In this document: positions 1 to 64,000 of the stretch, piece by piece
Layout: each line of letters begins with the position of its first letter
How positions within the stretch are numbered: position 1 is the first letter of the stretch
Assembly: GCA_041671505.1 (NCBI GenBank)
Contig: JBAZBK010000010.1
Coordinates: 46,838-110,837, forward strand
Source: Thermoanaerobaculia bacterium
GTDB lineage: Bacteria; Acidobacteriota; Thermoanaerobaculia; Gp7-AA8
DNA length: 64,000 nt
Direction of reading: 5' to 3'
The notes under the pieces: generated by a model
Seen by the model: the letters and a program-made list of their open reading frames with translations, nothing else
The model's database searches: none
What the model was told of the DNA's origin: nothing
Translations under genes and position numbers: made by a program

Positions 1-668
1 TCGTTGAGGTGCACGGTGTTGTAGTACGCCTTCAGCGAGAACGTCGAATTGATCGCCGCGGTCACCGCGGCGGAGTTGAGGAAACGCCAGTTGTCCGAAT
101 TCTCGAGATCGTGGATGTAGTTCACGTTATCGGTGAATTCCGCCGTCTTCGAGAAGACGTACTTGTACTTGGCGAACAGCGTGCCGGTCGCGAAGTCGCT
201 GTCTTCACCGATCGTCCGCGACTCCGACGTGTAGCCGACGCCCGCGCCGAGATCGAGGACGTGCTTCTCGCCGGTCAGCGCCTTCCAGGCGACACCGGTG
301 TCGCCGCTGATGTTCGAGTCGATGCCCGAAAACTCGTCGGAGAGGTAGACGATGCGCGCGTAGTAGTCGAGCCGCTCGCTGATCGGTCGACTCGCGCCGA
401 AGAGAGCTCCGAGCTTCTCGGCGCTCTTCACGCCATCGGTCTCCGCCTCGACGTAACTCACCTTGAAATCGTAGGTCCAGACGCCCGGCTTGTAGTGGAG
501 CTCGCCACCGAGGCCGAGCGAGCTTGTGTCGGTGTTGCCGCTCGTTGCGACATACGACAGCTCGGCCGAACCGGTCCACGGACTCTTCGGAGCGTCCTGG
601 GCAATCGCCGGCACGCACGCCGCCAGCACTACGACCATCACTGCGAGATAGCGTCGCACTCCGATCAT
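1..668 (-). CDS. DUF481/YdiY-like outer-membrane beta-barrel protein (partial; C-terminus lies beyond window start)
   Basis: Reverse-complement translation from ATG (rc of cat at 666-668) gives MIGVRRYLAVMVVVLAACVPAIAQ (signal peptide) followed by ...ELSYVATSGNTDTSSLGLGGELHYK...WTYDFKVSYVEAETDG..., typical of the DUF481 salt-induced OMP family. There is no in-window stop, so it is absent from the ORF track. GGAG RBS upstream. Confidence 0.5.
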   Translation of the reverse strand, partial: MIGVRRYLAVMVVVLAACVPAIAQDAPKSPWTGSAELSYVATSGNTDTSSLGLGGELHYKPGVWTYDFKVSYVEAETDGVKSAEKLGALFGASRPISERLDYYARIVYLSDEFSGIDSNISGDTGVAWKALTGEKHVLDLGAGVGYTSESRTIGEDSDFATGTLFAKYKYVFSKTAEFTDNVNYIHDLENSDNWRFLNSAAVTAAINSTFSLKAYYNTVHLN

Positions 669-713
669 TCCTCGAACTCTCCTTTGGTCGCGGAGCCGCG
701 CCCCGCGGTTCGG

Positions 714-1598
714 TCAACCGGCATAGAGCAGGTCGAGCAGTTTTTCCTCGATCTCCCGGAACCCTCTCGTCGACTTCAGCCCTGCATCGCGCTGCTCGAA
801 GAACGGGACGTCGACGCGGTGGAGCACTCTCGCGGGGCGCGCCGAAAGGACGTAAACGCTGTCAGCGAGATACACCGCCTCCGAAACGTCGTGCGTGACG
901 AAGAGCGTCGTGTTGTCTTCGTGCCTGGAGACGTCGAGCAGAAGGCTCTGCATTCCCCAGCGCGTCTGCGGATCGAGGGCCCCGAACGGCTCGTCCATCA
1001 GCACGACGCGAGGCTTGTTGATCAGCGTCCTCGCGATCGCGACGCGCTGCTTCATCCCGCCCGAGAGGTCCTTCGGATAACGCTCGGCGAAATCGGCCAG
1101 GCCGACCTCTTCGAGATACTTCTCCGACAGCCCTTTTCGCTCGCCGCGGGAGACACCATGCAGCTTGAGCCCGTACTCGACGTTCTCCCGCACGGTGAGC
1201 CAGCCGAACGACGTGTAGGCCTGGAAGACCATTCCGCGGTCGCGGCCCGGCTCGTCGATGCGCTTCCCGTCGAGGAACACCTCCCCCTGCGTCGGCGCGA
1301 TGAGACCGGCGACCGCCTTGAGGATCGTCGACTTTCCGCAACCCGATGGGCCGAGGAAGACGATCACCTCGCCGACGCCAGGCTTGTCGACCACGTCGAA
1401 CGCGATATCACGCACGGCATCGACGCCGCGTCCGGTACGGTCGAGGTAGGTGTGGGAGAGATCCTTCACGCGGAGGCGCGGCATCGGGCCCGACTGGTCG
1501 GGCTTGACCCAGGTCGCCTCACGGCGCGGGCGGTCGACGGTGACCGCCACGGTTCCCGCCTCTCCAGCGTGCGGCAGCGGCTTCGACGCGTCGCTCAC
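714..1598 (-). CDS. ABC transporter ATP-binding protein (sulfonate/nitrate/taurine SsuB/TauB-like)
   Basis: Walker A GPSGCGKST, ABC signature LSGGMKQRVAIARTL, Walker B VVLMDEPFGALD and H-loop THD. Start chosen at GTG 1598, which has an AAGGAG RBS and a GTGA overlap with the permease stop. An alternative ATG at 1484 (MPRLRVKDL) has no RBS. The 527-aa ORF in the track is over-extended. Confidence 0.85.
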   Translation of the reverse strand: MSDASKPLPHAGEAGTVAVTVDRPRREATWVKPDQSGPMPRLRVKDLSHTYLDRTGRGVDAVRDIAFDVVDKPGVGEVIVFLGPSGCGKSTILKAVAGLIAPTQGEVFLDGKRIDEPGRDRGMVFQAYTSFGWLTVRENVEYGLKLHGVSRGERKGLSEKYLEEVGLADFAERYPKDLSGGMKQRVAIARTLINKPRVVLMDEPFGALDPQTRWGMQSLLLDVSRHEDNTTLFVTHDVSEAVYLADSVYVLSARPARVLHRVDVPFFEQRDAGLKSTRGFREIEEKLLDLLYAG

Positions 1599-2395
1599 GA
1601 GCTCTTCTCCTTCCAGCGGAACAGCATCGCAGAGACGGCGCGAATGATTCCATCCGTCACCAGGCCGATGCCGCCGATCACGAGCAGCCCCGCGAACGAC
1701 CACGACGGCTTCTGGTGCGTCCGCGCGAGCTCGACCATGTAGCCGAGCCCGTACTCGGGATTCACCGCCTCGGCGAGGATCACGTAGGTCCACGAGATCG
1801 CGTTCATCACGCGAAACGAATCGAAGATCTCCGGGAGAGCCGACGGCACGAGCACGGTGCGTATCACCTGCCAACGCGACGCCCCGAGCGTCTGCGCGGT
1901 CTGCACGAGCTCGTCGGGCACGACCCGGATCGCTGAGACGACGACGGGCAGGAGGTAGACGAACACGCCGAGGAAGAGGAATGCGATCTTCTGCTTCTCG
2001 TAGATGCCGAAGTAGAGGATCAGCAGGGGGATGAAGGCCGAGATCGGCATGTAGCGCAACGGCGCGACGATCGGCTCGAAGAACCGGTTCACCGGCTCGA
2101 ACGCCCCCATGAGAATTCCGAGCGGAAGCGCAACCGCCGAGGCGAGCCCGAACGCGATGAGGATTCTCCGCGTGGAGATCCAGATCGCCGTCGCGAGGTC
2201 GTACTCGAAGAAGAGCTGCAGCGTTCCCTTCACGACGTCGGTCGGCGACGGGAGGAAGTCGGGAGGCGCGAGGCCCCCGTAGGTCGCGACACACCATGCG
2301 GCGATCACGATCACCGGCGCGACGAGGCCCACCGCGAACGCGGTCGACCTTCGCATCGGCTCGCGAAGTGCGAACAACTGGCCTCGTCTTGCCAT
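1595..2395 (-). CDS. ABC transporter permease (binding-protein-dependent inner-membrane component, SsuC/TauC-like)
   Basis: 266 aa with 6 predicted TM segments. Conserved EAA-like region (...TAQTLGASRWQVIRTVLVPSALPEI...). Operonic with the ATPase and the SBP. Confidence 0.85.
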   Translation of the reverse strand: MARRGQLFALREPMRRSTAFAVGLVAPVIVIAAWCVATYGGLAPPDFLPSPTDVVKGTLQLFFEYDLATAIWISTRRILIAFGLASAVALPLGILMGAFEPVNRFFEPIVAPLRYMPISAFIPLLILYFGIYEKQKIAFLFLGVFVYLLPVVVSAIRVVPDELVQTAQTLGASRWQVIRTVLVPSALPEIFDSFRVMNAISWTYVILAEAVNPEYGLGYMVELARTHQKPSWSFAGLLVIGGIGLVTDGIIRAVSAMLFRWKEKSS

Positions 2396-2459
2396 TGGAG
2401 CTCCCGGGGGCGCCCCGCTTCGCGGGGCGCCCGTGTCGAGGGTCAGGTCTCGAAAATCG

Positions 2460-4094
2460 TCACTCGCTGAGAACGACCTTGATGTCGGTCCGGCGGTTCA
2501 GCTGGCGCCCCGCCTCGGTCTCGTTCGTTTCGAGCGGATTCGACGAGCCACGGCCGATCGTCTGGAACCGGGACGGCTCGATGTTCGGGAAGTTCTTGAC
2601 GATGTAGTTCTTCACCGCGATCGCGCGTCTGTCCGACAGCGTGAGATTTGCCGCGACGGAGCCGGTCGAGTCGGTGTTCCCTTCGATGCGCAGGTAGGTG
2701 TTGCCGAACGACGTCATCGTGTCGCCGAGAGCGTCGAGGACGAAGTACGAGCCCGCCATGATCTCGTCCGAGCCGGGGGTGAAGTGAATCTGGATCTGCT
2801 TGTTGATGATCGCGCGGTCGTTCTTCGACGGCGGCTTCGCGGCGATCTTCGGCTCTTCGACCTTCTGTCCGGGGTACTGCGAGGCGAGCGCCGAGAGGAA
2901 GCGCGGATCGGCCCAGTCCTTCGCGTCGATCGCGCGCGTGACCAGCCCCTTCTTGCGCCAGATCACGAACGCCGTATTGAAAAGCGTGTCGTAGTGCGCC
3001 TTGCCGCCCGAGAGCCCGTAGAACTGCGCGTTGTCGGCAAAGGTCGTGAGCTTGAGCCCCGAGAGCATTCCCGAGACCGTCTCACCGTCGAGCTTGAGTG
3101 CGCGCCCGACCACGTCGTACGACGACGCCGGATCCTTCTTCATCATCTCGATCCCCTCGAGCCAGCCGTAGACGAAGTCGCGCACCGTCTCGGGGTAGCG
3201 GTCGATGAGATCCTGACGCGCGACGAGCGTGTCGGCGATGATGTTCGAAGCGGCCGTGGTCGACACGAGGACATGCGCCTCGTCACCGCGCGCGGCGACC
3301 GCGCCCGAAAGATCGGGCTCCCACGTCACGGCGGCGTCGACCTGCTTCGCCTTGAACATCGCGGCGGCGGCAGGCGCATCCTGCGTGAAGATGATGTCCT
3401 TCTCGACCTGGCCGCGATCCTCGGGCGAGAGGCCCGATTGCGCCAGCATGTAGAGAAGAAGGAAGTGCGACGGAGTGAACTGGGTGCAGGCGACCTTGTG
3501 CCCCTTGAGCTGCTCGATCGACTTGATCGACGAGAGCGAGACGATGCCGTCCCCGCCGCGCGACCAGTCCTGGAGGATGATCGACTTCGCCTTCTGGTTC
3601 TGCTCGGAGAGGATCGAGGCCTCGCGCGCCCAGTTGTCGACCGTGTCCCACATGATGTCGACGTCGCCCTTCCGGAACGCCGCGAGCTTCGCGGCCGGAT
3701 CTTCGATCAGAACGAACTTCACGTCGAGACCGAACCGCTGCCGGTACGTCGACGCCGCGCTCGGGTCCATGCCGCCGTTGAACACGATCCCGGGGGCATG
3801 GCCCGCCCAGGTATTGATCGCAACCACGAGCGGCCGGTCGAGTTTGCCGGTTCCGCCGAGCGCCGCCTGCGTCACGCCGTTCGAGCCGACGCCGCGGTCG
3901 GGGTCGGCGGGGGCGTTGTTCAGCGCGGAGAAGTCGGACTGCGAGACTCCCTCGGCGGGAGCCTTGGCTTCCTCGGCGTTCTTGCCGGTCGCCCACTTGC
4001 GGATGTCGGCTCCCTTGTAGTGCCAGGCCGTGTACCCGACGACGACCAGGATGATCAGAGTGATGAAGATCTTCGCGAACGGTGTCAGTTTCAT
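2460..4094 (-). CDS. Membrane-anchored NMT1/SsuA/TauA-like substrate-binding protein fused to a C-terminal OmpA/MotB-like peptidoglycan-binding domain
   Basis: N-terminal TM helix (IFITLIILVVVGYTAW), a central SsuA/NMT1-type SBP fold, and a C-terminal OmpA_C signature (YLRIEGNTDSTGSVAANLTLSDRRAIAVKNYIV...GRGSSNPLETNETEAGRQLNRRTDIKV). First gene of the ABC operon. Confidence 0.8.
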   Translation of the reverse strand: MKLTPFAKIFITLIILVVVGYTAWHYKGADIRKWATGKNAEEAKAPAEGVSQSDFSALNNAPADPDRGVGSNGVTQAALGGTGKLDRPLVVAINTWAGHAPGIVFNGGMDPSAASTYRQRFGLDVKFVLIEDPAAKLAAFRKGDVDIMWDTVDNWAREASILSEQNQKAKSIILQDWSRGGDGIVSLSSIKSIEQLKGHKVACTQFTPSHFLLLYMLAQSGLSPEDRGQVEKDIIFTQDAPAAAAMFKAKQVDAAVTWEPDLSGAVAARGDEAHVLVSTTAASNIIADTLVARQDLIDRYPETVRDFVYGWLEGIEMMKKDPASSYDVVGRALKLDGETVSGMLSGLKLTTFADNAQFYGLSGGKAHYDTLFNTAFVIWRKKGLVTRAIDAKDWADPRFLSALASQYPGQKVEEPKIAAKPPSKNDRAIINKQIQIHFTPGSDEIMAGSYFVLDALGDTMTSFGNTYLRIEGNTDSTGSVAANLTLSDRRAIAVKNYIVKNFPNIEPSRFQTIGRGSSNPLETNETEAGRQLNRRTDIKVVLSE

Positions 4095-4244
4095 TCTCGA
4101 GCCCTCGATTCCCGCCCTGAGGCGGCTGAATTCGTGCCTGTTTGAATCCGAAGAGTATACGTTGAATCGACTGCGGACGACTCCCGTCCAGGGCGTCCAC
4201 CGGAGGTGCGAATCGCGCTAGACTCTTCGGTGCATCGGAAGGCC

Positions 4245-5195
4245 ATGAACGAACCGACGCGCGGCAGCGCGCTCCTCGTGGGATTCATCGACGCGGGCCC
4301 GGTCGAGTTGGTGAGGCAGTGCGGCTACACCGCTCGAATGGCCCCGCCGTGGGCCGCGCTTCAGGCGGTCCGCGAACGAGAGTGCGACCTCGTGATCGTC
4401 CGCCTCACCGGCGCGTTCCGCGACGTGTTCGACCTGATCGAAGGGGCGCGAACGGAGGGAGTTCCGATTCTCGCCACCGTCACGAACGACGAGCGCGAGC
4501 GCGAGCGTGCATGGGAGGCCGGCGCCTCCGACTGCATCGTCGAGCCGTTCGGAATCGTCGAGCTCAGGCAGAGACTGCGGCTTCAGTCGACGATCGGGGA
4601 TCTGCGCACCGACGTCAGGCGGCTCGAGACCGCGCTGGACGACGCCGCGATCGCGCTCGACGAAGCGCGCGGCGCCGCCACACTGCAGTCGATGAAGGAC
4701 GACCTCACCGGCGTCGGCAACGTGAAGCGCTTCTACACGGCCCTGGAGCTCGAGTGGAAGCGCGCGGCGCGGACGGGTTCGCGTGTCTCGCTGCTGCTGG
4801 CCGACATCGACCAGTTCCGCCTCTACAACGAGCGGAGCGGCCACGCGAGCGGCGACGACTGCCTCAGGGAGATTGCAGGGACGCTCGCCTCCGGCGTGAG
4901 CCGTGCGGGCGACCTGCTTGCGCGCTTCGGCGGCGAGGAGTTCGTCGTACTCCTTCCGTCGACGTCGCACGAGGCGGCGCTCGCCGTCGCCCGGAGGCTC
5001 GCCCAAAACGTCAGGGACCTCGCCCTGCCTCACGAGGCCTCGGCTCCCGGGATCGTGACCGTGAGCTTCGGCGTCGCCACGGCGACACCGTCGGAATCGT
5101 CGGCGCCCGCGTCGCTTCTCGCAGCCGCCGAGGAAGCGCTCCTCGCCGCGAAGGCGGGGGGACGAAACCGGGTCGCCGGCCGTTTCGCCGGTTAG
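4245..5195 (+). CDS. Response-regulator-like (pseudo-receiver) GGDEF diguanylate cyclase
   Basis: GGDEF domain with an intact GGEEF motif (RFGGEEFVVLL) and an RxxD-like context. The N-terminal REC-like domain lacks the phospho-acceptor Asp (DLVIVRL rather than D-hhhh-D). Start taken at ATG 4245 (MNEPTRG). Confidence 0.8.
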   Translation: MNEPTRGSALLVGFIDAGPVELVRQCGYTARMAPPWAALQAVRERECDLVIVRLTGAFRDVFDLIEGARTEGVPILATVTNDERERERAWEAGASDCIVEPFGIVELRQRLRLQSTIGDLRTDVRRLETALDDAAIALDEARGAATLQSMKDDLTGVGNVKRFYTALELEWKRAARTGSRVSLLLADIDQFRLYNERSGHASGDDCLREIAGTLASGVSRAGDLLARFGGEEFVVLLPSTSHEAALAVARRLAQNVRDLALPHEASAPGIVTVSFGVATATPSESSAPASLLAAAEEALLAAKAGGRNRVAGRFAG

Positions 5196-5263
5196 GCTCC
5201 GCGCGGCGCCTCTCGCCCGTCTGCCGACCGATCTGCCCGCCAGTAGAAAGGCATGAACAAACG

Positions 5264-5291
5264 AAAAGGCCCGGCGATCGCCGGGCCTTTT
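5264..5291. terminator. Bidirectional Rho-independent terminator between convergent genes
   Basis: aaaaGGCCCGGCGatcGCCGGGCCtttt. A perfect 9-bp GC stem flanked by A4/T4, between the GGDEF gene (+) and the repeat protein (-). Confidence 0.6.
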
Positions 5292-5311
5292 CACGCTGGG
5301 GTCAGGTTAGG

Positions 5312-6919
5312 TTACTGCTGGATGTTGTCGACGTAGAAATCGACCGAGCCGATTTCGGCGCGCTGCCCGCCGGTGGTGCTCAACGCGGTGACCGTCAGCC
5401 GGTGCCTTCCGTCGGCGAGCTGCGTGGTGTCCATGTTGAAGCGCCAGCCGCTGCGCTGCGCGACGAGCCCGTACGACGGATACGCGGCCTGTACGTCAGT
5501 TCGGAGGAACCCGTACTCCGCGACTCCCGCGACCACGCCGTCGATCTGGATCTCGACGGTGGCAACCTGCTGGACAGCCCAGCCGAGGAACTGCACCGTC
5601 CCCTTGACGTAGTCGTAGTTGCCCGGGAAGTCGATGTATCCGACCGGGGCGAAGGTGTTGTTGCGCATACAGCTGAAGAACACCGGGATGCCGGCAGTGC
5701 CAGGGAGCTCGGCGAACGTCTGCTCCTGGTCGCCGACGCGAACCTTCAGAACGTGCGCGCCTTCGTTGACGCCCGCCTTGTAGAGGCTGCCGACGTCCAT
5801 CGCGAAGTAGTAGCCCGCACGCGGTGAATCGGGGTGCGTCGGGAAATACCTGGCCACATCGGGGCGCGGCATACCGTAGCAATCGACCAGGGCGCCGTAG
5901 GCGGTGACGAAGCGGCAGTCGTCGGTCGAGTACCAGCGCACGCCGTCGATCAGCAGCTCCGCATAGGCGACGCGCCCCGTGTCTTCACGAGTGCCGAGGT
6001 CGAGGGCCCAGCCGCGGACCGGCGTGATGCGGTTCTCGGGAGTGAATGGCGGTGAAACCACCGGGCCGGAGTTTTCGCAGTTTCCGAAGAGGACCGCGTC
6101 GCGCTGCGGCTGGTCGAGCGAGCCGAACGGCCGGAGGTTGTTCTCGCTGTTGAAGACCTGGATCGTGCGCCGTCCGATGACCCGGCTCAACCCGTTGCGG
6201 TCCGTCGCGCGGACGGTCATCGTGTGGATGCCGTCGATCAGGCGCGTCGAATCGACCTGCGACAGGAAGCCGCTGTAGAGCGATGACGGAAGGTCGGGGA
6301 AAGAGTTGTGGACGTCGGGACGAGGATCGCCGTAGTTCGCTGACTGCGTGCTCAGCCCATCGATCTGCACGTCGATGCGCGCGATGCCGTCAACGTCCGC
6401 AGCCCATCCCGAAACCGGGAACGAACCGTTGACATCGTAGACCGCGACCGAGTCGGGAGTCTCGAGGTAACCGAACGGAGGCTGGTTGATCGTATTGTCG
6501 ACGACGATCGTCCGCTGCCCCACCTCGTACACCTTGTTGTCCTCGGTGAAGATGCGAACCATCACGGTGTGCGTGCCGTTCGAGTAACGCGCCGCGGAGA
6601 ACCCCGTCTGGTAGCCAGGAAGGCGATTCTGCGTCCCGCTCCAATCGGGGTTCGACTCGACGACGTCGGTCCGCGGAATCGACAGGTTCGCCGAGTGGAC
6701 GTACAGCCCGTCGACGATCAGATCAATTCTCGAAATACCGACGGGATCGACGGCCCACCCCTGAACGAGAACCATCCCTGAGACAGTCTCGTTTGGAACC
6801 GGCTTCTCGAGGAAAGCGATGAATTCCGTCTGGGCCGACACCGAAGACACAAGGCTCATGACCAAGAGCCCGAGGACCAGCCCGCGGGTAACCATTCTCC
6901 ACATAACCCACACCTCCAA
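5312..6919 (-). CDS. Secreted protein with four ~125-150 aa tandem Ig-like repeats (unknown function)
   Basis: Signal peptide MWRMVTRGLVLGLLVMSLVSSVSAQ. Four repeats share the motif PFG.L..P......GWA.D..G..R(I/V)D..IDG....A.YG..RPDV...FP. Confidence 0.6.
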   Translation of the reverse strand: MEVWVMWRMVTRGLVLGLLVMSLVSSVSAQTEFIAFLEKPVPNETVSGMVLVQGWAVDPVGISRIDLIVDGLYVHSANLSIPRTDVVESNPDWSGTQNRLPGYQTGFSAARYSNGTHTVMVRIFTEDNKVYEVGQRTIVVDNTINQPPFGYLETPDSVAVYDVNGSFPVSGWAADVDGIARIDVQIDGLSTQSANYGDPRPDVHNSFPDLPSSLYSGFLSQVDSTRLIDGIHTMTVRATDRNGLSRVIGRRTIQVFNSENNLRPFGSLDQPQRDAVLFGNCENSGPVVSPPFTPENRITPVRGWALDLGTREDTGRVAYAELLIDGVRWYSTDDCRFVTAYGALVDCYGMPRPDVARYFPTHPDSPRAGYYFAMDVGSLYKAGVNEGAHVLKVRVGDQEQTFAELPGTAGIPVFFSCMRNNTFAPVGYIDFPGNYDYVKGTVQFLGWAVQQVATVEIQIDGVVAGVAEYGFLRTDVQAAYPSYGLVAQRSGWRFNMDTTQLADGRHRLTVTALSTTGGQRAEIGSVDFYVDNIQQ

Positions 6920-7032
6920 CCCAGCTATAGACGGTCGCGCGGAATTTGACTCGTCAACGATACTCTCCCGCGCGCCCCAGAGTCAAATCAGTGAGTTATC
7001 AGCCCCTTCCGGAGCTGAACCCGACTTGTCCT

Positions 7033-8016
7033 ATGCGGCGGAGTTTATACTACGCCGCTGTGGCACATCAATCGACGCTCACGCTCGACGACGTTCTGGC
7101 CGCCCGCGAGCGAATCGCTCCGTGGATCTCGCGAACGCCCCTTCTGAGCTCCCGCACGCTCTCGGAGATCGCCGGCATCGAGGTGCGCCTCAAGTGCGAA
7201 AACCTGCAGCGCGCCGGCGCCTTCAAGATCCGCGGCGCGATGAACGCGTTGCTCGGGATCGATCCCGAGTCGCGCAAGCGTGGCGTGGTTGCCTTCTCCT
7301 CCGGAAACCATGCCCAGGGCGTGGCCCTCGCGGCGAAGCTCCTCGGCATGCCTGCGACCATCGTCATGCCCGAAAACTCCGTGAGGGCCAAGGTCGAAGC
7401 GACGCTCGGCTACGGCGCGCGCGTCGTGCAGGCGGGAGTGACTTCTGCGACGCGCGACGCGGTCGCGCGCTCGATCGCCGACGAGACCGGCGCGACCGTC
7501 GTCCCACCGTTCGACGACCCGCGGATCATCGCGGGCGCGGGCACCGTCGGCCTCGAGATCGCCGAGGAGTGGCCGGAGGTCGGATCGATCCTCGTTCCGC
7601 TCGGCGGCGGCGGGCTCCTGGCCGGCGTCAGCCTCGCCGCGACCTCGATGCTTCCCGGCGTCGACGTCTACGGCATCGAGCCGGAGGCGGGCAACGACGG
7701 CCAGCAGTCGTTCCGCAAGGGCGAGATCGTCGAGATCGCGCCGCCCGCGACGATCGCCGACGGAGCGCGGACGCTCGCGATCGGCAGGGAAAACTTCGCG
7801 ATCATCCGCGAGAGGGTGCGCGACATCGCGACGATCGACGATGCCCGCCTTCTCCACTGGACCCGGTTTGCGATCAACCGGACGAAGCTGCTCATCGAGC
7901 CGACCGGCGCGCTCGGCCTCGCAGCGCTCCTCGAGGGGCGCGTTAGGCCGAGCGGCCCCGTCGCGGTCGTCATCTCCGGCGGCAATGCCGACTGGTCGGT
8001 GCTTTGCGGAAGCTGA
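7033..8016 (+). CDS. Threonine ammonia-lyase / serine-threonine dehydratase (PLP, catabolic-type, no ACT domain)
   Basis: PLP-binding motif S-x-GNHAQGVALAAKLLG plus a glycine-rich loop GGGGL. About 327 aa from ATG 7033. Confidence 0.8.
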   Translation: MRRSLYYAAVAHQSTLTLDDVLAARERIAPWISRTPLLSSRTLSEIAGIEVRLKCENLQRAGAFKIRGAMNALLGIDPESRKRGVVAFSSGNHAQGVALAAKLLGMPATIVMPENSVRAKVEATLGYGARVVQAGVTSATRDAVARSIADETGATVVPPFDDPRIIAGAGTVGLEIAEEWPEVGSILVPLGGGGLLAGVSLAATSMLPGVDVYGIEPEAGNDGQQSFRKGEIVEIAPPATIADGARTLAIGRENFAIIRERVRDIATIDDARLLHWTRFAINRTKLLIEPTGALGLAALLEGRVRPSGPVAVVISGGNADWSVLCGS

Positions 8017-8023
8017 GGCGCCG

Positions 8024-9361
8024 GTGACGCTCTTCGACGACTGGCCACCGCGACAGGCAGGCGCACCGGGGGCGCAATCTCCGCTCCCCGAGAGGATGCG
8101 CCCCCGCACGCTCGACGACCTCGTCGGGCTCGGCGAGCTTCTCGCTCCCGGAAAGTTCCTCCGCACGGCCATCGAGCGCGACCGCGTCCCCTCGCTCATC
8201 TTCTGGGGACCTCCCGGCTCGGGAAAGACCACGCTCGCGAAGATCATCGCGTCGACGACCGCCTCCACGTTCGTCACCTTCTCGGCGACCAGCTCGGGAA
8301 TCAAGGAGGTGAAGGCGATCATGGAGGAGTCGCGGCGCGCCCGTGAGTCGCGCGGCGTCCGCACGATCGTCTTCATCGACGAGATCCACCGGTTCAACAA
8401 GGCGCAGCAGGACGCGTTCCTCCCCTACGTCGAGCATGGCGACATCGTTCTGATCGGCGCGACGACGGAGAACCCGTCGTTCGAAGTCAACTCGGCACTC
8501 CTGTCGCGCTGCAAGGTGATCGTCATCCCCGGGCTGGAGCACGACGACATCAGGGCGATCCTCGACCGCGCGCTCGACGACGAGATCGTGAAGTCGCGGC
8601 GGGTCACGCTCTCGGGCGACGCCCTCGACTTCATCGCGTCGATCTCGGGAGGCGACGGGCGCCAGGCGCTCAACAGCCTGCAACTCGTGGTCGAGACGGC
8701 CGACTCCGACGCAGCGCCCCTCTCCCGCGAAGACGTCCGCACGATCCTCCACCGCCGCTCGCTCGCGCACGACAAGTCGGGCGAGTCGCACTACAACCTC
8801 ATCTCGGCGCTTCACAAGTCGATGCGCAACGGCGACGCCGACGCATCGATCTACTGGCTCGTGCGGATGCTCGAGGGAGGCGAAGACCCTCTCTTCGTCG
8901 CACGCCGGATCGTCCGCGCCGCCGTGGAGGACGTCGGCCTCGCCGACCCGGGCGCGCTGCGGCTCGCTCTGGGGGCGAAGGAGACGGTCGAATTCCTCGG
9001 GATGCCCGAAGCGGGGATCGCGCTCGCCGAAGCGGCGGTCTACATCGCGCAGGCGCCGAAGTCGAACGCGATCTACGTCGCCTACGGAGAGGCGAAGCGC
9101 GACGTGCACGAGGGAGACGACCCCGGAGTCCCTCTCCACCTGCGCAACGCGCCGACCTCGCTGATGAAGGACATCGGCTACGGCGACGGTTACAGCTACG
9201 CGCATGATTTCGCCGAGCAGACGGCGCCGATGGACTGCCTTCCCGAGAGCCTCGCGGGGCGCCGCTACTACCGTCCGAAGGAATCGGGGCTCGAGCGGCA
9301 GATTCGCGACCGTCTGGAGGCGCTCCGGGCCGCCCGCGAGGAAATGCGGAAGCGGCGTTAG
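8024..9361 (+). CDS. rarA: Replication-associated recombination protein A (RarA/MgsA AAA+ ATPase)
   Basis: LDDLVGLGELL...LIFWGPPGSGKTTLAKIIA Walker A, the RarA-specific MgsA C-terminal region, and a GTG start 8 nt after the upstream stop. The N-terminal part of ORF 7841..9361 overlaps the previous gene and is not coding. Confidence 0.85.
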   Translation: MTLFDDWPPRQAGAPGAQSPLPERMRPRTLDDLVGLGELLAPGKFLRTAIERDRVPSLIFWGPPGSGKTTLAKIIASTTASTFVTFSATSSGIKEVKAIMEESRRARESRGVRTIVFIDEIHRFNKAQQDAFLPYVEHGDIVLIGATTENPSFEVNSALLSRCKVIVIPGLEHDDIRAILDRALDDEIVKSRRVTLSGDALDFIASISGGDGRQALNSLQLVVETADSDAAPLSREDVRTILHRRSLAHDKSGESHYNLISALHKSMRNGDADASIYWLVRMLEGGEDPLFVARRIVRAAVEDVGLADPGALRLALGAKETVEFLGMPEAGIALAEAAVYIAQAPKSNAIYVAYGEAKRDVHEGDDPGVPLHLRNAPTSLMKDIGYGDGYSYAHDFAEQTAPMDCLPESLAGRRYYRPKESGLERQIRDRLEALRAAREEMRKRR

Positions 9362-9369
9362 GCTCGACC

Positions 9370-9450
9370 TGGAGGAAGGGAGAAAAGAACAAGGAGAAAG
9401 AAACCAGTCGCCGTGGCTCCCTGTTTCTTCTCTCCTGTGTCTTCGTCGCT
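9370..9450. terminator. Purine/pyrimidine-rich imperfect hairpin between convergent rarA and thioesterase (candidate bidirectional terminator)
   Basis: aaggagaaagaaaccag...ctccctgtttcttctctcc is an imperfect inverted repeat. Confidence 0.3.
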
Positions 9451-9508
9451 TTCTGCTGCCGGCCCAGCCGCGCGACTCCGCCTGCTATGGCCTCTGGCCG
9501 CTGGCCCG

Positions 9509-9901
9509 CTACTGGCGCCGCGGGATCGGGAGCGGCCTGCGGTCGGTACCGACGTTCACATAGACGACCTGCGCCTCGGTGACGGTGGTCTCCGGCCCGT
9601 CCATGCTCGGGCGATGCGCCTTGACGACGACCTTCACTGTGATCGAGGTCGTCCCGATTCGCATCGTCTCCGCCCAGAAGCTGACGAGGTCGCCGACCTG
9701 AACCGGTTCATGGAAGACGACCTTGTCCATCGTGACGGTCACCATGAGGACGCAGCCCTGGCGACGTGCCTCGATCGCTCCCGCCTGATCGATGTAGGAA
9801 AGGATGACGCCGCCGAAGATCGTGCCGTGCGCGTTGGTGTCGCGCGGCATCATCAGCACGCGGATCGCCGGCTCGTTCCACGGCGGCAGGATCTCGCTCA
9901 T
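9509..9901 (-). CDS. Acyl-CoA thioesterase (hotdog fold, YciA-like)
   Basis: MSEILPPW...RVLMMPRDTNAHGTIFGGVILSYIDQAGAIEA is the YciA/4HBT signature. Start at the internal ATG 9901. Confidence 0.7.
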   Translation of the reverse strand: MSEILPPWNEPAIRVLMMPRDTNAHGTIFGGVILSYIDQAGAIEARRQGCVLMVTVTMDKVVFHEPVQVGDLVSFWAETMRIGTTSITVKVVVKAHRPSMDGPETTVTEAQVVYVNVGTDRRPLPIPRRQ

Positions 9902-9977
9902 CGCCTCTCCTCCTGAAACGGCGCGGGGCGCACGTCGCCGCGCGCCCCGCAACCCGACTCGCTGATTCTCAGCCCGT

Positions 9978-11930
9978 TCAGACGCCCGCGCGGGTCGTGC
10001 CGAGGAGCTGCTCGTTGGTGACGATCTTCGCCGACTTGCGCAGCTTCTCGAGCAGCGAGGTCTGCATGCGGCGAGCCTCGCTGCTGCGGAGGCTCTGCAT
10101 GAACCTCTCCTTCTCGGTCTGCCAGACGGCGGGATCGAACTGCTTCTTCTCGACGATGCGGGCGATCACCGCCCCCTGCTCGACGGCGACGGGGCCGACG
10201 GTCTGTCCCGACGCGCCGGCAAAGACCGCGTCGACGAGCGGAGCGACGTCGCCTGCAAGCTTCTGCACGGCACCGCCGCGGGTCACGTTCGATTCCTCGA
10301 CGGTGAGGCCGAGCTTCTTGGCGACCGCTTCGAGCGGCTCGTTGCCGGCCGCCGTCCGGAGCTCCGCCGCCGCGTTGGCGGCAGCTTTCGCCTTGCGCGC
10401 CTCGGCCTCGACTCGATCCTTCACGTCGGCGAGCTCGGAGATCCCGGCCGGCCGGCTCGAATCGAACCACGCCACGATCGGACCGCGATCGGTGTCGATG
10501 ATCTCGCTGATCTCGCCCGGCTTCGCGGCGAAGGCCCAGTCCGCCAGGCCGGCGACGCGGCCGAGGCCGAAGATCGATCCGCTCTTCTCGAACCACTGCG
10601 TGTCGTTGATCGCGACGTTAGGGCTGGCCTCGGCGATGGCGCGGAGGGCCGCCTCGTCCTTCGGCTTGTCCTTGTCCATCTTCGTGCGCGCGAGCGCGAT
10701 GGCGTCGCGCGCCATCGTCCGCGAGCGCTCGTCGGTATAGCGGCCGACGAGCTCGCCTTTCACTTCCTCGAACGGACGGTATCCCTCGGCGCGCTTCTCG
10801 CTGACGCGAAGGATGTGGTAGCCGAACTGCGTCTTCACCGGGTCGCTGATCTCGCCGATCTTGAGCGAGAACGCGGCGTTCTCGAATTCCGGCACCATGC
10901 GGCCGCGCTCGAAGAAGCCGACGTCGCCGCCGCGCGTCTTCGAGCCGGGGTCCTCGGAGTTCTCCGCGGCGAGCTTGGCGAAATCGGCGCCGGCGCGCAG
11001 CTGGGCGACGAGGGACGCGGCCTTCGCCTTCGCGGCGGCATCGACCGCCGGGGCTGCGTTAGGCGCGACGGGAATCAGGATGTGAGCCGCGCGAACCGAC
11101 TCACGGCTCTTGAAGCTCTCCTTGTTGAGGTCGTAGTACGCCTTCAGGTCGGCGTCGCCGGGAGTGACCTTGGCCCGCAGCTGGGCGAGGTCGGCGATCA
11201 GGTAGCGGACGCGGCGCTGCTCGCCGTGCGCGTACTTGTTCACGTTCGCCTTGTACTGGGCCTCGATCTCCGCCGGGGTGACCTGCAAGTTCACGGCGGC
11301 ACGCTCGCTCGGGAAGAGGACGTACTGGATCTTCGCCGTCTCGCTGCGCTGGCGGTACTCCGCCTCCGCCGCGGCGGGCGAGAGCGCGACAGAGCTCATC
11401 AGCGCACTCTGCATCTTGCGGAGCGTGAGGTCGCGCTTGAGCTCGCGCTCGAAGTCGCTCACCGACGCGTAGCCCTGGCCGAGGATGTAGGTCTTGTAGA
11501 GGTCCGCGCCGACGAACTTGCCGTCGGGGCTCAGCACCGGGATCTCGAGGATCGCCTTGCGGACTTCTTCGTCGGTCGCCTCGAGGTTCAGCCGCTGCGC
11601 CTCCTCCTGGAGGAGCGCCTGATCGACGAGCTGCGCGATCACCTGCTTCTCGAGACCCATCGTCTCGCGCATCTGCGGCGTGATCTTCTGCCCGTACATC
11701 TGCTCGAAGCGCTGCTCCGAGTAGAAGAGTGCGCGACGGTATTCATCGAACGAGATCGTAGCGCCGTTCACGCGAGCCGCGGCGGCGCCGAGATCGTTCT
11801 TGCCGGAACCGCCGGTTCGTCCCGCGCCGCCCCAGTCGACGAAGATCAGAAGAATGAAGAGGGCGACGATAAATACGAGAATCCATTTCAGATGCTGGAA
11901 GCTGTCGCGCATCACCTTAAGCATGGGCAA
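9978..11930 (-). CDS. ppiD: Periplasmic chaperone PpiD (SurA-N domain + parvulin PPIase)
   Basis: N-terminal TM anchor ([15 protein letters not shown]), a SurA_N-like region, and a parvulin domain (...[14 protein letters not shown]...). 650 aa. Confidence 0.75.
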
Positions 11931-12179
11931 GACACCTCATTGAGTCCGGAGTTTGGGGACGTAGCGGAACGACAGCGGCGCGCCTCGTCGGCGCATGCCG
12001 ATCCGGCGCGGCCCGGAATGACGCCGACCGCACCCTCCCGCGGAAAGCGCTGAAGTGTAACCATTTCCCCGGCACCCTGCAATCCCGCAGCCGCAATTCC
12101 TGTCCGCGGCCACGTATGCTATAAGGACGATTCGGCCGAGCCACCCCGCTTCGGGTAAGATTCGGTACGTCAACGGATT

Positions 12180-13622
12180 ATGAGCGCGCGAAAAAGGGCC
12201 CAATCGGGCGCCGATATCGATTGGTATCTCATCTCGATCGACCGGCTGAAACAGCTGATCGCTCTGATTGTCGTCGTGCTCCTCGCCGTGGCCGGTTTCC
12301 TCTACTACCGGAGCCTGCAAACACCGAACCAGAAGGCGCAGAACGCGATCGAGGCTGCGGACGCCTCGCTCAACGAGCTCGCCACGCGCAAGGATTTCTC
12401 CAAGTTCAGAAACGACTTCGACCGCGCAAAGGCGAGGGTCGACCAGGCGAAGAAGCTGCTCGCGAAGGGGAATCCGGAAGAAGCGGAAGCCGCCGCGATC
12501 GAAGCCCAGGCGATCACCCGCACCGCGCTGGCCGGAATCGGCGAGCGTGAGTCCGACGCGCAGTTCCTCACCGTCGAGGGTCAGGTCGAGTTCCAGAAAG
12601 GCGGATCGGGCGACTGGAAGAAAGCCGACCGCAACACGCCCCTCTTCAATGGGGACTGGGTCAAGACCGGCTCGGGAGCGTCGGCGGAGCTCTTCTTCTC
12701 CAACGGCTCGATCTACACGGTCGGCGCGAACGCCCTGCTCGAGGTCTACGCCGCGGTCAACCCGACGACGAACAGGAAGGACAACGCGGTCCAGATGCGC
12801 GTTGGTCGCCTCGAGATCAACACGACCGACGAAGTCGGCACAGTCCGGACCCCCGGCACGCAGGTCATCGTCGACGCGGAATCGACCGCGCAGGTCGACG
12901 TCAACGCCCAGGAGAAGCAGACCCGCGTCGTGGCTCTCAAGGGTGCCACGGCGGTCAGCTCCGCCAAGGGCGGCACGGGAGTTTCTCTCGCCAAGGGCGA
13001 ACAGCTCTCCGCGACGGATCAGGGCGAGCTCGGAGCCAAGAGCAACTACCTGCTGCCTCCCGCCCTGCTGATCCCGAACGACAACCAGGTCTTCCAGGGT
13101 TCGCCGAGCATGACGGTGGAATTCAACTGGGCTCCGAGGCCCGAGTCGCGCGGATATCAGCTCCAGGTCTCGCGCTCGCGCCTATTCTCCGCGCTCGAGA
13201 TCGACGCGAAGCGGGTCGACACGCGGGCCAGAGTCAAGGTGACGTCGGAGGGAAGCTTCTACTGGCGCGTCGCATCGATCGACGAAGCGGGCAAGCCGGG
13301 CCCGCCGTCGCAGTTCCGGCGCTTCCGCGTGACCGGATTCGGAACGAACGCAACGCCGACGGGATCGGGTGACACGACGCCGCCGACGCTCACGATCGAA
13401 AAACCGCAGTCGCTCGGCGGCCCGCTCTACCTGATCAAAGGGAAGGCCGAGGCAGGTGCGACCGTTTTCGTCGACGACCTGGAGATCAGCGTCGATTCCG
13501 ACGGCTCGTTCCAGAAGCTCGTCAGTTTTACGAAGGTCGGGCTCAACACCGTGGTCGTGCGCGCCGTCGATCCGGCGGCAAACCAGTCGTTGCAGCGTGT
13601 GAACATATACGTCGAAGAGTAG
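12180..13622 (+). CDS. FecR-domain membrane-anchored protein (unknown function)
   Basis: Single TM helix (LIALIVVVLLAVAGFLYY) and a FecR-like beta region (GDWVKTGSGASAELFFSNGSIYTVGANALLEV). Ig-like C-terminus. Confidence 0.55.
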   Translation: MSARKRAQSGADIDWYLISIDRLKQLIALIVVVLLAVAGFLYYRSLQTPNQKAQNAIEAADASLNELATRKDFSKFRNDFDRAKARVDQAKKLLAKGNPEEAEAAAIEAQAITRTALAGIGERESDAQFLTVEGQVEFQKGGSGDWKKADRNTPLFNGDWVKTGSGASAELFFSNGSIYTVGANALLEVYAAVNPTTNRKDNAVQMRVGRLEINTTDEVGTVRTPGTQVIVDAESTAQVDVNAQEKQTRVVALKGATAVSSAKGGTGVSLAKGEQLSATDQGELGAKSNYLLPPALLIPNDNQVFQGSPSMTVEFNWAPRPESRGYQLQVSRSRLFSALEIDAKRVDTRARVKVTSEGSFYWRVASIDEAGKPGPPSQFRRFRVTGFGTNATPTGSGDTTPPTLTIEKPQSLGGPLYLIKGKAEAGATVFVDDLEISVDSDGSFQKLVSFTKVGLNTVVVRAVDPAANQSLQRVNIYVEE

Positions 13623-13717
13623 CCCCGGACGGACCGTGTGGTGCGGCGCCGTCCGGACTTTCCGCCACAAATTCTGAATGCGTGGGGCAGCGGCCAGCGC
13701 CGCGTACTCCGCTGTAA

Positions 13718-14839
<1,122 letters not shown>

Positions 14840-14861
14840 CTCCTCGCGCCGCGAACGATAA

Positions 14862-15713
14862 ATGCAGACTGCCGCCGAACGCCGGCCGACCCTCTTCCTG
14901 ATCGTCGTGCTGGCCTCGCTCTTCCTCCTGATGAGCACCAACGCACGGACCAGGAGGATCGAGGATCAGCGCACCTTCCTCGTCCGCGGAGTCGTGCGGC
15001 TCTTCGCTCCGGTCCTCGAGGCGGTCGACTGGGCCTACTCTCGTGTCTCGGACACCTGGAACGGCTACGTCGACATGCGCACCGCCGTGCGTGAGAACGT
15101 CGAGCTCCGCCGGCGGATCGCGGGACTCACCACCGAGAACGTCGGGCTTCGCAACCGGAACGTCGAGATCTCGCGCCTCCGGGCAATCCTCGGCTACTCG
15201 GAGGAGGTCGACCTTCCCGCAACGCTCGCGCGCGTCGTCATGATCGACACCGGCGGCCGGTTCAAGTCGCTCATTCTCGACCGTGGCTCCGACGAGGGGA
15301 TTCGCGTCAACGACCCGGTGCTCTCCGCCGAAGGGCTCGTGGGGCGCGTCGTGCTGACCACGCCGAGCGTCTCGAAGGTGCAGCTCATCATCGACGGCGA
15401 TTCGTCGGTCGGCGTCCACTTCGAGAGGACTCACCGCCAGGGCGTCGTGCGCGGCACCGGAAGCGACGAGCTCGCGATGGCCTTCGTTCCGTTCACTGCC
15501 GACGTCGTGGCGGGCGATCGCGTTTTCACGGCCGGAATCGACGGGACGTATCCGCGCGGGATTCTCGTCGGGAAAGTCACCTCCGTGGAAAAAGGGAAAG
15601 ACCTCTTCAAGACGGTGCGCTGCGCGCCCGCGACCGATTTCTCGAGCCTCGAGGACCTGATCGTGCTCAGCCCGAGACCGATCGACCCGGCGGCGACGGA
15701 GTTCAGGCCGTGA
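14862..15713 (+). CDS. mreC: Rod shape-determining protein MreC
   Basis: N-terminal TM, coiled coil, and C-terminal beta domain (GLVGRVVLTTPSVSKVQLIID). Follows mreB. Confidence 0.8.
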   Translation: MQTAAERRPTLFLIVVLASLFLLMSTNARTRRIEDQRTFLVRGVVRLFAPVLEAVDWAYSRVSDTWNGYVDMRTAVRENVELRRRIAGLTTENVGLRNRNVEISRLRAILGYSEEVDLPATLARVVMIDTGGRFKSLILDRGSDEGIRVNDPVLSAEGLVGRVVLTTPSVSKVQLIIDGDSSVGVHFERTHRQGVVRGTGSDELAMAFVPFTADVVAGDRVFTAGIDGTYPRGILVGKVTSVEKGKDLFKTVRCAPATDFSSLEDLIVLSPRPIDPAATEFRP

Positions 15714-16219
15714 CGATGCTCCGGTTCGCAGCAGGCCTGATCATCGCGGTCGCGGTCCATGCGATGCTCAACAAGGTCGCGCCGGGCTCGCTCGTCTACT
15801 TCAACCCGTACGTCATCCTCGTGACGTACCAGGCGATGCGCAGCGGCAGCCTCGCGCGCGTGATCGCGCTCGGAGCGCTCGCAGGGCTGGTCCAGGATTC
15901 GCTCTCGATCTCCCTGGCCGGCGCAAACGCCTTCGCGCTCACGATCTGCGGCTATGCCGTCGCGTACGTCAACGCGAAGCTCGTGCTGCAGGGGACCGCG
16001 GCGTTCGGCGCCTGCCTCGCCGCCTCGACGTTTGCCGCGGAGCTGATCGTCTGGACGCTGACGAGCGTCCTCGTCGAAACACCGATCCCGTTCGCGATCG
16101 ACACATGGCTGGCGCGCACGCTCGTGACCACGCTCTTCGGACTCCTCCTGCTCCAGTCATTGCGGCTGGTGCTCGGCTCCGACGTCGTGACGCCCGGGCA
16201 GCGACGCAAGAGCTGGTAG
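15710..16219 (+). CDS. mreD: Rod shape-determining protein MreD
   Basis: Small polytopic membrane protein overlapping the mreC stop by 4 nt. Canonical position in the operon. Confidence 0.7.
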   Translation: MTMLRFAAGLIIAVAVHAMLNKVAPGSLVYFNPYVILVTYQAMRSGSLARVIALGALAGLVQDSLSISLAGANAFALTICGYAVAYVNAKLVLQGTAAFGACLAASTFAAELIVWTLTSVLVETPIPFAIDTWLARTLVTTLFGLLLLQSLRLVLGSDVVTPGQRRKSW

Positions 16220-16267
16220 GAACGGAGACGTCCGCTCACGCGTTCAAGAAGGTAGCCCGATCGAGAA

Positions 16268-18202
16268 ATGAAGGTATATCGCGAAGACGAGAAGACGCTG
16301 CAAGGGCGGATCGACGTGCTCTTCTGGGCCGTCGTCGCCGCATTCATCGTCCTCGCCTCGTCATTCTGGTACGTCCAGGTCGTCCAGGCAGAGAAGTACC
16401 GCGACCTCTCCGACGCCAACGCCCTGCGCGACGTGACGGTGCGCGCCCAGCGCGGCCTGATTCTCGACCGGAAGGGGCGGGTGCTCGCGGAGAACCAGCC
16501 CTCGCACACGCTCGTGCTGATGCGCAACGAGCTCTCGCAATCGACGCGCCGCGACGAAACCCACCTTCCCCGCCTCGTCCGCTTCGTCTCCACCGTGCTC
16601 GGGCTGAACGAGGCGGAGGTCACGCGCCGCATCGAGAAGGGACGCGCCACGCCGGTCAACCTTCCCCTGACCATCGCGGAGGACCTGTCGATCCCCCAGG
16701 TCGCATCGATCGAGGCGGGCAAGCTCACCTTCCCCGCACTGTCGGTCGAGAGCACGGCGAGCCGCAATTATCCGAACGCAACGATCGCCGCACACGTTCT
16801 CGGGTACATGGGCGAAGCGAGCGCCGAGGAGCTGAAACGGCGGCCCGAGCTGCGGATGGGCGATCTCGTCGGACGGCGCGGCGTCGAGCTCGTCTATGAC
16901 ACGGAGCTGCGCGGCAAGGACGGCGCGAAGTTCATCGTCGTCGACAGCCACGGCCGGGTCAAAGAGGAGTACGACAAGCTCAGCCGCGAGCCGCAGCGCG
17001 GACAGAACATCTACCTGACCATCGACCTCGACCTCCAGCGCAAGGCGGAACAGTACTTCATGGAGAACGAGATGGTCGGATCGTGCGTCGTGCTCGACCC
17101 GCGCAACGGCGAAGTGCTCGCGCTCGTTTCGAGCCCCGCGTACGACCCTAACATCTACTCGAAGCGCTTCACGAGCACAGTCTGGAAGACGATCCTCTCG
17201 AACCCATTCAGGATCGAGGTCAATCGCGCGATCCAGGGGCTCTACTCTCCCGGCTCGGTGTTCAAGATCGTCATGGGGATGGCGGGGCTCGAGCTCGGAG
17301 TCATCGATGAATCGACGCAGTTCCACTGCGCGGGGAGCGAATCGTTCTACGGGCGCAGGTTCCGATGCTGGAACAAGAACGGCCACGGCTCGGTCAATCT
17401 CGAAGAAGCGATCAAGGTCTCCTGCGACGTCTTCTTCTACAACCTCGGCGCCAAGCTCGGCGTGAACCGCATCGCCGACTACTCGCACCTGCTCACCTTC
17501 GGCGAGCAGACGACGATCGACCTCGAAGGAGAGAAGCCGGGCCTCGTTCCCTCGGAGTCGTGGGCGCGGGACAAACAGAAGCGCAAGTGGTATCCGAGCG
17601 AGACGATCTCCGTCGCGATCGGCCAGGGCCCGCTCCTCGTCACCCCGCTTCAGGTGGCCAACATGATGGCCGCGATCGCCAACGGCGGCTCGGTGTACCA
17701 GCCGCACGTGCTCCACCAGCGCCAGGTGAACGATGCCGCGGGCAAGCCCCAGACCCTGACCGTCGCGCCGCGGCTGCTGCACAAGATCCATCTCGACCCG
17801 CAGGCGCTCTCCGCCGTGCGCACCGGCCTCTGGAGAGTCGTGAACGAGGCGGGAGGCACCGGCGCGAAAGCGCGCGTGGAAGGGATCGACGTGGCGGGCA
17901 AGACGGGAACGGTGCAGGTGGTCGCGCAGGAAGGATGGGTTCGGGCCGACGATCTCCCGTTCAAGTTCCGCGACCACGCATGGTTCGCATCGTATGCGCC
18001 GAAGGAGAACGCCGAGCTCGTCGTCGTGATCTTCGTCGAACATGGCGGTCACGGCGGCTCTGATGCAGCGCCGCTCGCACGCATCCTTTACGAAACTGTG
18101 TTTGCCGACAGGCTGCACGGCGGCGGCGGGCGCATCACCTCGCCACAAGCGAGAGCCACTGCGCCGCAGCCGGTCGGCCCCCCGCCGGGAACTGCGCGAT
18201 GA
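16268..18202 (+). CDS. mrdA: Penicillin-binding protein 2 (peptidoglycan D,D-transpeptidase MrdA)
   Basis: N-terminal TM, PBP dimerisation domain, and transpeptidase motifs (S-x-x-K context, SxN, KTG in ...VAGKTGT...). Confidence 0.85.
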   Translation: MKVYREDEKTLQGRIDVLFWAVVAAFIVLASSFWYVQVVQAEKYRDLSDANALRDVTVRAQRGLILDRKGRVLAENQPSHTLVLMRNELSQSTRRDETHLPRLVRFVSTVLGLNEAEVTRRIEKGRATPVNLPLTIAEDLSIPQVASIEAGKLTFPALSVESTASRNYPNATIAAHVLGYMGEASAEELKRRPELRMGDLVGRRGVELVYDTELRGKDGAKFIVVDSHGRVKEEYDKLSREPQRGQNIYLTIDLDLQRKAEQYFMENEMVGSCVVLDPRNGEVLALVSSPAYDPNIYSKRFTSTVWKTILSNPFRIEVNRAIQGLYSPGSVFKIVMGMAGLELGVIDESTQFHCAGSESFYGRRFRCWNKNGHGSVNLEEAIKVSCDVFFYNLGAKLGVNRIADYSHLLTFGEQTTIDLEGEKPGLVPSESWARDKQKRKWYPSETISVAIGQGPLLVTPLQVANMMAAIANGGSVYQPHVLHQRQVNDAAGKPQTLTVAPRLLHKIHLDPQALSAVRTGLWRVVNEAGGTGAKARVEGIDVAGKTGTVQVVAQEGWVRADDLPFKFRDHAWFASYAPKENAELVVVIFVEHGGHGGSDAAPLARILYETVFADRLHGGGGRITSPQARATAPQPVGPPPGTAR

Positions 18203-19344
18203 GCGAGCTTCGCGACACGTCATTCCAGACGGGGCCATTCTCGCGGCTCGTCAGCTCGCGCACACTCTCGCGGCTCGATCTCAACCTGCTCGGAACGGCG
18301 ATCCTCATCGCTGCCATCGGCAGCGTGCTCGTCTTCAGCGCGACCGCCGAAGGAAAGGATGCGCAGCTCTTCGGGAAGCAGCTCGTCTGGATCGCCGTCG
18401 GCATCGTCGCGATGCTGATCTTCACCTTCATCGACTACCGGTTGCTTCTCGACATCGCCCTGCCGCTCTGGATCGTCGGCATCCTGCTGCTTGGGTGGCT
18501 CCTCGTCTGGGGACAGGAAACGGCGAAGGTGAAGTCGTGGATTCACCTTGGCGCATTCCAGTTCCAACCCTCGGAGTTCGTGAAGATCTTCACCGTGTTA
18601 CTCGTGGCAAAACACTTCGACAGTCACAGCGAGCCGTATCTCACCTTGCGCTCGATGCTGACGCTCGGCGGCATCGTCGGGCTCCCCGTCGTGATGATCG
18701 TGGTCCAGCCCGACTTCGGCACCGCGGCCACCTTCGTGCCGGTCGCCTTCGCGGCCGTCTTCCTCGGCGGCATCAGGCCGCGCTTCTGGATCATCGGCAC
18801 TGTCATCGCGCTGCTCGCGGCACCGGTCATCTGGTTCGGCTTTCTCCAGCCTTACCAGAAGGAGCGGGTCATGATCTTTGTCGATCCGCAGCGCGACCCT
18901 CACGGATCGGGCTACCAGGTCATGCAGTCGAAGATCGCCATCGGTTCGGGGGGGATCACCGGCAAGGGGTTCCGCGAGGGAACGCAGGCGAAGCTGGAAT
19001 ACCTCCCCGCGCGACACACCGACTTCATTTTCGCCGTGCTCGGCGAAGAGTGGGGCTTCGTCGGCGTGCTCGTGATGCTCACGCTCTATCTCTTCTTCAT
19101 CACGAGCGCGCTGCGCATCGCGAAGTCGGCGCGCGACCGCGCGGGAACCTTTCTCGCCGTCTGTCTGACTTCGTTCTTCATCTTCCACATCCTGATCAAC
19201 GTCGGGATGCAGATTGGCCTGCTGCCGACGACCGGCATTCCGCTCCCGCTCGTCTCGTACGGCGGCTCGTCGATGCTGATGTTCTTCATCGCAACCGGGC
19301 TGATCCTCAACGTCGACTACAGAAAGTTCGTCAACGTCGGGTGA
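18199..19344 (+). CDS. mrdB: Peptidoglycan glycosyltransferase RodA (SEDS family)
   Basis: FtsW/RodA/SpoVE 10-TM protein. Overlaps the mrdA stop. Confidence 0.85.
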   Translation: MSELRDTSFQTGPFSRLVSSRTLSRLDLNLLGTAILIAAIGSVLVFSATAEGKDAQLFGKQLVWIAVGIVAMLIFTFIDYRLLLDIALPLWIVGILLLGWLLVWGQETAKVKSWIHLGAFQFQPSEFVKIFTVLLVAKHFDSHSEPYLTLRSMLTLGGIVGLPVVMIVVQPDFGTAATFVPVAFAAVFLGGIRPRFWIIGTVIALLAAPVIWFGFLQPYQKERVMIFVDPQRDPHGSGYQVMQSKIAIGSGGITGKGFREGTQAKLEYLPARHTDFIFAVLGEEWGFVGVLVMLTLYLFFITSALRIAKSARDRAGTFLAVCLTSFFIFHILINVGMQIGLLPTTGIPLPLVSYGGSSMLMFFIATGLILNVDYRKFVNVG

Positions 19345-19383
19345 GCCGGGCGCGTGGGCACTTCAGAAGGGCCAGCACCAGCT

Positions 19384-19545
19384 CTCATTCCGATCCCGCG
19401 AAGCGGGACGCAGCCGCGAGGAGGAATCTGCTGACAGATCACCTGACCGATTCCGCTCCGAAGCTCTACCCTCCGAGCGGAACCCGCCAGATGTGCTTTT
19501 GCAGATTCCTCGCTCTCCCGCTTCGCGGGATCGCTTCGGAATGAC
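19384..19545. mobile_element. MITE-like palindromic element, copy M1 (GTCATYCCGA-type termini)
   Basis: Termini are cattccgatcccgcgaagcggga ... tcccgcttcgcgggatcgcttcggaatgac (about 30-bp imperfect TIR). Internal motifs gaatctgct, ctgaccgattcc and gcagattcctcgc are shared with the copies at 33000, 40981 and 49055. Lies between convergent rodA and ihf. Confidence 0.5.
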
Positions 19546-19611
19546 ATCTGCCCACAACGCCAACGGGCGCACCGAAGTGCGCCCGTCGTCGATCGCGTTT
19601 GATGAGGTGGA

Positions 19612-19890
19612 CTACTCGTCGAGCAGGTTCCGGAGCTCCTTGCCCGGCTTGAAGCGGATCGTGTTTCCCGGCGGGATGCGCACTTCGACTCCCGTCTTCG
19701 GGTTGCGACCGATTCCTTTTTTCCGCTGCTTGACCTGAAACACGCCGAAGCCGCGAAGCTCGATCCGCTGTCCGCGCGCCAGTGCGTTTCGGAGCCCGTC
19801 GATCACCGTATCGACGGCGTGCGCGGCCTTGAAACGCGACACCTCGGGGAGCGTGTCGGCTACTCTGTTGACGATGTCAGCCTTGATCAT
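19612..19890 (-). CDS. HU/IHF-family DNA-binding protein (IHF-beta-like)
   Basis: ...GFGVFQVKQRKKGIGRNPKTGVEVRIPPGNTIRFKPGKEL is the HU/IHF arm signature. 92 aa. Confidence 0.8.
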   Translation of the reverse strand: MIKADIVNRVADTLPEVSRFKAAHAVDTVIDGLRNALARGQRIELRGFGVFQVKQRKKGIGRNPKTGVEVRIPPGNTIRFKPGKELRNLLDE

Positions 19891-19978
19891 TCGACCTCCA
19901 GGGACGACCGATTATAGAATCGCCCGACGGAATGCGTCAACGTTAACTGCTTGATAAAATTGAATTTGACCGGCAACT

Positions 19979-20341
19979 ATGGAACAGCCTCGCATCGATC
20001 TCTGGCTTAAGCACGTCTGCCTCGTCAAACACCGGGCGGAGGCGACGGAGGCGTGCCGCGGCGGCCTCGTCAAAGTCAACGGCCAGCGCGCGAAACCAGC
20101 CTCCGTCGTGCGGCTCGACGACGTCGTGGAGCTGACCGAGCCGCACTACCGGAAGGTCGTCGTCCTCGCCATCCCGTCGAAGCAGGCCTCGAAGGAAGAA
20201 TCGCGCTCGATGTTCCGTGACGAGACACCTGCGCCGGAACCCGCTGCGACGCGCCGCCTTGGGATCGAGCGCGACGACGGCGCGGGCCGCCCGACCAAGC
20301 GCGAGCGTCGCGAGATCGAAAAATGGCGCGGACGCGAATGA
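19979..20341 (+). CDS. S4-domain RNA-binding protein (Hsp15/HslR-like ribosome-associated heat-shock protein)
   Basis: RIDLWLKHVCLVKHRAEATEACRGGLVKVNGQRAKPASVV is S4/Hsp15-like. Confidence 0.7.
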   Translation: MEQPRIDLWLKHVCLVKHRAEATEACRGGLVKVNGQRAKPASVVRLDDVVELTEPHYRKVVVLAIPSKQASKEESRSMFRDETPAPEPAATRRLGIERDDGAGRPTKRERREIEKWRGRE

Positions 20342-20373
20342 CGTCGCGCCAGACATCGCAGCCAGCGCGCGCA

Positions 20374-20643
20374 TGTAGCCAGGGCGTCCCGCCCTGGCCC
20401 CCTGATCCCACAAGCGTCGAATCACCACGCTACGGGGGCAAAGGCCGGAGGCCTTTGCTACAGGGCTGACGCGGTGCTCGATGCCGAAGCTCGAGTTTGC
20501 CTCATGTAGCCAGGGCGTCCCGCCCTGGCCCCCGTTCCCGGGCGAGGCTGGATCACCTCGCAACGGGGGCAAAGGCCGGAGGCCTTTGCTACAGGGACCG
20601 CATCATCCCGCCACGCGTGCAAAGGCCGGAGGCCTTTGCTACA
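20374..20643. repeat. REP/BIME-like cluster: five GTAGC-headed GC-rich hairpins in alternating orientation
   Basis: tgtagccagggcgtcccgccctggcc occurs at 20374-20399 and 20505-20530 (a 30-bp exact repeat). The reverse-orientation unit gcaaaggccggaggcctttgctaca occurs at 20438-20462, 20569-20593 and 20619-20643. Lies between convergent hsp15-like and pheS. Confidence 0.6.
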
Positions 20644-20654
20644 AGGCCGACCGC

Positions 20655-21686
20655 TCAGAACTGGCGTAATACGCGCAGGTCGTTCTCGAAGAGCGTCCGG
20701 ATGTTAGGCATCCCGAACTTGATCATCGCCACGCGGTCGATGCCGAGCCCGAACGCGAAGCCGCTCCATTCGTTCGGATCGATGTCGCAGTTCCGGAGCA
20801 CCTGTGGGTGGATCATCCCGCAGCCGAGAATCTCCATCCATCCCGTCTTCGAGCAGGTGCCGCAGCCCGCGCCGCGACAGAAGGGACACGAGATGTCGAC
20901 CTCCGCCGAAGGCTCGGTGAAAGGAAAGTAACTCGGCCGGAACCTGATCTCCGTATCGGGGCTGAAGACGCGCCGCATGAAGTGCTCGAGCGTCCCGCGG
21001 AGATGTCCGAAGTGGACGCCTCGGTCGACGAAGAAGCCTTCCACCTGGTGGAACATCGGCGAGCGCCGGAGCGTGATCTCGTCGCGCCGGTAGACGCGGC
21101 CGGCGGAGAGAACCTTGAAGGGAGGCTGTCCCTTTTCCATCGTCCTGATCTGGACGTTCGACGTGTGCGTCCGAAGCAGCAGCTCCGGCCCGAGGTAGAA
21201 GGTGTCCTGCGTGTCGCGGGCGGGATGGTCGGGGGTGAAGTTCAGCCCCTCGAAGTTGTACCAGTCGGTCTCGATCTCCGGTCCCGGATCGATCGAATAG
21301 GCCATCTCGCGGAAGATCTGCTCGATCTCGCGGCGGACGAGCGTGATCGGGTGAAGCGAGCCGAACGCCGGCTTCCTCCCGGGGAGCGTGACGTCGATCG
21401 ACGAGCGCGCCTGCTTGCGCGCAGCCTCTTCGACCGCCGACGCTTCGAGCTTCTCGCGAAGGCGTGACTCGAGCGAGTCGCGAAGGAGATTGAGCTGCTC
21501 GCCGACTTCCTTCTTCCTCTCGGCGGGGACCGACTTGAGCTCCGCGAAGAGCGCGGGGACGACGCCCCCCTTGCGGCCGAAGAAGCGCACGCGAAGAGCT
21601 TCGAGGTCGGCGTGGGACGTCGACGCGGCGAGCGCCTCGTCGAACTCGCGTTCGGTGGTGCGGATCGAGTCGAGCATGTCGGTCAA
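20655..21686 (-). CDS. pheS: Phenylalanine--tRNA ligase alpha subunit
   Basis: Class II aaRS motifs and the conserved C-terminus ...FGLGIDRVAMIKFGMPNIRTLFENDLRVLRQF. Confidence 0.9.
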   Translation of the reverse strand: MTDMLDSIRTTEREFDEALAASTSHADLEALRVRFFGRKGGVVPALFAELKSVPAERKKEVGEQLNLLRDSLESRLREKLEASAVEEAARKQARSSIDVTLPGRKPAFGSLHPITLVRREIEQIFREMAYSIDPGPEIETDWYNFEGLNFTPDHPARDTQDTFYLGPELLLRTHTSNVQIRTMEKGQPPFKVLSAGRVYRRDEITLRRSPMFHQVEGFFVDRGVHFGHLRGTLEHFMRRVFSPDTEIRFRPSYFPFTEPSAEVDISCPFCRGAGCGTCSKTGWMEILGCGMIHPQVLRNCDIDPNEWSGFAFGLGIDRVAMIKFGMPNIRTLFENDLRVLRQF

Positions 21687-21758
21687 AAGAATCCCCCGAA
21701 AAAAAAGACGCGGGCATTGTAGCCCGCGTCCTTCGAATGTCGAGATCGTTTGCGGCGC

Positions 21759-22112
21759 TTACGCGCGGGCGCGCTTGGCCGACTCGGCGAGCGCGGCAAA
21801 TGCCTTCGGATCGTTCACGGCGATGTCGGCGAGAACCTTGCGGTCGAGCGCCGAGCCTGCGGCCTTGAGGCCCGCGATGAACGTCGAGTACGACATGCCG
21901 TTGATGCGCGCGGCAGCGTTGATGCGGGTGATCCAGAGCTTGCGGAACTCCCCCTTGCGGTCCTTGCGGCCCGTGTAGGAGAAATTCAAGGCCTTGTCCA
22001 CCGCCTGCTTCGCGTGGCGGTAGTTCTTCGACCTCATTCCCCAGAAGCCCTTTGCGGCTTTCAGGAGCTTGACGCGCTTGTTCTTGCGCTTAAATCCGCG
22101 TTTTACTCTCAT
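21759..22112 (-). CDS. rplT: 50S ribosomal protein L20
   Basis: [38 protein letters not shown]... Confidence 0.9.
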
Positions 22113-22217
22113 CTTCTCTCCTCGTTTCTGCCCTTAGGGCGATTAGGAGCGGCCAGGTCAGGAGGGGTGATCGATCACCCGGCGCGCTCTTGCGTCCCCG
22201 ATGCGGGGAAGCGGTGG

Positions 22218-22415
22218 TTACAGGTACGGAATCATGCGACGAACGGTCTTCTCGTTCGCCGGCGACACCTCGGCCTCACCAGCCAGGTGCGCTTTGCGCC
22301 CCGCCGACTTCTTCGTGAGGATATGCCCGTGGTACGCATGCGACCGGCGCAGCTTTCCCGATCCGGTCGTCTTGAAGCGCTTGGCAGCGCCACGATGAGT
22401 CTTCATCTTCGGCAT
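22218..22415 (-). CDS. rpmI: 50S ribosomal protein L35
   Basis: MPKMKTHRGAAKRFKTTGSGKLRR... Start taken at the internal ATG 22415 (65 aa) rather than the extended ORF start. Confidence 0.85.
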   Translation of the reverse strand: MPKMKTHRGAAKRFKTTGSGKLRRSHAYHGHILTKKSAGRKAHLAGEAEVSPANEKTVRRMIPYL

Positions 22416-22499
22416 GACTTTTTCCTTCCCGCCCGGGTACACGTCGACCGGGCGTTTACCGCCGCAACTTCAACGAGATGCGGCACCGATTATTCCCCG

Positions 22500-23060
22500 C
22501 TACTTCTGGCCCACGGGACCGATGATGATCGCCATCCGGTTTCCCTGGAGGGTCGGCATCCCTTCCGCCGCCCCTTTGTCCTTCACTTCCTTGAGGAGCC
22601 GGTCGAGCACCGCCCTGCCGAGCTCCTGGTGCGCCATTTCGCGCCCGCGGAACCGGACCGTTGCCTTGACCTTGTCCCCGTCCTCGAGGAAACGGAGAAC
22701 GTGGTTGCGCTTGAAGTTGAAGTCGTGCTCGTCGATGCGGGGGCGGAACTGCACCTCCTTGACGACGATCACCTTCTGCTTCTTCTTCGCTTCGTTCGCC
22801 TTCTTCTTCTGCTGGAACAGGTACTTCCCGTAGTCCATCACCTTGCAGACGGGCGGTTTGGCAGTCGGAGCGATCTCGACGAGGTCGAGCATCTTCTCCG
22901 CGGCCAGCGCGCGTGCGTCGGCGATGGTTACGACTCCGCGCTGCTCGCCGGCGTCATCGATGAGACGAACCTCGGTGGCGCGGATCTCGTCATTGATACG
23001 GGTGTCGTCGCCCGCTCTCTTCGGCGGCGCGAATCGGTCGAAACGTCGTGGCGGTCTGAT
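22500..23060 (-). CDS. infC: Translation initiation factor IF-3 (non-canonical AUC start)
   Basis: The annotated ORF begins MLDLVEIAP..., but the reading frame continues upstream as (I)RPPRRFDRFAPPKRAGDDTRINDEIRATEVRLIDDAGEQRGVVTIADARALAAEK. The frame is opened by TGA-CTG-ATC. ATC (rc at 23058-23060) lies 8 nt after an AGGAGG RBS. Confidence 0.8.
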   Translation of the reverse strand: MRPPRRFDRFAPPKRAGDDTRINDEIRATEVRLIDDAGEQRGVVTIADARALAAEKMLDLVEIAPTAKPPVCKVMDYGKYLFQQKKKANEAKKKQKVIVVKEVQFRPRIDEHDFNFKRNHVLRFLEDGDKVKATVRFRGREMAHQELGRAVLDRLLKEVKDKGAAEGMPTLQGNRMAIIIGPVGQK

Positions 23061-23189
23061 CAGTCAATCCTCCTGCTGCTTGCGGGCCCTTCCGGACCCC
23101 GAAACACGCGAGACAGACGCCTCGCGACAAAGACACTTCCGCTCATCGTACTCGTACGATCAGCGGCGCACAATCTAAGTGACCCGTCC

Positions 23190-25103
23190 TCACAATGTCA
23201 AGGAGCGGCGCCGCACCAGGTCGTTCGCCTCCGCGACGAGCTGGTCGATCGAAACCGCCCCGACGTCCCCCACCCCGCGCTTGCGCAGACTCACGGTGCC
23301 CGATTCCACTTCCTTCTCGCCCACGATCAACATGAATGGAACCTTTTCGAGCTGCGCCTGCCGGATCTTCGCCCCGAGCTTCTCGTTCGACTCGTCCGAC
23401 ACCACCCGCAGCCCCCGCGCCGCCAGCTCGGCAGTGACCTTGTGGGAGTAGTCGAGGAACTTCTCAGACACCGGAAGCACCTTCGCCTGCACCGGCGCAA
23501 GCCAGAGCGGGAAGGCCCCCGCGAAGTGCTCGATGATGATCCCGAAGAAGCGCTCGATCGACCCGAGGATCGCGCGGTGGATCATCACCGGCCTGTGCTC
23601 GGCGTTGTCGGCGCCGATGTAATTGAGATCGAACCGCTCCGGGAGGTTGTAATCGAGTTGAACGGTGCCGAGCTGCCAGGGGCGGCCAATCGCGTCGGTC
23701 ACCTGGAACTCGAGCTTCGGGCCGTAGAAGGCCCCCTCGCCCGGATTGATGTGATACGCGGTTCCGCGCGCCTTGAGCGCGCGCTCGAGCGCACCCTCGG
23801 CCTCGTCCCAGGTCTGGTCGCTACCGAGCCGCTTCTCGGGTCGAGTCGAGAGCGCGACGCGCACGTTCTCGAAGCCGAACACGCCGTACATCTCCTCGAT
23901 CAGCTTGATCTCGCGCTCCATCTCCTGGCCGAGCTGCTCCTGCATGACGAAGAGGTGCGCGTCGTCCTGAGCGAACGAGCGGACGCGCGCGAGCCCGTGG
24001 GTCACGCCCGAGCGCTCGTAGCGGTGCAGGCGCGCGAAGTCGGCGATGCGCAGCGGCAGGTCGCGGTACGACCGCCGCGCGTGCGCGAAGATCTGGGTGT
24101 GGCCGGGGCAGTTCATCGGCTTCACGCCGTACTCCCGCTCGTCGACCTCCGAGAAGAACATCGCGTCCTTGTAGTTCTCGTAGTGCCCCGAGATCTTGAA
24201 GAGCTCGGAGTCCCAGATGAGCGGGGTCACGACCTCGACGTATCCGTCGCGACGGTAGTACTCGCGGACGAAATCGATCAGCGCGTTGTAGATGATGGTG
24301 CCCTTGGGCAGGAAGATCGGCATCGCCGGAGCGAAGTGCGAGAACATCACCAGCTCGAGCTCCTTGCCGAGCTTGCGGTGGTCGCGCGCTTTCGCTTCCT
24401 CGATCCGCTTGATGTGCTCGTCGAGCTCCTTCTTGTCGGCCCACGCGGTGCCGTAGATCCGCTGTAGCATCGCGTTCTTCTCGTCGCCGCGCCAGTAGGC
24501 GCCGGCAACCGACAAAAGCTTGAACGCGCCGAGCTTGCCGGTCGACGGGACGTGCGGACCGCGGCAGAGATCCTTCCAGTCACCCTGGCCGTAGACCGAA
24601 AGCACCTCGTTCTCCGGGATCGCGCTGATGATCTCGACCTTGTACTTCTCTCCCATCCGCTCGAACTCTTTGATCGCGTCGTTGCGCGACAGCTCGGAGC
24701 GCTTCACCGGCAGATCGCGCTTGACGATCTCGTCCATCCGCTGCTCGATCGCGCGGAGGTCTTCGTCGCTGAAGGGGCGGTCGGTCGCGAAGTCGTAGAA
24801 GAAGCCGTTCTCGATCACCGGGCCGATGGTCACCTGGGTCCCGGGGAAGAGCTCCTGGACCGCCATCGCCATCAGGTGGGCGGTCGAGTGGCGGATGACG
24901 TCGCGGCCCGCTTCGCTCGCAGGAAGGACGATCTCGACCTTCGCGCCTTCGTGAACCTTCACGGAGAGGTCGACGATGCTGCCGTCGATCTTTCCAGCGA
25001 TCGCATCCTTCGCGAGCCGCCGGCCGATCGACGCTGCAACGTCGGCAACGCTCGCTCCCTCGGGGACTTCTCTCGACGAGCCGTCGGGCAGTATCACGTT
25101 CAT
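23190..25103 (-). CDS. thrS: Threonine--tRNA ligase
   Basis: TGS domain (MNVILPDGSSREV...), editing domain, and class II core with anticodon-binding domain. 637 aa. Confidence 0.9.
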   Translation of the reverse strand: MNVILPDGSSREVPEGASVADVAASIGRRLAKDAIAGKIDGSIVDLSVKVHEGAKVEIVLPASEAGRDVIRHSTAHLMAMAVQELFPGTQVTIGPVIENGFFYDFATDRPFSDEDLRAIEQRMDEIVKRDLPVKRSELSRNDAIKEFERMGEKYKVEIISAIPENEVLSVYGQGDWKDLCRGPHVPSTGKLGAFKLLSVAGAYWRGDEKNAMLQRIYGTAWADKKELDEHIKRIEEAKARDHRKLGKELELVMFSHFAPAMPIFLPKGTIIYNALIDFVREYYRRDGYVEVVTPLIWDSELFKISGHYENYKDAMFFSEVDEREYGVKPMNCPGHTQIFAHARRSYRDLPLRIADFARLHRYERSGVTHGLARVRSFAQDDAHLFVMQEQLGQEMEREIKLIEEMYGVFGFENVRVALSTRPEKRLGSDQTWDEAEGALERALKARGTAYHINPGEGAFYGPKLEFQVTDAIGRPWQLGTVQLDYNLPERFDLNYIGADNAEHRPVMIHRAILGSIERFFGIIIEHFAGAFPLWLAPVQAKVLPVSEKFLDYSHKVTAELAARGLRVVSDESNEKLGAKIRQAQLEKVPFMLIVGEKEVESGTVSLRKRGVGDVGAVSIDQLVAEANDLVRRRSLTL

Positions 25104-25152
25104 GGTCTCACTCCTCCGGGCTGCGGCCGCGAGGGCCGCGAAATCTGCTGCT

Positions 25153-25186
25153 GAAAAGAAAAAAGGACAGGGCGCCTGCCCTGTCC
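25153..25186 (-). terminator. Rho-independent terminator downstream of the tRNA-Val pair (minus strand)
   Basis: On the minus strand: GGACAGGGCaggcGCCCTGTCC followed by TTTTTTCTTTTC. Lies only about 50 nt upstream of the thrS start. Confidence 0.55.
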
Positions 25187-25309
25187 TCGCATCGTTCCTT
25201 CGATTGCTATCGACTACGCAGGACGGGGCCGTGACGACGTTCGCGTCGTCGTTCGCGTGGCCTGCGTCGTCGTTACGTTTCGCATCTTCGTTTCGATCAG
25301 AAGGTGGAA

Positions 25310-25386
<77 letters not shown>

Positions 25387-25407
25387 GTATTGTCAATCCA
25401 CGCTATT

Positions 25408-25484
25408 TGGTAGGCGCTATCGGACTCGAACCGATGACCTCTACCGTGTGAAGGTAGCGCTCTAACCAGCTGAGCTAAGCGCCT
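25408..25484 (-). tRNA. tRNA-Val (anticodon CAC)
   Basis: Near-identical scaffold to the adjacent tRNA. Acceptor stem AGGCGCT/AGCGCCT, anticodon loop TTCACAC, encoded CCA. Confidence 0.85.
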
Positions 25485-25582
25485 GCACTGCTGGAGCCCT
25501 CCGAAACTGAGCCTCCACCCTCGGTATTTCCGAGGGACGAGAAGCATAGGGAAGGCCGCGTGGGGAGTCAATAGGAGGATCG

Positions 25583-25696
25583 AAATGACAAATGAAGAAA
25601 TGACAAATGACAAGAGAGGAAGCGCGACCGCTGTCGGGACCCAGGGCCTGGTGGCGTTTTGTCATTTGTCATTTGTCATTTCTCATTTGTCATTCC
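25583..25696. repeat. Foldback hairpin with heptad-repeat arms (subtype A, AAATGAC/TGTCATT heptads)
   Basis: Left arm gaaatgacaaatgaagaaatgacaaatgacaa. Right arm ttgtcatttgtcatttgtcatttctcatttgtcatt (5 x TGTCATT). A ~45-nt loop contains ccagggcc. Lies between the tRNA-Val genes and lysS. Confidence 0.5.
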
Positions 25697-25772
25697 CCAG
25701 TCCTCCCCACCCCCTGGGCTACAATGCGCGCTTCCGGGGGCCCCGGAAAAATCAGGCAGCGGAGATCGCGAC

Positions 25773-27353
<1,581 letters not shown>

Positions 27354-27390
27354 GCCGAGCCGGCCCGCGCGTCGCGGGCCATGGAAACGC

Positions 27391-28581
27391 GTGAACTACG
27401 AGCTCGCAATCGCACTTCGCTACCTCTGGACCGCGCGGAAGCAGCTCCATACGGCGTTCCTGTCGATCATCAGCGCACTCGGGCTCGCGGTAGGAGTCGC
27501 GACCCTGCTGATCTCGCTCGCCCTGCTCTCGGGCCTCCAGGACCGGATCAAGGAGCGGCTGATCTCCTCGAGCCCGCACGTCCTCGTCGAGCCGGTTGGC
27601 GACTTCGCCATCGACGACCGGGAGAAGGCCGAGGCGGCCTGCGCGCGCGTCGCGCGTCGCGTCGACCCGTTCGTCTCGGGGCTCGCGTGGGTCTCGAATG
27701 CGCGGAGCGAGAGCGGCCGCCCGGCGCGGCTGCGCTCCATCGACCCGTCGGCCGTCGCCAGCGCCGAGGCGCTCACACCGCGCGCCGCGGGAGGGAGCGT
27801 CGCGTGGCTCACGCGCAGCGCGGCAGCGGCGCTCCGACTTCACGAAGGAGACTCGATCGTCGTCGTCGGCCCGCGCACGCGCCTGACGCCGTTCGGCCCC
27901 GCACCCGTCTTCCGGAGATTCACCGACGTGCGGATCATCGACGCGCTTCCCGACTACGACAGCGACGCCGAGGTGCTCCTCTCGTTCGACGACGCGGCGG
28001 CGATCTTCATGACGGCAGGACGTCCCACGTCGATCGCGCTCTGGGTCGACTCGGTCGAGCGCGTCGACGAGGTTCGCGCCGCGCTCGAGGCGGCGATCCC
28101 GAACGTGACCGTGAAGACCTGGAAGGAAATCAACCGGCCTCTCTTCCTAGCCCTGCGACTGGAGAAGGTCGTGATGTTCGCGACGATCTCGCTCATCGTC
28201 CTGGTCGCGGCGCTCAACCTGATCTGCTCGCTCGCGATGCTCGTCGTCGAAAAGCGGTCGCGGATCGGCATCCTCCGGACGTTAGGCGCGACCGCGTCGT
28301 CGGTCCGGCGCATCTTCCTTCTCGTCGGGCTGATGATCGGACTCTCCGGGACGATCGCGGGCAACCTCGCCGGACTCGGGATCTCGTGGGCCGCCGACCG
28401 CTGGCACCTCGTGCCGCTCCCCGGCGACGCCTTCGGCGCCTCGCACATCCCATTCGCGATCGAGATCAATGACGTCCTGATCGTCAACGCGATCGCCGTC
28501 GTCCTCTCGATCATCGCCGCCTGGTACCCCGCCTCGATCGCCGCGAAGCTCGATCCGATTACGGCGATTCGCGAGGAATGA
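27391..28581 (+). CDS. Lipoprotein-release/MacB-type ABC transporter permease (LolC/LolE/FtsX family)
   Basis: Four TM helices with a large periplasmic loop after TM1 and a C-terminal FtsX-like domain. No adjacent LolD-like ATPase. Confidence 0.75.
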   Translation: MNYELAIALRYLWTARKQLHTAFLSIISALGLAVGVATLLISLALLSGLQDRIKERLISSSPHVLVEPVGDFAIDDREKAEAACARVARRVDPFVSGLAWVSNARSESGRPARLRSIDPSAVASAEALTPRAAGGSVAWLTRSAAAALRLHEGDSIVVVGPRTRLTPFGPAPVFRRFTDVRIIDALPDYDSDAEVLLSFDDAAAIFMTAGRPTSIALWVDSVERVDEVRAALEAAIPNVTVKTWKEINRPLFLALRLEKVVMFATISLIVLVAALNLICSLAMLVVEKRSRIGILRTLGATASSVRRIFLLVGLMIGLSGTIAGNLAGLGISWAADRWHLVPLPGDAFGASHIPFAIEINDVLIVNAIAVVLSIIAAWYPASIAAKLDPITAIREE

Positions 28582-28630
28582 CGAGATTTCGGATCGCAAA
28601 GTCAGCGAGGCTCGCTGGCTCCTGCTCACG

Positions 28631-29752
28631 TCATGGCTGAAGCTCGAGCCACCTGAAACCGAGCGCGCCCTCGTGCAGGAGCACTGTAGCCTCGGGAGCT
28701 TTATCGCCGCCCCATCGCTTGCGTTGCGTCTCGTAGGTCGATCCGGGTATCTCGAAGCGCGACCAGCCGTCGAAGAGTCGGTGGTCGCTCTCGAAGGTGA
28801 CGCCGTACCTCCTCGGTCCGCGGCGCGACTTGGACGTGTACACCGATGCGTCCTTCACCACGACGGTCTCGGGCGGCGAGCTGTCCAAGTGGATGTTGTA
28901 CCCGCGCAGCAGGACGAAGGTGAGCAGCACGCATCCCGGCGCGGTCAGCAGAAGCCACTCCAACGCCCGGCGGTGGCGGGTGGACGGGCTCGAGCGAGGC
29001 CCGACCCAGAACAGAAAGAGGACGAAGGGCAGGACGCCGGCGAACGCGCTCAGATTGAACAGCGACCACGGATCGACCAGCGGCACGGTCGCGAGCAGCA
29101 TCACTCCCAGCGCGCCGATCGCACCCGCGAGGAACAGGCCTAACCCCATCTGTCGTGACTTTGCATACAGCTTGCGACGCTCTGCCGCCTCACCGGGCGC
29201 GGGTCGCAGCTCGCGCAACGCCTTGACCAGGGGCACGAACGCCTCTGCGCTGTCTCCGCGCAGCGACTCCAGGTTCGACACTCGCCAGGTCCGCAGGTGG
29301 AGCTGGAGATAGCCGGATCCGCAATCGACCGCGCTCACTCTCGCGCCTGCGGCTGCCACCTTCGCGAGGCCGTCAAGCAGCTGTTCGCGGAGCGCGTAGT
29401 TCGATCGCAACAATTGCGCAACGGCGCCGTCGTCGTCCTCAACGTAAAACGTGTTGTCGAACGTCACGTCGCCGACGAGGTGCTCCCGCGCCAGTTGCAG
29501 CCCTTTGCCGAGGGAGTCGAACCATCCCTCCGGGCGCAACACGAATGAAACTCTCGCCGGAACCTTGAAACTGATGACTACCTTGGGGACCTGCCCGAGC
29601 TTGTTCTTCTCTTCGGCATAGAAATAGTCCTCTCCCTCGAACACGAACTTCGTCCCCGCCCCTCCCGGCATCTTGAACCGGCGGCCATGCCAGATCACGG
29701 AAATGACAAGGCAGAGCTGGACGCTGAACAGCACCCACAGATACATCGCCAA
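28631..29752 (-). CDS. Hypothetical polytopic membrane protein
   Basis: 373 aa with several hydrophobic helices and no recognisable motif. Its start abuts foldback B. Confidence 0.45.
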   Translation of the reverse strand: MAMYLWVLFSVQLCLVISVIWHGRRFKMPGGAGTKFVFEGEDYFYAEEKNKLGQVPKVVISFKVPARVSFVLRPEGWFDSLGKGLQLAREHLVGDVTFDNTFYVEDDDGAVAQLLRSNYALREQLLDGLAKVAAAGARVSAVDCGSGYLQLHLRTWRVSNLESLRGDSAEAFVPLVKALRELRPAPGEAAERRKLYAKSRQMGLGLFLAGAIGALGVMLLATVPLVDPWSLFNLSAFAGVLPFVLFLFWVGPRSSPSTRHRRALEWLLLTAPGCVLLTFVLLRGYNIHLDSSPPETVVVKDASVYTSKSRRGPRRYGVTFESDHRLFDGWSRFEIPGSTYETQRKRWGGDKAPEATVLLHEGALGFRWLELQP

Positions 29753-29793
29753 TTTTCTCCCGTTGTGCCGGAAGTATACGGCGAGATCCGGAC

Positions 29794-29931
29794 GGATTTC
29801 GGATTTCGGATTTGAAAGGCAGCCCGGGTACCTTACTGGTGTGGGCGGAGAAAGCTCATCCGAAACTCAGAGATCGCGAAGCTGGCGAAGCAAATCCGAA
29901 TTCCGAATTCCGAATTCCGAAATCCGAAATC
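29794..29931. repeat. Foldback hairpin with heptad-repeat arms (subtype B, GGATTTC/GAAATCC heptads)
   Basis: Left arm ggatttcggatttcggatttg. Right arm caaatccgaattccgaattccgaattccgaaatccgaaatc. Loop about 80 nt. Confidence 0.5.
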
Positions 29932-29934
29932 ACC

Positions 29935-30400
29935 TCAAGCGACCGCTCCCCCGTGCTCGACCGCACACGTCATCACGATCGCGGCTTCGCCGTCGGGGTA
30001 GTAACGCGGGCGCCGGTAGCTCTCGGCGAAGCCTAACGAGCGGTAGAGGGCGCGCGCGCCTTCGTTCGACTCTCGGACTTCGAGCGAGATCGACGCCACT
30101 CCGTTGAGCCGCGCGAAGGCGAAGCATTCGTCCATGAGCAGCGCGGCGATCCCGCGCCGCCGCATCGACGGGTCGACCGCGATCTTGTTGACGTGCATCT
30201 CGTCGAGGAAGAACATCGAGAAGACGTACGCGGCGAGGCCGCCCGAGGGCGCCTCCACCACAAGGTTGAAGCGCCCGATCGCATCGATCTCGCTGACGAA
30301 GAACTCGCGCCGCCACGGCGCGGGAAACGAAGCCTGCTCGAGCGCGACGACCGCGTCGAGGTCGTCGCGCGTCGCGCCCCGGATCGTCAGTCCCTCAGCC
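29935..30400 (-). CDS. rimI: Ribosomal-protein-alanine N-acetyltransferase RimI (GNAT)
   Basis: GNAT motifs (...NKIAVDPSMRRRGIAALLMDECFAFARLNGVASISLEVRESNEGARALYRSLGF). The start is probably TTG overlapping the tsaB stop. The upstream part of the ORF in the track is out of frame with tsaB. Confidence 0.7.
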
Positions 30401-31009
30401 GTTCCGTGCAAGCAGACGCGCCTCCGCTTCGGCGAGCCGGACGTAGATCGGGGTCGTGTCACCGTAGGCCTCGAGCCGGCCCGCGGCCTCGACCTCCATC
30501 GCCCGCCGCGCCGCGAGCAGCGCCACGTTCCGATCCCACATCGCGTCGCGCGCGTCGACGACCAGGTCGAACTTCGCCCGCAGCGCGTCGACCTCCGCCG
30601 CCGAAGCGATCGCATGCGGCAGCGTCTCGTCCCCCGACGCGTATCCGGCAACGTAGAACTCGCCGCGCCCCGCGTCGTTGATGACGAGCACCGACCGGCC
30701 CGGAAAACCCGCGGCGATCGCCTCGTGCGTCGGCATCGCGCAGATCGGGATTCCGAGCGCGAGCGAAAGGCCTTCCGCTGAGGCGAGTCCGATCCGCACG
30801 CCGGTGAACGAGCCGGGACCGCGCGTCACCGCGATGAGCCTGAGGCTCGAGCGTTCCACCCCGCTCTCGCGGAGCAGCCACTCGATCGCCGGCAGGAGCT
30901 TCTCGTTGCGCGACTCGCGCCCCTCGAATGAGGTCGCCGCGACCGGCGACGTCGCGGAGACGAGCGCGGCCGAAAGAACCGGGAGCGATGCGTCGAACGA
31001 GAGAATCAT
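30395..31009 (-). CDS. tsaB: tRNA threonylcarbamoyladenosine biosynthesis protein TsaB (YeaZ)
   Basis: MILSFDASLPVLSAALVS... is the YeaZ/Kae1-like N-terminus. Canonical tsaB-rimI pairing. Confidence 0.8.
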   Translation of the reverse strand: MILSFDASLPVLSAALVSATSPVAATSFEGRESRNEKLLPAIEWLLRESGVERSSLRLIAVTRGPGSFTGVRIGLASAEGLSLALGIPICAMPTHEAIAAGFPGRSVLVINDAGRGEFYVAGYASGDETLPHAIASAAEVDALRAKFDLVVDARDAMWDRNVALLAARRAMEVEAAGRLEAYGDTTPIYVRLAEAEARLLARNG

Positions 31010-31443
31010 GATCGTGGGGGCGGAGGGATCTCGAGGTCGACCAGCTCGATGCCAAGCTCGGCCGCGACCCGCTTCGATCGCTCGTCACGGTAGAACTCGC
31101 CGTAGTAGATCGTCCTGATCCCGGTGTTCACGATCAGCTTGAAGCAGTTCCAGCAGGGAGATGCGGTCGTGTAGAGCTCGCTGTTCTCGAGGCTCACCCC
31201 GTTCTTCGCGGCCTGGATGATGGCGTTCGCCTCCGCGTGCACGGTGGCGACGCAGTGGCCGTCCTCCATCATGCATCCAGTATCTTCGCAGTGCGGCAGC
31301 CCGCGGATCGAGCCGTTGTAGCCGGTCGAGAGCACCGTCCTGTCGCGAACGATCACCGCGCCGACGTGCTTTCGCGGACAGGTCGCCCGCGTCGCCGCCT
31401 GGTGCGCCATTCCCATGAAGTACTCGTGCCAGCCAGCCCGCAT
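31006..31443 (-). CDS. dCMP/cytidine deaminase (ComEB-like zinc deaminase)
   Basis: HAEANAI...PCWNCFK zinc-binding motifs. 4-nt overlap with tsaB. Confidence 0.8.
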   Translation of the reverse strand: MRAGWHEYFMGMAHQAATRATCPRKHVGAVIVRDRTVLSTGYNGSIRGLPHCEDTGCMMEDGHCVATVHAEANAIIQAAKNGVSLENSELYTTASPCWNCFKLIVNTGIRTIYYGEFYRDERSKRVAAELGIELVDLEIPPPPRS

Positions 31444-31514
31444 CTCGCCTCCGAATTTAGTCAGCGGATTATAGGGCCAGTCGTGCCGGGAGCGCGCCCG
31501 GTGCGCTGCAACGG

Positions 31515-31632
31515 CCTGAAGAACCTGAAGTTAGAACGTAGAACGGTGAATTGAGAACCCAGAAAGGGGGACCGGGCGCCTCCTTCTTTCTGGGTTCTCA
31601 ATTCAACATTCTGCGTTCTAACTTCGGCCTTT
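31515..31632. repeat. Foldback hairpin, subtype E copy 1 (xxxxGAA heptads)
   Basis: cctgaagttagaacgtagaacggtgaattgagaacccagaaagg ... ccttctttctgggttctcaattcaacattctgcgttctaacttcgg. Copies also at 41018-41122 and 62415-62513. Confidence 0.55.
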
Positions 31633-31720
31633 GACCAGACGCTGTCGTCGCCACGCCCGTACCCTCAACAGTGGCCGAACCGGCCCGATTGGTCTAAACT
31701 GCATCAAAGATTGCACTTGG

Positions 31721-32974
31721 ATGGCAAAGATCTCGTTTTTTGGTGTTGACGGGGAGGAGAAGAGCTACACGCTGCATCCGCAGCTGACGCTCCGAGTAGG
31801 ACGAGATCCCGGCAACGATGTCGTACTTCGCGACCCGAAGGTTTCGCGAAGGCACGTGGAGATTGTGTTCGAGCGCGGTTTCTTCGTACTCCACGACCTC
31901 CAGAGCGCGAACGGCACCTACGTCAACGGAATCCGCGTCAACGTCGCCCCGCTCACGAACGGCGCCGAGCTCAAGCTCGGAGGCAGCCACGCTCGTTTCA
32001 TCGACGAAGCGGAGGTGCCGGCGCACCGGGCGACGGCACCCGCGGCCGAGCCCGCAGCACCAGTCCGGCGGCAGACCGCCGAGATTCCCCCGGAGCAGCT
32101 CGAAGGGACGTTTCCGCACGACAAGGCGAGCAACCGCGCGGCTGCGCCCGTGGCGGGGCCGACCTCGAAGGAGCCTCGCGTCCGGGACGACACCGCGCTC
32201 ATCGAAGAGCAGCAGGACGACACGCCGATCCCCGACAAGAAGCGCGAGTCGCTCGACGCCGACGCCCTCGCGGGCGCGAAGCTCGACGTCGAAGCCGACG
32301 TGCCGTGGGGCGAGGTCGTCTCGGTCCGCGACCAGGGCTCGGTGGCGCGCTTTCACTACCGCAGGATCTTCAACGTCGTGGCGATCGTCGCCGCGATCAT
32401 CGCGAGCCTCGTCCTCTTCGCCGGCAGCATCGTGGCGGCATTCCTCGCGGTCGAAAAGCAGTCACTGCTCGCCGCGATCGCCGTCACGCTCACGCTCCTC
32501 TTCACCGGAGGGATCCTCCTTCTCGTTCCGAAGCGCCACGTCCTCATCTTCGGCGACGAGGCGCTCTCGCAGCTCGCGCTCGCGATCAGCGAGGAGTCGA
32601 TCTTCGGCCTTCCGATCGTGACGTTTCGCGTTCGCCTCGCCGACGGCTCGACCGTCGGCTACCTGACGAAGAACGCGCTCGTCGGCATCGTGAAGCGCCG
32701 CTGGAACTTTCTCGACCCCGATCGCCGCGAGGTCGGCTTCGCGCTCGAGCAGGGCGTCGGCCGTCCGATCCTCCGGAAGCTCCTCGGTGATTTCTTCGGC
32801 CTCCTGACGACCGACTACGCGCTGCTGCTCCCCGGCGGCGTTCGCTGCGGCACGTATCGCCGTCGGCAGCCCCCCGGCACCGCGCGGCGCATCGAGCTCC
32901 CGTCGAGCCGCCCCGACCCGCGCCTCGCCCTCGCCTTCGCGCTCCTCGTCGACTCGCTCGAGAAGTCGCGTTAG
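31721..32974 (+). CDS. FHA-domain membrane protein with a C-terminal Tubby-C/scramblase-like (LURP-one-related) domain
   Basis: N-terminal FHA domain (TLRVGRDPGNDVVLRDPKVSRRHVEIVFERGFFVLHDLQSANGTYVNG), a disordered linker, 2 TM helices, then ...FRVRLADGSTVGYLTKNALVGIVKRRWNFLDPDRREVGFALEQ... Start at ATG 31721 (MAKISFFG). Confidence 0.6.
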   Translation: MAKISFFGVDGEEKSYTLHPQLTLRVGRDPGNDVVLRDPKVSRRHVEIVFERGFFVLHDLQSANGTYVNGIRVNVAPLTNGAELKLGGSHARFIDEAEVPAHRATAPAAEPAAPVRRQTAEIPPEQLEGTFPHDKASNRAAAPVAGPTSKEPRVRDDTALIEEQQDDTPIPDKKRESLDADALAGAKLDVEADVPWGEVVSVRDQGSVARFHYRRIFNVVAIVAAIIASLVLFAGSIVAAFLAVEKQSLLAAIAVTLTLLFTGGILLLVPKRHVLIFGDEALSQLALAISEESIFGLPIVTFRVRLADGSTVGYLTKNALVGIVKRRWNFLDPDRREVGFALEQGVGRPILRKLLGDFFGLLTTDYALLLPGGVRCGTYRRRQPPGTARRIELPSSRPDPRLALAFALLVDSLEKSR

Positions 32975-32999
32975 GGCGGAGCGCGCCACGTGGTGCGAT

Positions 33000-33148
33000 G
33001 TCATCCCGAGCCCGCGAAGCGGGAGAGGGATCTGCTAACGACCAAGCTGACCGATTCCTCAACCACGAGTCGTGGCATGTGGCACGATCCATCGCCGCGG
33101 AGGCCGCCATTCACCTGTCGGCAGATTCCTCGCTGCGCTCGGAATGAC
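33000..33148. mobile_element. MITE-like palindromic element, copy M2
   Basis: gtcatcccgagcccgcgaagcgggagagggatctgc...gcagattcctcgctgcgctcggaatgac, between the convergent FHA gene and the spoIID-like gene. Confidence 0.5.
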
Positions 33149-33176
33149 CTGCTCTCGCCTGCGCCCGCCCCGCCGC

Positions 33177-35417
33177 CTAACGCGCCGCCAGCGACCCCAT
33201 CGGCACGATCGCCACGCCGCTGTAGTAGTTCTTCAGTATCGCGTCCGCCTTCGCGCCGCGCAGCGCCATTCCCTGCGAGCCGTTCTGACAGAAGCCGACC
33301 CCGTGGCCCCACCCCTTCCCGAGGAATGTGTAGCGGATGACGCCGTCGGCCCCCGTCAGCCTGTCGAAGACGAAAAGGTTGTCGGGGATGCCTAACGACC
33401 AGCGGATCGGCAGCCCTTCGAGCTTGAACGTCCGCCCCCCCTCCGCCTCGATCTCCACCGCGGTCGCCCGCTGCGACGCGTCGCGGCCGAGAATGCGGAT
33501 CGCGTGGAGCTCGCTGATCGGGTTGCGCCTGCTGATCGACGCGACGAGCTCGTCCGCGGTGAACGTCCTCACCCAGCTCGAGAACGACGAGCGGTTGTCG
33601 AACGCCGCGCCGTCGAAGTTCTCCTGCAGCACCACGCCGACGACCGCGTCGCCCCGGCGGAACAGCGTCGCCCGGTCGCCCGGCTGCGCCACGAGCTCCC
33701 GCTCCTCGCGGAAGCGGTCGTTCAGCTTGCGGAAGAGCGGCGTCCCCGGCGCGAAAATCGCGTTGACCTCGCTGTCCTTGCTCTTCACGACGACGAGCCG
33801 TCCGTCGCCGCGGACGAGGTTTCCGTTGAATTCGTTGAAGATCCCCATGTTGCGAAGCCAGCCGTAGAGCAGCGAGAACAGCTCGTCGCGCGTCATCGCG
33901 GCATCGAGGTCGCGCAGGTCGAGCCCGAGCAGCGAGGACGCCTCGAACTTCACCGCGACCGCCGCGACTCGCGCCGCGCGACCATCCTCGACTCCCGGCA
34001 TCAGGTAGCGGAGATCCTCGTCGAGCAGCAGCACCCGCGCCGCCTCGTCGAGTCCCCAGACCTCGCCGAGGTATTCGAGCACGTCGCGGCGCCGGCTCGA
34101 CTTCGGCGGCTTCGAGGAGCGCGGCGTGATTCCCGCGAGCGATCCGGCGGCCGAGACCGCCCTCGCGATCTGCGACGCGCTCCAGGCGGCGTTGACGTCG
34201 TCACCCTTCATCGCCACGGCACGCATCACCGCCGCGCGCATCCCGCTCTCGTCGGTCACCGCGCCGGTCTGCCGACCTTCGAAGTTCGCCGCCTCGAGCT
34301 CCACGCAGCGCGCGCGCTTGAGGTACGGCTCGCTGCGGCCGGGAAACATCACGCCGACGTCGGAGGTCTCGCCGCCGCAGGTCGAGGTGTAGAGCGCGTC
34401 GATCGGCTTGCCGTCGTACGTGATCACGAGCCCTGCCGTTTCCTTGACGGCGCGGTCGGAGAGCGGATGCTCGGTCGACTTCCCGCCGTAGACCTGGCAG
34501 CTCGGCGTCGCGCAGATATCGAACCCTTCCGTCGCGTACTCGCCGCGCCGGCTGACGACGTAGGTGCGCGCCGCGATCGCCTGCGCCTTCAGCGCCTCGA
34601 CCTGGTCGAAGATGTTCGGCCCCATCTCGTTAGGCACGACGCCCCGGACGTAGTCCTCGAGGTTGAGCTCGTTGACGAGGTTCAGCGTGCCGCGCGTGTT
34701 GAGGAAGACGCGCGCGCCGCCGCGGTACTGCTTGCCGGCGATCGCGATCCCCTCCGCCTCGCGAGGCACGACGAGGAGCGAGCCGGTATCGAACGAATGC
34801 TCATCGCCTTCGTCGTCGACGAGGCGGAGCCGCTGCACGAAGGGCTGCGACGACGGGCGCCGCACCGCGAAGATCTCCTTCGGCCACCCCTTCGCGATGA
34901 GGTCGGAGCGCGTCGGCTGCGACGACGGCTCGTCGGCGAAGTCGCCGGCGAGAACCTTGTAGCTCGCCACCGCCGTGTCGAAGACGAGGTCGGCGCGGAG
35001 CCCGGTCTCTTTTCTCACGCGCTCGGCGAGGCGCTCGGCGCTCGCCTTGTCGGAGATCGCGCCGACCTGGATCGCGTAGACGACGCGCGACGACGCGAGC
35101 GGCGCGTGGACCGTGAAGCCGCGGACGATCGTCCAGGTCGCGGCTCCCGACCTCACCTCGTATCCGCCGTCGACTCGCGCGAACGACGCAGTCGCGAGAT
35201 CGCTCGCGAGCCCCACGCGTACGACCGGCTCGACGAGCGGCGCCGACGGTGTCGCCTCCTTCCGGAGCGCGTTAGGGTGCCGCACGTGCGGCTCCTCGCG
35301 CGCCGGTGCCGGCGCGGGAGCGGGCCTGGTCGCGACGGGAGCGGGCGCGGTCGCGCAGGAGAGCGCGAGCGTCGCGGCGAGCGCAGCGAGGGCGTTCGAG
35401 AGTCGCAGCGTGATCAT
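33177..35417 (-). CDS. SpoIID/LytB-domain protein (peptidoglycan lytic transglycosylase/amidase enhancer family), secreted/lipoprotein
   Basis: SpoIID signature ...NLEDYVRGVVPNEMGPNIFDQVEALKAQAIAARTY...CATPSCQVYGG...TSTCGG... Start at ATG 35417 (MITLRLSNALAALAATLALSC, lipobox-like). The ORF in the track is over-extended. Confidence 0.75.
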   Translation of the reverse strand: MITLRLSNALAALAATLALSCATAPAPVATRPAPAPAPAREEPHVRHPNALRKEATPSAPLVEPVVRVGLASDLATASFARVDGGYEVRSGAATWTIVRGFTVHAPLASSRVVYAIQVGAISDKASAERLAERVRKETGLRADLVFDTAVASYKVLAGDFADEPSSQPTRSDLIAKGWPKEIFAVRRPSSQPFVQRLRLVDDEGDEHSFDTGSLLVVPREAEGIAIAGKQYRGGARVFLNTRGTLNLVNELNLEDYVRGVVPNEMGPNIFDQVEALKAQAIAARTYVVSRRGEYATEGFDICATPSCQVYGGKSTEHPLSDRAVKETAGLVITYDGKPIDALYTSTCGGETSDVGVMFPGRSEPYLKRARCVELEAANFEGRQTGAVTDESGMRAAVMRAVAMKGDDVNAAWSASQIARAVSAAGSLAGITPRSSKPPKSSRRRDVLEYLGEVWGLDEAARVLLLDEDLRYLMPGVEDGRAARVAAVAVKFEASSLLGLDLRDLDAAMTRDELFSLLYGWLRNMGIFNEFNGNLVRGDGRLVVVKSKDSEVNAIFAPGTPLFRKLNDRFREERELVAQPGDRATLFRRGDAVVGVVLQENFDGAAFDNRSSFSSWVRTFTADELVASISRRNPISELHAIRILGRDASQRATAVEIEAEGGRTFKLEGLPIRWSLGIPDNLFVFDRLTGADGVIRYTFLGKGWGHGVGFCQNGSQGMALRGAKADAILKNYYSGVAIVPMGSLAAR

Positions 35418-36616
35418 GCCGGAAAGAAGAGCTCCGCGAGACGCTTGATCCCCTCGCGCATCCTGTCGTCGGTTTCCTTCGCGAACGTTAGGCGCATCGT
35501 GTTGGCGCCCGAGCCGTCGACGAAGAAGGCGCCGCCCGGGACGAACGCGACGCCGCGCTCGACCGCGCGCGGCATCAGCTCGGCCGTGTCGCGCCCGTCG
35601 TCGAGCGTCACGAAGGTGAAGAGACCTCCACTCGACTTCGTCCACGTCGCGTGTCCCGTGAAGTGCCTGTCGAGCGCGCCGAGCAGTGTGTCGCGGCGGT
35701 CGCGGTAGAACGCGCGCACCGAGGCGATCTGGCCGGGAAGCTCGCCCGCGGCGCAGAATGCCGCGATGATCGACTCGTCGAGCATCGCCGAGCAGAGATC
35801 GGCCGACTCCTTCGTCAGCTCGAATTGCCTGACGAGCTTCGGCTCGCCGACGACCCATCCCGTGCGCAGCCCGGGCGAGAGAACCTTCGAGAACGAGCCG
35901 AGGTAGATGACCCGCTGCTCGTCGTCGTGCGTCTTGATCGGCGTCGTGTCGACGCCGTCGGCGAAACAGAGCTCGCCGTACGGATCGTCCTCGACGACGA
36001 GGAAGTCGTAACGTGCGGCGATCTCGAGCACCGCGCGTCGCCGCTCTGCGGCGAGCACGCGCCCCGAGGGATTCTGAAAGTTAGGGATCGTGTAGAGGAA
36101 CTTGACCTTGCGCCCCTCAGCCTTCATCCGCTTCGCCGCCTCCTCGAGCGCGGCGGGAACGATGCCGTCGTCGTCCTGCGCCACGCCGACGAGCTCGGCG
36201 CGCCGCGCGTAGAAGGCGCCGGCGCCGCCGATGTAGGTCGGCAGCTCGACGAGCACGACGTCGCCCGGGTCGAGCAGCGTCGCCGCCACGAGATAGAGCG
36301 CCTGCTGCGATCCGGTCGTCATCAGCAGCTGCGTCGCCGGGTCGCACGCGAAGCCGCGCTCGCGGCAGATCGCGGCAACCGAATCGCGCAGTGCTGGAAG
36401 CCCCCGCGTCGGGCCGTACTGCAGCGAGACCGCCGCGTTGTCGCGGACGACCTTCTCCGCGAAGTGCGCGATCCGCGCCGCCGGGAAGGTCGCCGGGCTC
36501 GGCGCGCCTCCGGCGAACGAGATGATCGCCGGATCGTTCATCATCGCCGCGAACTTCCTGATCGCCGACGGCCGCAGATTCCGCGCGTCGGCAGAGAAGA
36601 GAGCCTCACTCTGCAC
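35414..36616 (-). CDS. PLP-dependent aminotransferase, class I/II
   Basis: ...SFSKVLSPGLRTGW... (PLP-Lys context) and an N-terminal substrate-recognition region. 400 aa. 4-nt overlap with the downstream gene. Confidence 0.75.
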   Translation of the reverse strand: MQSEALFSADARNLRPSAIRKFAAMMNDPAIISFAGGAPSPATFPAARIAHFAEKVVRDNAAVSLQYGPTRGLPALRDSVAAICRERGFACDPATQLLMTTGSQQALYLVAATLLDPGDVVLVELPTYIGGAGAFYARRAELVGVAQDDDGIVPAALEEAAKRMKAEGRKVKFLYTIPNFQNPSGRVLAAERRRAVLEIAARYDFLVVEDDPYGELCFADGVDTTPIKTHDDEQRVIYLGSFSKVLSPGLRTGWVVGEPKLVRQFELTKESADLCSAMLDESIIAAFCAAGELPGQIASVRAFYRDRRDTLLGALDRHFTGHATWTKSSGGLFTFVTLDDGRDTAELMPRAVERGVAFVPGGAFFVDGSGANTMRLTFAKETDDRMREGIKRLAELFFPA

Positions 36617-37577
36617 GCTTGCCTCCGACGGGCCGCAGAGGGCCCTCGTGAACGACGATCGCGAAGCACGATGCCAGACAGAGGCCGAGGACCGAGCTCG
36701 CGAGAGAGCTTACGAATGTGAAGGCGATGCGGAGCGGAAGGACGAGGAGGTCGCCTCCCGGCATCAGCCCCGCCGAGTCAAAGGCGAGCCCCATCGTCGA
36801 CGATACGGTCGACACGCCGATCGATGCCGCCATGAAGATGAGCATCACGATGATCACCGTCGCGAGCCGCGCGCGGATCAGGTCGCCAGCCGCCGAGCTC
36901 GACTCGACCGCGCCGCGCGGCGTCCCGACGCAGATCGTGATCGCGATCTGCGCCCACACTCCCGCGACGATGGCGATCACGATGCCGACGAAGAGCACGA
37001 CGATCAGCCCGCAGCACGCCACCACGAGCGCCGCCGCGTTCTGGCCGATCAGCAGCATGAGCGCGAGGATCAGGACGAGCGGCACCAGCAGGAAGAGCCC
37101 CGCGACGCTCCAGACGATGTTGTAGACCCAGAAGACGCGCCAGCCGCGCGAGACGGCGTGGTCGATCACCTGCTGCAGCCGGAAGCGCTCCCATCCTTCG
37201 CGCCAGCTCCACGTCTCGCCGCGCCTCTCGTGATCCACGAACACGCCGGTCACGCCCGCCTGGAAGTACGAGTGGATGAGGCCGACGATGCCGAAGAGGA
37301 CGAAGACGACGAGCCCGATCACCGCCACGGCCGCCGAGTTCGCGACGAACCACCCCGCGGCAGCCTCGGCGATCGCCTCGGGATTGCTCCCCGGCGACCC
37401 AATGTCGCGGATCGCGTCCCAGTCGACCGAGAGCCCGACCGCGGCGATCGCGGCGACCACGCCGCCTAACATCACGATCACCAGGACCACCAGCTCGGCG
37501 AACTGCACGAAAAGGAGCGGCCAGTTCGCCAGCGTGGAGGCGACCCCGCGCCTGATGATGGTGAACGGATCGGTCAC
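36606..37577 (-). CDS. Polytopic membrane protein (GP-PDE-membrane-domain-like, unknown function)
   Basis: About 7 TM helices. Start is 2 nt downstream of the dnaC-like stop. Confidence 0.45.
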   Translation of the reverse strand: MTDPFTIIRRGVASTLANWPLLFVQFAELVVLVIVMLGGVVAAIAAVGLSVDWDAIRDIGSPGSNPEAIAEAAAGWFVANSAAVAVIGLVVFVLFGIVGLIHSYFQAGVTGVFVDHERRGETWSWREGWERFRLQQVIDHAVSRGWRVFWVYNIVWSVAGLFLLVPLVLILALMLLIGQNAAALVVACCGLIVVLFVGIVIAIVAGVWAQIAITICVGTPRGAVESSSAAGDLIRARLATVIIVMLIFMAASIGVSTVSSTMGLAFDSAGLMPGGDLLVLPLRIAFTFVSSLASSVLGLCLASCFAIVVHEGPLRPVGGKRAE

Positions 37578-37578
37578 C

Positions 37579-38298
37579 CTACACCCACTTGCCCGATACG
37601 TTCCTGCGGTAGTCGTCGGCGTCGACCACGACCCGCTCCGCCATCTCGAAGAGCCTGCTACGGAGCCGCTTGCCGATCCGCGTCTCGAGCGACTCTTCCT
37701 TCGGGTCGCGCGGCTCGTCGAGGTAGTTCGTCGTGAAGATCGTCGTCCGCTGCTCGTTGTAGCGCGTGTTGATGATGTAGTAGAGCATGTCCTGCACGAA
37801 GAGCGTCGGCTTCTGCGAGCCGAGCTCGTCGAGCACGAGCAGGTCGGCCGTCAGGATCGGCTCGAGGATCTCCGAGCGGCTCGGCGCGTGGTCCGAGTCG
37901 ATCGACGCGAGAATCTCCTGGATGAGATCCTGGAAGTTCGAAAAGAGAAGCCGCCCCGGCTTCCCTTGCGCAATGATCTCGAGAAGCGCCGCCACGGCGA
38001 GGTGCGTCTTCCCCGAGCCGCACGGCCCCATGAGCAGCAGTCCCCGCTCGGCCATCGGCCACTCGTCGACGAGCCGCGCGATGCGGCGCTTCGCCGAGGC
38101 GAGGGACGGGTTGTTCCGTTCGTGAAATCCCGCGAGCGTGCAGTGCGGCTTGTAGCGCGCGGGGATCTGCGCGTTCTCCCGCTTGAGCGTCCGCCTCATG
38201 TCGGACTGGCAGTTGCAGGGACGCACGTTGAACGTCCCCGGCTCGGGAACCCATCCGGAACCGTTGCAAACCTCGCAGGTCGTCACCACCGTGTCCAC
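37579..38298 (-). CDS. DnaC/DnaI/IstB-family AAA+ ATPase with N-terminal zinc-ribbon
   Basis: N-terminus CEVCNGSGW...PCNCQ (Cys4), Walker A LLLMGPCGSGKTHLAVA, Walker B LLVLDELG, and sensor/arginine finger residues. Confidence 0.7.
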   Translation of the reverse strand: MDTVVTTCEVCNGSGWVPEPGTFNVRPCNCQSDMRRTLKRENAQIPARYKPHCTLAGFHERNNPSLASAKRRIARLVDEWPMAERGLLLMGPCGSGKTHLAVAALLEIIAQGKPGRLLFSNFQDLIQEILASIDSDHAPSRSEILEPILTADLLVLDELGSQKPTLFVQDMLYYIINTRYNEQRTTIFTTNYLDEPRDPKEESLETRIGKRLRSRLFEMAERVVVDADDYRRNVSGKWV

Positions 38299-38336
38299 GG
38301 CCGGATGATACCACCCGCGCGCGGGGCCTCGAGGGG

Positions 38337-38590
38337 GCGGGCGGGGCAGGAAATGTGGAATCCGGAATGCGGTCCGCGGAACGAAAACCGAAATGTAGAA
38401 TGTCGAATGTTGAATGGAGAATGTAGAAAGGGGATTCGAAGACTGGGACCGGAGATTGGGAACGCACGCCGATAGCCGTGGACGCTGACTATTTCAACCG
38501 CGCGAGCGCTTCTCCATTCGACATTCTTCATTCGACATTCTTCATTTCGGTTTTCGTTCGCACTCTGCATCCCGCATTCCGCACGCCGCC
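38337..38590. repeat. 254-bp foldback element with xxGAATG heptad arms (subtype C)
   Basis: Left arm ggcggggcaggaaatgtggaatccggaatgcggtccgcggaacgaaaaccgaaatgtagaatgtcgaatgttgaatggagaatgtagaaagggg. The right arm is its imperfect reverse complement (...cttctccattcgacattcttcattcgacattcttcatttcggttttcgttcgcactctgcatcccgcattccgcacgccgcc). It fills almost the whole 336-bp divergent intergenic region. Confidence 0.55.
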
Positions 38591-38634
38591 ACCCCGCCCC
38601 CCCGGCGCTATACTCCTCCCTCACCACGTCCGCC

Positions 38635-40971
38635 ATGTCACAGCACCTCATCAACTACCTGAGCCTCAAGCCCGAGCAGTCGCCGTTCCTGCTCGCCTCG
38701 GATTTGCCGCGACTCCTGCCGGCGATCTTCACCCGCCCGGAGTGGCTCCTCCCGCGCCCCTACAAGATCTTCTTCATCGACGAGGCGGCGCCCCCAGGCT
38801 TCGGCTTCCCCGTGCTCCACTCCGAAGTGCTGCGCGACCTCGACACGAAGCTCGACCGCTGGCTCGCCGACGAGGTGAAGTGGCAGCTCAAGATGGAAGA
38901 CGCGCGCGAGCGCGCGCGCCAGGCGTTCGGCCAGTACGTCTCGATGGTGGTCAAGATCGCCGAGAACGCGATGCTGTCGAACCTGCTCGCCGACTACCAT
39001 GCGGTCTTCTGGCTCTCCCACTCGCTCGACCTCTCGCGCCACTTCATCAACCTGCCGAAGAGGATCAGCCTCGTCGACACGCAGGCGGCGAAGACCCAGG
39101 CCGACGCGATCAAGTACCGGATCTACTCGAAGTGGGCCGCCGAGATGCGCGAGCAGATGACGCGGCTCGCCGCGCGGCTCGCGCCGACCCTTGACGGCGA
39201 GGAGGAGCGCGGGCTGAAGTTCTTCCGCGTGATCCAGGACAACGTCCTCATTCTCACCGAAGAGTTCATCAGCCCCGACCTCCGGGAGCTGCGTCCCTTC
39301 TTCAACGGATATCTCCATCGCGACTTCTTCGCCTTCCGCGAGATGTTCGAGCGGCTGCAGGGACAGGCGGCGGAGCTCGCAAAGAAGGACGTCACCTTCC
39401 GCGGCCTCGTCGGCCTCTTCGGCGTGAGCCCCGACCAGGGAATCCCCGTCGCGCTGATGCTCGACCAGAAGTTCCAGGACGTCCTCTTCGGACTTCCGGC
39501 AGTCGAGCTGCGGGTCTCGCGCGAGGAACGCGAGCAGCTCCGCTCGCTCTCCCGCCGCCTGCAGGAGTACTCCGTCCTCAACGCGCTGCGGCGCGGCATC
39601 ACCTGGATGGCACAGCTGCCTAACGGCGACACCGTCGCCCTCGACCGGCGCACCGGCGTCGTCTATTCGCGCGCCACCCGCCCCATCGACTTCGGCCGCC
39701 CGGGCGTCGTCGACCCGATGGTCTACCGCTTCGGCCTGATGTACGACATCAGCGCCTTCTCGCAGACCCTCGGTGACGTCGCCCGCACCGGACGCAAGGG
39801 CGAGTTCACCGCCTACCGGCAGATGCTCCTCTTCCAGAAGAAGCTCGCGACGATCACCGACCGCCACGTCCTTCAGTTCGAGAAGTTCCTCGGCGACGGC
39901 GCGTTCTACACGACGCGCCGCGCGCTTCGCCTCGTCCTGGCGTCGATCGAGATCCAGCGCTTCTACTCCGAGATGCGCCGCAAGGGCTTCGCCTTCAACA
40001 AGGGACTCAGGATCGCGCTCAACTACGGCTACTACCGCCTCCTGCCGCTCAAGGGGACGCCCGACTCGCCCGAGCACGTCATCGAGTTCTACGGCCCCGG
40101 CGTCGTCGAGCTCTCGCGCCTGACGACCGGCAAGGCGACGAAGGAAGTCGAGGAGATCCAGACCTTCCTCGTCGCGCACGGCTACGACACGAACGAAGTC
40201 TCGCGCTTCTTCGCGCCACTCGCGTCGGGCGCCGACATGGTCGACAAGGAAATGCACCAGCGCGAGTTCTTCGCCTACGTCAACCAGAACGGGCACCTCG
40301 TGAACGAAGGGCTCGTCTCGTCGATGAGCCTCGTGAGCGAGCTCTCGGGCGAGCTCGCCGCAGAGGGCCACCAGCTCTATCGCATCCAGGCTGCCTGGAG
40401 CAGCTACATCGGCTTCAGCGCCCCGATCGACGGCGTCGACTTCATCGGCGTGAAGCTGATCGGTCGCGTGCAGCTCAAGGGGCTCGGCAAGATCGAGGTG
40501 GCGGAGTTCGTCCCCTTCAATCGCGCCGACGTGACCGAGACGCGCACCGACGACGGCGAAACGCTCTTCAGCCTGCTCCGGCAGGAGTTCCACCAGTCGA
40601 CGCTGACGCGCCCCGACGACGAGTTGCTCGCCCGCTCGACCGGCGAGAGCCGGAAGCCGGTGCAGCAGATCCTCGTCTGTTTCTTCCGCGACCCCGCCAA
40701 CTCTGCTCCCGCGGTCTACCTCGGCGAGTGGGACCCGGCGATGGACTCGCTCCGCAACGCCGTGCGCCTCGCCGACGGCGACCTCGAGTCGCGCCTCGGG
40801 ATCGTGCTCCCCGTCACCGCCGAGGCGCTCGGACGGGAGCGCGAGAACGTCCTCAGCGTTTACCTCGACGAGGCGCGCGACTCCTATCTCCCGTCGATTC
40901 CGATGGACAGCGTCCGCACCCTCCCCGAGCTCCGCCTCTTCCTCGTGGGACTGTCCGTCGAAGCGCTGTAG
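38635..40971 (+). CDS. Large hypothetical protein with a divergent class III nucleotidyl cyclase (CHD)-like palm domain
   Basis: Central region ...VYRFGLMYDISAFSQTL...FLGDGAFYTTRRALRLVLASIEIQR...GLRIALNYGYYRLLPLK...EFYGPGVVELSRLTTG... parallels the cyclase motifs F-x-D-I-x-GFT / K-x-x-GD-x-x-M / R-I-G-I-H-x-G / GDTVN-x-A-SR, with both candidate metal Asp residues present. The flanking about 350-aa N- and 250-aa C-regions are unrecognised. Confidence 0.5.
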   Translation: MSQHLINYLSLKPEQSPFLLASDLPRLLPAIFTRPEWLLPRPYKIFFIDEAAPPGFGFPVLHSEVLRDLDTKLDRWLADEVKWQLKMEDARERARQAFGQYVSMVVKIAENAMLSNLLADYHAVFWLSHSLDLSRHFINLPKRISLVDTQAAKTQADAIKYRIYSKWAAEMREQMTRLAARLAPTLDGEEERGLKFFRVIQDNVLILTEEFISPDLRELRPFFNGYLHRDFFAFREMFERLQGQAAELAKKDVTFRGLVGLFGVSPDQGIPVALMLDQKFQDVLFGLPAVELRVSREEREQLRSLSRRLQEYSVLNALRRGITWMAQLPNGDTVALDRRTGVVYSRATRPIDFGRPGVVDPMVYRFGLMYDISAFSQTLGDVARTGRKGEFTAYRQMLLFQKKLATITDRHVLQFEKFLGDGAFYTTRRALRLVLASIEIQRFYSEMRRKGFAFNKGLRIALNYGYYRLLPLKGTPDSPEHVIEFYGPGVVELSRLTTGKATKEVEEIQTFLVAHGYDTNEVSRFFAPLASGADMVDKEMHQREFFAYVNQNGHLVNEGLVSSMSLVSELSGELAAEGHQLYRIQAAWSSYIGFSAPIDGVDFIGVKLIGRVQLKGLGKIEVAEFVPFNRADVTETRTDDGETLFSLLRQEFHQSTLTRPDDELLARSTGESRKPVQQILVCFFRDPANSAPAVYLGEWDPAMDSLRNAVRLADGDLESRLGIVLPVTAEALGRERENVLSVYLDEARDSYLPSIPMDSVRTLPELRLFLVGLSVEAL

Positions 40972-40980
40972 CAGCAGCGC

Positions 40981-41170
40981 CATCCCGATCCCGCGAAGCG
41001 GGAGAGGGATCTGCAGCTAATTCAAAGGCTGAAGTTAGAACGTAGAACGATGAATGTTGAACCCAGAAAGGCGGGTACCCGTTTCTGGGTTCAAAATTCA
41101 ACGTTCTACGTTCTAACTTCGGCCTCTTCTCCTCCCGCGTACACCTGTCGGCAATGCCGCCGCCTCTGCG
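40981..41170. mobile_element. Truncated MITE copy (M3) with a subtype-E foldback (41018-41122) inserted inside it
   Basis: catcccgatcccgcgaagcgggagagggatctgc matches the left end of M2 at 33/34 positions. After the inserted hairpin, M2-like sequence resumes (cacctgtcggca...). Confidence 0.5.
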
Positions 41171-41226
41171 GCCGCCCCGCACGGCCCATCTTGACACCGC
41201 CCTCCGGAACCGCACTAATTCGCCCC

Positions 41227-42117
41227 ATGAATCACCCCTCGCTCGCAACGACGTCGCTCCCGCTTCCTCTCCATCGCCGCGGCAAAGTGCGCGACGTCTA
41301 CACGCTCGACGATGCGCTCCTGCTCGTCGCGACCGACCGGATCTCGGCCTTCGACGTCGTCCTCTCTCCCGGCGTCACCGGCAAGGGCATCGTCCTCACG
41401 CAGCTCTCGAACTTCTGGTTCCGGAAGTTCGGCTTCGTGAAGAACCACCTGATCGAAACCGACCTCGACCGCTTCCCCGAAGCGCTGCGCGCGCACGGCG
41501 AGCTCCGGGGCCGCGCGGTGATCGCGAGGAAGTGCGAGGTCGTGCCGGTCGAGTGCGTCGCGCGCGGCTACCTCGCCGGATCGGGATGGAAGGAGTACCA
41601 GCAGAACGGCGAGGTCTGCGGCGTCGCGCTCCCCGCGGGGCTCCGCCAGGCGTCGAAGCTCCCCGAGCCGATCTTCACGCCGGCCACGAAGGCGGACGAA
41701 GGGCACGACGAGAACATCCCGTTCGCGCGGATGAGCGATATCGTCGGCGCGGAGCTCGCCGGAAAACTGCGAGACCTGACCCTCACGATCTACACCGAGG
41801 CCGCGGCGTATGCGCGGGAGCGCGGCGTCATCATCGCCGACACCAAGTTCGAGTTCGGAATCGCCGACGGCGAGATCGTGTGGATCGACGAGGCGCTCAC
41901 CCCCGACTCCTCGCGTTTCTGGCCCGAGGCGGAGTATCGCGAGGGGACGAATCCGCCGTCGTTCGACAAACAGTTCGTCCGCGACTGGCTCGAGTCGACC
42001 GGGTGGGACAAGACTCCCCCCGCGCCCGAGCTCCCCGCCGACGTCGTCGAGCGTACCCTCGGAAAGTACCGTGAGGCTTACACGATGCTGACCGGCGCGG
42101 ATCTAGCGCTCGGTTAG
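41227..42117 (+). CDS. purC: Phosphoribosylaminoimidazole-succinocarboxamide synthase (SAICAR synthetase)
   Basis: ...[29 protein letters not shown]... Start at ATG 41227. The upstream part of the ORF overlaps repeats. Confidence 0.9.
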
Positions 42118-42150
42118 GGCGCGCAGGCGGCGCGGAGCGCCGAAGGATCG

Positions 42151-42486
42151 GTAGCCCCCGACTTCGGTCGGGGGTGGATGGCGACGCGCCAACGACGCGC
42201 CGCGTAGCGCCGCCGGAAATCATGATTCGTCCCTCGCGCACGAGGCGAGCGTCAGCTCGCATAGGCCGCGCCAGCGGCCGAGAGATGCGTAGCCCGGCCC
42301 GTCAGGGCCGGGTTGAGGCGAGAGGAGTTTGCGCGAGCCGCGTAAGCGGCGACAGAACGGCGCGGCGTGTCTTCACACGCGATGCGCATCTGTCGCCGCT
42401 CACGCGGCTCGATGACGCGCTCGCCGTGCGAATCCGGACCCTTACGGGTCCGGCTACCCATCTCTAAGGCGGACCCTGACGGGTCC
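42151..42486. repeat. REP-like hairpin cluster (GTAGCC-headed)
   Basis: gtagcccccgacttcggtcggggg (42151-42174), gtagcccggcccgtcagggccggg (42288-42311), and the reverse-orientation ccggacccttacgggtccggctac (42434-42457). Additional hairpins ggccgcgccagcggcc and ggaccctgacgggtcc. Confidence 0.5.
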
Positions 42487-43062
42487 CCCCGCTCCCCTCA
42501 CTTCTTGTCCTCCGCCGGGATCGGCGCCCGCCGGCACCCCGATCTCGTATTCGCTCTGAACCGCACCACCGGGGAGCTCGCGCGTCGCAACGTGTTTGAG
42601 CCGGATGTCGGAGTCGACGCCGCCGAAGAGCGAAATGCCGGCGCCGACGAGGACTGGGACGCGTGTGATCACGACCCGGTCGACCAGGCCGGCGCGCAGG
42701 AACTGCTGGATCGTCACGCCTCCGTCGACGTACACATGCTCGAAGCCGCGACCCGCGAGCCGCGACAGCACCTCGGCGGGTGCGCCCGCGATCTGCTCGA
42801 CGACCGCGCCCCGAGGAGACGGAGGAAGCGGCCTGCTCGTGAGAATGAAAACGGGAGTGAGACCGTATGGCCACTCGGGGAACGGGAGAACGACCTCGTA
42901 GGTGTTGCGCCCCATCAGAACGGCGTCGACCGTCGAAAAGAACTCATTGAAGCCGTTGGAGGCGCCGTCACCGTCGCTCCCCGCGGTCAGGAAGTCGAAC
43001 GTGCCGTCGGGTCTGGCGATGAAGCCGTCGAGGCTCGCGCCGACGAAGACTGAGGTTCTCAT
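42454..43062 (-). CDS. RibD C-terminal-domain (dihydrofolate-reductase-like) family protein
   Basis: MRTSVFVGASLDGFIARPDGTFDFL...VYVDGGVTIQQFL... is the RibD_C/YwjB family. The last ~25 codons run into a REP hairpin. Confidence 0.65.
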   Translation of the reverse strand: MRTSVFVGASLDGFIARPDGTFDFLTAGSDGDGASNGFNEFFSTVDAVLMGRNTYEVVLPFPEWPYGLTPVFILTSRPLPPSPRGAVVEQIAGAPAEVLSRLAGRGFEHVYVDGGVTIQQFLRAGLVDRVVITRVPVLVGAGISLFGGVDSDIRLKHVATRELPGGAVQSEYEIGVPAGADPGGGQEVRGAGGPVRVRLRDG

Positions 43063-43110
43063 GGATCGAGAATAACTCGACTGCCGGGAAGTTCGCGGCG
43101 TTTCCCTCGG

Positions 43111-43725
43111 CTACGGTGTCGAGTCAGACGGCGCGTCGGGTGCCTCCCCGGCTGCCGCGCGAAGCAGGCCGTAGACGTGGAAGTCCCGCGCGACTCCTCG
43201 GGCGATGCGGTACTGCCGCAGCGTGCCTTCGCGCTCGAAGCCGAGCGACTCGAGGAGACGCATCGACGGGACGTTGCTGATCATGACGTACGCATGCACG
43301 CGGTTGAACCGCGCGGTCTCGAACGCCCAGGACAGCGCCTGGCGGACGGCGGCGCGCATGAGGCCGCGGCCCCAGTGAGCCGGAGCGAGGTCGTAGACCA
43401 GCTCGGCGTGAGCGTGCGGCAACGACCAGTTGGAGAAACCGCACGTGCCGATGAGGCGATCGCTGTCGTCGGCAAGCGCCCAGCGACACGTGGTGGCGGC
43501 GGCGTAGCCCTCGAGCTGGCGGGAGAGCATCGCGTCGACGAAGGAGAGGTCGATCTCGGGATAGCTCGTGTGCTCGGTGACACGCCGATCCGACAGGTAG
43601 GCCTGCCAGGCCGGCGCGTCACCGGAGCGGAGCGGACGAAGCCAGAACTCGCCCAGCTGCCAGGACGGGGGCGAAGACACGTCTGTGACTGAAGGTACGG
43701 TGACCATGATCGTTGTCCTTAACAC
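43111..43725 (-). CDS. GNAT N-acetyltransferase (RimJ/RimL-like)
   Basis: ...LVYDLAPAHWGRGLMRAAVRQALSWAFETARFNRVHAYVMISNVPSMRLLESLGFEREG... (Q/H-x-x-G-x-G/A acetyl-CoA motif). Confidence 0.7.
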   Translation of the reverse strand: MLRTTIMVTVPSVTDVSSPPSWQLGEFWLRPLRSGDAPAWQAYLSDRRVTEHTSYPEIDLSFVDAMLSRQLEGYAAATTCRWALADDSDRLIGTCGFSNWSLPHAHAELVYDLAPAHWGRGLMRAAVRQALSWAFETARFNRVHAYVMISNVPSMRLLESLGFEREGTLRQYRIARGVARDFHVYGLLRAAAGEAPDAPSDSTP

Positions 43726-43785
43726 CCGCCGCCCGCCGCTGACCGGTGGGTACGCGCACGGAATACCCCAGCACGTTTCGATCTG

Positions 43786-44274
43786 TTAGGCGCCGGGCGG
43801 AGGCCGAAGCAGTTCCGGGCGCGCCGACGCGCTGCAGTTCATCGGATAGAGCCGCTGTCCGGAGCGAGCGATGTACCACGCGAGCGACTCCGGAACGATC
43901 AGCGAATTGAACGTCGCCGTGTTCAGGGAAGCGAATCTGGGCCATGCGGTCCAGGCGGCATGCAGACTCGAGTGAACGCTGAGCCCATCCCAGCCGAGGC
44001 ACAGCGTGACCCGGGGATCGCCGAGGCCGTTCAGACACCACGAGCCCTGGGTAATCAATTCGTCCAAAGACTCGAACGCGTACGCGTGGTGCTCATCCGG
44101 AAGCAGATCCCAGAGGCGCTTTACCAATACCCGGGCAGACATCGCCCCGGCCATGTCCACGACGCTGCTCGACGGATCGATTTCACGGAGTGCTGCCAGG
44201 ATCGCGGAAACCAGCCCCTCGCTCGCGCGTCGCTGGAGCAGGAGTTCCTTTCGCAGTGAGTCTTGTGCGTGCAT
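43786..44274 (-). CDS. Hypothetical protein
   Basis: 162 aa with no recognisable motif. Confidence 0.35.
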   Translation of the reverse strand: MHAQDSLRKELLLQRRASEGLVSAILAALREIDPSSSVVDMAGAMSARVLVKRLWDLLPDEHHAYAFESLDELITQGSWCLNGLGDPRVTLCLGWDGLSVHSSLHAAWTAWPRFASLNTATFNSLIVPESLAWYIARSGQRLYPMNCSASARPELLRPPPGA

Positions 44275-44482
44275 GACGTTGGTCCAGGGTGCCTGACGGA
44301 AACGACCGAGCCGCGAGAACGCGGCTGCGCTGCACGAACGGGCTACGTCACCTTGAATGCCGCGCTCTCCTCGGCGACGCCCGCCATGTTAGCAGGCGGC
44401 TTCGCCGTTTCAGTGTGACGACCGGAAGTTCCGCCGAGGGCGGGTGGGTTCCGTAGCAGGAACGCCGGTCCCCTGTTCGGAA

Positions 44483-44983
44483 TCACGTTCGTCGAAGAAT
44501 GGCGGCCGAGATCAGCGCCACCAGCAGTCCGACGGGGAACGGCTCGATGAAGGTGAACGCGGCGTTGACGAACGGGTTCGCGTAGAGCTTCTTGAACGAC
44601 TCGACCTCCCGCGCCGTCTCGTCGATCTTCGCCTGCGGCGCCCCGGTCGCCTTCAGGTCCTCCACCTGCTTGTCGAAGATGTGGTCCGCGACCGCCGGGT
44701 TGCTGAAGTAAACCACCTCCCAGGCCGCGACGTAGCACGCGGAGGAGATGAGCGCGATCAGAATCCCCACCGCGAACCCCCGTCCGAACGAGATCTTCCC
44801 GTTACCGACGTTCTCGCGGTACGAGCGCACGCCGAAGACGATGAGAAGCGCGGACAGCACGATCCCGGCGTAGCCGACGATCAGCGACCTGTTGCTTCCG
44901 TCCATGAACGGCACCTGGGCGAGCATGAGCGCGGCGGCGATCACGCCCGAGATCAGTCCATAGGTCAGTACGGTCTTCTTCAT
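44483..44983 (-). CDS. DUF4199-like small membrane protein
   Basis: Four hydrophobic helices. 166 aa. Confidence 0.45.
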   Translation of the reverse strand: MKKTVLTYGLISGVIAAALMLAQVPFMDGSNRSLIVGYAGIVLSALLIVFGVRSYRENVGNGKISFGRGFAVGILIALISSACYVAAWEVVYFSNPAVADHIFDKQVEDLKATGAPQAKIDETAREVESFKKLYANPFVNAAFTFIEPFPVGLLVALISAAILRRT

Positions 44984-45293
44984 CGAGATTGGCCTCCTCG
45001 CGCGGGAACGTACCGATGCGCACCCTCCCGCGCCTCATACTCTCGCATGATTCCCGCCTCACGACGGCGGAATCAACTCCTCGGGCGACCGACTGACGCC
45101 GAAGTCAGCGTCGTTGATGCGTGCAGCGTGCTGCTTCGGGTGGAACCATCTTCTCCCGTCCCATGAATCCGGCTCGATGCCGGCGAGCAGCCGGCATCAA
45201 CGACGGCGCGCAGCGTGATCCGCCGCATGCCGTTGTCCGGCGGCGCGAGCATGCCACCGGCAGATCAGCACCGTGCCCTGGCACCGTCTGAAG

Positions 45294-45773
45294 TCACTTC
45301 GCTGGCTTCCGACGAGGCCGTTTCATCGCCGCGGTCGACTTGATGACGAGAGTGCCACGACCCCTGGACGGCAACGGAACGCTGGCCCGGTCGATCGTAG
45401 CGGCGATCAGCGCCTCTACATCCGGATGCGCCAGCTGTCTCGCAGCCTCCACCCGGATGAAGCGGGTCTCCTTACCCGATCCCATCAGCAGCTTCTTCGG
45501 GTCGGGCAATTGAGGTCCATGCATGAAGTAGAGACGCACACCGTCGCTGCGCGCGGCGGTTGAGACGATCGATTCCACGCCGCGATCCGTCGGTGAATAG
45601 CCGATGACGAGGGAGGTATCGTAGTCGTACACGAGCTCGTTGGCAGTCGGCAAGCGCTTGCGCAGCGCAGATCGGACCGAGCGGATGAGCCGCTGGTAAT
45701 CGGGGTCGAACTTCTCGATGAGGGATCGAAGCCGGGCCTCCGGTGTAACCGCGCTATCGGAGCTGACTGCCAT
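45294..45773 (-). CDS. DUF1801 (YdhG-like) domain protein
   Basis: 159 aa. Confidence 0.4.
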   Translation of the reverse strand: MAVSSDSAVTPEARLRSLIEKFDPDYQRLIRSVRSALRKRLPTANELVYDYDTSLVIGYSPTDRGVESIVSTAARSDGVRLYFMHGPQLPDPKKLLMGSGKETRFIRVEAARQLAHPDVEALIAATIDRASVPLPSRGRGTLVIKSTAAMKRPRRKPAK

Positions 45774-46221
45774 CTCATTCTCCAGGCTCCCGTAAGGAGT
45801 GCAGCAGGACAGCTGCCTAACGCTTGGCCGCCAACCCGCGAATCGGGCGCGTGGGAGAGCGTACCAGATTTCCGGAAACGTGGCGGCGCACGGCTTGTCG
45901 GGTCTGGCGACTTGTTAGGCGCCCGCCCGGAAGTCCGTTACCGGGGCGACGGACTTCACTTGCCCATCCTGACTCACCAGAATGTCTACGGTGACCGAAG
46001 GCCCAGGACGCCCGTTCACCATGGGACAACCTGTGCTCCCTGGCTCAAGAATGACGGATTCCAAGTCTTCCGCCCCTTGATGGGGCGCGGTGCCCGCTCG
46101 CGGGACGCGTGCGGACCTGCCGGCGAGACGAAGGGAGCGCGGGATGGACCGCGGCGGATCGGAATCCGCCGCCACCAGGCAACCACCGCGCACTCTCTCC
46201 GTAGTAGACAATGGACACGCG

Positions 46222-49008
46222 ATGACCGCAGCCATTCCAATCACCGGCGACGAGGAACGAAATCTCAGCCGCAGGAGGCTCCTCTTCCTCGCCTGCACGC
46301 TCGCGATCGTCGCCGGAAGCGTCGCCCTCCTCTCGCTCCGTATCGAGGCCTGGAACACGCGCGGCACGACGGGGGTGATGTACAACGTCTCGAGCCGTGC
46401 CACTTCGCGCGCGGGCATCCCGGAGTTCATCCGGAAGAACAGCCGCAGCCGCATCGTGATGGTGATGCCCGGCTCGACGGGCGACCGCGCAGGTCTCAAG
46501 GCGGGCGACATCGTGGTGTCGATCGCCGGCGTTCCCGTCGCAGAGCTGGCGACCCGCGATCTGCCGGCAGCGATCGGCACGACGGTCGAGTACCGCGTCA
46601 CGCGCGCGGATCGCGAGCTCGCGTTCGCCGTCCCGCTCGGCGATCCCTTCGCGATCCGCGGCCTCTCCTTCGGGCTCTGGAGCAGCGTCCTCACCGGCTT
46701 CGTCTTCCTCGCGATCAGCAGCCTCGTCTTCTGGACGAAGCCGCGCTCCGAGCGCGCGATGGTCTTCTACTTCATGTGCGCGTCGGCCGCCGTCGTCTTC
46801 GTCCTCTACGGGATCTACGAGATCGAGGCGATGGGACCCGGGCTCCGGCCGATCGGCGTGTCGCCGTCGTTCTGGATCACCTGGGTCGCCTACTCGCTCC
46901 TCGCCATGCTGATGATCTGTCTGCTCGTCCATCTCTCGCTGATCTTCCCGCGCGAGAGGCCGCTTCTCGCGCGGAACCCGAAGCTGCGCGGCTGGATTTA
47001 CGCGATCGGCTTCGGCGGCTTCCTCCTCCCCGGCTCGACGATCGCCGCCGCGATGGCGATCCGCGCCTCCTGGTCGTGGGCCGCGGGCGCAACGCTCCTC
47101 GCCTCTTCGGTCGCGCTCTTCGTCGCGGGCCGGCGCCGCGCGCGCGCCCTGCCGATGCGGCAGTTCCTCGCCAGCCATCCGCTGCTCGTCTCCTCGTCGG
47201 CCGCGCTCGCCTTCGCGTCGCTCGGCTCGGTGATCGACCATCTTCCCCGCGGCGCCGCGATGGTCGTCGGCATCGGCTTCGTCCTCGTGGTGCTCCTCGT
47301 CTTTCTCGTCGTGCTCGCCCTCTACTCGGTGGCGACCTGCGTCTTCCTCTACCGCGGCTACCGCGACGCCGACGTCGAGGAGAAGCGCCAGGTGCGCTGG
47401 CCGCTCTGGGGAACGATCCTGTCGATCGGCTCGGTCGGCCTCTTCACGCTCGCGATCGTCATCTGGAACCTTCACGCCGACGCGCCGACACCGATGTCTC
47501 ACTACGCGAGCGCGGCGGTAAAGCTCCTCTACCTGATCATCCCGCTCTCGTTCGCCTTCGGCATCCTCCGCTACCGGGTGATGGACATCGACGTCATCAT
47601 CCGGAAGACGGTCGTCTACGGCGCGGCGACGGGGATCATCGTCGCCGCCTACCTCGCGGTCGTCGGCGGCGCGGGGGCGCTCTTCGTCCAGATGTCGGGC
47701 GTGACGAGCCAGCTCGCGACGATCGCCGGCACGCTCGCGATCGCCGCGCTCTTCATCCCGCTGCGCAATCGCCTGCAGCGCTTCGTCGACCGGCGCTTCT
47801 TCCGCACGAAGTACGACTACCCGCAGGCGCTCGACGCGATCGGCGACGCGGCAGCCTCGGGAGGCGACCATGCCACGGTGCTGCGGACGATCGCGGCGAC
47901 GCTCCAGCAGGCGCTGCAGAACCGCTCGGTCACGATCTTCGCGCGCGACGAGGGCTCGCAGTCGCTCATGCCGCGGGCGTCGATCGGCGTCCCGCGCGAG
48001 ATCGTCGAGAAGACGCGCCTCGCCCCGCGGCGGAGCTACGCCGAGCCGGAGCCCCCGATCGTCCCGCTCGCCGACGCGGAGCTCTCCGAATCGGAGCGCG
48101 GAAAGTACCGGAAGTTAGGCGCGGTGATGCTCGCCCCCGTGCGCCTCGACGGCGCGACGATCGGCGTCGTGACGCTCGGCGCAAAGCTCGCCAGCGACGC
48201 GTGGGGCGAGGACGACGCGGAGTTCCTCACCGCGGCGTCGCGGCAGATCGCCTTCGCCCTCGAGGCGTCGCGCGCCCGCATCGACGACTCGGAGCTGCGC
48301 GGTGCGCGGGAGATCCAGGAGGCGCTGCTGCCGAAGTCGATCGCGCAGCTCCCCGGCTTCTCGATCTCCGGCGTCTGGCTCCCCGCGCGCACGATGGGAG
48401 GCGACTACTTCGACGTCCTTCCGCTCGGCCCGGGGCGCGCCGGCGTCTGCATCGCCGACGTCGTCGGCAAGGGAATGAGCGCGGCGATCCTGATGTCGGG
48501 GCTCCAGGCCTCGGTGCGCGCGCTCGCCCCCGAAGCGGCCTCGACCGCGGAGCTCTGCGCGAAGGTGAGGCGGCTCGTCTCGGGCAATCTCTCGGGCGGC
48601 AAGTTCATCACCTTCTTCTACGGCGAGATCGACGCGGCGCGGCGGACGTTCCGCTACTCGAACGCGGGGCACAACCCGCCGCTGCTCGTGAAGCAGGGCG
48701 CCGAGGAGGCGCGATCGCTCCACGAGGGAGGCCACGCGATCGCGCGCCTCTTCGCTGGATCGGCGATCGAGTCGGCCGAGGTGGCGCTCGGGGCGGGCGA
48801 CGCGATCGTGCTTTACACCGACGGGGTGACGGAGGCGTCGAGCGCCGAGGGGGAGCAGTTCGGCGAGGAACGGCTGACGCGCCTCGTGGCGAGGCAGCTC
48901 GAGCGCGACGCGGCGGGCATCCAGAACGCGATCCTCGAAGCGCTCGGCGCCTGGACCGACGGCGAGGCACAGGACGACATCACTCTGCTCATCGTGAAGG
49001 CGGAGTAG
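46222..49008 (+). CDS. Membrane sensor Ser/Thr phosphatase: PDZ - multi-TM - GAF - PP2C (SpoIIE/RsbU-type)
   Basis: PDZ (IVMVMPGSTGDRAGLKAGDIVVSIAGVPV), about 10 TM helices, GAF (VTLGAKLASDAWGEDDAEFL...), PP2C (GGDYFDV...CIADVVGKGMSAAILMSGL...YTDGVTEA...DDITLLIV). Start at ATG 46222. Confidence 0.75.
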   Translation: MTAAIPITGDEERNLSRRRLLFLACTLAIVAGSVALLSLRIEAWNTRGTTGVMYNVSSRATSRAGIPEFIRKNSRSRIVMVMPGSTGDRAGLKAGDIVVSIAGVPVAELATRDLPAAIGTTVEYRVTRADRELAFAVPLGDPFAIRGLSFGLWSSVLTGFVFLAISSLVFWTKPRSERAMVFYFMCASAAVVFVLYGIYEIEAMGPGLRPIGVSPSFWITWVAYSLLAMLMICLLVHLSLIFPRERPLLARNPKLRGWIYAIGFGGFLLPGSTIAAAMAIRASWSWAAGATLLASSVALFVAGRRRARALPMRQFLASHPLLVSSSAALAFASLGSVIDHLPRGAAMVVGIGFVLVVLLVFLVVLALYSVATCVFLYRGYRDADVEEKRQVRWPLWGTILSIGSVGLFTLAIVIWNLHADAPTPMSHYASAAVKLLYLIIPLSFAFGILRYRVMDIDVIIRKTVVYGAATGIIVAAYLAVVGGAGALFVQMSGVTSQLATIAGTLAIAALFIPLRNRLQRFVDRRFFRTKYDYPQALDAIGDAAASGGDHATVLRTIAATLQQALQNRSVTIFARDEGSQSLMPRASIGVPREIVEKTRLAPRRSYAEPEPPIVPLADAELSESERGKYRKLGAVMLAPVRLDGATIGVVTLGAKLASDAWGEDDAEFLTAASRQIAFALEASRARIDDSELRGAREIQEALLPKSIAQLPGFSISGVWLPARTMGGDYFDVLPLGPGRAGVCIADVVGKGMSAAILMSGLQASVRALAPEAASTAELCAKVRRLVSGNLSGGKFITFFYGEIDAARRTFRYSNAGHNPPLLVKQGAEEARSLHEGGHAIARLFAGSAIESAEVALGAGDAIVLYTDGVTEASSAEGEQFGEERLTRLVARQLERDAAGIQNAILEALGAWTDGEAQDDITLLIVKAE

Positions 49009-49054
49009 AGGCGCTTCGAGCTGCGACGCCCGAGGGGAGTGTCGTCGCCACGAC

Positions 49055-49195
49055 TGACCTCCCGAAGCGAGGGAAGGAGGAGGGATCTCGCAGGCTGGCA
49101 TTCACGGGCCGCGAGACAGAGAATCTCCGACGAACCTCAACTGTACCAGCCTGCGAGATCCCTCCTCCCTCGCGCCGCTCGGTCGTCGGGATGAC
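49055..49195. mobile_element. MITE-like palindromic element, copy M4 (diverged)
   Basis: ctgacctcccgaagcgagggaaggaggagggatctcgcaggctgg ... ccagcctgcgagatccctcctccctcgcgccgctcggtcgtcgggatgac (about 35-bp arms, ends ...gggatgac). Confidence 0.4.
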
Positions 49196-49302
49196 AATCC
49201 GCACGCTCATGGACGATGGCGCGAGCCTCGCCGTCTCATGGAGTTTGTTCCCCAGTTGGCGCGGTGGCCGCTCAGGAGGAGGACTTCGGAATGACCGCTT
49301 CG

Positions 49303-50023
49303 CTACTTCCTGTGCTTCGCCATCGCGCACTCCTTCGCCTTCGCGTCGATCGAGGAAAGGATCGACTGCTGTGCGTCGTAGAACTCGAGCTGAATCTGGT
49401 CGTCGAGGCGGGTGACGATCGCGTCGATCGCCGCTCCGCGCGCCGTCCGGTAGGCCGAACCGGCGTCGCTCTCGAGGAGCGCGGTCAGCTTCGGCGTCAT
49501 CGTTGGCTGTGACGTCGCGAGTCCGAGCCCCACGCGCCACGACTCGTACGCCTTCGTGAACGCGGCGGTTCCGATCTTCAGGTCCGGGTTCTGCTCCGCG
49601 AAGAGGACGCCGAGGTGGACCGCGTCGCAGACCGCGGGGTACGCCTTCGTCCCCGAGGCCTCGAGCGCTTCGTGCATCGTCTCCGTCTTCGCTGCGTCGA
49701 GTGTTGCGAATTTGTGGCGGACGATCTCCATCGCAGCTGCGTCGGCAACGACGGCGGCTGCCCACGCGTCGATCCTCTTCATCATCGCGTCGCGCGCCGC
49801 ATCCCAGTGCGGGTCGCTCTTCTTCCACGCCGCGCTCGGCTTCACCGAGAGCGGCGCGCTGCCCATGAGCTCGTCGACACGCGCGCTCCACGTCGCCCGC
49901 GCGACCTTCGTCGCGATCGCGGAAACCGCGGGAAGCGACTCGTCGGCCAGCGACTCCGCGTCGCCGGCGGCGCTCACCGCTCGGGTAACGAGCATCAGAG
50001 ACGCGAGCATGACGACGGCCAGT
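49303..50023 (-). CDS. Secreted hypothetical protein
   Basis: Start at ATG 50023 (MTRRLAVVMLASLMLVTRAVSAAGD, signal peptide). Alanine-rich helical protein of ~240 aa. The long ORF upstream is an artefact. Confidence 0.45.
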
Positions 50024-50105
50024 CTCCTCGTCATCGGGTCACCTCGTCGTGTCGATGCGCAAGCATACGGGGTGTCATCGCATGCGGGTCGTTCGCGCAG
50101 CGAAG

Positions 50106-50486
50106 TCACTCGACGCGGACGTGCCCGGCGCCGGCGAGCGCCTCGAGCGCGGCGTCGAGCGAGGCGCGCTTGACCAGCACGAAGTCGGTGTCGAAGGTCG
50201 ACATCGCGAAGATGCCGATTCGCGCCGCTGCGAGCGGGGCGATGAATGACGAGAGGATGCCGGTCAGCTCGAATGGAAACGGCCCTTCGAGCTCGAGCAT
50301 CGCCCAGCCGCGCTCGTGGCGAACGTCCGGCGGAACGAGCGAGGCGTCGCAGACGATCGAAAGTTCCCGCGTCGCGCGCGTCACCGAGGTGAAGGAGCCG
50401 CCGGAAGCCCACACCGGAATCGCGGCGTCGGGTTCGAGTCGCGCGATGGCGAGCTCGGTGTCGTGTACGCGGTAGCGAAGGGACAT
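50106..50486 (-). CDS. ACT-domain protein (ACT_7-like)
   Basis: 126 aa ...ASGGSFTSVTRATRELSIVCDASLVP...FDTDFVLVKRASLDAALEAL... Confidence 0.45.
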   Translation of the reverse strand: MSLRYRVHDTELAIARLEPDAAIPVWASGGSFTSVTRATRELSIVCDASLVPPDVRHERGWAMLELEGPFPFELTGILSSFIAPLAAARIGIFAMSTFDTDFVLVKRASLDAALEALAGAGHVRVE

Positions 50487-50682
50487 GCGTCGGGCTCATT
50501 CCATGTCGCGCCGCTGAAGCGGCGCCGTTCATCGTTTGCGCCGACGTTTCCCCCGGTCTTCGACCGGGGGCTAAGTTCGGCCGTCGCTACGCGACGCAAG
50601 AACAAGAAGTAGTTGGCGCTGGCTTGTCTAACAACCAACGACCAACAACTAACAACTCACCACCACCCTCGAACAACCAACC

Positions 50683-51039
50683 CTACGCCTTCCGGTGCTC
50701 CGCCCTGACGATCGTCTTGATCCCGCCGCGGACGTAGAAGTCGCCTTCGACGAGCATCCAGCGCGGGTCGGTGGCGGCGACGAGGTCGTCGAGGATGCGG
50801 TTGGTCACCGCCTCGTGGAACGCTCCCTCGTCGCGGAACGACCAGAGGTAGAGCTTGAGCGACTTGAGCTCGACGCACTTCTGGTCGGGGGTGTAGCGGA
50901 TGCGGATCGTCGCGAAGTCGGGCTGGCCGGTCTTCGGGCAGAGGCAGGTGAACTCGGGGGACTCGAACGAGATCTCGTAGTCGCGCCCGGGGCGCGGGTT
51001 GGGAAACGTCTCGATGTCTTTGGAAGGGATCGTCGTCAT
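50683..51039 (-). CDS. queF: NADPH-dependent 7-cyano-7-deazaguanine reductase QueF (type I)
   Basis: ...[21 protein letters not shown]... has the catalytic Cys and the QueF motif. 118 aa. Confidence 0.85.
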
Positions 51040-51048
51040 TCGGAAACG

Positions 51049-52503
51049 CTACTTCTTCACCTGACCCATCAGCTTCTGGTTCAGTTCCTTGATGCGTTCC
51101 TGCATCTGGTTGATCTTCTGCTGGGCCTCGGCGCGCAGCCTCTCGTTCTCGGCGCGGAGCTTGATGATCTCCTGGTCCTTCTCGGCGCCGTCGCCGCCCC
51201 CCTCGCGCGCCTGCTGGACCTTCCACTCGAGATCGTGCTTGAGGTTCTCGATCTCCTGGTCCTTCTCCATCATCCGCATCCGGAACTTGTCTTCCTGCTC
51301 CTCGTGGAGCTTCTTGATGTCCATCAGCTCCATGATCTGTGAGAAATCGGAGTAGCTCGGCACGTCTTCACCTCCCTGGCGAACGCGATCCTCGATCGCG
51401 GGAAACATCTTCCGCAGCTTGAGCGAGAGATCCTCGGGGTCGCTCGAGATCTCCATCGCGTGCTTGTACGTGACCTTCTGGTGGACCAGCAGCGCGAGGA
51501 GCGACTGGTTCATCGTCTGCATCTTGTAGTAGCCGACGGAGCCCTCCATCTCCTCGAGGATCTCCTTCGTGTTCCCCTCTTCGATCAGCTTCGCGATCTT
51601 CGGCGAGTTCCGGAGGATCTCGACGACAGCGGTCAGCTTCCCTTCGATCGTCTTCACCAGCTTCAGCGAGATGATGCCGCGAAGGACGAGCGAAAGCTGC
51701 GAGCGGATCTGCTTGTGCTGCTCCGGAGGGAACGCGTCGATGAGACGGTCGACCGTCTGCGCCGCGTTGTTCGTGTGGAGCGTGGAGAAGACGAGGTGGC
51801 CGGTCTCGGCCGCCGTGAGGACCGTCTGCATCGTGTCGCGGTCGCGCATCTCGCCGACCATCACGACGTCGGGATCCTGGCGCATCGCGTTCTTGAGCGC
51901 CTCACTGAAGCTCGGTGTGTCGGTGCCGACTTCGCGCTGCGAGATCGCGGCGATGCGGTCGGTGAAGAGGAACTCGATCGGATCCTCGACCGTGACGATG
52001 TGGAGCGGCTCGTGCGCGGCGATCTCGAAGATCATCGCCGCGAGTGTCGTCGACTTGCCCGACCCGGTCGGCCCCGTGACGAGGACGAGCCCGTCGGGCT
52101 GCGTCGAGAGGTCGCGCACCGCTTCGGGCAACTCGAGGTCGTCGATGCCGATGATCTGGATCGGGATGCGGCGGAAAACTCCCGCGACCGTTCCGCGCTG
52201 CCTGTAGATGTTTCCGCGGAAGCGCGCGACGCCGGGAACGCCGTAGCCGAGGTCGAGCGCCTGGTGGATCTCGAACTTCTCCCGCTGCGCCTGGTTGAGG
52301 AGCGGAAGGAGCATCCTCTCGAGGTCGGCGGGTTTCAGCGGATCCGACTTGACCGGCACCAGCTTGCCGCCGATACGGAGCAGCGGCGGACGCATCGGCT
52401 TGAGGTGGAGATCGGACGCCTTCTGCTGCTCCATGAAGATCAGCAGGTCGTTCAGCGTGAGCTGTGCGGCCGGCGCTGCGCCGGGCTGGCTCGTATCGGT
52501 CAA
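51049..52503 (-). CDS. PilT/PilU-family type IV pilus retraction-type ATPase with a ~120-aa C-terminal coiled-coil extension
   Basis: PilT N-terminus (LNDLLIFMEQQKASDLHL), Walker A LVLVTGPTGSGKSTTLAAM, Asp/His boxes, then ...EDKFRMRMMEKDQEIENLKHDLEWKVQQ...RLRAEAQQKINQMQERIKELNQKL. Confidence 0.8.
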   Translation of the reverse strand: MTDTSQPGAAPAAQLTLNDLLIFMEQQKASDLHLKPMRPPLLRIGGKLVPVKSDPLKPADLERMLLPLLNQAQREKFEIHQALDLGYGVPGVARFRGNIYRQRGTVAGVFRRIPIQIIGIDDLELPEAVRDLSTQPDGLVLVTGPTGSGKSTTLAAMIFEIAAHEPLHIVTVEDPIEFLFTDRIAAISQREVGTDTPSFSEALKNAMRQDPDVVMVGEMRDRDTMQTVLTAAETGHLVFSTLHTNNAAQTVDRLIDAFPPEQHKQIRSQLSLVLRGIISLKLVKTIEGKLTAVVEILRNSPKIAKLIEEGNTKEILEEMEGSVGYYKMQTMNQSLLALLVHQKVTYKHAMEISSDPEDLSLKLRKMFPAIEDRVRQGGEDVPSYSDFSQIMELMDIKKLHEEQEDKFRMRMMEKDQEIENLKHDLEWKVQQAREGGGDGAEKDQEIIKLRAENERLRAEAQQKINQMQERIKELNQKLMGQVKK

Positions 52504-52586
52504 TTTGTTCTCCAGCTGTGGCTCTCGGCGCCCGGAAGGCGGACGCCCTCCATATGTTGCACGTCAGCGAAACGACATGCAAGGAG

Positions 52587-52964
52587 TCACTTGCGCATGA
52601 TCGAGTCGAGGATCATCAGGAACGCCTCCTGCTGCTTCGGCTCGGTCTTGTTGATCACCGCGATCGTGTCGCCGATCCGGAAGCGCTCGTGGAGCTCCTT
52701 CGCGTCGTGCGACGAGGTGACGATGATCTTCTTGGCGGGGAGCCCCTTCTGGCGCGCGTAGGCGACGAACTTCTGCCCGTCCATCCCCGGCATCTCGAGG
52801 TCGACGATCAGAAGGTCGATCGTCTCGTCGATGTGCGGCAGCGCGTCGTACGGGTGCGTGTACTTCTCGACCTTCGCGGCGCCGCCGTAGCGCTCCGCGA
52901 GAATGTTCTCCCACAGATCGCAGAAGGCGCATGAATCGTCGACGATGACGACCCGTTTCGGCAT
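52587..52964 (-). CDS. Single-domain response regulator (CheY-like receiver)
   Basis: VVIVDDS...DLLIVDLEMPGMDG...KIIVTSS has the conserved phospho-acceptor and T/K residues. Confidence 0.75.
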   Translation of the reverse strand: MPKRVVIVDDSCAFCDLWENILAERYGGAAKVEKYTHPYDALPHIDETIDLLIVDLEMPGMDGQKFVAYARQKGLPAKKIIVTSSHDAKELHERFRIGDTIAVINKTEPKQQEAFLMILDSIMRK

Positions 52965-52967
52965 TCG

Positions 52968-54305
52968 CTAGCGGCGCGCGGCACGGGCCTTCGCGGCCCG
53001 CGGGCGTGCCTTCTCCCCTTCGGCCGCGGCCGCGCGGGCATCGTGGCGGACGACGCCGCCGACCACCGTCGCGACCACGCGCGTTCCGAGAGTCCGTCCG
53101 CGCCACGGAGAGTTCATCGACCGCGAGCGGAACGACGCGAACTCGGTCGAGCCGTCGAGGTCGATCACGGCGACGTCTCCCGGACTCCCCGGCTTGAGCG
53201 TCCCGCCCGGCAGGTTGAAGAGCTTCGCGGGGCGGCACGACATCAGGTCGACGAGCTGCGCGAGCTTGATCGCCTTCGATTTCACGAGCACCTCGTGGCA
53301 GACGGCAAACGCCGTCTCGAGGCCGATGATGCCGAACGGCGCGAGGTCGAACTCGACCCGCTTCTCGTCGGGATGATGCGGCGCGTGATCGGTGGCGATC
53401 GCGTCGATCGTCCCGTCCTTGATCGCCTCGATCAGCGCGAGGCGATGGTTCTCCGAGCGGAGGGGCGGGTTCATCTTGAGGTTCGTCGAGAACGACTGCA
53501 CCGACTCGTCGGTGAGCGCCAGGTGATGCGGCGTGACTTCGCAGCTCACGCCGAGCCCGCGCGCCTTCGCGCGGCGGACCGCTTCGATCGCGCCGTTGGT
53601 CGACAGGTGCGCCACGTGCAGCCTTCCACCCGTCAGCTCGACGAGATGGATGTCGCGCGAAGTGAGGATCTCCTCGCCCGCGGCGGGAACACCCTTCATG
53701 CCGAGGAGCGTCGAGAAGTAGCCCTCGTGCATGACGGCGCCTTCGGCGAGGTGGACGTCCTCCTCGTGAGCGATGACCGGGACGCCGAGCATCCGCGCGT
53801 AGTCGAGCGCCGCGCGCATCAGCTTCGAGTTCGTCACCGGCTTGCCGTCGTCGGAAAACGCGACGCATCCGGCGCCGCGGAGGTCGGCCATCTCGGCGAG
53901 CTCCAGGCCGGCGAGGCCCTTCGACACGGCGCCGATCGGATAGACGCGGCAGACGCCGTTGCGCTGCGCCTCGGCGACGACCATCTCAGTGACCGAGCGC
54001 TCGTCGTTAGGCGGCGCGGTGTTCGCCATCGCGCAGACCGACGTGTAGCCGCCGGCGACGGCCGACTGCGTCCCGGTGCGGATCGTCTCCTTGTGCTCCT
54101 GCCCCGGCTCGCGCAGGTGCGTGTGGAGGTCGACGAGGCCGGGGACGACGATGCAGCCGGAGGCGTCGATGGTGACGACGCCCCTGCCGGCCTTCAAGCC
54201 CGGCCCGATCTTCGCGACCACCCCGTCCTCGACGAGGACGTCCGACGCGCGGTCGATGTTCTGTGACGGGTCGACGACCCTTCCGTTGGCGATCAGCACG
54301 TTCAT
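52968..54305 (-). CDS. pyrC: Dihydroorotase (class I)
   Basis: ...[16 protein letters not shown]... metal-binding motifs. 445 aa with a short Ala/Arg-rich C-terminal tail. Confidence 0.85.
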
Positions 54306-54315
54306 CGGATGCCCC

Positions 54316-55263
54316 TCACGATTCCTGCAGGTGCCCGCCCGCGAGCAGGTAGAGAACCGCCATGCGGACGGCGACGCCGTTGGTGACCTGGTCGAGGATC
54401 ACCGACGCCGGGCCGTCGGCGACGTCGGAGGAGATCTCGACGCCGCGGTTCATCGGCCCGGGGTGCATGACGATCGCGCCATCGTTCGCGCGGCGCAGCC
54501 GCTCGGGGGTGAGCCCGAAGGTGTTGAAGTATTCGCGCAGTGACGGGAAGGTCGTCTTGCTCTGACGCTCGAGCTGGATCCGGAGCATCATCACGACGTC
54601 GGCTCCCTCGAGCGCCTCGTCGAGCGAGTGGACGACGCGGACACCCATCTTCTCGATCTCGGCCGGCATGAGCGTCGGCGGCGAGGCGAGCGTGACGTTC
54701 GCCTTCATCTTCGTCAGCAGGTGGATGTTCGAGCGGACCACGCGCGAGTGCGCGATGTCGCCGATGATCGAGACGTTTACGCCCGAGAGGCGGCCGAGTC
54801 GCTCCCGTATCGTGAACGCGTCGAGCAGCGCCTGCGTCGGGTGCTCGTGCGCCCCGTCTCCCGCGTTGATGATCGACGCGGGCAGGAGGTCGGCGAGCAT
54901 CTTCGGCGAGCCGGGATGCTTGTGCCGGATGACGATCATGTCGGGCTGCATCGCCATCAGGTTCTCGGCCGTATCGAGCAGCGTCTCGCCCTTCTCGACG
55001 GAAGAGCCGGAGGCGGAGAAGTTGAGCGTGTCGGCGGAGAGGCGCTTCTCGGCGATCTCGAACGACACGCGGGTGCGCGTCGATGCCTCCATGAAGAGGT
55101 TGATCACCAGTTGCCCGCGAAGCGTCGGGACCTTCTTGATCGGACGCTCGCTGACTTCGCGAAAGCCTTCTGCCGTGTCCAGGATCAGCGAGATCTCTTC
55201 GGGTGTGAGCGGCTCGATGCCGAGAAGATCCTTCGAGCGGAGCGCTGTGGCCTGCGATCTCAT
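54316..55263 (-). CDS. pyrB: Aspartate carbamoyltransferase catalytic subunit
   Basis: ...[13 protein letters not shown]... (STRT carbamoyl-phosphate motif) plus HPxQ-type motifs. Confidence 0.9.
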
Positions 55264-55269
55264 GGGCGG

Positions 55270-55806
55270 CTACTTCTCCATCAGGAGGACTTCGTCCTCC
55301 CCGTCGGTCTCCTGCAGCTTGACCTTGATGACCTCGGAGGCGTCGGTCGGGATGACCTGCCCGGTGTAGTCGGCGTGGATCGGAAGCTCGCGGTGCCCGC
55401 GGTCGATCAGCACGGCGAGCTGGACCGCGCGAGGCCGGCCGTAGTCGATGAGCGCGTCGAACGCCGCGCGAACCGTGCGGCCCGTGTAGAGCACGTCGTC
55501 GATCAGAACGATCGTCTTCCCCTCGATCGCGCAGGGAAAGTGGCTCGGCTTGACGAGCGGCTGCGGTGCGACCGTCGTCAGGTCGTCGCGGTAGAGCGTG
55601 ATGTCGAGAATGCCGAGCGGCACTTCGACGCCTTCCGCATCCTTGATGTGCTTGACGATCCGCTCTGCGATCGGGACGCCGCGGCTCCGGATACCGGTGA
55701 TGACGAGGTTGTCGGTCCCCTTGTTGCGCTCGACGATCTCGATCGCGAGCCGGTGGATGGTACGGTTCAGCCGCGCCCCGTCGAGGAGTCGCTTCTTCAT
55801 CTTCAT
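55270..55806 (-). CDS. pyrR: Bifunctional pyrimidine operon regulator / uracil phosphoribosyltransferase PyrR
   Basis: [30 protein letters not shown]...[16 protein letters not shown] (PRPP motif). Start at ATG 55806. The upstream part of the ORF is the leader. Confidence 0.85.
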
Positions 55807-56166
55807 GATTGTCTTCTCCGGATGGTGATCGGGCGGGATCGCACGACGGCCGCGAGAATAACAGATGAGATGCGCCAGACAAAGACGTCGGCTGCGTCTC
55901 GCCTCGCGTCGCTCGGTCGCGTCGCCCGACAGGCTCCTGAGCCCCTTCGGAAAGTCACTCTGAACCGTGATTCTCGTCATGGCCGATACGGAAATCCGGA
56001 ACGACGATACGCGAAACAAAGCACTGAGCCAGCACCACTTATGGCGTTATAGCATATTTTTCCGAATCGAGTGTTCAGCTATTTGAACGAGTTCGCAAAG
56101 CATTGACAAACCAACTACTTAAGCCTCGAATATTCCAATACTCTAGGATTTCCTACCAACTTTTGA

Positions 56167-56194
56167 TTGACAGCCCCGGGTCGTTACATAGAAT
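56167..56194 (+). promoter_or_regulatory. Candidate sigma70-type promoter for the M23 peptidase gene, inside an unusually AT-rich divergent region
   Basis: TTGACA (56167-56172), a 16-nt spacer, then TAGAAT (56189-56194). GGGAG RBS before ATG 56232. The 56020-56231 region is much less GC-rich than the rest of the window. Confidence 0.35.
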
Positions 56195-56231
56195 AGCGCG
56201 GTCCTGAGGGGTTTTTCGGGAGCACAACCGA

Positions 56232-57107
56232 ATGAAGTCAAAGTACGCAACGCTCATCTTCGTGCCGCATGCGCGGGCGAAGTTCAGAAAGATGGTGGTT
56301 TCTCACCGTCTGCTGTGGGGCGCTGTCGGACTCGCGGGCCTCTCCCTCATCCTCTCGAGCTTCTTCGCCATCCAGTACTTCACCTCGATCTCCCACGCAC
56401 GCGAGCTCTCGCGGCTCAAGGCGGAGAATCGCGATCTCCAGGTCGCGAACGAGGACTTCAGCAAGTCGGTCGACACGCTTCGCTCGCAGCTGAAGTCAGT
56501 CGAGGAGAAGACGCGCAAACTCGCGATCATCGCGGGCGTGAACGCGATCGACGAAGGCGCGACGGGTGGTGTTGGCGGCCTTCGCGACGGCGCGGCGCCC
56601 GGCAGTCCTTACAGCGATGAAGTCGACACGATGCGCTTCCGTTCGCGCCGCCTCGCGAGCGAGCTCTCGCTCCTCGAGGACAAGCTGACCGAGCGCTCGC
56701 AGATGCTCTCCTCCACGCCTTCGATCGCACCGGTCCACGGCGTCCTGACCGACGGCTTCGGCGGACGGTCCGATCCGTTCACCGGCGAGAAGGGGATTCA
56801 CACCGCGGTCGACATCTCCTCCGCGCCCGGACAGCCGGTCCGCGCTCCCGCCGACGGCATCGTCGTCAAGGCGGAGTGGGCGAACGGCTACGGCAACGTC
56901 GTCTACATCTCGCACGGCTTCGGCTACTCGACCCGCTACGGCCACCTTCAGAGCTTCGCGGTCAAGCCGGGCCAGAAGGTCAAGCGCGGCGACCTGATCG
57001 GCGCCGTCGGAACGACCGGCCGCTCCACCGGCCCCCACCTCCACTACGAGGTCCGCCTCAACGACCAGCCGGTCAATCCGCTCGCTTACATCCTGAACGC
57101 TTATTAA
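56232..57107 (+). CDS. M23-family metallopeptidase (EnvC/NlpD-like, coiled-coil + LytM domain)
   Basis: N-terminal TM plus coiled coil. LytM domain H-x-x-x-D (GIHTAVD), ...SHGFGYSTRYGHL..., HLHYEV. Confidence 0.8.
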   Translation: MKSKYATLIFVPHARAKFRKMVVSHRLLWGAVGLAGLSLILSSFFAIQYFTSISHARELSRLKAENRDLQVANEDFSKSVDTLRSQLKSVEEKTRKLAIIAGVNAIDEGATGGVGGLRDGAAPGSPYSDEVDTMRFRSRRLASELSLLEDKLTERSQMLSSTPSIAPVHGVLTDGFGGRSDPFTGEKGIHTAVDISSAPGQPVRAPADGIVVKAEWANGYGNVVYISHGFGYSTRYGHLQSFAVKPGQKVKRGDLIGAVGTTGRSTGPHLHYEVRLNDQPVNPLAYILNAY

Positions 57108-57212
57108 GACTTTTCGAGGCCCCGCGATGCTGAGTTGCGGGGCCTTGGTGTATTCGGGCGATTTCGTGCGGCGGATGGAACTCGTTCCGCGAGATCTTCG
57201 CTGGATCGACGT

Positions 57213-57581
57213 CAGCGTTCGTCCGCGAAAACCGAAATGTCGAATGTCGAATGAGGAATGAAGAATGGAGAAACAAGGCCCGTCGCATTGACCCTTTCTT
57301 CATTCTTCATTCGACATTCGACATTCGACATTTCGAATTCTCGACCCCCTGCACCGACCTCGCCGATCGCCGAACGCACGCACGGCCCGCCTGAACAAAA
57401 CTCAGCGTTCGTCCGCGAAAACCGAAATGTCGAATGTCGAATGAGGAATGAAGAATGGAGAAACGAGGCCCGCCGCATTGCCCCTTTCTTCATTCTTCAT
57501 TCGACATTCGACATTCGACATTTCGAATTCTCGACCCCCTGCACCGACCTCGCCGATCGCCGAACGCACGCACGGCCCGCC
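57213..57581. repeat. Tandem 190-bp duplication, each unit containing a subtype C/D foldback hairpin (xxGAATG heptads)
   Basis: Unit 1 is 57213-57402 and unit 2 is 57403-~57581, near-identical. Each unit has cgaaaaccgaaatgtcgaatgtcgaatgaggaatgaagaatggagaaa ... tttcttcattcttcattcgacattcgacattcgacatttcgaattctcg. Hairpins at 57226-57343 and 57416-57533. Lies between convergent genes. Confidence 0.6.
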
Positions 57582-57645
57582 ATCAAAGAACAAAGGCCCC
57601 TTTCCGCTCACGCAGAAAGGGGCCGGGATTCAAGACTGACTTCGG

Positions 57646-59454
57646 TCAGAACAGCCGGTTCCCTACCATCCCGGCGGAATCTGCCTCGTTCGCCAATAGC
57701 CATCCCACGACTTCGCCGGGGATGAAGTCGTCGGGCATGTAGCTCGGGCGGTCGAAGGCGGAGGAGCCGCCGGTGGCGATGTCGGCCTTCGACTGCAGCA
57801 GCCTGGTGATCCGCTCCGACCAAGAGACGAAGTTCGCCGGCCGAAGGTCGACCCAGCCCTGGAAGGCGTACTTCTCGATCGCCGCGCCGTCGACCTCGTT
57901 AGGCAGGCCGTCGGGCCGCGGGACCGGGATGTTGAGCCGCGGGCCGCGCGTGATCTTCGCCCCCTTGCCGTCGGCGCGCAGCAGAGGGATGCCGATCGTC
58001 GTGACGAGGCTCGTGACCTTCGGGTTCGCGGCGAGAAACGTCTCGACCGCTGCCCGAAGCCTCTCGGCCGGAACCTTGGCCAGCTCTGCCGCCGACGAGG
58101 TTCCCGTCGCGGCACGGATCAGGTACGCCTCAAAGAGCAGCTTCGAGAGGCGCGGCGGCCCGAGCTGGCCGATCGCGACCGACGGCAGGAAGTCCTTCTC
58201 CGCCGACAGGGCGTTCTCGAGCACCGCGAGCTGGCGGCACGCATGGTCGCGCAGCACGCCGGCCCGGTAGCTCGGCTCGGTGATCGCGCCGTCGATCGCG
58301 GCGAGCACGTCGCGTCCGGTCGACGCGCCGAGGATCTCGAGGATCACCGTGCGGGCGACTTCCTCCGGCGTCACGTACTCCATCTGCCGCGGATAGGTGA
58401 TCGCGTGGAACTCGCCGATGCAGAAGAAGCCGTTCTCGCCCGTGTCGGCGCCGACGATCGTCACCGGCACGTCGCGGTTCTCGAACTTCGAATAGCTCGC
58501 GAAGTCGGCGCGCGGCTGGAGCGCCGCCCCGATCGCCTCGTCCTTCGACTCGACGAGGAAGCCCGGCTCGCGCGCGTTCGTCGCGCCGGCGAGCTTCACG
58601 TGGCTCGAGCGGAGCTTGCGGAAGCCGATCATCGCCCCCGGCTTCACTTCCTTGATCAGCGTCCCCATGTTCTCGCTCCCCTCGGTCGCGACTCCGGGAG
58701 TGCGGGCGAGAAGGAAAAGGAGTCCGGTGTGCGCGAAGCCGATCGCCGACTTCGAGATCAGCGTCGCGCTCGGCTTGTCCTCGCTGTGCGTGTAGGGGAT
58801 GTTGAGCCCCATGCCGCCGGTTCCCGTCGTCCCGACCTTCACGTAGATCCGGACGCCGGTGTCCTTGAGCGTGTTGTGCAGGTAGAGGATGTGGCGCGTG
58901 ATCTGCGGCACTCCCTGCGCGATCATCAGCTCGCGCACGCCGAGGATGAACTTGTCGAGGTCGGCCTTGTCGAGCGAGCCGGCATCCTCGAGACGGTCGA
59001 GCATCACCTTCACGCGGCGCGAGGTCGTGTAGACGTCCTGGTAGCTGATCGCCGTCGCGGTGTTGATGCAGTCGACGACGACGTCGGGCCGGTGGCTGTC
59101 GATCAGCTTGAAGAGCTTCGACGCCTTGTAGGCCTCGGGGTTCGACGAGAAGATGTCGTCGAAGAGCTCGTCGAAGAGCTTCCGCTCCGCGACGAGACGC
59201 CCGCGACCGTGGCCCTGGAGTGAAGCGGGGATGAAGATGTCGCCCGGCTCCGGGGTGAACTTCGTCTTCCAGCCGAGCCGCGCCGCGTCGGCGCGAAGCT
59301 CCGCGACCGCCTCGTCGACTTCCGCCGAGGTAAGAGCAGAAATGATGATCTCGTCAGGCTGGAGCTCGCGTACGGCCTCGCGCGCGACCTCCACGCCGAC
59401 CATGCCGCCACCGCCGAGAATAAGAACCCGTTGCGCCGCCCTATGACGCGTCAT
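57646..59454 (-). CDS. Hypothetical NAD(P)-binding Rossmann-fold protein (saccharopine-dehydrogenase-like N-terminus?)
   Basis: N-terminus VLILGGGGMVGVEVAREAV (GxGxxG). The 602-aa remainder is unrecognised. Confidence 0.4.
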   Translation of the reverse strand: MTRHRAAQRVLILGGGGMVGVEVAREAVRELQPDEIIISALTSAEVDEAVAELRADAARLGWKTKFTPEPGDIFIPASLQGHGRGRLVAERKLFDELFDDIFSSNPEAYKASKLFKLIDSHRPDVVVDCINTATAISYQDVYTTSRRVKVMLDRLEDAGSLDKADLDKFILGVRELMIAQGVPQITRHILYLHNTLKDTGVRIYVKVGTTGTGGMGLNIPYTHSEDKPSATLISKSAIGFAHTGLLFLLARTPGVATEGSENMGTLIKEVKPGAMIGFRKLRSSHVKLAGATNAREPGFLVESKDEAIGAALQPRADFASYSKFENRDVPVTIVGADTGENGFFCIGEFHAITYPRQMEYVTPEEVARTVILEILGASTGRDVLAAIDGAITEPSYRAGVLRDHACRQLAVLENALSAEKDFLPSVAIGQLGPPRLSKLLFEAYLIRAATGTSSAAELAKVPAERLRAAVETFLAANPKVTSLVTTIGIPLLRADGKGAKITRGPRLNIPVPRPDGLPNEVDGAAIEKYAFQGWVDLRPANFVSWSERITRLLQSKADIATGGSSAFDRPSYMPDDFIPGEVVGWLLANEADSAGMVGNRLF

Positions 59455-59487
59455 TGAATCCTCCTCCGTGCGGCCCGGCAGGTCAGG

Positions 59488-60426
59488 CTATTCGTGCCCG
59501 CTCAGCCAGCGCTCGCAATCGAGCGCCGCCATGCAGCCCGTTCCAGCCGCCGTGACCGCCTGCCTGTAGACGTGGTCTGCCACGTCTCCGCAGGCAAAAA
59601 TGCCTTCGATGTTGGTGTAGGTCGAGCCCGTCTTCGTCGTGAGGTAGCCCTTGTCGTCCATGTCGAGCAGCCCACGGAACGCCTGGGTGTTCGGGGTGTG
59701 TCCGATCGCGACGAAGAGCCCCTGCGTCGGAAACTCGCGCGTCTCGCCGGTGACGACGTTGCGCAGCGTGAGCGCCGTAACGCCCTTGTCCTTGCTGCCA
59801 ACGACGTCGTCGACGACGCTGTCGAAGATGAACTCGATTTTCGGGTTCTCCTGCGCGCGCCTCACCATGATCTTCGACGCGCGCATCTCCTTGCGGCGGT
59901 GGACGATCGTCACCTTGCTCGCGAACTTGGTGAGGAAGGTCGCCTCCTCCATCGCCGAGTCTCCGCCGCCGACCACGACGATCTCCTTCCCCTTGAAGAA
60001 GAAGCCGTCACAGGTCGCGCAGTACGACACGCCGAAGCCCTGGAGCTGCTTTTCCGACTCGAGGCCGATCTGCATCGCCGTCGCGCCCGACGCCACGATC
60101 ACCGCGTCGCACTCGTACTCGCGATCCTCGGTGACGACGACGTACGGGCGGGTGCCCGTCTCGACGTTCACCACCTGCTCCATCTTGAATTCGGCGCCGA
60201 ATTTCTCCGCCTGCTTCCGCATCAGGTCCATCAGCTGCGGTCCGAGAATCCCCTCGGGAAACCCGGGGAAGTTCTCGACCTCGGTCGTGATCGTCAGCTG
60301 CCCGCCCGGCTGAAGTCCCTCGAGCACGACAGCCTTGATGTTGGCTCGCGACAGGTAGAGCGCCGCGGTGCAGCCGGCAGGCCCGGAGCCGATGATCACG
60401 ACGCGATAATCTCTGATTCTTTCCAT
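59488..60426 (-). CDS. trxB: Thioredoxin-disulfide reductase
   Basis: MERIRDYRVVIIGSGPAG (FAD), redox-active CATCDG, and NADPH motif VVGGGDSAMEEA. Start at ATG 60426. The 645-aa ORF in the track is over-extended. Confidence 0.9.
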   Translation of the reverse strand: MERIRDYRVVIIGSGPAGCTAALYLSRANIKAVVLEGLQPGGQLTITTEVENFPGFPEGILGPQLMDLMRKQAEKFGAEFKMEQVVNVETGTRPYVVVTEDREYECDAVIVASGATAMQIGLESEKQLQGFGVSYCATCDGFFFKGKEIVVVGGGDSAMEEATFLTKFASKVTIVHRRKEMRASKIMVRRAQENPKIEFIFDSVVDDVVGSKDKGVTALTLRNVVTGETREFPTQGLFVAIGHTPNTQAFRGLLDMDDKGYLTTKTGSTYTNIEGIFACGDVADHVYRQAVTAAGTGCMAALDCERWLSGHE

Positions 60427-60605
60427 GGAGCGGTGGTTCCTTTCTCGAATGCCCTGGGCCCGCTTCGGGCCTCCTCGGACACGCTCAGAACCGTTTCGTG
60501 ATTGCGGCTCTTCCGGGGGCCGATCCCCGGGGCGACCGGGATTGTATGCGATGGGACTCGCAGCGCAAGGATGGCAGCCACGCCCTTGGGGTGCGCTGCG
60601 CCACG

Positions 60606-61735
60606 TCAGAGTGTGGGCTGGATCGCAGCGACGAGGCGTTCGCCGGCGACCTCGATCTGCCAGCGCCGCATCGCCGGGATCGAGGCGAGTGCGGCAGCCT
60701 CGGTCGGCGGGTCGGTCGCGATCGCCGCGAGCACGTGGCGCGGCGCCAGGACCCCGGGCTCGATCGCCAGATCGCGCGCCAGTTCGTCGCGCACGGAGCG
60801 AAGCAGGTCGATGCGCTGCTCGAGCAGCTTGTCGCGGATCCACTGCTTCTTCGCGACGAGCTCGGGGAGTTCGGTCTCCGGAAGCGCGAGCGCCTCGGCG
60901 ACGGCGGCCAGGATTCCCTGCCCATGGCGTCCGGCCTGTCCGGCGGTCATCCCCCGGATCTGCTTGAGCTCGCGGGGCGACTGCGGGAGCGCCTCGGCGA
61001 TCGCGACCAGCGTTTCGTTGCCGGCGACCTTGAACGGCGGACGATCGACGGTGCGGGCGACGCCGTCGCGCCAGGCGTGAAGCCTCGCGAGCGCGGCGAG
61101 CTGCCGGCGGCTGAAGCGTCCGATGTTCTTCAGCTTCCGGAAGGTCTCCGGATCGGGAACGCTCTCGGTGTGGCGGATCTGCGCGAGGCGGGAGAACTCC
61201 TCCATCGCCCACTCCCAGCGCCCCTTCTCGCGCAGTTCGACCTCGAGCTTCGCGACGAGCTCCTCGAGATAGTGTGTGTCGGTTGCCGCGTAGCGGAGCA
61301 TCTCGGGAGTCAGCGGGCGCTGCGACCAGTCGGCCCGCTGATGCGTCTTGTCGAGCTTGAGGCCGAAGTGGCGGTCGAGCAGCGCCGCGAGGCCGATCGC
61401 TTCGTAACCGAGCAACTGGGCGCAAATCATCGTGTCGCGCAGGTTCTCGATCTCGAAGCCGAAGTCGCGGTTGAGTATCCGGAGGTCGTAGTCGGCTCCG
61501 TGGAACACCTTCACGACCTTCTCGTCGCGCAGAACCGCGCCGAGGGGATCGATCGGAAACCCCGCGAGCGGGTCGACGATCCAGTCTTCACCGCCGACGG
61601 TGAACTGCATCAGGCAGACCTTGTCGAAGTAGCTGTGAAGCGAATCGGCCTCCGTGTCGATCGCGACGCGGTCGAGCCGCGCGATCGCGTCGAGCAGCCG
61701 GGTGAGCCCTTCCGAGGTGTCGACCCAGATCATCG
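60606..61735 (-). CDS. rnd: Ribonuclease D (DEDDy 3'-5' exonuclease + HRDC)
   Basis: MIWVDTSEGL...VAIDTEADSLHSY...FHGADYDLRIL...YAATDTHYL... exonuclease motifs I-III, then an HRDC-like C-terminus. Start at ATG 61735. Confidence 0.8.
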
Positions 61736-62308
61736 AGCAACTGCCTTTCCTGCGAGACCGATCGAGCGGAGCGTCTCGTCGAAGTGCGCGCGGTCGAATG
61801 CGTCGCCGGCCGCTGTTGCGAGATCGTCGACGGTAACGTCTTCGCGCTCCGAAAGTATGAGCATGAGTGCAAGGTCCTCCGCGTGGACGACCGGAACGGG
61901 CGAACCTGCGAGGAGCGCTTCGACCGTGCGATTGAGCATTTTCGCGTAGAGCGCGTTCGTCGCCATGAGCACATGAACGCGCGGCGACCCGTCGCCACTG
62001 CCCCACCGCATCGGGACGAGGTCGAGCTCGCGCGCCGCCTCGACCTCGGCCGGGTCGACCGTGAAGCCGCGGTGGCTCGCCATCATCGGAATCTGCTGGG
62101 AGCGGTCGGGGGAGACCAGGGCGAGCACGTCGACCGCGCCTGACTCGACGCGGCGGCCGGTCCAGGCTCCGATCGCGATTTCACCGACGAACGCGTGCGC
62201 GACCTGTTGCCGCGCCAGGATGTCGTCGATCGCTCGCGCCGCCGCGAGCCTCGGATCCACGATGTCGAGAGTGAGCTGTCCCATGCCGCCGACGGTGGAG
62301 CGTAGCAT
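61730..62308 (-). CDS. Hypothetical protein
   Basis: 192 aa with no motif. Its stop overlaps the rnd start. Confidence 0.35.
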   Translation of the reverse strand: MLRSTVGGMGQLTLDIVDPRLAAARAIDDILARQQVAHAFVGEIAIGAWTGRRVESGAVDVLALVSPDRSQQIPMMASHRGFTVDPAEVEAARELDLVPMRWGSGDGSPRVHVLMATNALYAKMLNRTVEALLAGSPVPVVHAEDLALMLILSEREDVTVDDLATAAGDAFDRAHFDETLRSIGLAGKAVAR

Positions 62309-62414
62309 GGTGGGGTCACACCGAAAGATGAAAGTTTGCGGCGGGACCCCACTTCTTCATCTTCTTTTCGGTCTGACTCCAATGGCTTTCTGCTTCGAGT
62401 TAACGGAAGAGAAG

Positions 62415-62513
62415 CCGAAGTTAGAAGTTAGAACGTTGAATGTTGAATCCAGAAAGGCCTGAGCGGCTTCTTTTCTGGGTTCAAAACTCAACGTTCTAAC
62501 TTCTAACTTCAGG
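62415..62513. repeat. Foldback hairpin, subtype E copy 3
   Basis: ccgaagttagaagttagaacgttgaatgttgaatccagaaagg cctgagcggcttc ttttctgggttcaaaactcaacgttctaacttctaacttcagg. Confidence 0.55.
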
Positions 62514-62577
62514 TTTTCCTGCGTGAACTCACCGCCGTTGAGTCTGACCCAGCGGCGGAGGCGGGACGCCTCCGCCA

Positions 62578-64000
62578 CTACCTGATGAACTCCTTGAGCC
62601 GGTCGACGTGCTCCTGTGTCGTCGCGCCGTTGCCGATTGCGACGCGAAGCACGTAGTGCCCCCTCAGCCTCGTCTGCGACACGAAAGCCTTCCCCGACTC
62701 GTTGATCGCCGTCATCAGCGCCTCGTTCGCCCGCTCCGAGGCCTCCTCGTCGACGCTGCCGTCGGCGCGCCTCACAACCCTGCGGAAGACGACGACGGAG
62801 AACGACTGCGGCGCGGCGAGCTCGTACCCCGGCGTCGACTCGATGAATCTCGCGAGTCCCTCCGCGAGCTCGACGTGCGACGCGATCACTTCGCCGAGCT
62901 TCGCCGTGCCGTAGTGCGAGAGGACGAGCCAGAGCTTCAGCGCGCGGAAGCGACGGCCGAGTTGCAGGCCGTAGTCCATGTAGTTGATGACCTCGCTCTC
63001 GGCCGTCTTCAGGTAGTCGGGAACGAGCGAGAAGGTCTCCTTGAGCATGTCGGGCCGCCTGGTCCAGAGCACGCTGCAGTCGACCGGCGTGAAGAGCCAC
63101 TTGTGCGGGTTCACGACGATCGAGTCGGCGTCCTCGATGCCGTTCCAGATCCAGCGGAAGCGCGGATGGATCGTCGCGGAGCCGCCGTAGGCACCGTCGA
63201 CGTGCAGCCAGATGCCGTGACGCTTCGTGATCGCCGCGATCTCCGCCACCGAGTCGACCGCCGCGGTCGAGGTCGTGCCGACCGTGCACGAAACCGCCAC
63301 CGGCTTCACTCCCGCCGCGATGTCTTCCTCGATCGCGTGCGACAGCGCCCGCACGTCCATGCGGAACGCCTCGTCGGCGAGGATCTTGCGCACCCCGCGC
63401 GCGCCGAACCCGAGGGCCAGCGCCGCCTTCTCGATCGAGGAGTGCGACTGGTCGCTGCAGTAGACCCGCATCTGCGGCAGCTCGCGCCCGGTCATGCCGA
63501 GCTCGCGGATGTTGAGCCCGGTCGCCTCGCGTGCCGCCGCGAGCGCGAGGTACGAGTTGATCGACGCCGTGTCGTTGATGATTCCGAAGAGCCCGTCGGG
63601 AAGCCCGAGCGCCTTGCGCAGCCAATCGAGCACCGTCGTCTCGAGCTCGGTCACCGACGGCGATGTCTTCCAGAGCATGCCGTTGAGGTTGAGCGCCGCG
63701 GAGAGCATTTCGCCCAGCACGCCTGCGCGCGAGCCGGTGATCGCGAAGTAGGCGAAGAAGGCGGGGTGGTTCCAGTGCGTCACGCCGGGGAGGACCTTCT
63801 CCTCGAACTCGACGAGGAGATCCTCGAGCGGGCGGCCTTCGCGCGGCGCTTCACCGTCGAACGCCGCGGCGATCTCGCCCGGCTTCGACCGCGAGAGCAC
63901 CGGGTACTTGCCGACGTTGTCGAGATAGTCGGCCATCCAGTCGACTGCTCGATGCGCCGTCGCGCGGAATTCGCTGCTGTCGACCTCGAGAACCTTGTCA
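62578..64000 (-). CDS. PLP-dependent group II decarboxylase (aromatic-L-amino-acid/tyrosine decarboxylase family), 5' end beyond window
   Basis: ...HVDGAYGGSA..., NPHKWLFTPVDCSVLW (PLP-Lys region), and the conserved N-terminal ...EFRATAHRAVDWMADYLDNV continuing past position 64000. Confidence 0.8.
   Translation of the reverse strand, partial: DKVLEVDSSEFRATAHRAVDWMADYLDNVGKYPVLSRSKPGEIAAAFDGEAPREGRPLEDLLVEFEEKVLPGVTHWNHPAFFAYFAITGSRAGVLGEMLSAALNLNGMLWKTSPSVTELETTVLDWLRKALGLPDGLFGIINDTASINSYLALAAAREATGLNIRELGMTGRELPQMRVYCSDQSHSSIEKAALALGFGARGVRKILADEAFRMDVRALSHAIEEDIAAGVKPVAVSCTVGTTSTAAVDSVAEIAAITKRHGIWLHVDGAYGGSATIHPRFRWIWNGIEDADSIVVNPHKWLFTPVDCSVLWTRRPDMLKETFSLVPDYLKTAESEVINYMDYGLQLGRRFRALKLWLVLSHYGTAKLGEVIASHVELAEGLARFIESTPGYELAAPQSFSVVVFRRVVRRADGSVDEEASERANEALMTAINESGKAFVSQTRLRGHYVLRVAIGNGATTQEHVDRLKEFIR

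Follow-up and report, generated by a model that had tools for sequence, protein, structure and literature searches.

What kind of element are the three long intergenic hairpins, here called E1, E2 and E3, whose arms consist of tandem 7-nt repeats, and how did they come to lie where they do? We addressed this question in the 64,000-nt stretch of DNA presented above (the window) and in related genomes. The explanation that we favor, with a probability of roughly 0.6, is that E1-E3 are gene-less, MITE-like copies of a cassette resembling the intervening sequences (IVS) of 23S rRNA, in which a PF05635/TIGR02436 gene is held between heptad arms.

Architecture of the hairpins

A preliminary description of this DNA had placed hairpins at three sites, and inverted arms were confirmed at each of them; no strand is assigned to these or other hairpins unless given. 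E1 (31509-31633) has arms at 31527-31571 and 31581-31625, 45 nt long and 89% complementary, that enclose a GC-rich loop of 9 nt. On the left, the terminal motif CAACGGCCTGAAG is kept from 31509; on the right, the outer part is cut short, with GGCCTTTG at 31626-31633. The neighbors of E1 are divergently oriented genes, one for cytidine deaminase on the minus strand and one for an FHA-domain protein on the plus strand. E2 (41026-41125; arms 41026-41069 and 41082-41125, 44 nt, 93% complementary, 12-nt loop) is without the outer terminal motifs. It is placed between tandem plus-strand genes, 55 nt past the stop codon of a gene for an unknown 778-aa protein and upstream of the purC promoter region, the second gene encoding SAICAR synthetase. 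E3 had been given as 62415-62513, an extent that proved too short: the full-length element covers 162 bp (62380-62541), with 59-nt core arms at 62397-62455 and 62472-62530 that are 85% complementary around a 16-nt loop. On the minus strand its ends read TCAACGGC...GCCATTG (CAAYGGC...GCCATTG), and it is homologous end to end to the 'long' subfamily (150 bp) found in JACPDH01, a relative. It is surrounded by tandem minus-strand genes, that for a PLP decarboxylase being followed by an ORF of 192 aa and an RNase D-like gene. Divergent (E1) and tandem (E2, E3) settings thus agree with the contexts first proposed; none of the three is convergent, so the convergent setting that was also proposed fits other subtypes, for example the one at 57224-57535.

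As had been claimed, GAA is fixed in the arm heptads: it occurs six times at exact 7-nt spacing in each 5' arm of E1-E3, and TTC likewise in the 3' arms. Identity between copies was slightly lower than the 85-90% initially put forward, pairwise values being 81-90% for the arms and 76-81% for the elements as a whole. The motif GAAGTTAGAAS occurred 8 times in the window versus 0.45 expected, a count reached in none of 100 shuffles. Self-similarity was specific to period 7, with 244 window positions versus 0, 3, 0 and 50 at periods 5, 6, 8 and 9. Of the 14 period-7 regions found, 12 had an inverted partner; a shuffled window gave 1 and 0. Predicted RNA folding energies of E1-E3 were -69 to -75 kcal/mol on either strand (z-scores -11.4 to -15.6) and were matched by none of 200 shuffles. 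The elements have 45-48% GC in a host genome of 66% GC.

Apart from two tRNAs, the window has no RNA genes; E1-E3 all lie between protein-coding genes, none of them in a 23S rRNA helix. At the Rfam gathering threshold, the window returned these two tRNAs only and 26 related loci returned nothing relevant, in keeping with the expectation that no Rfam family would match. In E-value mode, E1 recovered only sub-threshold look-alikes of eukaryotic miRNA precursors, which are generic for long hairpins.

Other heptad elements in the window

Several further hairpins belong to the same superfamily. A GAATGTN-heptad subtype at 38379-38559 (arms 38379-38428 and 38510-38559, 88% complementary, 81-nt loop) occupies a divergent intergenic region; in its counterpart in a related locus (L043, 6915-7085) the GAA and the 7-nt period are kept and the four variable bases (N4) differ. 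At 57224-57535, in a convergent intergenic region, two GAATGNN-type hairpins (57233-57335 and 57423-57525; arms of 41 nt, 93% complementary) stand in tandem within a duplicated unit of ~190 bp. An AAATGAC-type hairpin is located 3' of the two tRNA genes (25582-25707), and the same intergenic site is occupied by an E-type hairpin in a relative. The heptad inverted repeat at 29793-29930 has the opposite polarity, (GGATTTC)3, 76 nt and (GAATTCC/GAAATCC)5, and may be the junction of two former elements. Finally, a small GAA/TTC hairpin on the minus strand, TCAGACCGAAAAGAAGATGAAGAAGTGGGG...CAAACTTTCATCTTTCGGTGTGA, adjoins E3 at 62310-62379; its position holds another, perfect hairpin in the relative L138.

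Copies in related genomes

Matches to E elements were found in 45 genomic stretches, mostly of JACPDH01, a MAG that shares synteny with the window and has 78-90% nucleotide identity to it. That there would be more copies was borne out by 49 additional ones in related Acidobacteriota (Thermoanaerobaculia) MAGs. None of the 52 distinct copies (80-160 bp) lies inside an ORF. When 42 copies were classified by context, 24 were tandem, 11 convergent and 7 divergent; many sit 4-60 nt 3' of a stop codon, and the flanking genes have no function in common. The family comprises subfamilies with common diagnostic mismatches, and its full-length form ends CAAYGGCC...GGCCRTTG. The copies are dispersed, as had been supposed: segmental duplication was ruled out, since similarity is limited to the elements of ~100-160 bp and the flanks are unrelated. 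No match to the E pattern was found in viral contigs.

Insertion and target duplication

Empty sites, looked for as a sign of mobility, were found for two of the three window copies. E3 is missing from the same intergenic region of three relatives (L138, L134 and L135/L136), whose neighboring decarboxylase is 90-94% identical to that of the window. On the minus strand, E3 is flanked by GGGTCAGAC (62542-62550) and GAGTCAGAC (62371-62379), which match at 8 of 9 positions, where L138 has one GGATCAGAC. At least one window copy, E3, is therefore a recent insertion. The intergenic region orthologous to that of E2 is only 45 nt long and empty in JBPPMG01 (L127); its counterpart in JACPDH01 (L126) contains another heptad array, a single one. 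E1 is an old, orthologously conserved copy, whose orthologue at the same site in L043 (215-334) is more decayed.

In the long subfamily, using alignment-defined ends, flanking direct repeats (score at least 6; 6-10 bp) were present in 3 of 11 copies versus 3.6% of cross-paired controls. There was no recognizable target duplication at E1 or E2, nor at core-hairpin ends (GAAG...CTTC), for which automatic arm ends are unreliable in many copies owing to loop pairing. Insertion of the full-length form (about 150-162 bp), at least, appears to create a target duplication of 9-10 bp. Unrelated sequence was also present inside the E loops of two loci (L023 and L044), and the loop may be a mere insertion hot spot.

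The preliminary description had suggested looking for an associated transposase, RAYT-like or other; none was found linked to the E elements. Among 133 loci there was no CAATGGCCTGAAC site outside E copies, no IS with those ends and no transposase with CAATGGCC ends. The window ORFs scanned against Pfam included no Y1 transposase.

A four-helix-bundle gene between heptad arms

E1-E3 carry no PF05635 ORF, their loops being just 9-16 nt long. In one related locus, L035, the loop of an E-type hairpin encloses an ORF of 138 aa that matches PF05635 (E = 7e-19). This is the sole PF05635 gene across 355 kb of E-bearing loci, and the 64-kb window has none. The same type of cassette recurred in L130, L131 and L133 (four sources in all) and sits between imuB-like and dnaE2 genes wherever the contig covers those flanks. 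A Y1_Tnp gene fragment lies near the cassette in L130, with no sign of a connection.

The encoded protein scored 68 bits against PF05635 (cut-off 33.8) and 87 bits against TIGR02436 (cut-off 24), and its AF2 model is a four-helix bundle with a pLDDT of 89. The best Foldseek matches were 2RLD, 2GSC and the DGR protein Avd (4DWL, 8UB7), each with at least five chains (A-E) among the matches listed. No PADLOC defense model matched the protein. We know of no catalytic activity of such four-helix-bundle proteins; the protein therefore cannot alone account for the 9-bp target duplication.

Inverted repeats (score at least 15) flanked the gene at 48 of 64 testable homologous metagenome loci and at none of 259 shifted controls. 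The heptad profile at these homologous loci was G 0.85, A 0.99, A 0.93 with the rest variable, and the spacing from GAA to GAA was 7 in 111 of 145 cases. The arms abut the ORF; relative to the coding strand, the GAA arm is the 5' one at 44 of the 48 loci. Start and stop codons of the four-helix-bundle genes are embedded in the arms, and protein N-termini such as MNAERRTQNEEFRK are heptads translated. Inverted heptad arrays also surround all six plasmid-borne genes inspected, from Nostoc, Anabaena, Planktothrix, Euhalothece, Treponema and Monoglobus; the Euhalothece gene is flanked by TAACTGG/TCACTGG arrays. Heptad arms tightly wrap four-helix-bundle genes in several phyla. As they enclose PF05635 genes, the elements are to be placed beside the 23S rRNA intervening sequences and not with classical IS-derived MITEs. 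The literature search for heptamer repeats linked to four-helix-bundle/S23p genes returned a single-species observation in Coxiella only.

These findings bear on an alternative that we regard as unlikely, namely that E elements are deletion derivatives of a DDE transposon with CAATGGCC terminal repeats, that the heptads arose by slippage and that the gene in L035 is an accident. Such an origin would agree with the 9-bp duplication and terminal inverted motifs of E3, the direct repeats of the long subfamily and the foreign inserts in the loops of L023 and L044. It is at odds, however, with the contrast between four-helix-bundle genes and shifted controls, with arrays of quite different heptad sequence around all six genes in cultured organisms of other phyla, and with start and stop codons lying within arms. 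The E-type cassette, moreover, recurs in four independent sources. The 133 loci contained neither a transposase nor a second CAATGGCC-ended element, and the heptad register extends to the outer 'TIR' as well.

Conservation of arm pairing

We examined arm pairing in 46 copies. Paired cells amounted to 95.6% versus 89.5% in shuffles, and there were 60 double-sided changes versus 20, the observed value being reached in none of 500 shuffles. The GAA columns are invariant across these copies, and the N4 positions covary between arms; the arms stay complementary even as their N4 bases change. Mismatches in solo copies showed no RNA-specific bias (28 G-U versus 26 A-C), and those in gene-bearing cassettes a weak one (39 versus 24). 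As this comparison is near neutral, pairing may be kept at the DNA level.

Double-sided changes of this kind, together with extreme stability on both strands and the position of many copies shortly past a stop codon, would also be expected of REP-like RNA hairpins that the host keeps for a role, as bidirectional terminators, 3'-end stabilizers or processing sites, with mobility secondary. We consider this improbable. G-U is not in excess over A-C on the transcribed strand, and the hairpins do not have the U-tract or the terminator consensus: the scan found no consensus at E1 or E2 and one chance-level match inside the E3 loop, in line with the earlier view that these are not intrinsic terminators. 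Seven of the 42 classified copies, E1 included, lie between divergent genes. Orthologous sites in close relatives are empty or hold other subtypes, which means that no site needs its element, and a structural role leaves unexplained why GAA recurs without variation every 7 nt.

A third proposal, to which we give very little credence, treats the heptad arrays as operator-like sites of the four-helix-bundle protein of the imuB-dnaE2 SOS-mutagenesis operon, with solo hairpins putting neighboring genes under its control. The E-type gene does lie in the mutasome operon, solo hairpins of the same MAG have its arm type, and heptamer repeats of Nostoc affect recF and recO expression (bioRxiv 10.1101/2022.06.06.494920). 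Against a regulon stand flanking genes without a common function, occupancy that varies between near relatives, the target duplication of E3, and a mutasome (imuB-dnaE2) context in only 8 of 80 homologous loci. A simple terminator or promoter reading was ruled out by consensus scans and genomic contexts.

Comparison with known elements

The closest parallels are with 23S rRNA IVS. Those of Coxiella burnetii and Leptospira are AT-rich, differ in heptamer number between strains and have long been suspected of mobility (PMC4990558). In the Coxiella IVS, RNase III cuts a terminal stem of 28 bp, and tandem heptamers (three GACAGAT and one GACAGAA) stand directly ahead of the S23p ATG; a homologue in Xanthomonas is a pentameric toroid (PMC4990558). 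As in these IVS, the two ends of each E element form a long terminal stem (44-59 bp in E1-E3), and the gene-bearing relatives have a PF05635 ORF inside a long terminal inverted-repeat stem. The Coxiella heptamers are close to the CGCAGAA and CCCAGAA of E. Unlike IVS, the window elements are without an ORF, lie between protein-coding genes and not in helix 9, 25 or 45, and belong to a family with dozens of copies per genome and a target-site duplication in at least one. RNase III excision is a property of 23S rRNA IVS; the perfect duplexes of at least 40 bp in E elements would be plausible substrates for it.

Bacterial MITEs share with E a short, non-coding, multi-copy and intergenic form, terminal inverted repeats, subfamilies and, in E3, a target-site duplication. 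E elements differ in being almost wholly one heptad-built hairpin and in having no transposase-bearing parent in 133 loci; the product of their sole gene-bearing relative is a four-helix bundle of the non-catalytic kind. REPs are GC-rich sequences of 20-40 nt with a GTAG or CGTC tag, and REP/REPIN elements are mobilized by RAYT (Y1) transposases. E elements are likewise dispersed extragenic palindromes whose stem pairing is kept, but they are AT-rich, heptad-periodic and 100-160 nt long, have no such tag and have no linked RAYT, so the preliminary description was right to set them apart from canonical REPs.

That description also assigned the hairpins to foldback-type transposable elements. 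They are indeed dispersed, mobile and foldback-shaped; as a class name, 'foldback transposon' was not upheld, the likeness to that eukaryotic family being one of architecture only. Foldback (FB) transposons are eukaryotic, kilobase-scale elements with their own transposase. The inverted arms of short tandem sub-repeats resemble those of FB in shape only, in contrast to which E elements have a bacterial host, arms of about 45-65 nt and no FB transposase gene.

Among the small dispersed repeats of Nostoc described by Elhai et al. in 2008, some are said to be insertions within heptameric tandem repeats. The heptamer repeats of cyanobacteria and Beggiatoaceae (STRR; TAACTGA repeats) are described as direct arrays that lack a complementary arm (PMC4679880; bioRxiv 10.1101/2022.06.06.494920), and the protein that binds the Nostoc heptamers affecting recF/recO is not known (bioRxiv 10.1101/2022.06.06.494920). 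E units are similarly 7 nt long, tandem, intergenic and near start codons, and differ in that their arrays have a complementary arm.

Proposed origin and significance

In the IVS-like cassette that we propose as the source of E1-E3, the complete form would be a small four-helix-bundle gene, annotated as '23S rRNA intervening-sequence protein' and structurally Avd-like, between two arms. Each arm would be made of tandem 7-nt units of GAA plus four variable bases. The second arm is the reverse complement of the first, which gives 5'-(GAA-N4)n, loop, (N4-TTC)n-3' on each strand. Solo hairpins would be derived from the gene-bearing cassette or co-mobilized with it, as MITEs are with respect to their parent elements, and the conserved heptad would be the putative binding unit of a ring-shaped pentameric four-helix-bundle protein. 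By analogy with 23S rRNA IVS, a transcribed perfect duplex of at least 40 bp would be cut by RNase III, so that insertions between cistrons or within RNA helices could be tolerated.

More tentatively, the pentameric, Avd-like rings of S23p/TIGR02436 proteins might be sequence-specific partners of heptamer repeats in general, the gene with its inverted arrays might be a widespread, self-contained selfish cassette, and E1-E3 its non-autonomous copies. One subunit would then read one 7-nt unit, and the protein would spread or maintain ORF-less hairpins in trans. So broad a cassette would take in 23S IVS, insertions in operons (cas2-cas1, hsdS-hsdR and imuB-dnaE2 among them), and the STRR-type arrays of cyanobacteria.

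Three puzzles, each decades old, meet at these hairpins: the nature and spread of 23S IVS, the function of the highly abundant four-helix-bundle/S23p proteins, and the heptamer repeats together with their binder. One anatomy, a gene with a 5' heptad array and a complementary 3' array, ties IVS, S23p proteins and heptamer repeats together. It also occurs as high-copy, gene-less and insertion-polymorphic hairpins in Acidobacteriota, which gives a simple annotation rule for a repeat class that Rfam and current pipelines do not name. If it is true that the protein reads heptads as a ring, this would be a new modular system of nucleic-acid recognition.

Structure and covariation of the heptad hairpins

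The three hairpin elements of the preliminary description were borne out by sequence inspection and an inverted-repeat search, at 31509-31633 (E1), 41026-41125 (E2) and 62380-62541 (E3). E3 is longer than had been stated, and identity between copies, put there at 85-90%, was 81-90% over the arms. The inverted arms measured 45 nt in E1 (89% complementarity, 9-nt loop), 44 nt in E2 (93%, 12-nt loop) and 59 nt in E3 (85%, 16-nt loop). Each 5' arm carries GAA six times at a spacing of exactly 7 nt, with TTC equally spaced in the 3' arm, and the seed GAAGTTAGAAS occurred 8 times in the window vs 0.45 expected. When folded as RNA, either strand of the elements gave -69 to -75 kcal/mol (z-scores -11.4 to -15.6). 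Their GC content was 45-48%, compared to 65.9% for the window. Consensus scans found no terminator or promoter at E1-E3, and no Rfam family reached threshold for hairpins in the window, the related loci or E1. Self-similarity at period 7 involved 244 window positions (0, 3, 0 and 50 for periods 5, 6, 8 and 9) and was essentially confined to heptad loci; 12 of the 14 period-7 regions had an inverted partner, as opposed to 1 region and no partner in a shuffled window.

When 46 copies were aligned, the GAA columns were invariant and the next four positions (N4) varied and covaried with the opposite arm (for example, CG:34 with GC:10, GC:36 with UA:9, and UA:19 with GC:11). Paired cells amounted to 95.6% vs 89.5% in shuffles, and double-sided changes numbered 60 vs 20, a value reached by 0 of 500 shuffles. 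Sliding the arm registers out of phase reduced pairing to 26-56%. GAA is conserved at a 7-nt period, and the arms covary; the loops are short, GC-rich and without conservation. On the strand co-transcribed with neighbouring genes, G-U mismatches were as frequent as A-C (28 vs 26), and there was therefore no sign of RNA-specific selection on pairing.

Dispersal, insertion and turnover

The window is chromosomal DNA carrying housekeeping genes and is syntenic with JACPDH010000068, a contig from an Acidobacteria MAG (78-90% nucleotide identity); its purC and decarboxylase proteins had their nearest matches in Thermoanaerobaculia MAGs. Searching a collection of species-representative genomes with a degenerate 23-nt E pattern gave 45 matching stretches, about 37 of them in the related MAG JACPDH01 and the others in two Thermoanaerobaculia MAGs or as single diverged matches elsewhere. 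The BLAST comparison suggested in the preliminary description, with the window copies as queries, yielded further copies: 52 distinct ones of at least 80 nt, including the window's three, with 0 of 52 lying within high-GC3 ORFs. Flanking genes were tandem (24), convergent (11) or divergent (7), roughly as expected of random intergenic placement. Chance and segmental duplication were excluded as the source of the copies. The E elements form a family of hairpin repeats that are dispersed, intergenic and polymorphic for insertion.

A long subfamily comprises 11 copies in JACPDH01, in both orientations, with common asymmetric mismatches between the arms. Because these arm imperfections are common to the copies, they were copied from a master and convergence is ruled out. 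Similarity reaches outward to ~150 bp, ending in AATGGCCTGAAC...GTTCAGGCCATT, and the outer parts keep the heptad register. E3 aligned to this subfamily end to end, TCAACGGC...GCCATTG (minus strand).

Empty sites, which the earlier reading had named as a sign of mobility, were found: E3 is missing from three relatives and the E2 site is empty in the relative JBPPMG01. The intergenic region 3' of the PLP decarboxylase spans 269 nt in the window; in three relatives, all without E3, it spans 183, 198 and 61 nt (decarboxylase identity 94, 92 and 90%). E3 is flanked by GGGTCAGAC and GAGTCAGAC, and the closest relative has a single GGATCAGAC at the same place; the flanking repeats are a 9-bp target-site duplication for the full-length form. 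Direct repeats scoring at least 6 flanked 3 of 11 long-subfamily copies vs 3.6% of cross-paired controls (GGCTACGGGC, 10/10; GGGCTAGACG/GGGCAAGACG, 9/10; CAGCCC, 6/6), and most other flanks look like decayed duplications around a GCTAG-like target. A short GC hairpin, tggcggaggcgtcccgcctccgcc, at 62551-62575 (minus strand) directly follows the decarboxylase stop codon; unlike the adjoining E3, it is conserved in the related loci L134 and L138, and it is probably the true 3' end structure of this gene.

At the E2 site, stop codon and purC lie 255 nt apart in the window; JBPPMG01 has 45 nt there, and JACPDH01 has 136 nt, which hold one TTCGGAT heptad array. E1 has an orthologous, more decayed copy in JACPDH01, with both arms changed at heptad 2. 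A tRNA-proximal site carries an AAATGAC-type hairpin in the window and an E-type hairpin in a relative, and a hairpin at 38379-38559 is orthologous in window and relative, with the GAA phase kept and the N4 bases different. These site comparisons therefore indicate real insertions together with fast internal heptad turnover under a GAA-plus-period constraint. The tRNA genes are a tandem pair at 25313-25484 (minus strand; 69.6 and 69.4 bits), present in the relative too, and the intergenic region adjoining them is a site of heptad-hairpin turnover.

Other repeats in the window

Two tandem GAATGNN-type heptad hairpins occupy a duplicated ~190-bp unit at 57224-57535, between convergent genes, with the flanking sequence CAGCGTTCGTCCGCGAAAACCG...TCGAATTCTCGACCCCCTGCACCGACCTCGCCG likewise repeated. 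At 29793-29930, an inverted repeat of reversed polarity (TTC-type arm, 76 nt, GAA-type arm) borders a 1.4-kb stretch, 28581-29966, that could not be aligned to the syntenic relative; its 373-aa ORF had no Pfam match, and a GATTTCGGAT remnant lies at 28586-28595. Period-7 arrays without a complementary arm occur at 38560-38602 and 50623-50672 and in locus L129 at 1390-1450 (CCGCAYT-type, CAACAAC-type), and a CCGCAMY array lies upstream of purC in a relative. Non-heptad dispersed repeats were located at 49062-49182, 50508-50595 and 20378-20593; they include an inverted repeat with 37-nt arms, GGGAAGGAGGAGGGATCTCGCAGGCTGG, of which L021 holds a similar copy, another segment resembling L031, and a set of GCCAGGGCGTCCCGCCCTGGC palindromes.

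Heptad arms around four-helix-bundle genes

In locus L035 of a relative, ~340 nt split an E-type hairpin and encode a 138-aa protein matching PF05635 (23S_rRNA_IVP, E = 7e-19) and TIGR02436 ('four helix bundle protein', FHB), with the start codon within the 5' heptad arm. This cassette was present in three further independent sources (protein identity 84-100%) and lay between imuB-like and dnaE2 genes wherever flanks were on the contig (both genes in L132 and L130, imuB only in L131, dnaE2 only in L133).

Across Acidobacteriota, FHB cassettes repeatedly occupy this position in the SOS mutagenesis operon (L132, which is L035, L130, L131, L133, L049, L053, L056, L058, L080, L084, L087 and L093). 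The heptad type differs by lineage, and the dnaE2 start codon directly adjoins the 3' arm. A small conserved CTAC-N(3-6)-GTAG stem-loop that precedes the 5' arm by ~20 nt (L080, L084, L049, L093, L087) resembles GTAG-tagged REPs. Just upstream of the cluster in the metagenome contig L130, positions 1-151 hold a fragment of a PF01797 Y1 transposase (IS200/RAYT-like) gene, and no evidence tied this fragment to the hairpins. The loop of E hairpins seems to be a hot spot for insertions: in L023 (7549-7905) and L044 (2106-2375), an unrelated ~270-360-nt insert sits exactly in the apical loop, with CCACCGGCGGTTGCCGACCACCGATGACCA common to both and no ORF, Pfam or Rfam match.

The N-termini of many FHB homologues, such as MNAERRTQNEEFRK or (MKSEERS)n, represent GAA-N4 heptads translated in three frames. 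We sampled 80 homologous loci from metagenomes, of which 64 were testable. Each was scored by the best ungapped inverted repeat that its sequences immediately upstream and downstream of the gene could form; intervals shifted 700-1500 nt within the same loci (n=259) served as controls. Scores of at least 15 were obtained for 48 of 64 loci and 0 of 259 controls (maximum 14.5). Were the elements plain IS-derived MITEs into which a gene had inserted by accident, target duplication and the other inserts in E loops would be accounted for; this statistic and the occurrence of cassettes in several phyla are at odds with such an origin, which we consider unlikely.

The heptad profile of the 48 cassettes was G 0.85, A 0.99, A 0.93, T/G, T/G, N, A/T, with C almost absent, and of 145 GAA-to-GAA spacings, 111 were 7. 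The GAA arm lay 5' of the gene on the coding strand in 44 of 48. Arms abut the ORF (median distances from arm to domain-match start, -1 nt, and from stop to arm, +5.5 nt), and the stop/3'-arm junction often reads ...TCTTAA|TTC.... Arms were 15-48% GC in hosts of 43-68%. Heptads vary among cassettes (GAATTCC, GAAGGCA, GAAGTGA, AAAAGTA and others), and both arms match within each. Gene-less (solo) arms near cassettes exceeded a 7-mer sharing threshold of 0.2 with the local cassette in 33% of cases vs 5% with other cassettes.

In cultured organisms, inverted heptad arrays surrounded 6 of 6 plasmid-borne FHB genes inspected (Nostoc punctiforme, Anabaena cylindrica, Planktothrix, Euhalothece, Treponema saccharophilum and Monoglobus pectinilyticus); the arrays include non-GAA types such as TCACTGG x13 and GATTTAC. 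The architecture of the hairpins closely wraps FHB genes across phyla. Several plasmid-borne cassettes lie within operons (cas2-cas1, hsdS-hsdR). Those of A. cylindrica pANACY.01 (L139, between cas2 and cas1) and M. pectinilyticus (L142, between hsdS and hsdR, the FHB gene missing from the record's annotation) sit inside defence operons and leave the genes undisrupted.

Structure prediction made the FHB protein a four-helix bundle (pLDDT 89), and the structures that it matched best were BT_0352 (2RLD), Xcc0516 (2GSC) and Avd, the DGR accessory protein (4DWL, 8UB7), 8UB7 being a DGR ribonucleoprotein entry; at least 5 chains (A-E) each of the 2RLD, 2GSC and Avd entries were among the matches listed.

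Relation to published systems and interpretation

The Coxiella burnetii 23S rRNA intervening sequence (IVS) is 428 nt long and lies in helix 45; RNase III cleaves its 28-bp terminal stem, and AGAAGA, three tandem GACAGAT and GACAGAA precede its S23p ORF, with heptamer number strain-dependent (PMC4990558). The Xanthomonas S23p homologue is a homopentameric toroid, and IVS origin and mobility were described as unknown (PMC4990558). TAACTGA heptamer arrays occur in Beggiatoaceae, cyanobacteria and Bacteroidetes (PMC4679880), and heptamers lie upstream of Nostoc recF and recO (bioRxiv 10.1101/2022.06.06.494920); in both reports the binding factor was unidentified. In the full-text literature, mostly without subscription journals, we found neither a general gene-heptad link nor dispersed ORF-less derivatives, so an earlier description may exist.

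Our confidence in the anatomy, distribution and gene association of the heptad elements is high. With moderate confidence, we regard the solo hairpins as relatives of the cassette that are non-autonomous or have lost the ORF. Gene loss by recombination between arms is conceivable because GAA arm, TTC arm, gene, TTC arm orders exist (L067, Treponema). As the GAA phase is kept across very different host GC and the FHB gene is the only one found between arms, its protein would be the most economical candidate for a heptad reader. TRAP and HutP are precedents for ring proteins reading spaced triplets. Transcribed copies may be RNase III substrates, as with rRNA IVSs, which would explain tolerated insertion between cistrons. 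Our confidence in both the putative binding and the RNase III processing is low.

A REP-like RNA function of the hairpins would fit their placement after stop codons, and we consider it more doubtful still than a MITE origin, given the divergent contexts, empty orthologous sites and invariant phased GAA. That the hairpins are a regulon of putative binding sites for the mutasome-operon protein is possible but poorly supported. The E elements are best grouped with IVS-type and MITE-type elements. The hairpin finding is genuine and of greater interest than a generic repeat would be, and its general rule, apparently undescribed before, is that inverted heptad arrays bracket FHB (S23p) genes and multiply as gene-less hairpins.

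Follow-up and report, generated by a model that had tools for sequence, protein, structure and literature searches.

The heptad foldback between two divergent genes of an Acidobacteriota genome is one copy of a dispersed palindromic repeat family

That heptameric repeats are overrepresented in the intergenic DNA of bacteria was documented in the STRR work of 1990 and in a survey of 2007, as recounted by Rehm et al. (PMC4692102). In Xanthomonas, GGGAATC repeats, or (GGGANTN)n, are about 90% intergenic and form 70-75 opposite-strand pairs per genome, which are described as "always" convergent and stem-loop-capable and which are associated with different genes in two related species (PMC4692102). 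Their units are G-rich and have been studied as G-quadruplex formers; most lie about 28 nt downstream of ORFs, and only 7-8% are located between divergent genes (PMC4692102). The cyanobacterial STRR are intergenic 7-bp tandem repeats, with hairpin arrays in the hupS-hupL spacer and ahead of hoxW; proposals for their role include transcript stability, translational coupling and termination (PMC2670836). For the TAACTGA heptamers of Beggiatoaceae, Cyanobacteria and Bacteroidetes, an unidentified RNA-binding regulator was proposed (MacGregor 2015, PMC4679880).

The repeat family described here is akin to the STRR and the Xanthomonas heptamer repeats and is of a kind already described (Rehm 2015). 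The copy under study, a foldback at 38337-38590 of the 64,000-nucleotide stretch of DNA that was analyzed (hereafter the window), is intergenic, and the family is dispersed and not conserved at the orthologous loci of relatives. In the Xanthomonas repeats as in the present family, the units are 7 nt long with some positions conserved and others free, and the Xanthomonas unit resembles the TGGAATC and CGGAATG heptads of the focal element, which holds a single TGGAATC unit (38356-38362). Unlike the Xanthomonas repeats, the present family is a ~100-nt palindrome of six non-identical heptads that is apparently copied whole, and its host belongs to the Acidobacteriota. STRR resemble it in being intergenic 7-bp repeats that are hairpin-capable and genome-dispersed, but they are described as homogeneous arrays rather than as a transposed palindromic unit, and neither phased-triplet invariance nor arm covariation has been reported for them. 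The STRR units are CCCCAGT, TTGGTCA and CAACAGT; neither these nor GGGAATC are matched by the units found here, which are GAATGnn or GAAnnnn. The TAACTGA repeats are likewise intergenic heptamer arrays close to start codons and patchy across phyla, but differ in their unit, in their location in 5' UTRs and in their arrangement, with 169 direct sets vs. 1 inverted set (PMC4679880).

Similar to the present family, REP/BIME elements (RAYT, Y1 transposases; PMC3333891) are highly repeated, intergenic, imperfect palindromes without target-site duplication, with a species-specific sequence and hundreds of copies per genome (extrapolated), and a hairpin-specific single-strand mechanism of the REP/BIME-RAYT type would explain the covariation between the arms. 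However, REPs are 20-40 nt long with a GTAG-type head and no heptad periodicity, whereas the arms of the present family measure 42-95 nt and have no GTAG head. With the MITE-like elements Correia/NEMIS, ERIC and RUP (PMC2229807), the family shares a length of 100-250 bp, a non-coding nature, the ability to fold back, intergenic dispersal, an occasional location in gene ends, and presence/absence polymorphism between relatives. Unlike in MITEs, the six copies examined have neither target-site duplications nor discrete terminal inverted repeats, periodicity extends over the entire arm, and no relationship is seen between the loops of different copies.

The initial annotation described a 254-bp heptad foldback with imperfect arms of ~95 bp and a loop of ~80 nt, and the element exists as described (Table 1). 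Self-blastn returned a 95-nt inverted self-match (78% identity, E = 2.6e-13), and the repeat search returned core arms of 50 nt at 38379-38428 and 38510-38559, which are 88% complementary and separated by 81 nt. The heptads listed at the time agree letter for letter with 38349-38430, which reads GGAAATG TGGAATC CGGAATG CGGTCCG CGGAACG AAAAC CGAAATG TAGAATG TCGAATG TTGAATG GAGAATG TAGAAAG. The units are exactly 7 nt long, TRF reported period 7 at 38392-38428 and 38510-38546, and period 7 alone was enriched among periods 5-12 in a self-similarity scan. At no more than one mismatch, GAATGNNGAATG occurs 37 times in the 64-kb window vs. 2.3 times expected, and the heptad signal in the window is not due to chance. 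The two arrays are convergent, close, on opposite strands and stem-loop-capable, with the purine-rich GAATG arm first. The region 38325-38610 folds at -146 kcal/mol as RNA (z = -8.3) and at -77 kcal/mol as DNA (z = -6.8), and in either case 0/200 shuffles fold as well. Outer G-rich and C-rich arms (38330-38346 and 38592-38604) were also returned by the repeat search; these stems were rejected as part of the element because they are a conserved flank in the orthologous regions L001 and L003, where a different cassette lies between them. Only the first ~20 nt of the loop (GGGGATTCGAAGACTGGG) are similar to the copy in L003 and L004, and self-blastn found no further match to the loop in the window or in the loci among the matches listed. 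At the gathering thresholds of Rfam 15, two tRNAs passed in the whole window and nothing on the element, and the best match of a permissive scan was the plant miRNA hairpin model MIR1437 (47 bits vs. a threshold of 168), which we take as a generic long-hairpin resemblance.

Table 1. Positions in the window of the focal foldback, its flanking features and the other family copies.
Feature	Position	Strand	Remark or basis
GTG start, DnaC/IstB-like AAA+ ATPase gene (37579-38298)	38296..38298	-	ORF list; Pfam IstB_IS21 and Bac_DnaA matches
Extended -10-like box TGGTATCAT	38305..38313	-	6 nt upstream of GTG of DnaC-like gene; conserved
G-rich flank (CGAGGGGGCGGGCGGGGC)	38330..38347	.	Inverted repeats; pairs with C-rich flank; conserved, outside variable cassette
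Left arm, outer degenerate heptads (GGAAATG TGGAATC CGGAATG CGGTCCG CGGAA)	38349..38381	.	Weak pairing with 38560-38582 in predicted fold
Core 5' arm, GAA-phased heptads (CGAAAAC CGAAATG TAGAATG TCGAATG TTGAATG GAGAATG TAGAAAG)	38382..38430	.	Repeat search; left half of covariance-model match
Loop, ~80 nt, G+C-rich, unique	38431..38509	.	Repeat search, orthologue comparison
Core 3' arm, TTC-phased heptads, complementary to 5' arm	38510..38559	.	Repeat search, TRF, covariance model
Right arm, outer degenerate heptads (GCACTCTGCATCCCGCATTCCGC)	38560..38582	.	Sequence, predicted fold
C-rich flank	38583..38604	.	Conserved in L001 and L003
-10-like box TATACT	38609..38614	+	20 nt upstream of ATG of 778-aa gene; conserved
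ATG start, conserved 778-aa protein of unknown function (38635-40971)	38635..38637	+	ORF list, homologue alignment
Divergent copy (GAAATGA / CAAATGA heptads)	25568..25711	.	tRNA-Val promoter to plus-strand gene; 41 bits
Marginal copy (CGGATTT ... CCGAATT heptads)	29782..29934	.	18 bits, E = 0.14
~100-bp core type (GAAGTTA GAACGTA GAACGGT GAATTGA GAACCCA GAAAGGG)	31518..31635	.	Divergent intergenic region; 110.7 bits
Family copy between 778-aa and SAICAR synthase genes	41022..41130	.	108.4 bits; absent from L006, L128, L131
Closest paralogue, xxGAATG subtype; first unit of 190-bp tandem duplication	57226..57343	.	Between convergent genes; 90% identity over 48 nt; about 90 bits
Second unit of 190-bp tandem duplication	57416..57533	.	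TRF, covariance model
Family copy between two minus-strand genes	62408..62520	.	105.8 bits

The foldback had been said to fill nearly the whole divergent region, and it makes up 76% of the 336-bp intergenic region, with unique flanks of 38 bp (38299-38336) and 44 bp (38591-38634) where ~40 bp had been given. The start codons assigned earlier (38298 on the minus strand and 38635 on the plus strand) agree with those of homologues. Every NCBIfam match of the DnaC-like protein is below cut-off; in five relatives, the calls for the protein are 236-244 aa long and share its N-terminus, although a 206-aa start was picked by two callers. The 778-aa protein aligns with its homologues over 100% of its length, and its original label as "cyclase-like" finds no confirmation in Pfam, NCBIfam or PDB sequence searches, all of which were empty, the name "cyclase" being attached to homologues by only two source annotations. 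A metagenome search with this protein yielded one partial locus, without the upstream region.

It had also been argued that both promoters must lie within the element or be shaped by it; instead, two conserved -10-like boxes lie outside the element and are kept in orthologues that have no foldback. The plus-strand box, proposed earlier as a candidate -10 just outside the right arm, is found at the same place in 11/11 orthologous regions (TATACT in 10, CATACT in 1), 8-28 nt before the start codon, and is very probably a real -10. The minus-strand box reads TATCAT, TATGAT, TATACT or TAAACT and lies 6-9 nt before the start in 10/10 orthologues that keep the DnaC-like neighbor. We infer from this conservation that both boxes are -10 elements with promoter function. 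The 6-nt spacing from box to GTG implies that the transcript of the DnaC-like gene would be leaderless; such starts are nothing unusual in this lineage, in which four genomes share TTGACA-N17-TAATTC-N5-ATG at the SAICAR synthase gene. The transcript of the 778-aa gene would have a 20-nt leader, in which no Shine-Dalgarno sequence is evident. A consensus sigma-70 promoter scan of 38000-38900 gave no site, and no -35 hexamer was seen with or without the element. A sigma-70 promoter inside the repeat was rejected, as no -35/-10 hexamers are present within it and the -10-like boxes are outside. Because the two boxes and the two genes persist in four relatives that have no foldback, the core promoters are independent of the element.

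The comparison of orthologous intergenic regions that the initial annotation had proposed covered 11 regions (L001, L003, L004, L006, L128, L129 and L131-L135). Both boxes are conserved across foldback-bearing and foldback-less regions, and only the stretch between them varies. In four genomes this stretch is without a foldback (41 bp in L133, 61 bp in L135, 94 bp in L129 and 127 bp in L006), and there is no clear foldback in L128. The window, L003/L004, L001, L131, L132 and L134 carry foldbacks with differing heptads; between the boxes, five lineages have independently come to carry heptad foldbacks that are unrelated to one another. Homology of the window with L001 breaks at 38347 and resumes at 38580, and homology with L003 breaks at 38339 and resumes at 38592; that is, the foldback cassette is replaced while the flanks are kept. 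The arms end a few bases from both -10 boxes in L131 and L134 and ~30-100 bp upstream of them in the window. The closely related strains L003 and L004 differ at 4/2,337 bases in the flanking gene and at 0/136 in the next intergenic region, whereas the focal region has 22 substitutions and 29 gap columns, a ~40-fold excess of divergence over the nearly identical flanking genes. The repeat number differs between these strains in heptad multiples, with indels of 14 nt in one arm and 6+1 nt (7 nt in total) in the other, and the arm heptad numbers are unequal. The locus is an unusually clean natural experiment, in which the same conserved promoter pair occurs without the element or with five independently acquired foldbacks, and which includes a near-identical strain pair differing only in the focal intergenic region.

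The element had been treated as a local oddity; it is instead one copy of a dispersed, rapidly turning-over family. Covariance model R1, built from 11 other copies in 5 genomes with the focal element left out, matches 38382-38557 over the full model (78.4 bits, E about 2e-16). With this model, the 64-kb window contains 7-8 copies, and further copies occur in relatives within the Thermoanaerobaculia, most of which carry 1-4 per 14-22 kb. A family arm consists of about six phased GAA-N4 heptads, and of 7-12 in the focal element. In alignment A3 (11 copies, 5 genomes), no copy deviates in its (A)GAA / TTC(T) triplets, which recur at an exact 7-nt phase, while the positions between triplets vary with compensation: 92.7% of cells are paired, two-sided changes occur in 18/41 pairs, 0/500 shuffles reach the observed covariation, and slid controls are at most 48% paired. 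G:U pairs and A:C mismatches number about 8 vs. 6 in A3 and about 11 vs. 8 in A2, a near balance that says nothing on selection of the hairpin in RNA or on the strand concerned. The rule that emerges from these data combines an invariant GAA every 7 nt with covarying spacers and a purine-rich arm that precedes its partner. Heptads differ among subfamilies of one genome (GAATGnn, GAAGTTA, AAATGAC and CCGAAAT), the L131 foldback has a CAGATGT heptad with no GAA at all, and loops range from about 10 to about 190 nt. Single heptads resemble the Spo0A box (TGTCGAA), Fur-box hexamers and CIRCE half-sites; these likenesses were set aside as coincidental because the variable positions differ between copies.

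Several observations bear on how copies come and go. The copy at 31518..31635 of the window is orthologous to L003 3052-3169, and the L001 intergenic copy shares 85% identity with copies that lie elsewhere in the window, at 31527 and 41026. L134 holds three near-identical copies, one of which is missing from the same site in L133 and L135, and presence/absence polymorphism at collinear sites is seen for L134 4825-4954 vs. L133/L135 and for window 41016-41152 vs. L006. No direct repeat of at least 2 bp that would indicate target-site duplication was found at window 31527, 41026 and 62414, at L001 5991 or at the three L134 copies, and no sharp ends or discrete terminal inverted repeats were found in family copies. 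Outside the focal locus, the intergenic regions with copies comprise 2 divergent, 7 tandem and 4 convergent ones; these numbers approach the 1:2:1 expected generically and thus indicate no functional positional bias; our impression that foldbacks abut promoters or start codons was dropped once the focal locus had been set aside. GAATG heptad foldbacks occur in many phyla, with the GAATG arm first at 26 loci vs. 1.

Taken together, we consider it somewhat probable (roughly 0.55) that the element is a selfish, hypermutable palindromic repeat copy tolerated upstream of two -35-less promoters. The family would be a non-coding palindromic repeat spreading lineage-wide by copy-and-paste, and the many similar copies per genome at non-orthologous sites, lacking target-site duplications and with variable loops, would reflect selfish-DNA behavior. 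After insertion, a copy would diversify quickly through heptad slippage and exchange between copies. The focal copy would occupy a permissive gap separating two back-to-back promoters without a -35 box, namely a putative minus promoter that combines an extended -10 with a leaderless start (TGGTATCAT-N6-GTG) and a putative plus promoter with TATACT and a 20-nt leader. The element would then span roughly -30 to -290 of each promoter, being itself neither promoter and transcribed from neither. Its effect is most likely passive, in that it pushes the promoters about 230 bp apart and places A+T-rich DNA at the UP-element/activator position, and we infer that the focal copy is neutral or only modulatory. 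No transposase, target-site duplication or sharp ends were found, and the mobility of the family is therefore deduced solely from the copy distribution.

Two findings count against a purely selfish copy. Genomes in which the flanking protein has diverged to about 55% identity still share the same GAA/TTC phasing without exception, which implies a sequence-specific constraint imposed by a mobilizing enzyme or a host factor. The focal intergenic region is occupied in 5 independent lineages of about 10, compared with roughly 13% of intergenic regions overall (p about 0.02, a rough binomial estimate with the window's own lineage left out), which hints at site targeting or a benefit there. The element may also affect either promoter through a UP-like region, curvature or a bound protein.

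Alternatively, the phased GAA-N4 heptads, about six per arm and inverted, might form an array for an oligomeric nucleic-acid-binding protein, although we regard this as unlikely. On double-stranded DNA, a nucleoid or regulatory protein would act on both divergent promoters, and the family would be a genome-wide regulatory or structural system; on RNA, the reading would be HutP-like or TRAP-like. HutP binds UAG-N4 repeats and TRAP binds GAG repeats, whereas we know of no candidate protein for heptad-phased triplets. The invariance of the triplets with free spacers across the 11 copies of A3 is what such an array would lead one to expect, as are the GAATG cores that foldbacks of other phyla (e.g., L050 and L113) keep even though the 2-nt spacers of their arms are non-complementary, and the arms that reach near both -10 boxes in L131 and L134, and ~30-100 bp upstream in the window. 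However, heptad sequences vary between subfamilies in one genome, down to the GAA-less heptad of L131, and copies occur in all intergenic classes with no positional rule. In addition, four orthologues are without the element, and the arms of L003 and L004 gain and lose heptads independently.

It is doubtful, though conceivable, that the triplets at 7-nt phase, separated by variable but covarying spacers, and the single polarity across phyla represent a widespread, undescribed recognition code. If so, its reader would be an oligomeric protein on single-stranded nucleic acid or duplex, either a mobilizing enzyme or a global regulator in the style of HutP and TRAP, and the intergenic heptamer excess (STRR, GGGAATC, TAACTGA) would be the footprint of the code-reading protein. 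A protein on both arms would, in this case, co-regulate the DnaC-like operon and the 778-aa gene.

A role as a bidirectional transcription barrier or RNA-end hairpin appears improbable. Here, the purine-rich 5' arm and U-rich 3' arm, met from either side, would serve as a terminator, insulator or 3'-end stabilizer in a G+C-rich genome short of U-tracts, and at the focal locus would block antisense transcripts of each promoter from the other gene. STRR hairpins of cyanobacteria have been proposed as transcript stabilizers or terminators (PMC2670836), and the 26 vs. 1 polarity across phyla matches the "always convergent" Xanthomonas pairs, whose mean distance downstream of an ORF is 28 nt (PMC4692102). 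Within the family, however, descendants of a palindrome keep their polarity automatically, and selection cannot be read from such uniformity. The stem is strong and has compensatory changes, but G:U pairs are not in excess of A:C mismatches (about 8 vs. 6). At least one gene 3' end is faced by 11/13 copies outside the focal locus, which is the chance level because about 75% of intergenic regions are tandem or convergent. Moreover, the focal copy lies between outward-firing promoters, so that no known transcript crosses it, and there is no terminator-like site at the locus: an intrinsic (Rho-independent) terminator was rejected, as the scan of 38000-38900 found no G+C-rich stem with a T-run and both flanking genes point away from the foldback.

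Still less probable is a contingency (phase-variable) repeat, in which gains and losses of heptads would tune or switch the expression of a flanking gene or of both, as do the 7-bp repeats upstream of hmw1A and hmw2A in Haemophilus influenzae. Control of expression by heptanucleotide repeats is documented in that species (PMC8262952, PMC12721329). The heptad-multiple indels (14 nt and 6+1 nt) and the about 40-fold excess divergence between L003 and L004 fit this reading, as does the position of the element immediately upstream of two promoters. In contrast to the hmw type, the repeats lie upstream of both -10 boxes, neither between promoter elements nor in a 5' UTR, and there is no -35 box to re-space, which leaves the repeat number without an obvious mode of action. 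The heptads are also heterogeneous rather than a pure tract, and the family occurs between convergent genes as well, where promoters are absent.

Finally, negative supercoiling builds up between divergent promoters (twin-domain model), and the long imperfect inverted repeat with A+T-rich arms and a DNA fold of z = -6.8 could be imagined as a supercoil-sensitive cruciform in double-stranded DNA coupling the two, but this is hardly credible, since cruciforms need short spacers and an 81-nt spacer with 12-22% arm mismatch makes duplex extrusion kinetically very unfavorable, while family loops vary from about 10 to about 190 nt and the element is missing from four orthologues.

For annotation, elements of this kind should not be recorded as promoters or structured RNA genes, and gene callers can extend ORFs through them, as for yfhO in L134, whose start includes the copy in frame, and for a 355-aa SAICAR synthase ORF in the window. 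A scan of viral contigs with the family pattern gave two matches, one of which fits model R1 (L137, 60 bits).

The 254-bp heptad foldback at 38337-38590 is real and significant, being seen as first described in the sequence itself, in an inverted-repeat search, by blastn, by folding and in a period-7 scan. Its heptad series runs from 38349 to 38430 and is answered by an imperfect reverse complement at 38510-38582. The inverted-repeat search returned core arms of 50 nt (38379-38428 and 38510-38559; 88% complementary, spacer 81 nt) and outer G-rich/C-rich arms at 38330-38346 and 38592-38604, and self-blastn of the window gave a 95-nt inverted match (78% identity, E = 2.6e-13). For a 286-nt stretch the predicted folding energy is -146 kcal/mol (z = -8.3) in RNA and -77 kcal/mol (z = -6.8) in DNA, stabilities matched by 0 of 200 dinucleotide-preserving shuffles. 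With at most one mismatch, GAATGNNGAATG occurs 37 times in the window vs 2.3 expected, and a self-similarity scan found 9 arrays at period 7 vs 0-3 at periods 5, 6 and 8-12.

This foldback belongs to a family with a density of roughly one copy per 8 kb in the window, and relatives have 0-4 copies per 14-22 kb (see table). Eleven elements of ~100 nt from five genomes (the window and loci L001, L003, L132 and L134 of relatives) were aligned, with the target and its closest paralogues left out. (A)GAA triplets in the 5' arm and TTC(T) triplets in the 3' arm recur exactly every 7 nt without any change, positions between the triplets vary, and loops are unrelated from copy to copy. A single 41-pair helix has 92.7% of its cells paired, with two-sided (compensatory) changes in 18 pairs; none of 500 column shuffles equalled the observed pairing or covariation score, and pairing fell to 32-48% when the 3' partner was shifted by 1-3 columns. 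The covariance model R1, built from these copies, matches the target over its full length at 38382-38557 (78.4 bits, E about 2e-16), an independent test of membership, since the alignment had left the target out. The target is a large member, in which extra degenerate heptads (38349-38381 and 38560-38582) are added to the canonical unit. Two window copies, at 31527 and 41026, escaped the periodicity scan because their six heptads all differ (GAAGTTA, GAACGTA, GAACGAT, GAATTGA, GAACCCA, GAAAGG).

The tandem units form a 190-bp duplication (98% identity) between convergent genes, each comprising a complete xxGAATG foldback and ~80 nt of unique flank, and they are followed by a distinct GC hairpin (~57593-57625). 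Upstream of two tRNA-Val genes (25310-25484) stands TTGACT-N17-TATGCT (25543-25571, minus strand). Only ~10 nt separate its -35 hexamer from a family copy's first heptad, and the A+T-rich arm of this copy therefore occupies the position expected for an UP element. An AACAACC-type array at 50626-50668 has no inverted partner nearby and is therefore one-armed.

Repeat copies, associated features and orthologous intergenic regions
Feature	Location	Description
Heptad foldback	window 25582-25702	R1 hit 25568-25711, 41 bits
Heptad foldback	window 29793-29931	R1 hit 29782-29927, 18 bits
Family copy	window 31527-31626	blastn of relatives vs window
Family copy	window 41026-41128 (as copy, 41022-41130)	blastn of relatives vs window
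Two tandem 190-bp units with heptad foldbacks	window 57212-57581	R1 copies at 57226 and 57416, ~90 bits each
Heptad foldback	window 62414-62515
G+C-rich hairpin	window 33001-33034 and 40980-41013; L001 8503-8550	(T/C)CATCCCGAnCCCGCGAAGCGGGAGAGGGATCTG
C-runs between heptad arm and -10-like box	window 38330-38347 / 38583-38604; window 25696-25717
Orthologous region	L133, 41 bp (9960-10000)	one perfect palindrome (AGTATACT) at 7 nt from DnaC-like ATG
Orthologous region	L135, 61 bp	foldback absent
Orthologous region	L129, 94 bp	foldback absent
Orthologous region	L006, 127 bp	foldback absent
Orthologous region	L128, 201 bp	no clear heptads
Orthologous region	window and L003/L004	xxGAAYG foldback in common
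Orthologous region	L001	~100-bp unit, GAAGTTA-type
Orthologous region	L131	CAGATGT heptads surrounding GC hairpin
Orthologous region	L132	GAAGTCA-type foldback; left neighbour gene different
Orthologous region	L134	GAATGAA/GAACGCA-type foldback exactly between the two boxes

The foldback is flanked on one side by a gene for a DnaC/IstB-like AAA+ ATPase (Pfam IstB_IS21 and Bac_DnaA) and on the other by a gene for a conserved 778-aa protein, whose label "cyclase-like" derives solely from homologue names in two sources, since no sequence match was found in Pfam, NCBIfam or PDB. Judging from the homologues of this protein, the organism is a Thermoanaerobaculia-like acidobacterium. Comparison of the intergenic region in 10 other genomes or strains, where the 778-aa protein is 53-93% identical to that of the window, revealed empty, filled and replaced states of the site, while two short boxes are conserved throughout and everything between them is variable. 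On its own strand, the box on the DnaC-like side reads TATCAT in seven regions (one of them TATGAT), TATACT in one and TAAACT in two, often with TG two bases upstream, and ends 6-9 nt before the start codon. The box on the other side, TATACT in ten regions and CATACT in one, lies 8-28 nt before the start codon of the 778-aa gene, which supports the initial guess of a TATACT -10 element. Homology breaks at 38347/38580 between the window and L001 and at 38339/38592 between the window and L003, so only a cassette between the G-rich and C-rich flanks has been exchanged, and the core promoters are therefore placed outside the element and independent of it. Hence the geometry and the TATACT box of the initial annotation stand, but not its proposal that the element contains or shapes both promoters.

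We infer that the two boxes are best read as the -10 elements of one leaderless and one short-leader transcript. This reading is supported by the SAICAR synthase gene, where TTGACA-N17-TAATTC-N5-ATG is conserved in four genomes (window ~41170-41215, L001, L003 and L006), by its sequence a canonical promoter followed by a leaderless start codon. Mycobacteria are known to use leaderless GTG starts. The same arrangement implies that the mechanical ORF 41050-42117 (355 aa), which extends through the family copy at 41022-41130, is about 60 codons too long. In L133, the palindrome may be one bidirectional -10 box serving both genes, and this compact region could be the ancestral state, later split apart by foldbacks. 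C-runs on the non-template strand lie between heptad arm and -10-like box at three promoters and differ in length between L003 and L004; the G-runs opposite could form a G-quadruplex.

The family turns over rapidly. The L001 copy at the focal locus shares 85% identity with window copies at two other loci, and three L134 copies are near-identical to one another. One of these (4825-4954; locus 4820-4932 in the comparison with L133 and L135) is inserted where the stop of a peptidase M20 gene and the start of yfhO overlap (ATGA), a junction that lacks the copy in L133 (~4889-4933) and L135 (~3093-3119); because the copy is in frame and without a stop codon, the called L134 YfhO starts at the element edge and gains ~35 element-encoded residues. 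No target-site duplication or sharp ends were seen at the family copies inspected. L003 and L004 encode an identical 778-aa protein and differ at 4 of 2,337 bases of its gene and 0 of 136 in the next intergenic region, and yet at 22 substitutions and 29 gap columns in the focal region, a roughly 40-fold excess of divergence. Indels of 14 nt in one arm and 6+1 nt (7 nt) in the other, together with changed C-run lengths, have left heptad numbers unequal between the arms; in this lineage there is slippage in heptad units and arm symmetry is not maintained. Excluding the focal locus, copies with annotated neighbours fall in divergent (2), tandem (7) and convergent (4) intergenic regions, a generically expected distribution that gives no sign of a link with promoters or terminators. 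The focal region is filled in about 5 of 10 independent lineages vs about 13% of intergenic regions overall, an excess that is only suggestive (rough binomial p about 0.02).

We hypothesize, with a probability of about 0.55, that this is a selfish palindromic repeat, hypermutable, which came to lie between two promoters lacking -35 boxes, where it is tolerated and has a passive effect. It would add about 230 bp of spacing between the promoters and place A+T-rich DNA at about -30 to -290. A role as RNA is unlikely for the focal copy because the two conserved promoters both point outward from it. What makes the locus valuable is that one conserved promoter pair occurs naturally with the site empty, filled or replaced; the family also supplies an explicit rule to guide experiments: GAA at 7-nt intervals, spacers that covary and a fixed polarity.

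Intergenic heptamer repeats are a kind already known, to which the target is a new addition; no description of the present family was found in Rfam or by full-text literature search. Rehm et al. (2015; PMC4692102) noted that many bacteria have an excess of heptameric repeats, which had hardly been studied. Xanthomonas has about 185 GGGAATC/(GGGANTN)n arrays per genome, about 90% of them intergenic, with gene associations that differ between two species and 70-75 close pairs that are "always" convergent on opposite strands and stem-loop capable (PMC4692102). In cyanobacteria, STRR heptamers give hairpins in the hupS-hupL spacer and upstream of hoxW (PMC2670836), and direct TAACTGA heptamers are known from Beggiatoaceae, Cyanobacteria and Bacteroidetes (PMC4679880). 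The present family resembles these in unit length, intergenic dispersal, convergent pairing and turnover, but differs in unit sequence, host phylum and its defined six-heptad palindromic unit that is copied whole. Whole-unit copying is REP- or MITE-like, although the REP-defining head is absent from the family and no MITE-type target-site duplication accompanies its copies.

Exact (GAATGNN)3GAATG is found in at least 120 stretches of species-representative genomes, and the matches listed come from Cyanobacteria, Verrucomicrobiota, Bacteroidota, Chloroflexota, Acidobacteriota, Planctomycetota, Gemmatimonadota, Nitrospira and others. About a fifth of the arrays among these listed matches have an inverted partner within 300 nt, and many of the foldbacks so formed score 30-67 bits with R1. 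Invariance of GAA/TTC across deep divergence would be best explained by a protein-binding array read via phased GAA triplets, a doubtful reading nonetheless, as subfamilies differ in sequence; we know of no binder for such triplets. Among the listed matches the purine-rich GAATG arm comes first in 26 loci and the CATTC arm in 1, a ratio informative only as far as origins are independent, since inserting a palindrome in either orientation leaves its polarity the same and uniformity within a family is trivial. A bidirectional transcription barrier or RNA-end hairpin would account for this polarity and for the Xanthomonas positions, but it fails to explain a copy between divergent promoters and is unlikely. 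Less probable still is a contingency repeat tuning the promoters, for which heptad indels between strains speak, but both -10 boxes are downstream of the heptads. A cruciform driven by supercoiling is highly improbable, because long spacers disfavour extrusion and this one measures 81 nt.

Compared with these rivals, the selfish repeat remains our preferred reading. Arrays of at least four GAATGnn units are widespread in the species-representative loci (L007-L126), often chained with other heptads (L007, L024, L028, L033, L035), and several acidobacterial and Gemmatimonadota loci carry 2-4 foldbacks per 8 kb (L036, L063, L031, L091). One family-like foldback (60 bits with R1) lies at 591-798 of L137, a contig classified as viral (IMG/VR). 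A second, unrelated repeat family consists of the G+C-rich (T/C)CATCCCGAnCCCGCGAAGCGGGAGAGGGATCTG hairpin just after stop codons, with two copies in the window vs 0 expected, and at L131 (~845-985) a related G+C-rich hairpin sits within a heptad-foldback loop, resulting in nested palindromes.

Follow-up and report, generated by a model that had tools for sequence, protein, structure and literature searches.

What does a conserved protein with cyclase-like motifs at its center do in a group of bacteria known almost entirely without cultures? The Thermoanaerobaculia are widespread Acidobacteria of soil and sediment, almost uncultured, and little is known of their signaling. In the 64,000-nt stretch of Thermoanaerobaculia DNA that we analyzed (the window), one open reading frame encodes a protein of this kind. 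It could be a divergent but working nucleotidyl cyclase, or its central domain could have been put to another use.

38635..40971, + strand: target gene, a complete open reading frame of 778 aa (88.5 kDa, pI 6.2), with its ATG at 38635 and its stop codon ending at 40971

The initial annotation of this DNA, made from the letters alone, gave the same extent, strand, and length, and its four quoted motifs begin at residues 370, 419, 458, and 484. Homologs align from the first Met. The GC3 of the gene (0.94) matches that of its neighbors (0.90 to 0.92), and we therefore regard it as native. No transmembrane segment was predicted in the protein (top 19-residue hydropathy, 1.4), which is predicted to be soluble.

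Family distribution and sequence-model searches

The protein had been described as an orphan, a label that proved wrong. In a search of 5.8 billion proteins, 1,077 of the 8,000 scored candidates matched it at E <= 1e-3. Among the 120 matches listed, nearly all are full length (about 770 to 830 aa), with identities of 52 to 93%, and every match that carries an organism name comes from Thermoanaerobaculia or from an Acidobacteria MAG. Among 1.84 billion cluster representatives, all of them searched with a profile, the family comprised 243 clusters at 50% identity, taking in distant full-length forms as well as shorter ones (~609 to 690 aa) that lack the C-terminal domain; the ~680-aa form is likewise acidobacterial. 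With each GTDB species represented by a single genome, relatives turned up in 266 genomes, and all of the 80 retained belong to Thermoanaerobaculia/Acidobacteriota. Nearly all family members are annotated as “hypothetical protein”; of the exceptions, NCBI names one a “nucleotidyl cyclase domain-containing protein,” and JGI names another a “class 3 adenylate cyclase.” Our literature search found no description of the family. Overall, the distribution computed here is that of an uncharacterized, lineage-specific family that is core to one class of soil Acidobacteria, the Thermoanaerobaculia. One distant member, P0208 (567 aa), has GGG in place of GDG in the hairpin and Ala in place of the transition-state Arg; this paralog or ortholog has likely been inactivated.

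Scans of the 778-aa query with Pfam, NCBIfam, and PADLOC models returned nothing relevant. Pfam likewise gave nothing relevant for 33 aligned members or for 10 distant ones. In particular, PF00211 matched none of the 33 at E <= 10, and at E <= 1 it matched neither the query nor any of the 10. The curated gathering score of PF00211 was reached by none of the sequences scanned, the relationship being detected solely by profile-profile comparison. Thus, the family is invisible to Pfam and NCBIfam models, though its center carries a cyclase-type domain. Sequence and profile searches of the PDB yielded chance matches only (a tRNA-splicing endonuclease, E 0.19; APS kinase, E 2).

Fold and active site of the central domain

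Two AF2 models were built. The first covered the full length with 33 close homologs, and its pLDDT fell below 50 across the catalytic core, which made the core unusable. The second was restricted to residues 320 to 650 (39592-40584), with 39 more distant members added (core identity, 29 to 56%), and reached a mean pLDDT of 89.2 and a pTM of 0.81. The protein is organized as follows.

38635..39594, + strand: N-terminal all-alpha region, residues 1 to about 320, family-specific
Residues 322-361: short beta region that runs into strand beta1
39718..40545, + strand: class III cyclase homology domain (CHD), residues about 362-637
40135..40272, + strand: family-specific two-helix insertion between alpha4 and beta6, residues about 501-546 (model secondary structure; gap in the hhalign alignment)
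Residues 581-628: elongated beta hairpins within the cyclase domain
40552..40968, + strand: C-terminal alpha/beta domain, residues about 640-778, missing from the ~609- to 690-aa forms

The fold computed for residues 320 to 650 is that of a CHD (beta1-alpha1-alpha2-beta2-beta3-alpha3-beta4-beta5-alpha4-beta6-alpha5-beta7-beta8). When this model was compared with the PDB by Foldseek, all of the top 50 matches were catalytic domains of class III adenylyl or guanylyl cyclases (E 5e-8 to 3e-6; probability, 1.00), with target-normalized TM scores of 0.41 to 0.78 that are at least 0.6 for isolated catalytic domains. These matches identify the center specifically as a cyclase homology domain rather than a generic palm. 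The structure-based check that the initial annotation had proposed, Foldseek on an AlphaFold model, thus returned class III cyclases and no unrelated fold. The cyclase-like palm that it described is borne out as class III homology, but the boundaries it gave, residues ~375 to 520, were too narrow. Of the large flanking regions that it could not annotate, the N-terminal one is without informative relatives, and the C-terminal domain is without known ones.

Next, we aligned the family core with a reference profile of 123 catalytic domains, comprising 3 cyclase sequences from PDB alignments and 120 proteins with PF00211. A consensus-like cyclase probe served only for retrieving these real sequences and is not itself evidence. 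The hhalign comparison gave a probability of 95.7% (E = 8.5e-9) over residues 368 to 467, and residues were counted in 168 family members, 127 close and 41 distant.

39745..39747, + strand: D371, first Asp of the metal-binding pair, where strand beta1 ends (YDISAF on FaDIxGFT; confident hhalign; 168/168)
39883..39897, + strand: K417-F-L-G-D421, beta2-beta3 hairpin (on DKFiGD; confident hhalign; K417 and D421 both 168/168)
40009..40023, + strand: R459-I-A-L-N463, strand beta4 (on R-I-G-I-(H/N); confident hhalign)
40084..40119, + strand: E484...V491-E492...R495 (hhalign and member counts)
40477..40482, + strand: K615-G616, strand beta7, corresponding to the triphosphate-binding Lys of the cyclase “KG” (L-K615-G on v-K-G in a low-mact extension; K615 invariant)

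Nine residues (D371, E416, K417, D421, R459, E492, R495, K500, and K615) are invariant in all 168 members. The motif-by-motif likeness to class III cyclases noted earlier is recovered by this alignment, as is the pair of metal-binding Asp residues, with D371 and D421 falling on the reference Asp positions. By alignment, K417 is the substrate-specifying Lys, D421 the second metal-binding Asp, and R459 the equivalent of the phosphate-binding Arg. A low-stringency extension of the alignment places G487-P-G-V-V-E-L-S-R495-L on G-D-t-V-N-l-A-s-R-L, making the invariant R495 the equivalent of the transition-state Arg. The Asn-Arg pair on alpha4 is incomplete, however. The Arg is kept, and the ribose-binding Asn, present in 123/123 reference cyclases, is absent from every one of the 168 members, its position (V491) being Val or Ile in 166. 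Directly after it lies E492, an invariant Glu specific to the family; K500, also invariant, precedes the two-helix insertion.

Substrate choice in class III cyclases depends on two positions, with Lys plus Asp/Thr pairing for ATP and Glu plus Cys/Ser/Gly for GTP. The first is Lys in 103 of the 123 reference cyclases. The second, seven residues before the Asn site, falls on E484 by global alignment and ungapped spacing, but the local extension has a two-residue gap there; E484 is fully conserved in the close clade and replaced by D or Q in some distant members, and it is, as far as sequence comparison goes, the probable second substrate-specifying residue. To our knowledge, Lys plus Glu is not among the characterized pairs, and the substrate is therefore uncertain.

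Proposed activity and gene neighborhood

We consider it likely, by analogy with known enzymes, that the protein is a soluble class III nucleotidyl cyclase that works as a homodimer and receives regulatory input through its flanking domains. Its cyclase domain is very divergent and, judging from its residues, apparently functional. What we infer for dimerization, catalysis, and regulation is as follows. Two copies would pair head to tail, as in all characterized class III cyclases. One subunit would contribute D371 and D421 for binding two Mg2+/Mn2+ ions, and its partner K417 and E484 for recognizing the base; R459, R495, and K615 would bind the triphosphate and stabilize the transition state. 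Attack of the 3'-OH on the alpha-phosphate would then release a 3',5'-cyclic nucleotide and pyrophosphate. Because Lys and, probably, an acidic residue occupy the specificity positions, ATP and cAMP are the most likely substrate and product. Presumably, the N-terminal helical region and the C-terminal domain regulate this activity. Counting against a cyclase are the lack of a PF00211 match, the change of Asn to Val/Ile, the differing placements of E484, the uncharacterized Lys/Glu pairing, and the unreliable core of the first full-length model. The earlier suggestion of an uncharacterized signaling or second-messenger enzyme is thus supported by both fold and residues, but its c-di-NMP option is unlikely; neither a GG(D/E)EF hairpin motif nor a GGDEF-type fold was found in the protein.

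Alternatively, the domain could be a pseudo-cyclase to which a nucleotide, probably ATP, binds for sensing or regulation without being cyclized, the protein serving as a scaffold or regulator. We find this unlikely. Degenerate cyclase domains normally lose some catalytic residues, but here the metal-binding Asp pair, the transition-state Arg, and the triphosphate-binding Lys/Arg residues are invariant down to about 30% core identity. P0208, with its lost residues, shows how decay looks in this family. Moreover, the missing Asn does not in itself imply inactivity, given that the Mycobacterium avium cyclase Ma1120 is active without it.

We computed synteny over 80 related genome loci.

35414..36616, - strand: class I/II aminotransferase, third in the divergent unit (in related loci, the homolog matches Pfam Aminotran_1_2)
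36606..37577, - strand: membrane protein without family assignment, second gene of the divergent unit
37579..38298, - strand: DnaC/IstB-like AAA+ ATPase, 239 aa (Pfam IstB_IS21, 3e-15)
38299..38634: divergent intergenic region, 336 bp, with a GAATGTN-heptad foldback (arms 38379-38428 and 38510-38559)
41026..41125: second heptad foldback, in the target-purC spacer (44-nt arms, 93% complementary)
41227..42117, + strand: purC (SAICAR synthetase), co-directional downstream gene (Pfam SAICAR_synt, 2.5e-75)

As first described, the target is transcribed divergently from the ATPase and membrane protein genes across a foldback, with 50-nt arms in the 336-bp spacer. The neighborhood conservation analysis proposed at that time shows that the ATPase adjoins the target divergently in 61/65 loci with enough flank, that the membrane protein is the next gene in 57 of 61, and that an aminotransferase homolog comes next in 47 of 52. 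The ATPase, which may be the helicase loader of the lineage, has a Cys-rich N-terminal stretch (CEVCNGSGW...CNC) and does not reach any NCBIfam cutoff (top model, PRK08116, with 116 bits versus 189); it is ~60% identical across the class, and the adjoining membrane protein only about 30%. Upstream of the aminotransferase, the long open reading frame at 33177-35858 (- strand) corresponds to a SpoIID/SPOR-domain protein, with the domains annotated on its homolog in locus L001, and is syntenic in many related loci; its first ~170 residues are Arg-rich and probably untranslated. Downstream of the target and co-directional with it, 40/49 loci have a helicase of ~830 aa that combines DinG/XPD with a Cas4-like N-terminal nuclease domain; this gene is absent from the 64,000-nt window. 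Examples are L004 (10365-12815) and L014, where the helicase lies 52-2541 bp downstream of the target; it matches the PADLOC model typeIV_DinG (6e-107).

Palindromic GAATGTN foldbacks are dispersed in the window (31599-31618, 38379-38559, 41026-41125, 57235-57333, 57425-57523, and 62431-62450), where the heptad pattern has 33 matches versus 1.8 expected by chance. A foldback specific to the target gene is ruled out, as five further intergenic sites in the window carry this element. The elements resemble REP-like intergenic repeats, two of which flank the target.

The link to purC is unevenly distributed. A 255-bp spacer, which contains the second foldback, separates the two genes in the window, and purC lies immediately downstream and co-directional in the window's own sub-clade (L001 to L003). 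It is found downstream in only 6/59 main-clade loci, but directly downstream and co-directional in five of the six sampled divergent-clade loci of the ~680-aa form and in a 609-aa relative. This co-directional adjacency was seen in L006, L088, L089, L090, L092, and L093, even in clades ~30% identical, and a 4-bp overlap of the pair in L089 suggests an old operon. Since the linkage occurs in the window's own sub-clade as well as in deeply divergent clades, the target-purC pair appears to be the older arrangement. The pairing is suggestive of co-expression and is not evidence of function.

A further alternative is an active enzyme whose product is not cAMP. Candidate products are cGMP and a cyclic pyrimidine nucleotide like those of Pycsar and, in view of the operon-like purC link, a compound connected with purine biosynthesis. 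Such a product is quite unlikely: structurally, the domain comes closest to purine cyclases, the Lys at its first specificity position is one that adenylyl cyclases typically carry, neither a Pycsar-type effector neighbor nor a PADLOC match was found, and the purC link is lost in the largest clade (6/59 loci). The change of Asn to Val together with E492, the Lys/Glu pair, and the persistence of the purC link across deep family splits also raise the thought of a different reaction altogether, in which an unusual nucleotide would be consumed or made, or of signaling coupled to purine synthesis. We hold this to be decidedly unlikely; if true, it would be a new second-messenger or metabolic-signaling system, core to a whole class of Acidobacteria. 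Finally, a role in DNA replication or repair, with the palm-like domain as a nucleotidyl transferase acting alongside the DnaC-like loader and the DinG-type helicase, draws on the conservation of those two neighbors and on DnaB lying nearby in three loci of divergent clades, but is highly improbable given a fold that is specifically of the cyclase kind rather than the palm of a polymerase or primase, the lack of the helicase in the window and of the DnaC-like gene in divergent clades, and the lack of a nucleic-acid-binding domain.

Comparison with known cyclases

A class III cyclase, the reading that we favor, is a known kind of enzyme; what is new here is a Pfam-invisible family with an altered active site. 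The family, conserved in at least 266 species-level genomes, broadens the range of sequences known for class III cyclases, and its members consistently replace a residue that is considered almost universal. It also flags two putative regulatory domains, and a family model could end the “hypothetical protein” labels. The recurring purC link suggests a hypothesis on nucleotide-pool signaling that can be tested.

The closest known proteins are the class III CHDs (PF00211) of Pseudomonas aeruginosa CyaB (3r5g), Mycobacterium tuberculosis Rv1900c (1ybt), Synechocystis Cya2 (2w01), and Spirulina CyaC (1wc0), to which the target is 12 to 17% identical. In contrast to these enzymes, the family has Val/Ile for the invariant Asn with an adjoining invariant Glu, a helical insertion of ~45 residues after alpha4, long beta hairpins, and flanking domains of ~320 and ~140 aa. 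GGDEF diguanylate cyclases and the Cas10/mCpol palms are more distantly related, having in common with the target the palm core, the Asp on beta1, and the G-D turn on the hairpin. The Pycsar pyrimidine cyclases, which synthesize cUMP or cCMP (7r65, 8jsz, and 8jsf), sit in defense operons beside an effector, whereas the target is a conserved chromosomal gene in a housekeeping-type neighborhood maintained across the 80 loci, and nothing around it marks a defense system of Pycsar or CBASS type.

Among all structural matches, Ma1120 (4wp3), a class III adenylyl cyclase, has the top identity to the target, 21%. With only ~170 residues it is a minimal protein, and one recognized by Pfam-type models, whereas the family carries large extra domains. 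In this regard, K101, D157, A164, and R168 of Ma1120 correspond to K417, E484 (as probably assigned), V491, and R495, a common pattern of Lys, acidic, small hydrophobic, and Arg residues. The family has Glu where Ma1120 has Asp and Val/Ile where Ma1120 has Ala, and Ma1120, naturally without the Asn, is nonetheless active; the family is thus a second natural Asn-less lineage beside it.

Follow-up and report, generated by a model that had tools for sequence, protein, structure and literature searches.

We analyzed a 64,000-nt stretch of Thermoanaerobaculia DNA (the window) and found that the spacer upstream of purC is a pile of repeats. Our preferred reading, to which we assign a probability of roughly 0.6, is that they piled up in a spacer once only 5 nt long, an M-type element arriving first and the foldback E2 later in the window lineage, and that the foldbacks are non-autonomous mobile DNA. 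Decisive for the order of events is how the orthologous spacer compares among relatives. A bacterial repeat hot spot of this sort is nothing out of the ordinary, and it provides a worked example of a 5-nt bacterial spacer becoming a repeat pile apparently without harm to either neighboring gene, in which the nesting of repeats is datable with sister lineages.

The purC spacer and its repeats

The window has a G+C content of 65.9%, and the closest relatives of its PurC and neighboring proteins come from metagenome-assembled genomes of Thermoanaerobaculia (Acidobacteriota). About 40 ORFs across it, annotated with Pfam, are housekeeping genes, including mreBC, PBP2/RodA, aminoacyl-tRNA synthetases and pyrBC/pyrR. 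A 255-nt spacer separates the gene for a conserved 778-aa hypothetical protein (38635-40971, forward strand, from the ORF list) from purC (SAICAR synthetase; 41227-42117, forward strand; PF01259, E = 1.4e-75). A Pfam search with the 778-aa protein returned no match, and homologues with 93%, 87% and 83% identity are found on Thermoanaerobaculia contigs.

The stop codon of the 778-aa gene (40969-40971) forms the left edge of the colonized spacer. The right edge is a conserved block on the forward strand (41190-41226) that is probably the purC promoter, consisting of TTGACA (41191-41196), 17 nt, ACTAAT (41214-41219), 7 nt and ATG. This 37-nt block (CTTGACA...GGAACCGCACTAATTCGCCCC-ATG) was kept in every relative compared and is nearly identical in the contigs L001, L081, L082, L083, L084 and L086, in which the sequence 5' of the block is wholly different. 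It is almost invariant although the gene itself is only ~82% identical among relatives. Because position 2 of the -10 element is a C, a consensus promoter scanner made no call on the block, and we therefore infer the promoter role. The spacing within the block points to a purC mRNA with no leader or almost none.

Between the stop codon and the promoter lie 218 nt (40972-41189) of stacked repeats that are non-coding and form hairpins. Folding 40972-41190 as RNA predicted three separate hairpins, corresponding to an M-type unit (40973-41018), E2, and a third hairpin (~41145-41185).

The first of these is the terminal unit of an M-type element. In the reference copy, M2 (33000-33148, forward strand), two inverted REP-like units enclose an interior of ~77 nt; M1 (19385-19546, forward strand) and M4 (49022-49205, reverse strand) are likewise paired, inverted, GC-rich imperfect palindromes of ~35-45 nt, of the form GTCATYCCGA..CCCGCGAAGCGGGA..GAGGRATCTGC, and the interiors of the copies differ from one another. 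The unit at the purC site, an REP-like imperfect hairpin (CATCCCGATCCCGCGAAGCGGGAGAGGGATCTGC; 40981-41014, forward strand), aligned to 33002-33035 with 97.06% identity over 34 nt (33/34), confirming the match to the left end of M2 given in the preliminary description. Its 23-mer core, CCCGCGAAGCGGGAGAGGGATCT, occurs in the window only here and in M2 (0.00 expected in shuffles). The 14-mer core CCCGCGAAGCGGGA is present at four places in the 64 kb (both ends of M1, M2 and the purC-site copy) and in five copies in the relatives' loci examined, and its exact form is missing from M4. M4 and the L081 element at the purC site belong to one subfamily (70% over 150 nt). M1, M2, M4 and the L081 element are doublets, and 40981-41014 and L084 8511-8546 are single units. 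Like REPINs and REPs, the M-type elements thus comprise both pairs of inverted REP palindromes with a short spacer and solo units. Terminal inverted repeats of the kind that define MITEs are present in M1, M2 and M4, as inverted terminal units, and in the E elements, which are inverted throughout. The M repeats are REPIN/BIME-like in architecture rather than classical MITEs.

The second hairpin, E2, extends by homology with the related copies E1, E3 and one in L084 from ~41022 to ~41132 (~111 nt), with a right boundary that is uncertain within 41126-41140. The complete foldback described earlier at 41018-41122 is therefore real, with coordinates a few bases off. Its 44-nt arms (41026-41069 and 41082-41125) are 93% complementary and flank a 12-nt loop (41070-41081), each arm being built of five tandem GAAYNNN heptamers. 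E2 is a near-perfect palindrome, and as single-stranded DNA the region has a predicted folding energy of -46.8 kcal/mol (z = -12.1). The purine-rich run at 41126-41140 may be a remnant of the M right unit, although E1 and E3 have similar purine-rich ends.

Foldbacks also break assemblies and create spurious ORFs. The mechanically called 355-aa ORF at 41050-42117 starts inside E2 and reads through its right arm in frame into purC; homologues of purC start at the position equivalent to 41227, and gene callers could mis-start the gene at E2.

Order of events and junctions at the purC site

Two relatives, at ~83% identity, have an empty spacer at this site. In L001 (PurC 85% identical at the amino acid level), the stop codon is followed by 5 nt and TTGACA, and L086 (778-aa protein 83% identical) likewise has an empty 5-nt spacer. 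At 4060-5604 of L086, an ENA contig, the sequence switches abruptly from high-GC purC to low-GC sequence in mid-gene, which is probably a chimeric assembly. The spacer of L082 measures ~100 nt and includes a one-armed heptamer array (PurC 85% identical by global alignment and 87% over 94% of the query; purC ~83% identical), and that of L083 holds other hairpins. L084 and L085, which stem from separate samples and match at every base, carry an M unit 9 nt past the stop codon, as in the window, with 37/38 nt identical (L084 8510-8547); ~430 nt of other repeats follow, and the purC spacer contains no E foldback. L081 (~93% identical in purC) has a whole M element of the M4 subfamily, with both units, and no foldback at the purC site. 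E2 was absent from all relatives examined and, within this comparison, is confined to the window lineage.

The purC genes of the window, L081 and L084 are mutually ~93% identical in nucleotide sequence, and those of the other relatives are ~80-87% identical to these and to one another. Because L084 and L085 carry the orthologous unit at an identical offset, the M unit predates the split of the three ~93% sisters, and the parsimonious interpretation is that E2 was gained later in the window lineage. Gain of E2 in this lineage is more parsimonious than its loss in both L081 and L084; parsimony favors this polarity without proving it, since all three lineages lie equally far apart. The high complementarity of the E2 arms fits a young copy.

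We envisage that an M-type element, an inverted doublet of REP-like units, colonized the spacer in the ancestor of the window and its ~93% sisters, and that later, in the window lineage only, an E copy would have inserted 7 nt inside the M left unit. Along with E2 or after it, the M right unit and most of the M interior would have disappeared, and a fragment of a third repeat family now abuts the M remnant. Because neither the flanking gene nor the flanking promoter is damaged, the spot appears to tolerate repeated insertions, each of which would widen the safe target for the next, presumably with little effect on purC expression. The data show how the pile is built, in which order its parts came and that foldbacks were gained at different times, whereas the mobilizing enzyme, the chemistry of insertion and neutrality for purC expression are inferred.

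The sequences next to E2 offer partial support for its arrival inside M-derived DNA. On the left, the M sub-terminal motif AGCTAAT (7 nt; 41015-41021, forward strand) lies between the M unit and E2, and TCTGCAGCTAAT resembles TCTCGCAGGCTAG in L081 and TCTCGCAGGCTGG in M4, a short and suggestive match. On the right is GTACACCTGTCGGCA (41139-41153, forward strand), in which GTACA continues the interior of M4 and L081 and of which the last 12 nt are CACCTGTCGGCA. This 12-mer is found exactly at 33112 and 41142 (41142-41153) and in M2 sits just inside the right terminus. In tests of the remaining M2 sequence against the 65 nt beyond the right end of the foldback, a shared substring of at least 12 nt arose in 0/5000 shuffles and in 16/4955 random segments of the window, giving p about 0.003 for the sharing of CACCTGTCGGCA. 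In both L081 and M4, the M interior reads ...TCTCGCAGGCT(A/G)GTACAG..., with GCAGGCT(A/G)GTACAG contiguous, whereas the window has GCAGCTAAT-E2-GTACAC; GCAG(G)CTA and GTACA therefore abut in those elements and flank E2 in the window. Allowing for boundary uncertainty, we estimate p at about 0.01-0.03 for this contiguity.

The preliminary description had taken E2 to be inserted into an M copy whose M2-like sequence resumes beyond it, and had proposed that the flanks be aligned without E2. We excised every plausible E2 interval and aligned the joined flanks to M1, M2, L081 and L084. No variant extended past the left unit, which rules out strict collinearity of the flanks with an M copy. The M right terminal hairpin was not found right of E2, and ~36 nt of M interior are absent from the window relative to L084. 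Where the M right terminus would be expected, 41153-41176 (forward strand) instead holds a hairpin, AATGCCGCCGCCTCTGCGGCCGCC, that matches L084 8893-8916 at 21/24 positions and is the solo terminus of a different ('N-type') repeat family; its L084 counterpart is the right end of an inverted-repeat element of ~240 nt (L084 8676-8916), and in the window it forms part of the third predicted hairpin. The resumption of M2-like sequence thus holds for the 12-mer at 41142-41153 and fails for what follows. As for the other proposed check, no target-site duplication flanking E2 was visible; together with the uncertain right boundary, this means that a clean insertion junction cannot be shown.

To the left of E2, the M-like flank therefore comprises one REP-like unit and 7 further nt; to the right, it comprises 5-15 nt. 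Because excision of E2 reconstitutes no known M copy, the case for nesting rests on these 34+7 and 5-15 nt. The data would also accommodate a solo REP-like unit, left by a decayed M element, and an independent foldback that came to lie side by side, so that the foldback never interrupted M. This account draws on the absent M right unit and non-collinear interior, on the fragment of another family that follows directly at 41153-41176, and on the general character of the spacer, in which several unrelated repeat families have collected in L082, L083 and L084. Against it stand the sub-terminal 12-mer of M2, which lies beyond E2 in the correct orientation (p about 0.003), the GTACA that continues the M4/L081 interior, and the sister lineage with a complete M element at the purC site, and we regard it as doubtful. 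Our conclusion is that E2 lies within what is left of an M element: either it did not arrive by clean cut-and-paste into an intact copy, or a deletion came later. The proposed insertion into an M copy stands in that E2 arrived later and inside M-derived DNA, and falls as regards an intact, collinear copy.

Anatomy, descent and mobility of the foldbacks

E2 belongs to a family with two further copies in the window, E1 (31518-31636) and E3 (62397-62530), relative to which it is inverted in orientation. A second subtype is found at 38354-38582, 57226-57338 and 57416-57528. In both subtypes, the arms are tandem GAAYNNN heptamers ending in AGAAA beside a GC-rich loop, and the foldbacks are AT-rich palindromes in a GC-rich genome. 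The pattern GAABNNNGAAYNNNGAAYNNNGAAYNNAGAAA matched ten arms in the window versus 0.00 expected. The E copies are ~78-80% identical to each other, yet each retains 85-93% arm complementarity, and compensatory double changes affect 4/42 stem pairs among five copies; the palindrome is therefore maintained, either by a copying mechanism or by selection. No direct repeats indicative of target-site duplication were found at the ends of E1, E2, E3, M1, M2 or M4, and the fuzzy element boundaries leave room for a 2-nt TA duplication at E and M copies. E ends seemed to keep a constant ~89 nt to start codons, an observation that we discarded since the start codons themselves are uncertain.

The copies differ in age and distribution. 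E1 is an ancient copy common to the window and L082, where it is orthologous and its arms have decayed to ~77% complementarity. E3, like E2 confined to the window lineage in these comparisons, is absent from the orthologous spacers of L207 (94% amino acid identity), L208 (92%) and L209-L211 (90%), in the last three of which the spacer measures only 61 nt. L084, a closer relative than L082, has an E copy of its own (5990-6099) upstream of the 778-aa gene. In the same position, the window (38354-38582) and the more distant L082 (7270-7460) have orthologous foldbacks of the GAATGTC subtype, with loops of 81-110 nt that both begin GGGATTCGRAG, and L086 (1478-1597) has no foldback. Judged from these sequences, the E family has made at least four gains at different times, and, as in MITEs, small non-coding dispersed copies occupy sites that are filled in some relatives and empty in others. 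The mobility of the foldbacks, past or present, that was first argued from nesting is thus supported on other grounds, namely their differing presence and absence among relatives.

We also weighed an origin on the spot, in which template switching would have produced an inverted duplicate of a tandem heptamer array. Plain arrays of the GAAYNNN type are common in high-GC contigs, and the purC spacer of L082 contains a one-armed array. However, E1, E2, E3 and the L084 copy are 78-80% identical along the whole arm, including the non-periodic parts GAAGTTAGAAC... and ...CCCAGAAA, and have similar ends, which identifies them as dispersed copies of common descent and makes local origin very improbable.

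A host function for the foldbacks, as a terminator or an insulator that separates the 778-aa gene from purC, or as a structured RNA or protein-binding array regulating purC, is unlikely, and we give the idea little credence. E2 does lie between stop codon and promoter, its predicted folds are very stable, the stem has been kept by compensatory changes, and E1 has been kept since the split from L082. Relatives, however, need no more than 5 nt before the same promoter block, and the L082 copy of E1 has decayed to ~77% complementarity. Within 40800-41400 there was no T-tract and no terminator or promoter call; E2 is AT-rich and followed by CGGCCTCTTCTCC, in place of the GC-rich stem and T-run of an intrinsic terminator, and conventional GC-rich terminator-like hairpins occur beside other foldbacks. 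Foldbacks also face 5' and 3' gene ends alike. Mismatches in the stems of 27 hairpins (G-T 21, A-C 34, other 75) carry no wobble signature. No Rfam family reached threshold: over E2, only sub-threshold miRNA-precursor models scored (27-49 bits versus thresholds of 53-168), look-alikes typical of any long hairpin.

That the arrangement is a chimeric assembly or mis-joined repeat is hardly credible: repeats do break metagenome assemblies, and the L081 contig starts inside an M unit, but the same families recur with consistent flanks in independent JGI, NCBI and ENA assemblies, including the matching L084 and L085.

Hairpins of a similar kind are present in numerous metagenome contigs from soil and sediment. 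Two-armed hairpins with heptamer arms were found in at least 22 metagenome contigs (GC 0.52-0.71) among at least 120 (L087-L206) that match the heptamer pattern, and these hairpins all lie outside coding regions according to a crude ORF call. We delimited them by arm-versus-arm alignment, whole-segment MFE being too noisy. Many of the other matching contigs contain plain tandem heptamer arrays, and direct arrays such as (GAATTGA)n, (GAACTGA)n, (GAATGCA)n and (GAACGCA)n occur in contigs of all GC contents. BLAST against plasmids and phages and pattern scans of viral contigs yielded no match to the foldbacks, nor did Rfam 15 or the literature searched; in particular, the literature search returned no account of heptamer foldbacks in Acidobacteria or Thermoanaerobaculia, and none of STRRs. 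Among bacterial palindromic repeats, the heptamer-armed family seems to be a variant that has not been described before. The gathering-threshold Rfam scan of the window returned only two tRNAs. Downstream of thrS are two adjacent tRNA genes (25313-25386 and 25411-25484, reverse strand) with 92% identity over 83 nt.

Putative mechanism and comparison with known repeats

Within the preferred reading, the foldbacks would behave as non-autonomous mobile DNA that inserts without target-site duplication. The missing duplication, near-complete palindromy, concerted arms and preference for hairpin-bearing spacers make a hairpin- or single-strand-dependent mechanism acting in trans (Y1/HUH-type or similar), in the manner of RAYTs on REPs and REPINs or of IS200/IS605-type Y1 enzymes (PMC3333891, PMC2817692), or recombination between copies, the likeliest route. 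The concerted change of the two arms would indicate either an intermediate in hairpin or single-stranded form or repair of one arm from the other. Pfam detected no transposase, RAYT or Y1 gene among the ~40 ORFs of the window, and no transposase was found in the called genes of the L082, L084 and L207-L211 loci; mobilization in trans is therefore an assumption. Nor did the window and the relatives' loci contain a related autonomous IS with matching termini, as would be expected of a MITE family. More tentatively still, the foldbacks may represent an undescribed bacterial class of non-autonomous mobile elements in Acidobacteriota-like high-GC genomes, which would home to spacers with hairpins or repeats and displace one another. 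Apparent examples of such displacement are the site before the 778-aa gene, at which one subtype is found in the window and L082 and an E-type foldback in L084, and a hairpin whose outer stem is common to the window and L207 and whose inner arms differ. The turnover of foldbacks and their concerted arms could give a handle on hairpin-dependent mobilization in an uncultivated phylum.

The M-type elements resemble REPs, REPINs and BIMEs in consisting of two inverted GC-rich imperfect palindromes of ~35 nt around a short interior, in being strictly intergenic and without target-site duplications, in occurring as doublets and solo units, and in clustering with other repeats. Many REPs have been described with GTAG-type heads, whereas M units start with GTCATYCCGA. 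REPINs (PMC3116915, PMC3337134) and the RAYT/TnpA-REP proteins (PMC2817692, PMC3333891) have been described previously; in contrast to the REP/RAYT system, the window and the relatives' loci contain no RAYT or Y1 gene. Because IS elements are known to target REPs (PMC1525189), an arrangement of repeat within repeat is a known phenomenon. The lodging of a second element in an M repeat is similar in kind, except that the intruder, E2, is a small non-coding palindrome and not an IS.

Bacterial MITEs such as Nezha, Chunjie and Correia elements (reviewed in PMC3184786) are comparable in size (~110-230 nt), in their non-coding inverted-repeat architecture and dispersal, and in the filled and empty sites between related genomes. 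The foldbacks differ from them in lacking a target-site duplication and, here, a recognizable parent IS, and in that E is almost all stem, unlike short terminal inverted repeats around a unique core. A link between Y1 enzymes and REPs has been reported (PMC3333891).

PATEs, derived from IS200/IS605 elements, are hairpin-dependent, leave no target-site duplication and move as single strands. Hairpin dependence, the missing duplication and single-strand movement would fit the anatomy of E; however, no conserved target tetra- or pentanucleotide could be made out next to E from 4-5 copies, and no TnpA gene was found. In eukaryotes, Foldback (FB) transposons have long inverted arms of short tandem repeats and can be nearly all palindrome; they are of kilobase scale and have target-site duplications. 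The resemblance to E is one of form only, given the different domain of life and the absence of such duplications from E. Cyanobacterial STRRs are intergenic, direct tandem arrays of heptanucleotides, which agree with the foldbacks in location and 7-nt period and differ in unit sequence and in being direct arrays, not hairpins with two complementary arms.

Several further observations concern repeats elsewhere in the window. At the site 5' of the 778-aa gene, foldbacks seem to replace one another. Between two convergent genes, a 190-nt unit comprising a foldback and a GC-rich tail of ~60 nt is tandemly duplicated with 98% identity (57212-57391 and 57402-57581), and each of these genes has a GC-rich terminator-like hairpin of its own (57119-57146 and 57604-57630). 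Hairpins lie directly before the ATG of the next gene at 62305-62385 (reverse strand) and at L207 1785-1868; they have a common outer stem, CAGACCG...CGGTCTGACCCC, and entirely different AT-rich inner arms, and the L207 hairpin has a perfect 25-bp stem with AAGTATY units of 7-nt periodicity. Downstream of purC, an inverted-repeat element of ~243 nt with GGACCCGTAAGGGTCCGG hairpins (42244-42486) is 78% identical to L084 383-630, a different locus (the M2 site). At 20360-20660, a 53-nt REP-like unit (GCAAAGGCCGGAGGCCTTTGC) occurs three times, with CATGTAGCCAGGGCGTCCCGCCCTGGCC units interspersed, and a GCAACGGCCGGAGGCCGTTGC unit resembling these is present at the E3 site of relatives (L207 1755-1780 and L208 4955-4975). 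The window lineage carries many distinct families of hairpin repeats.
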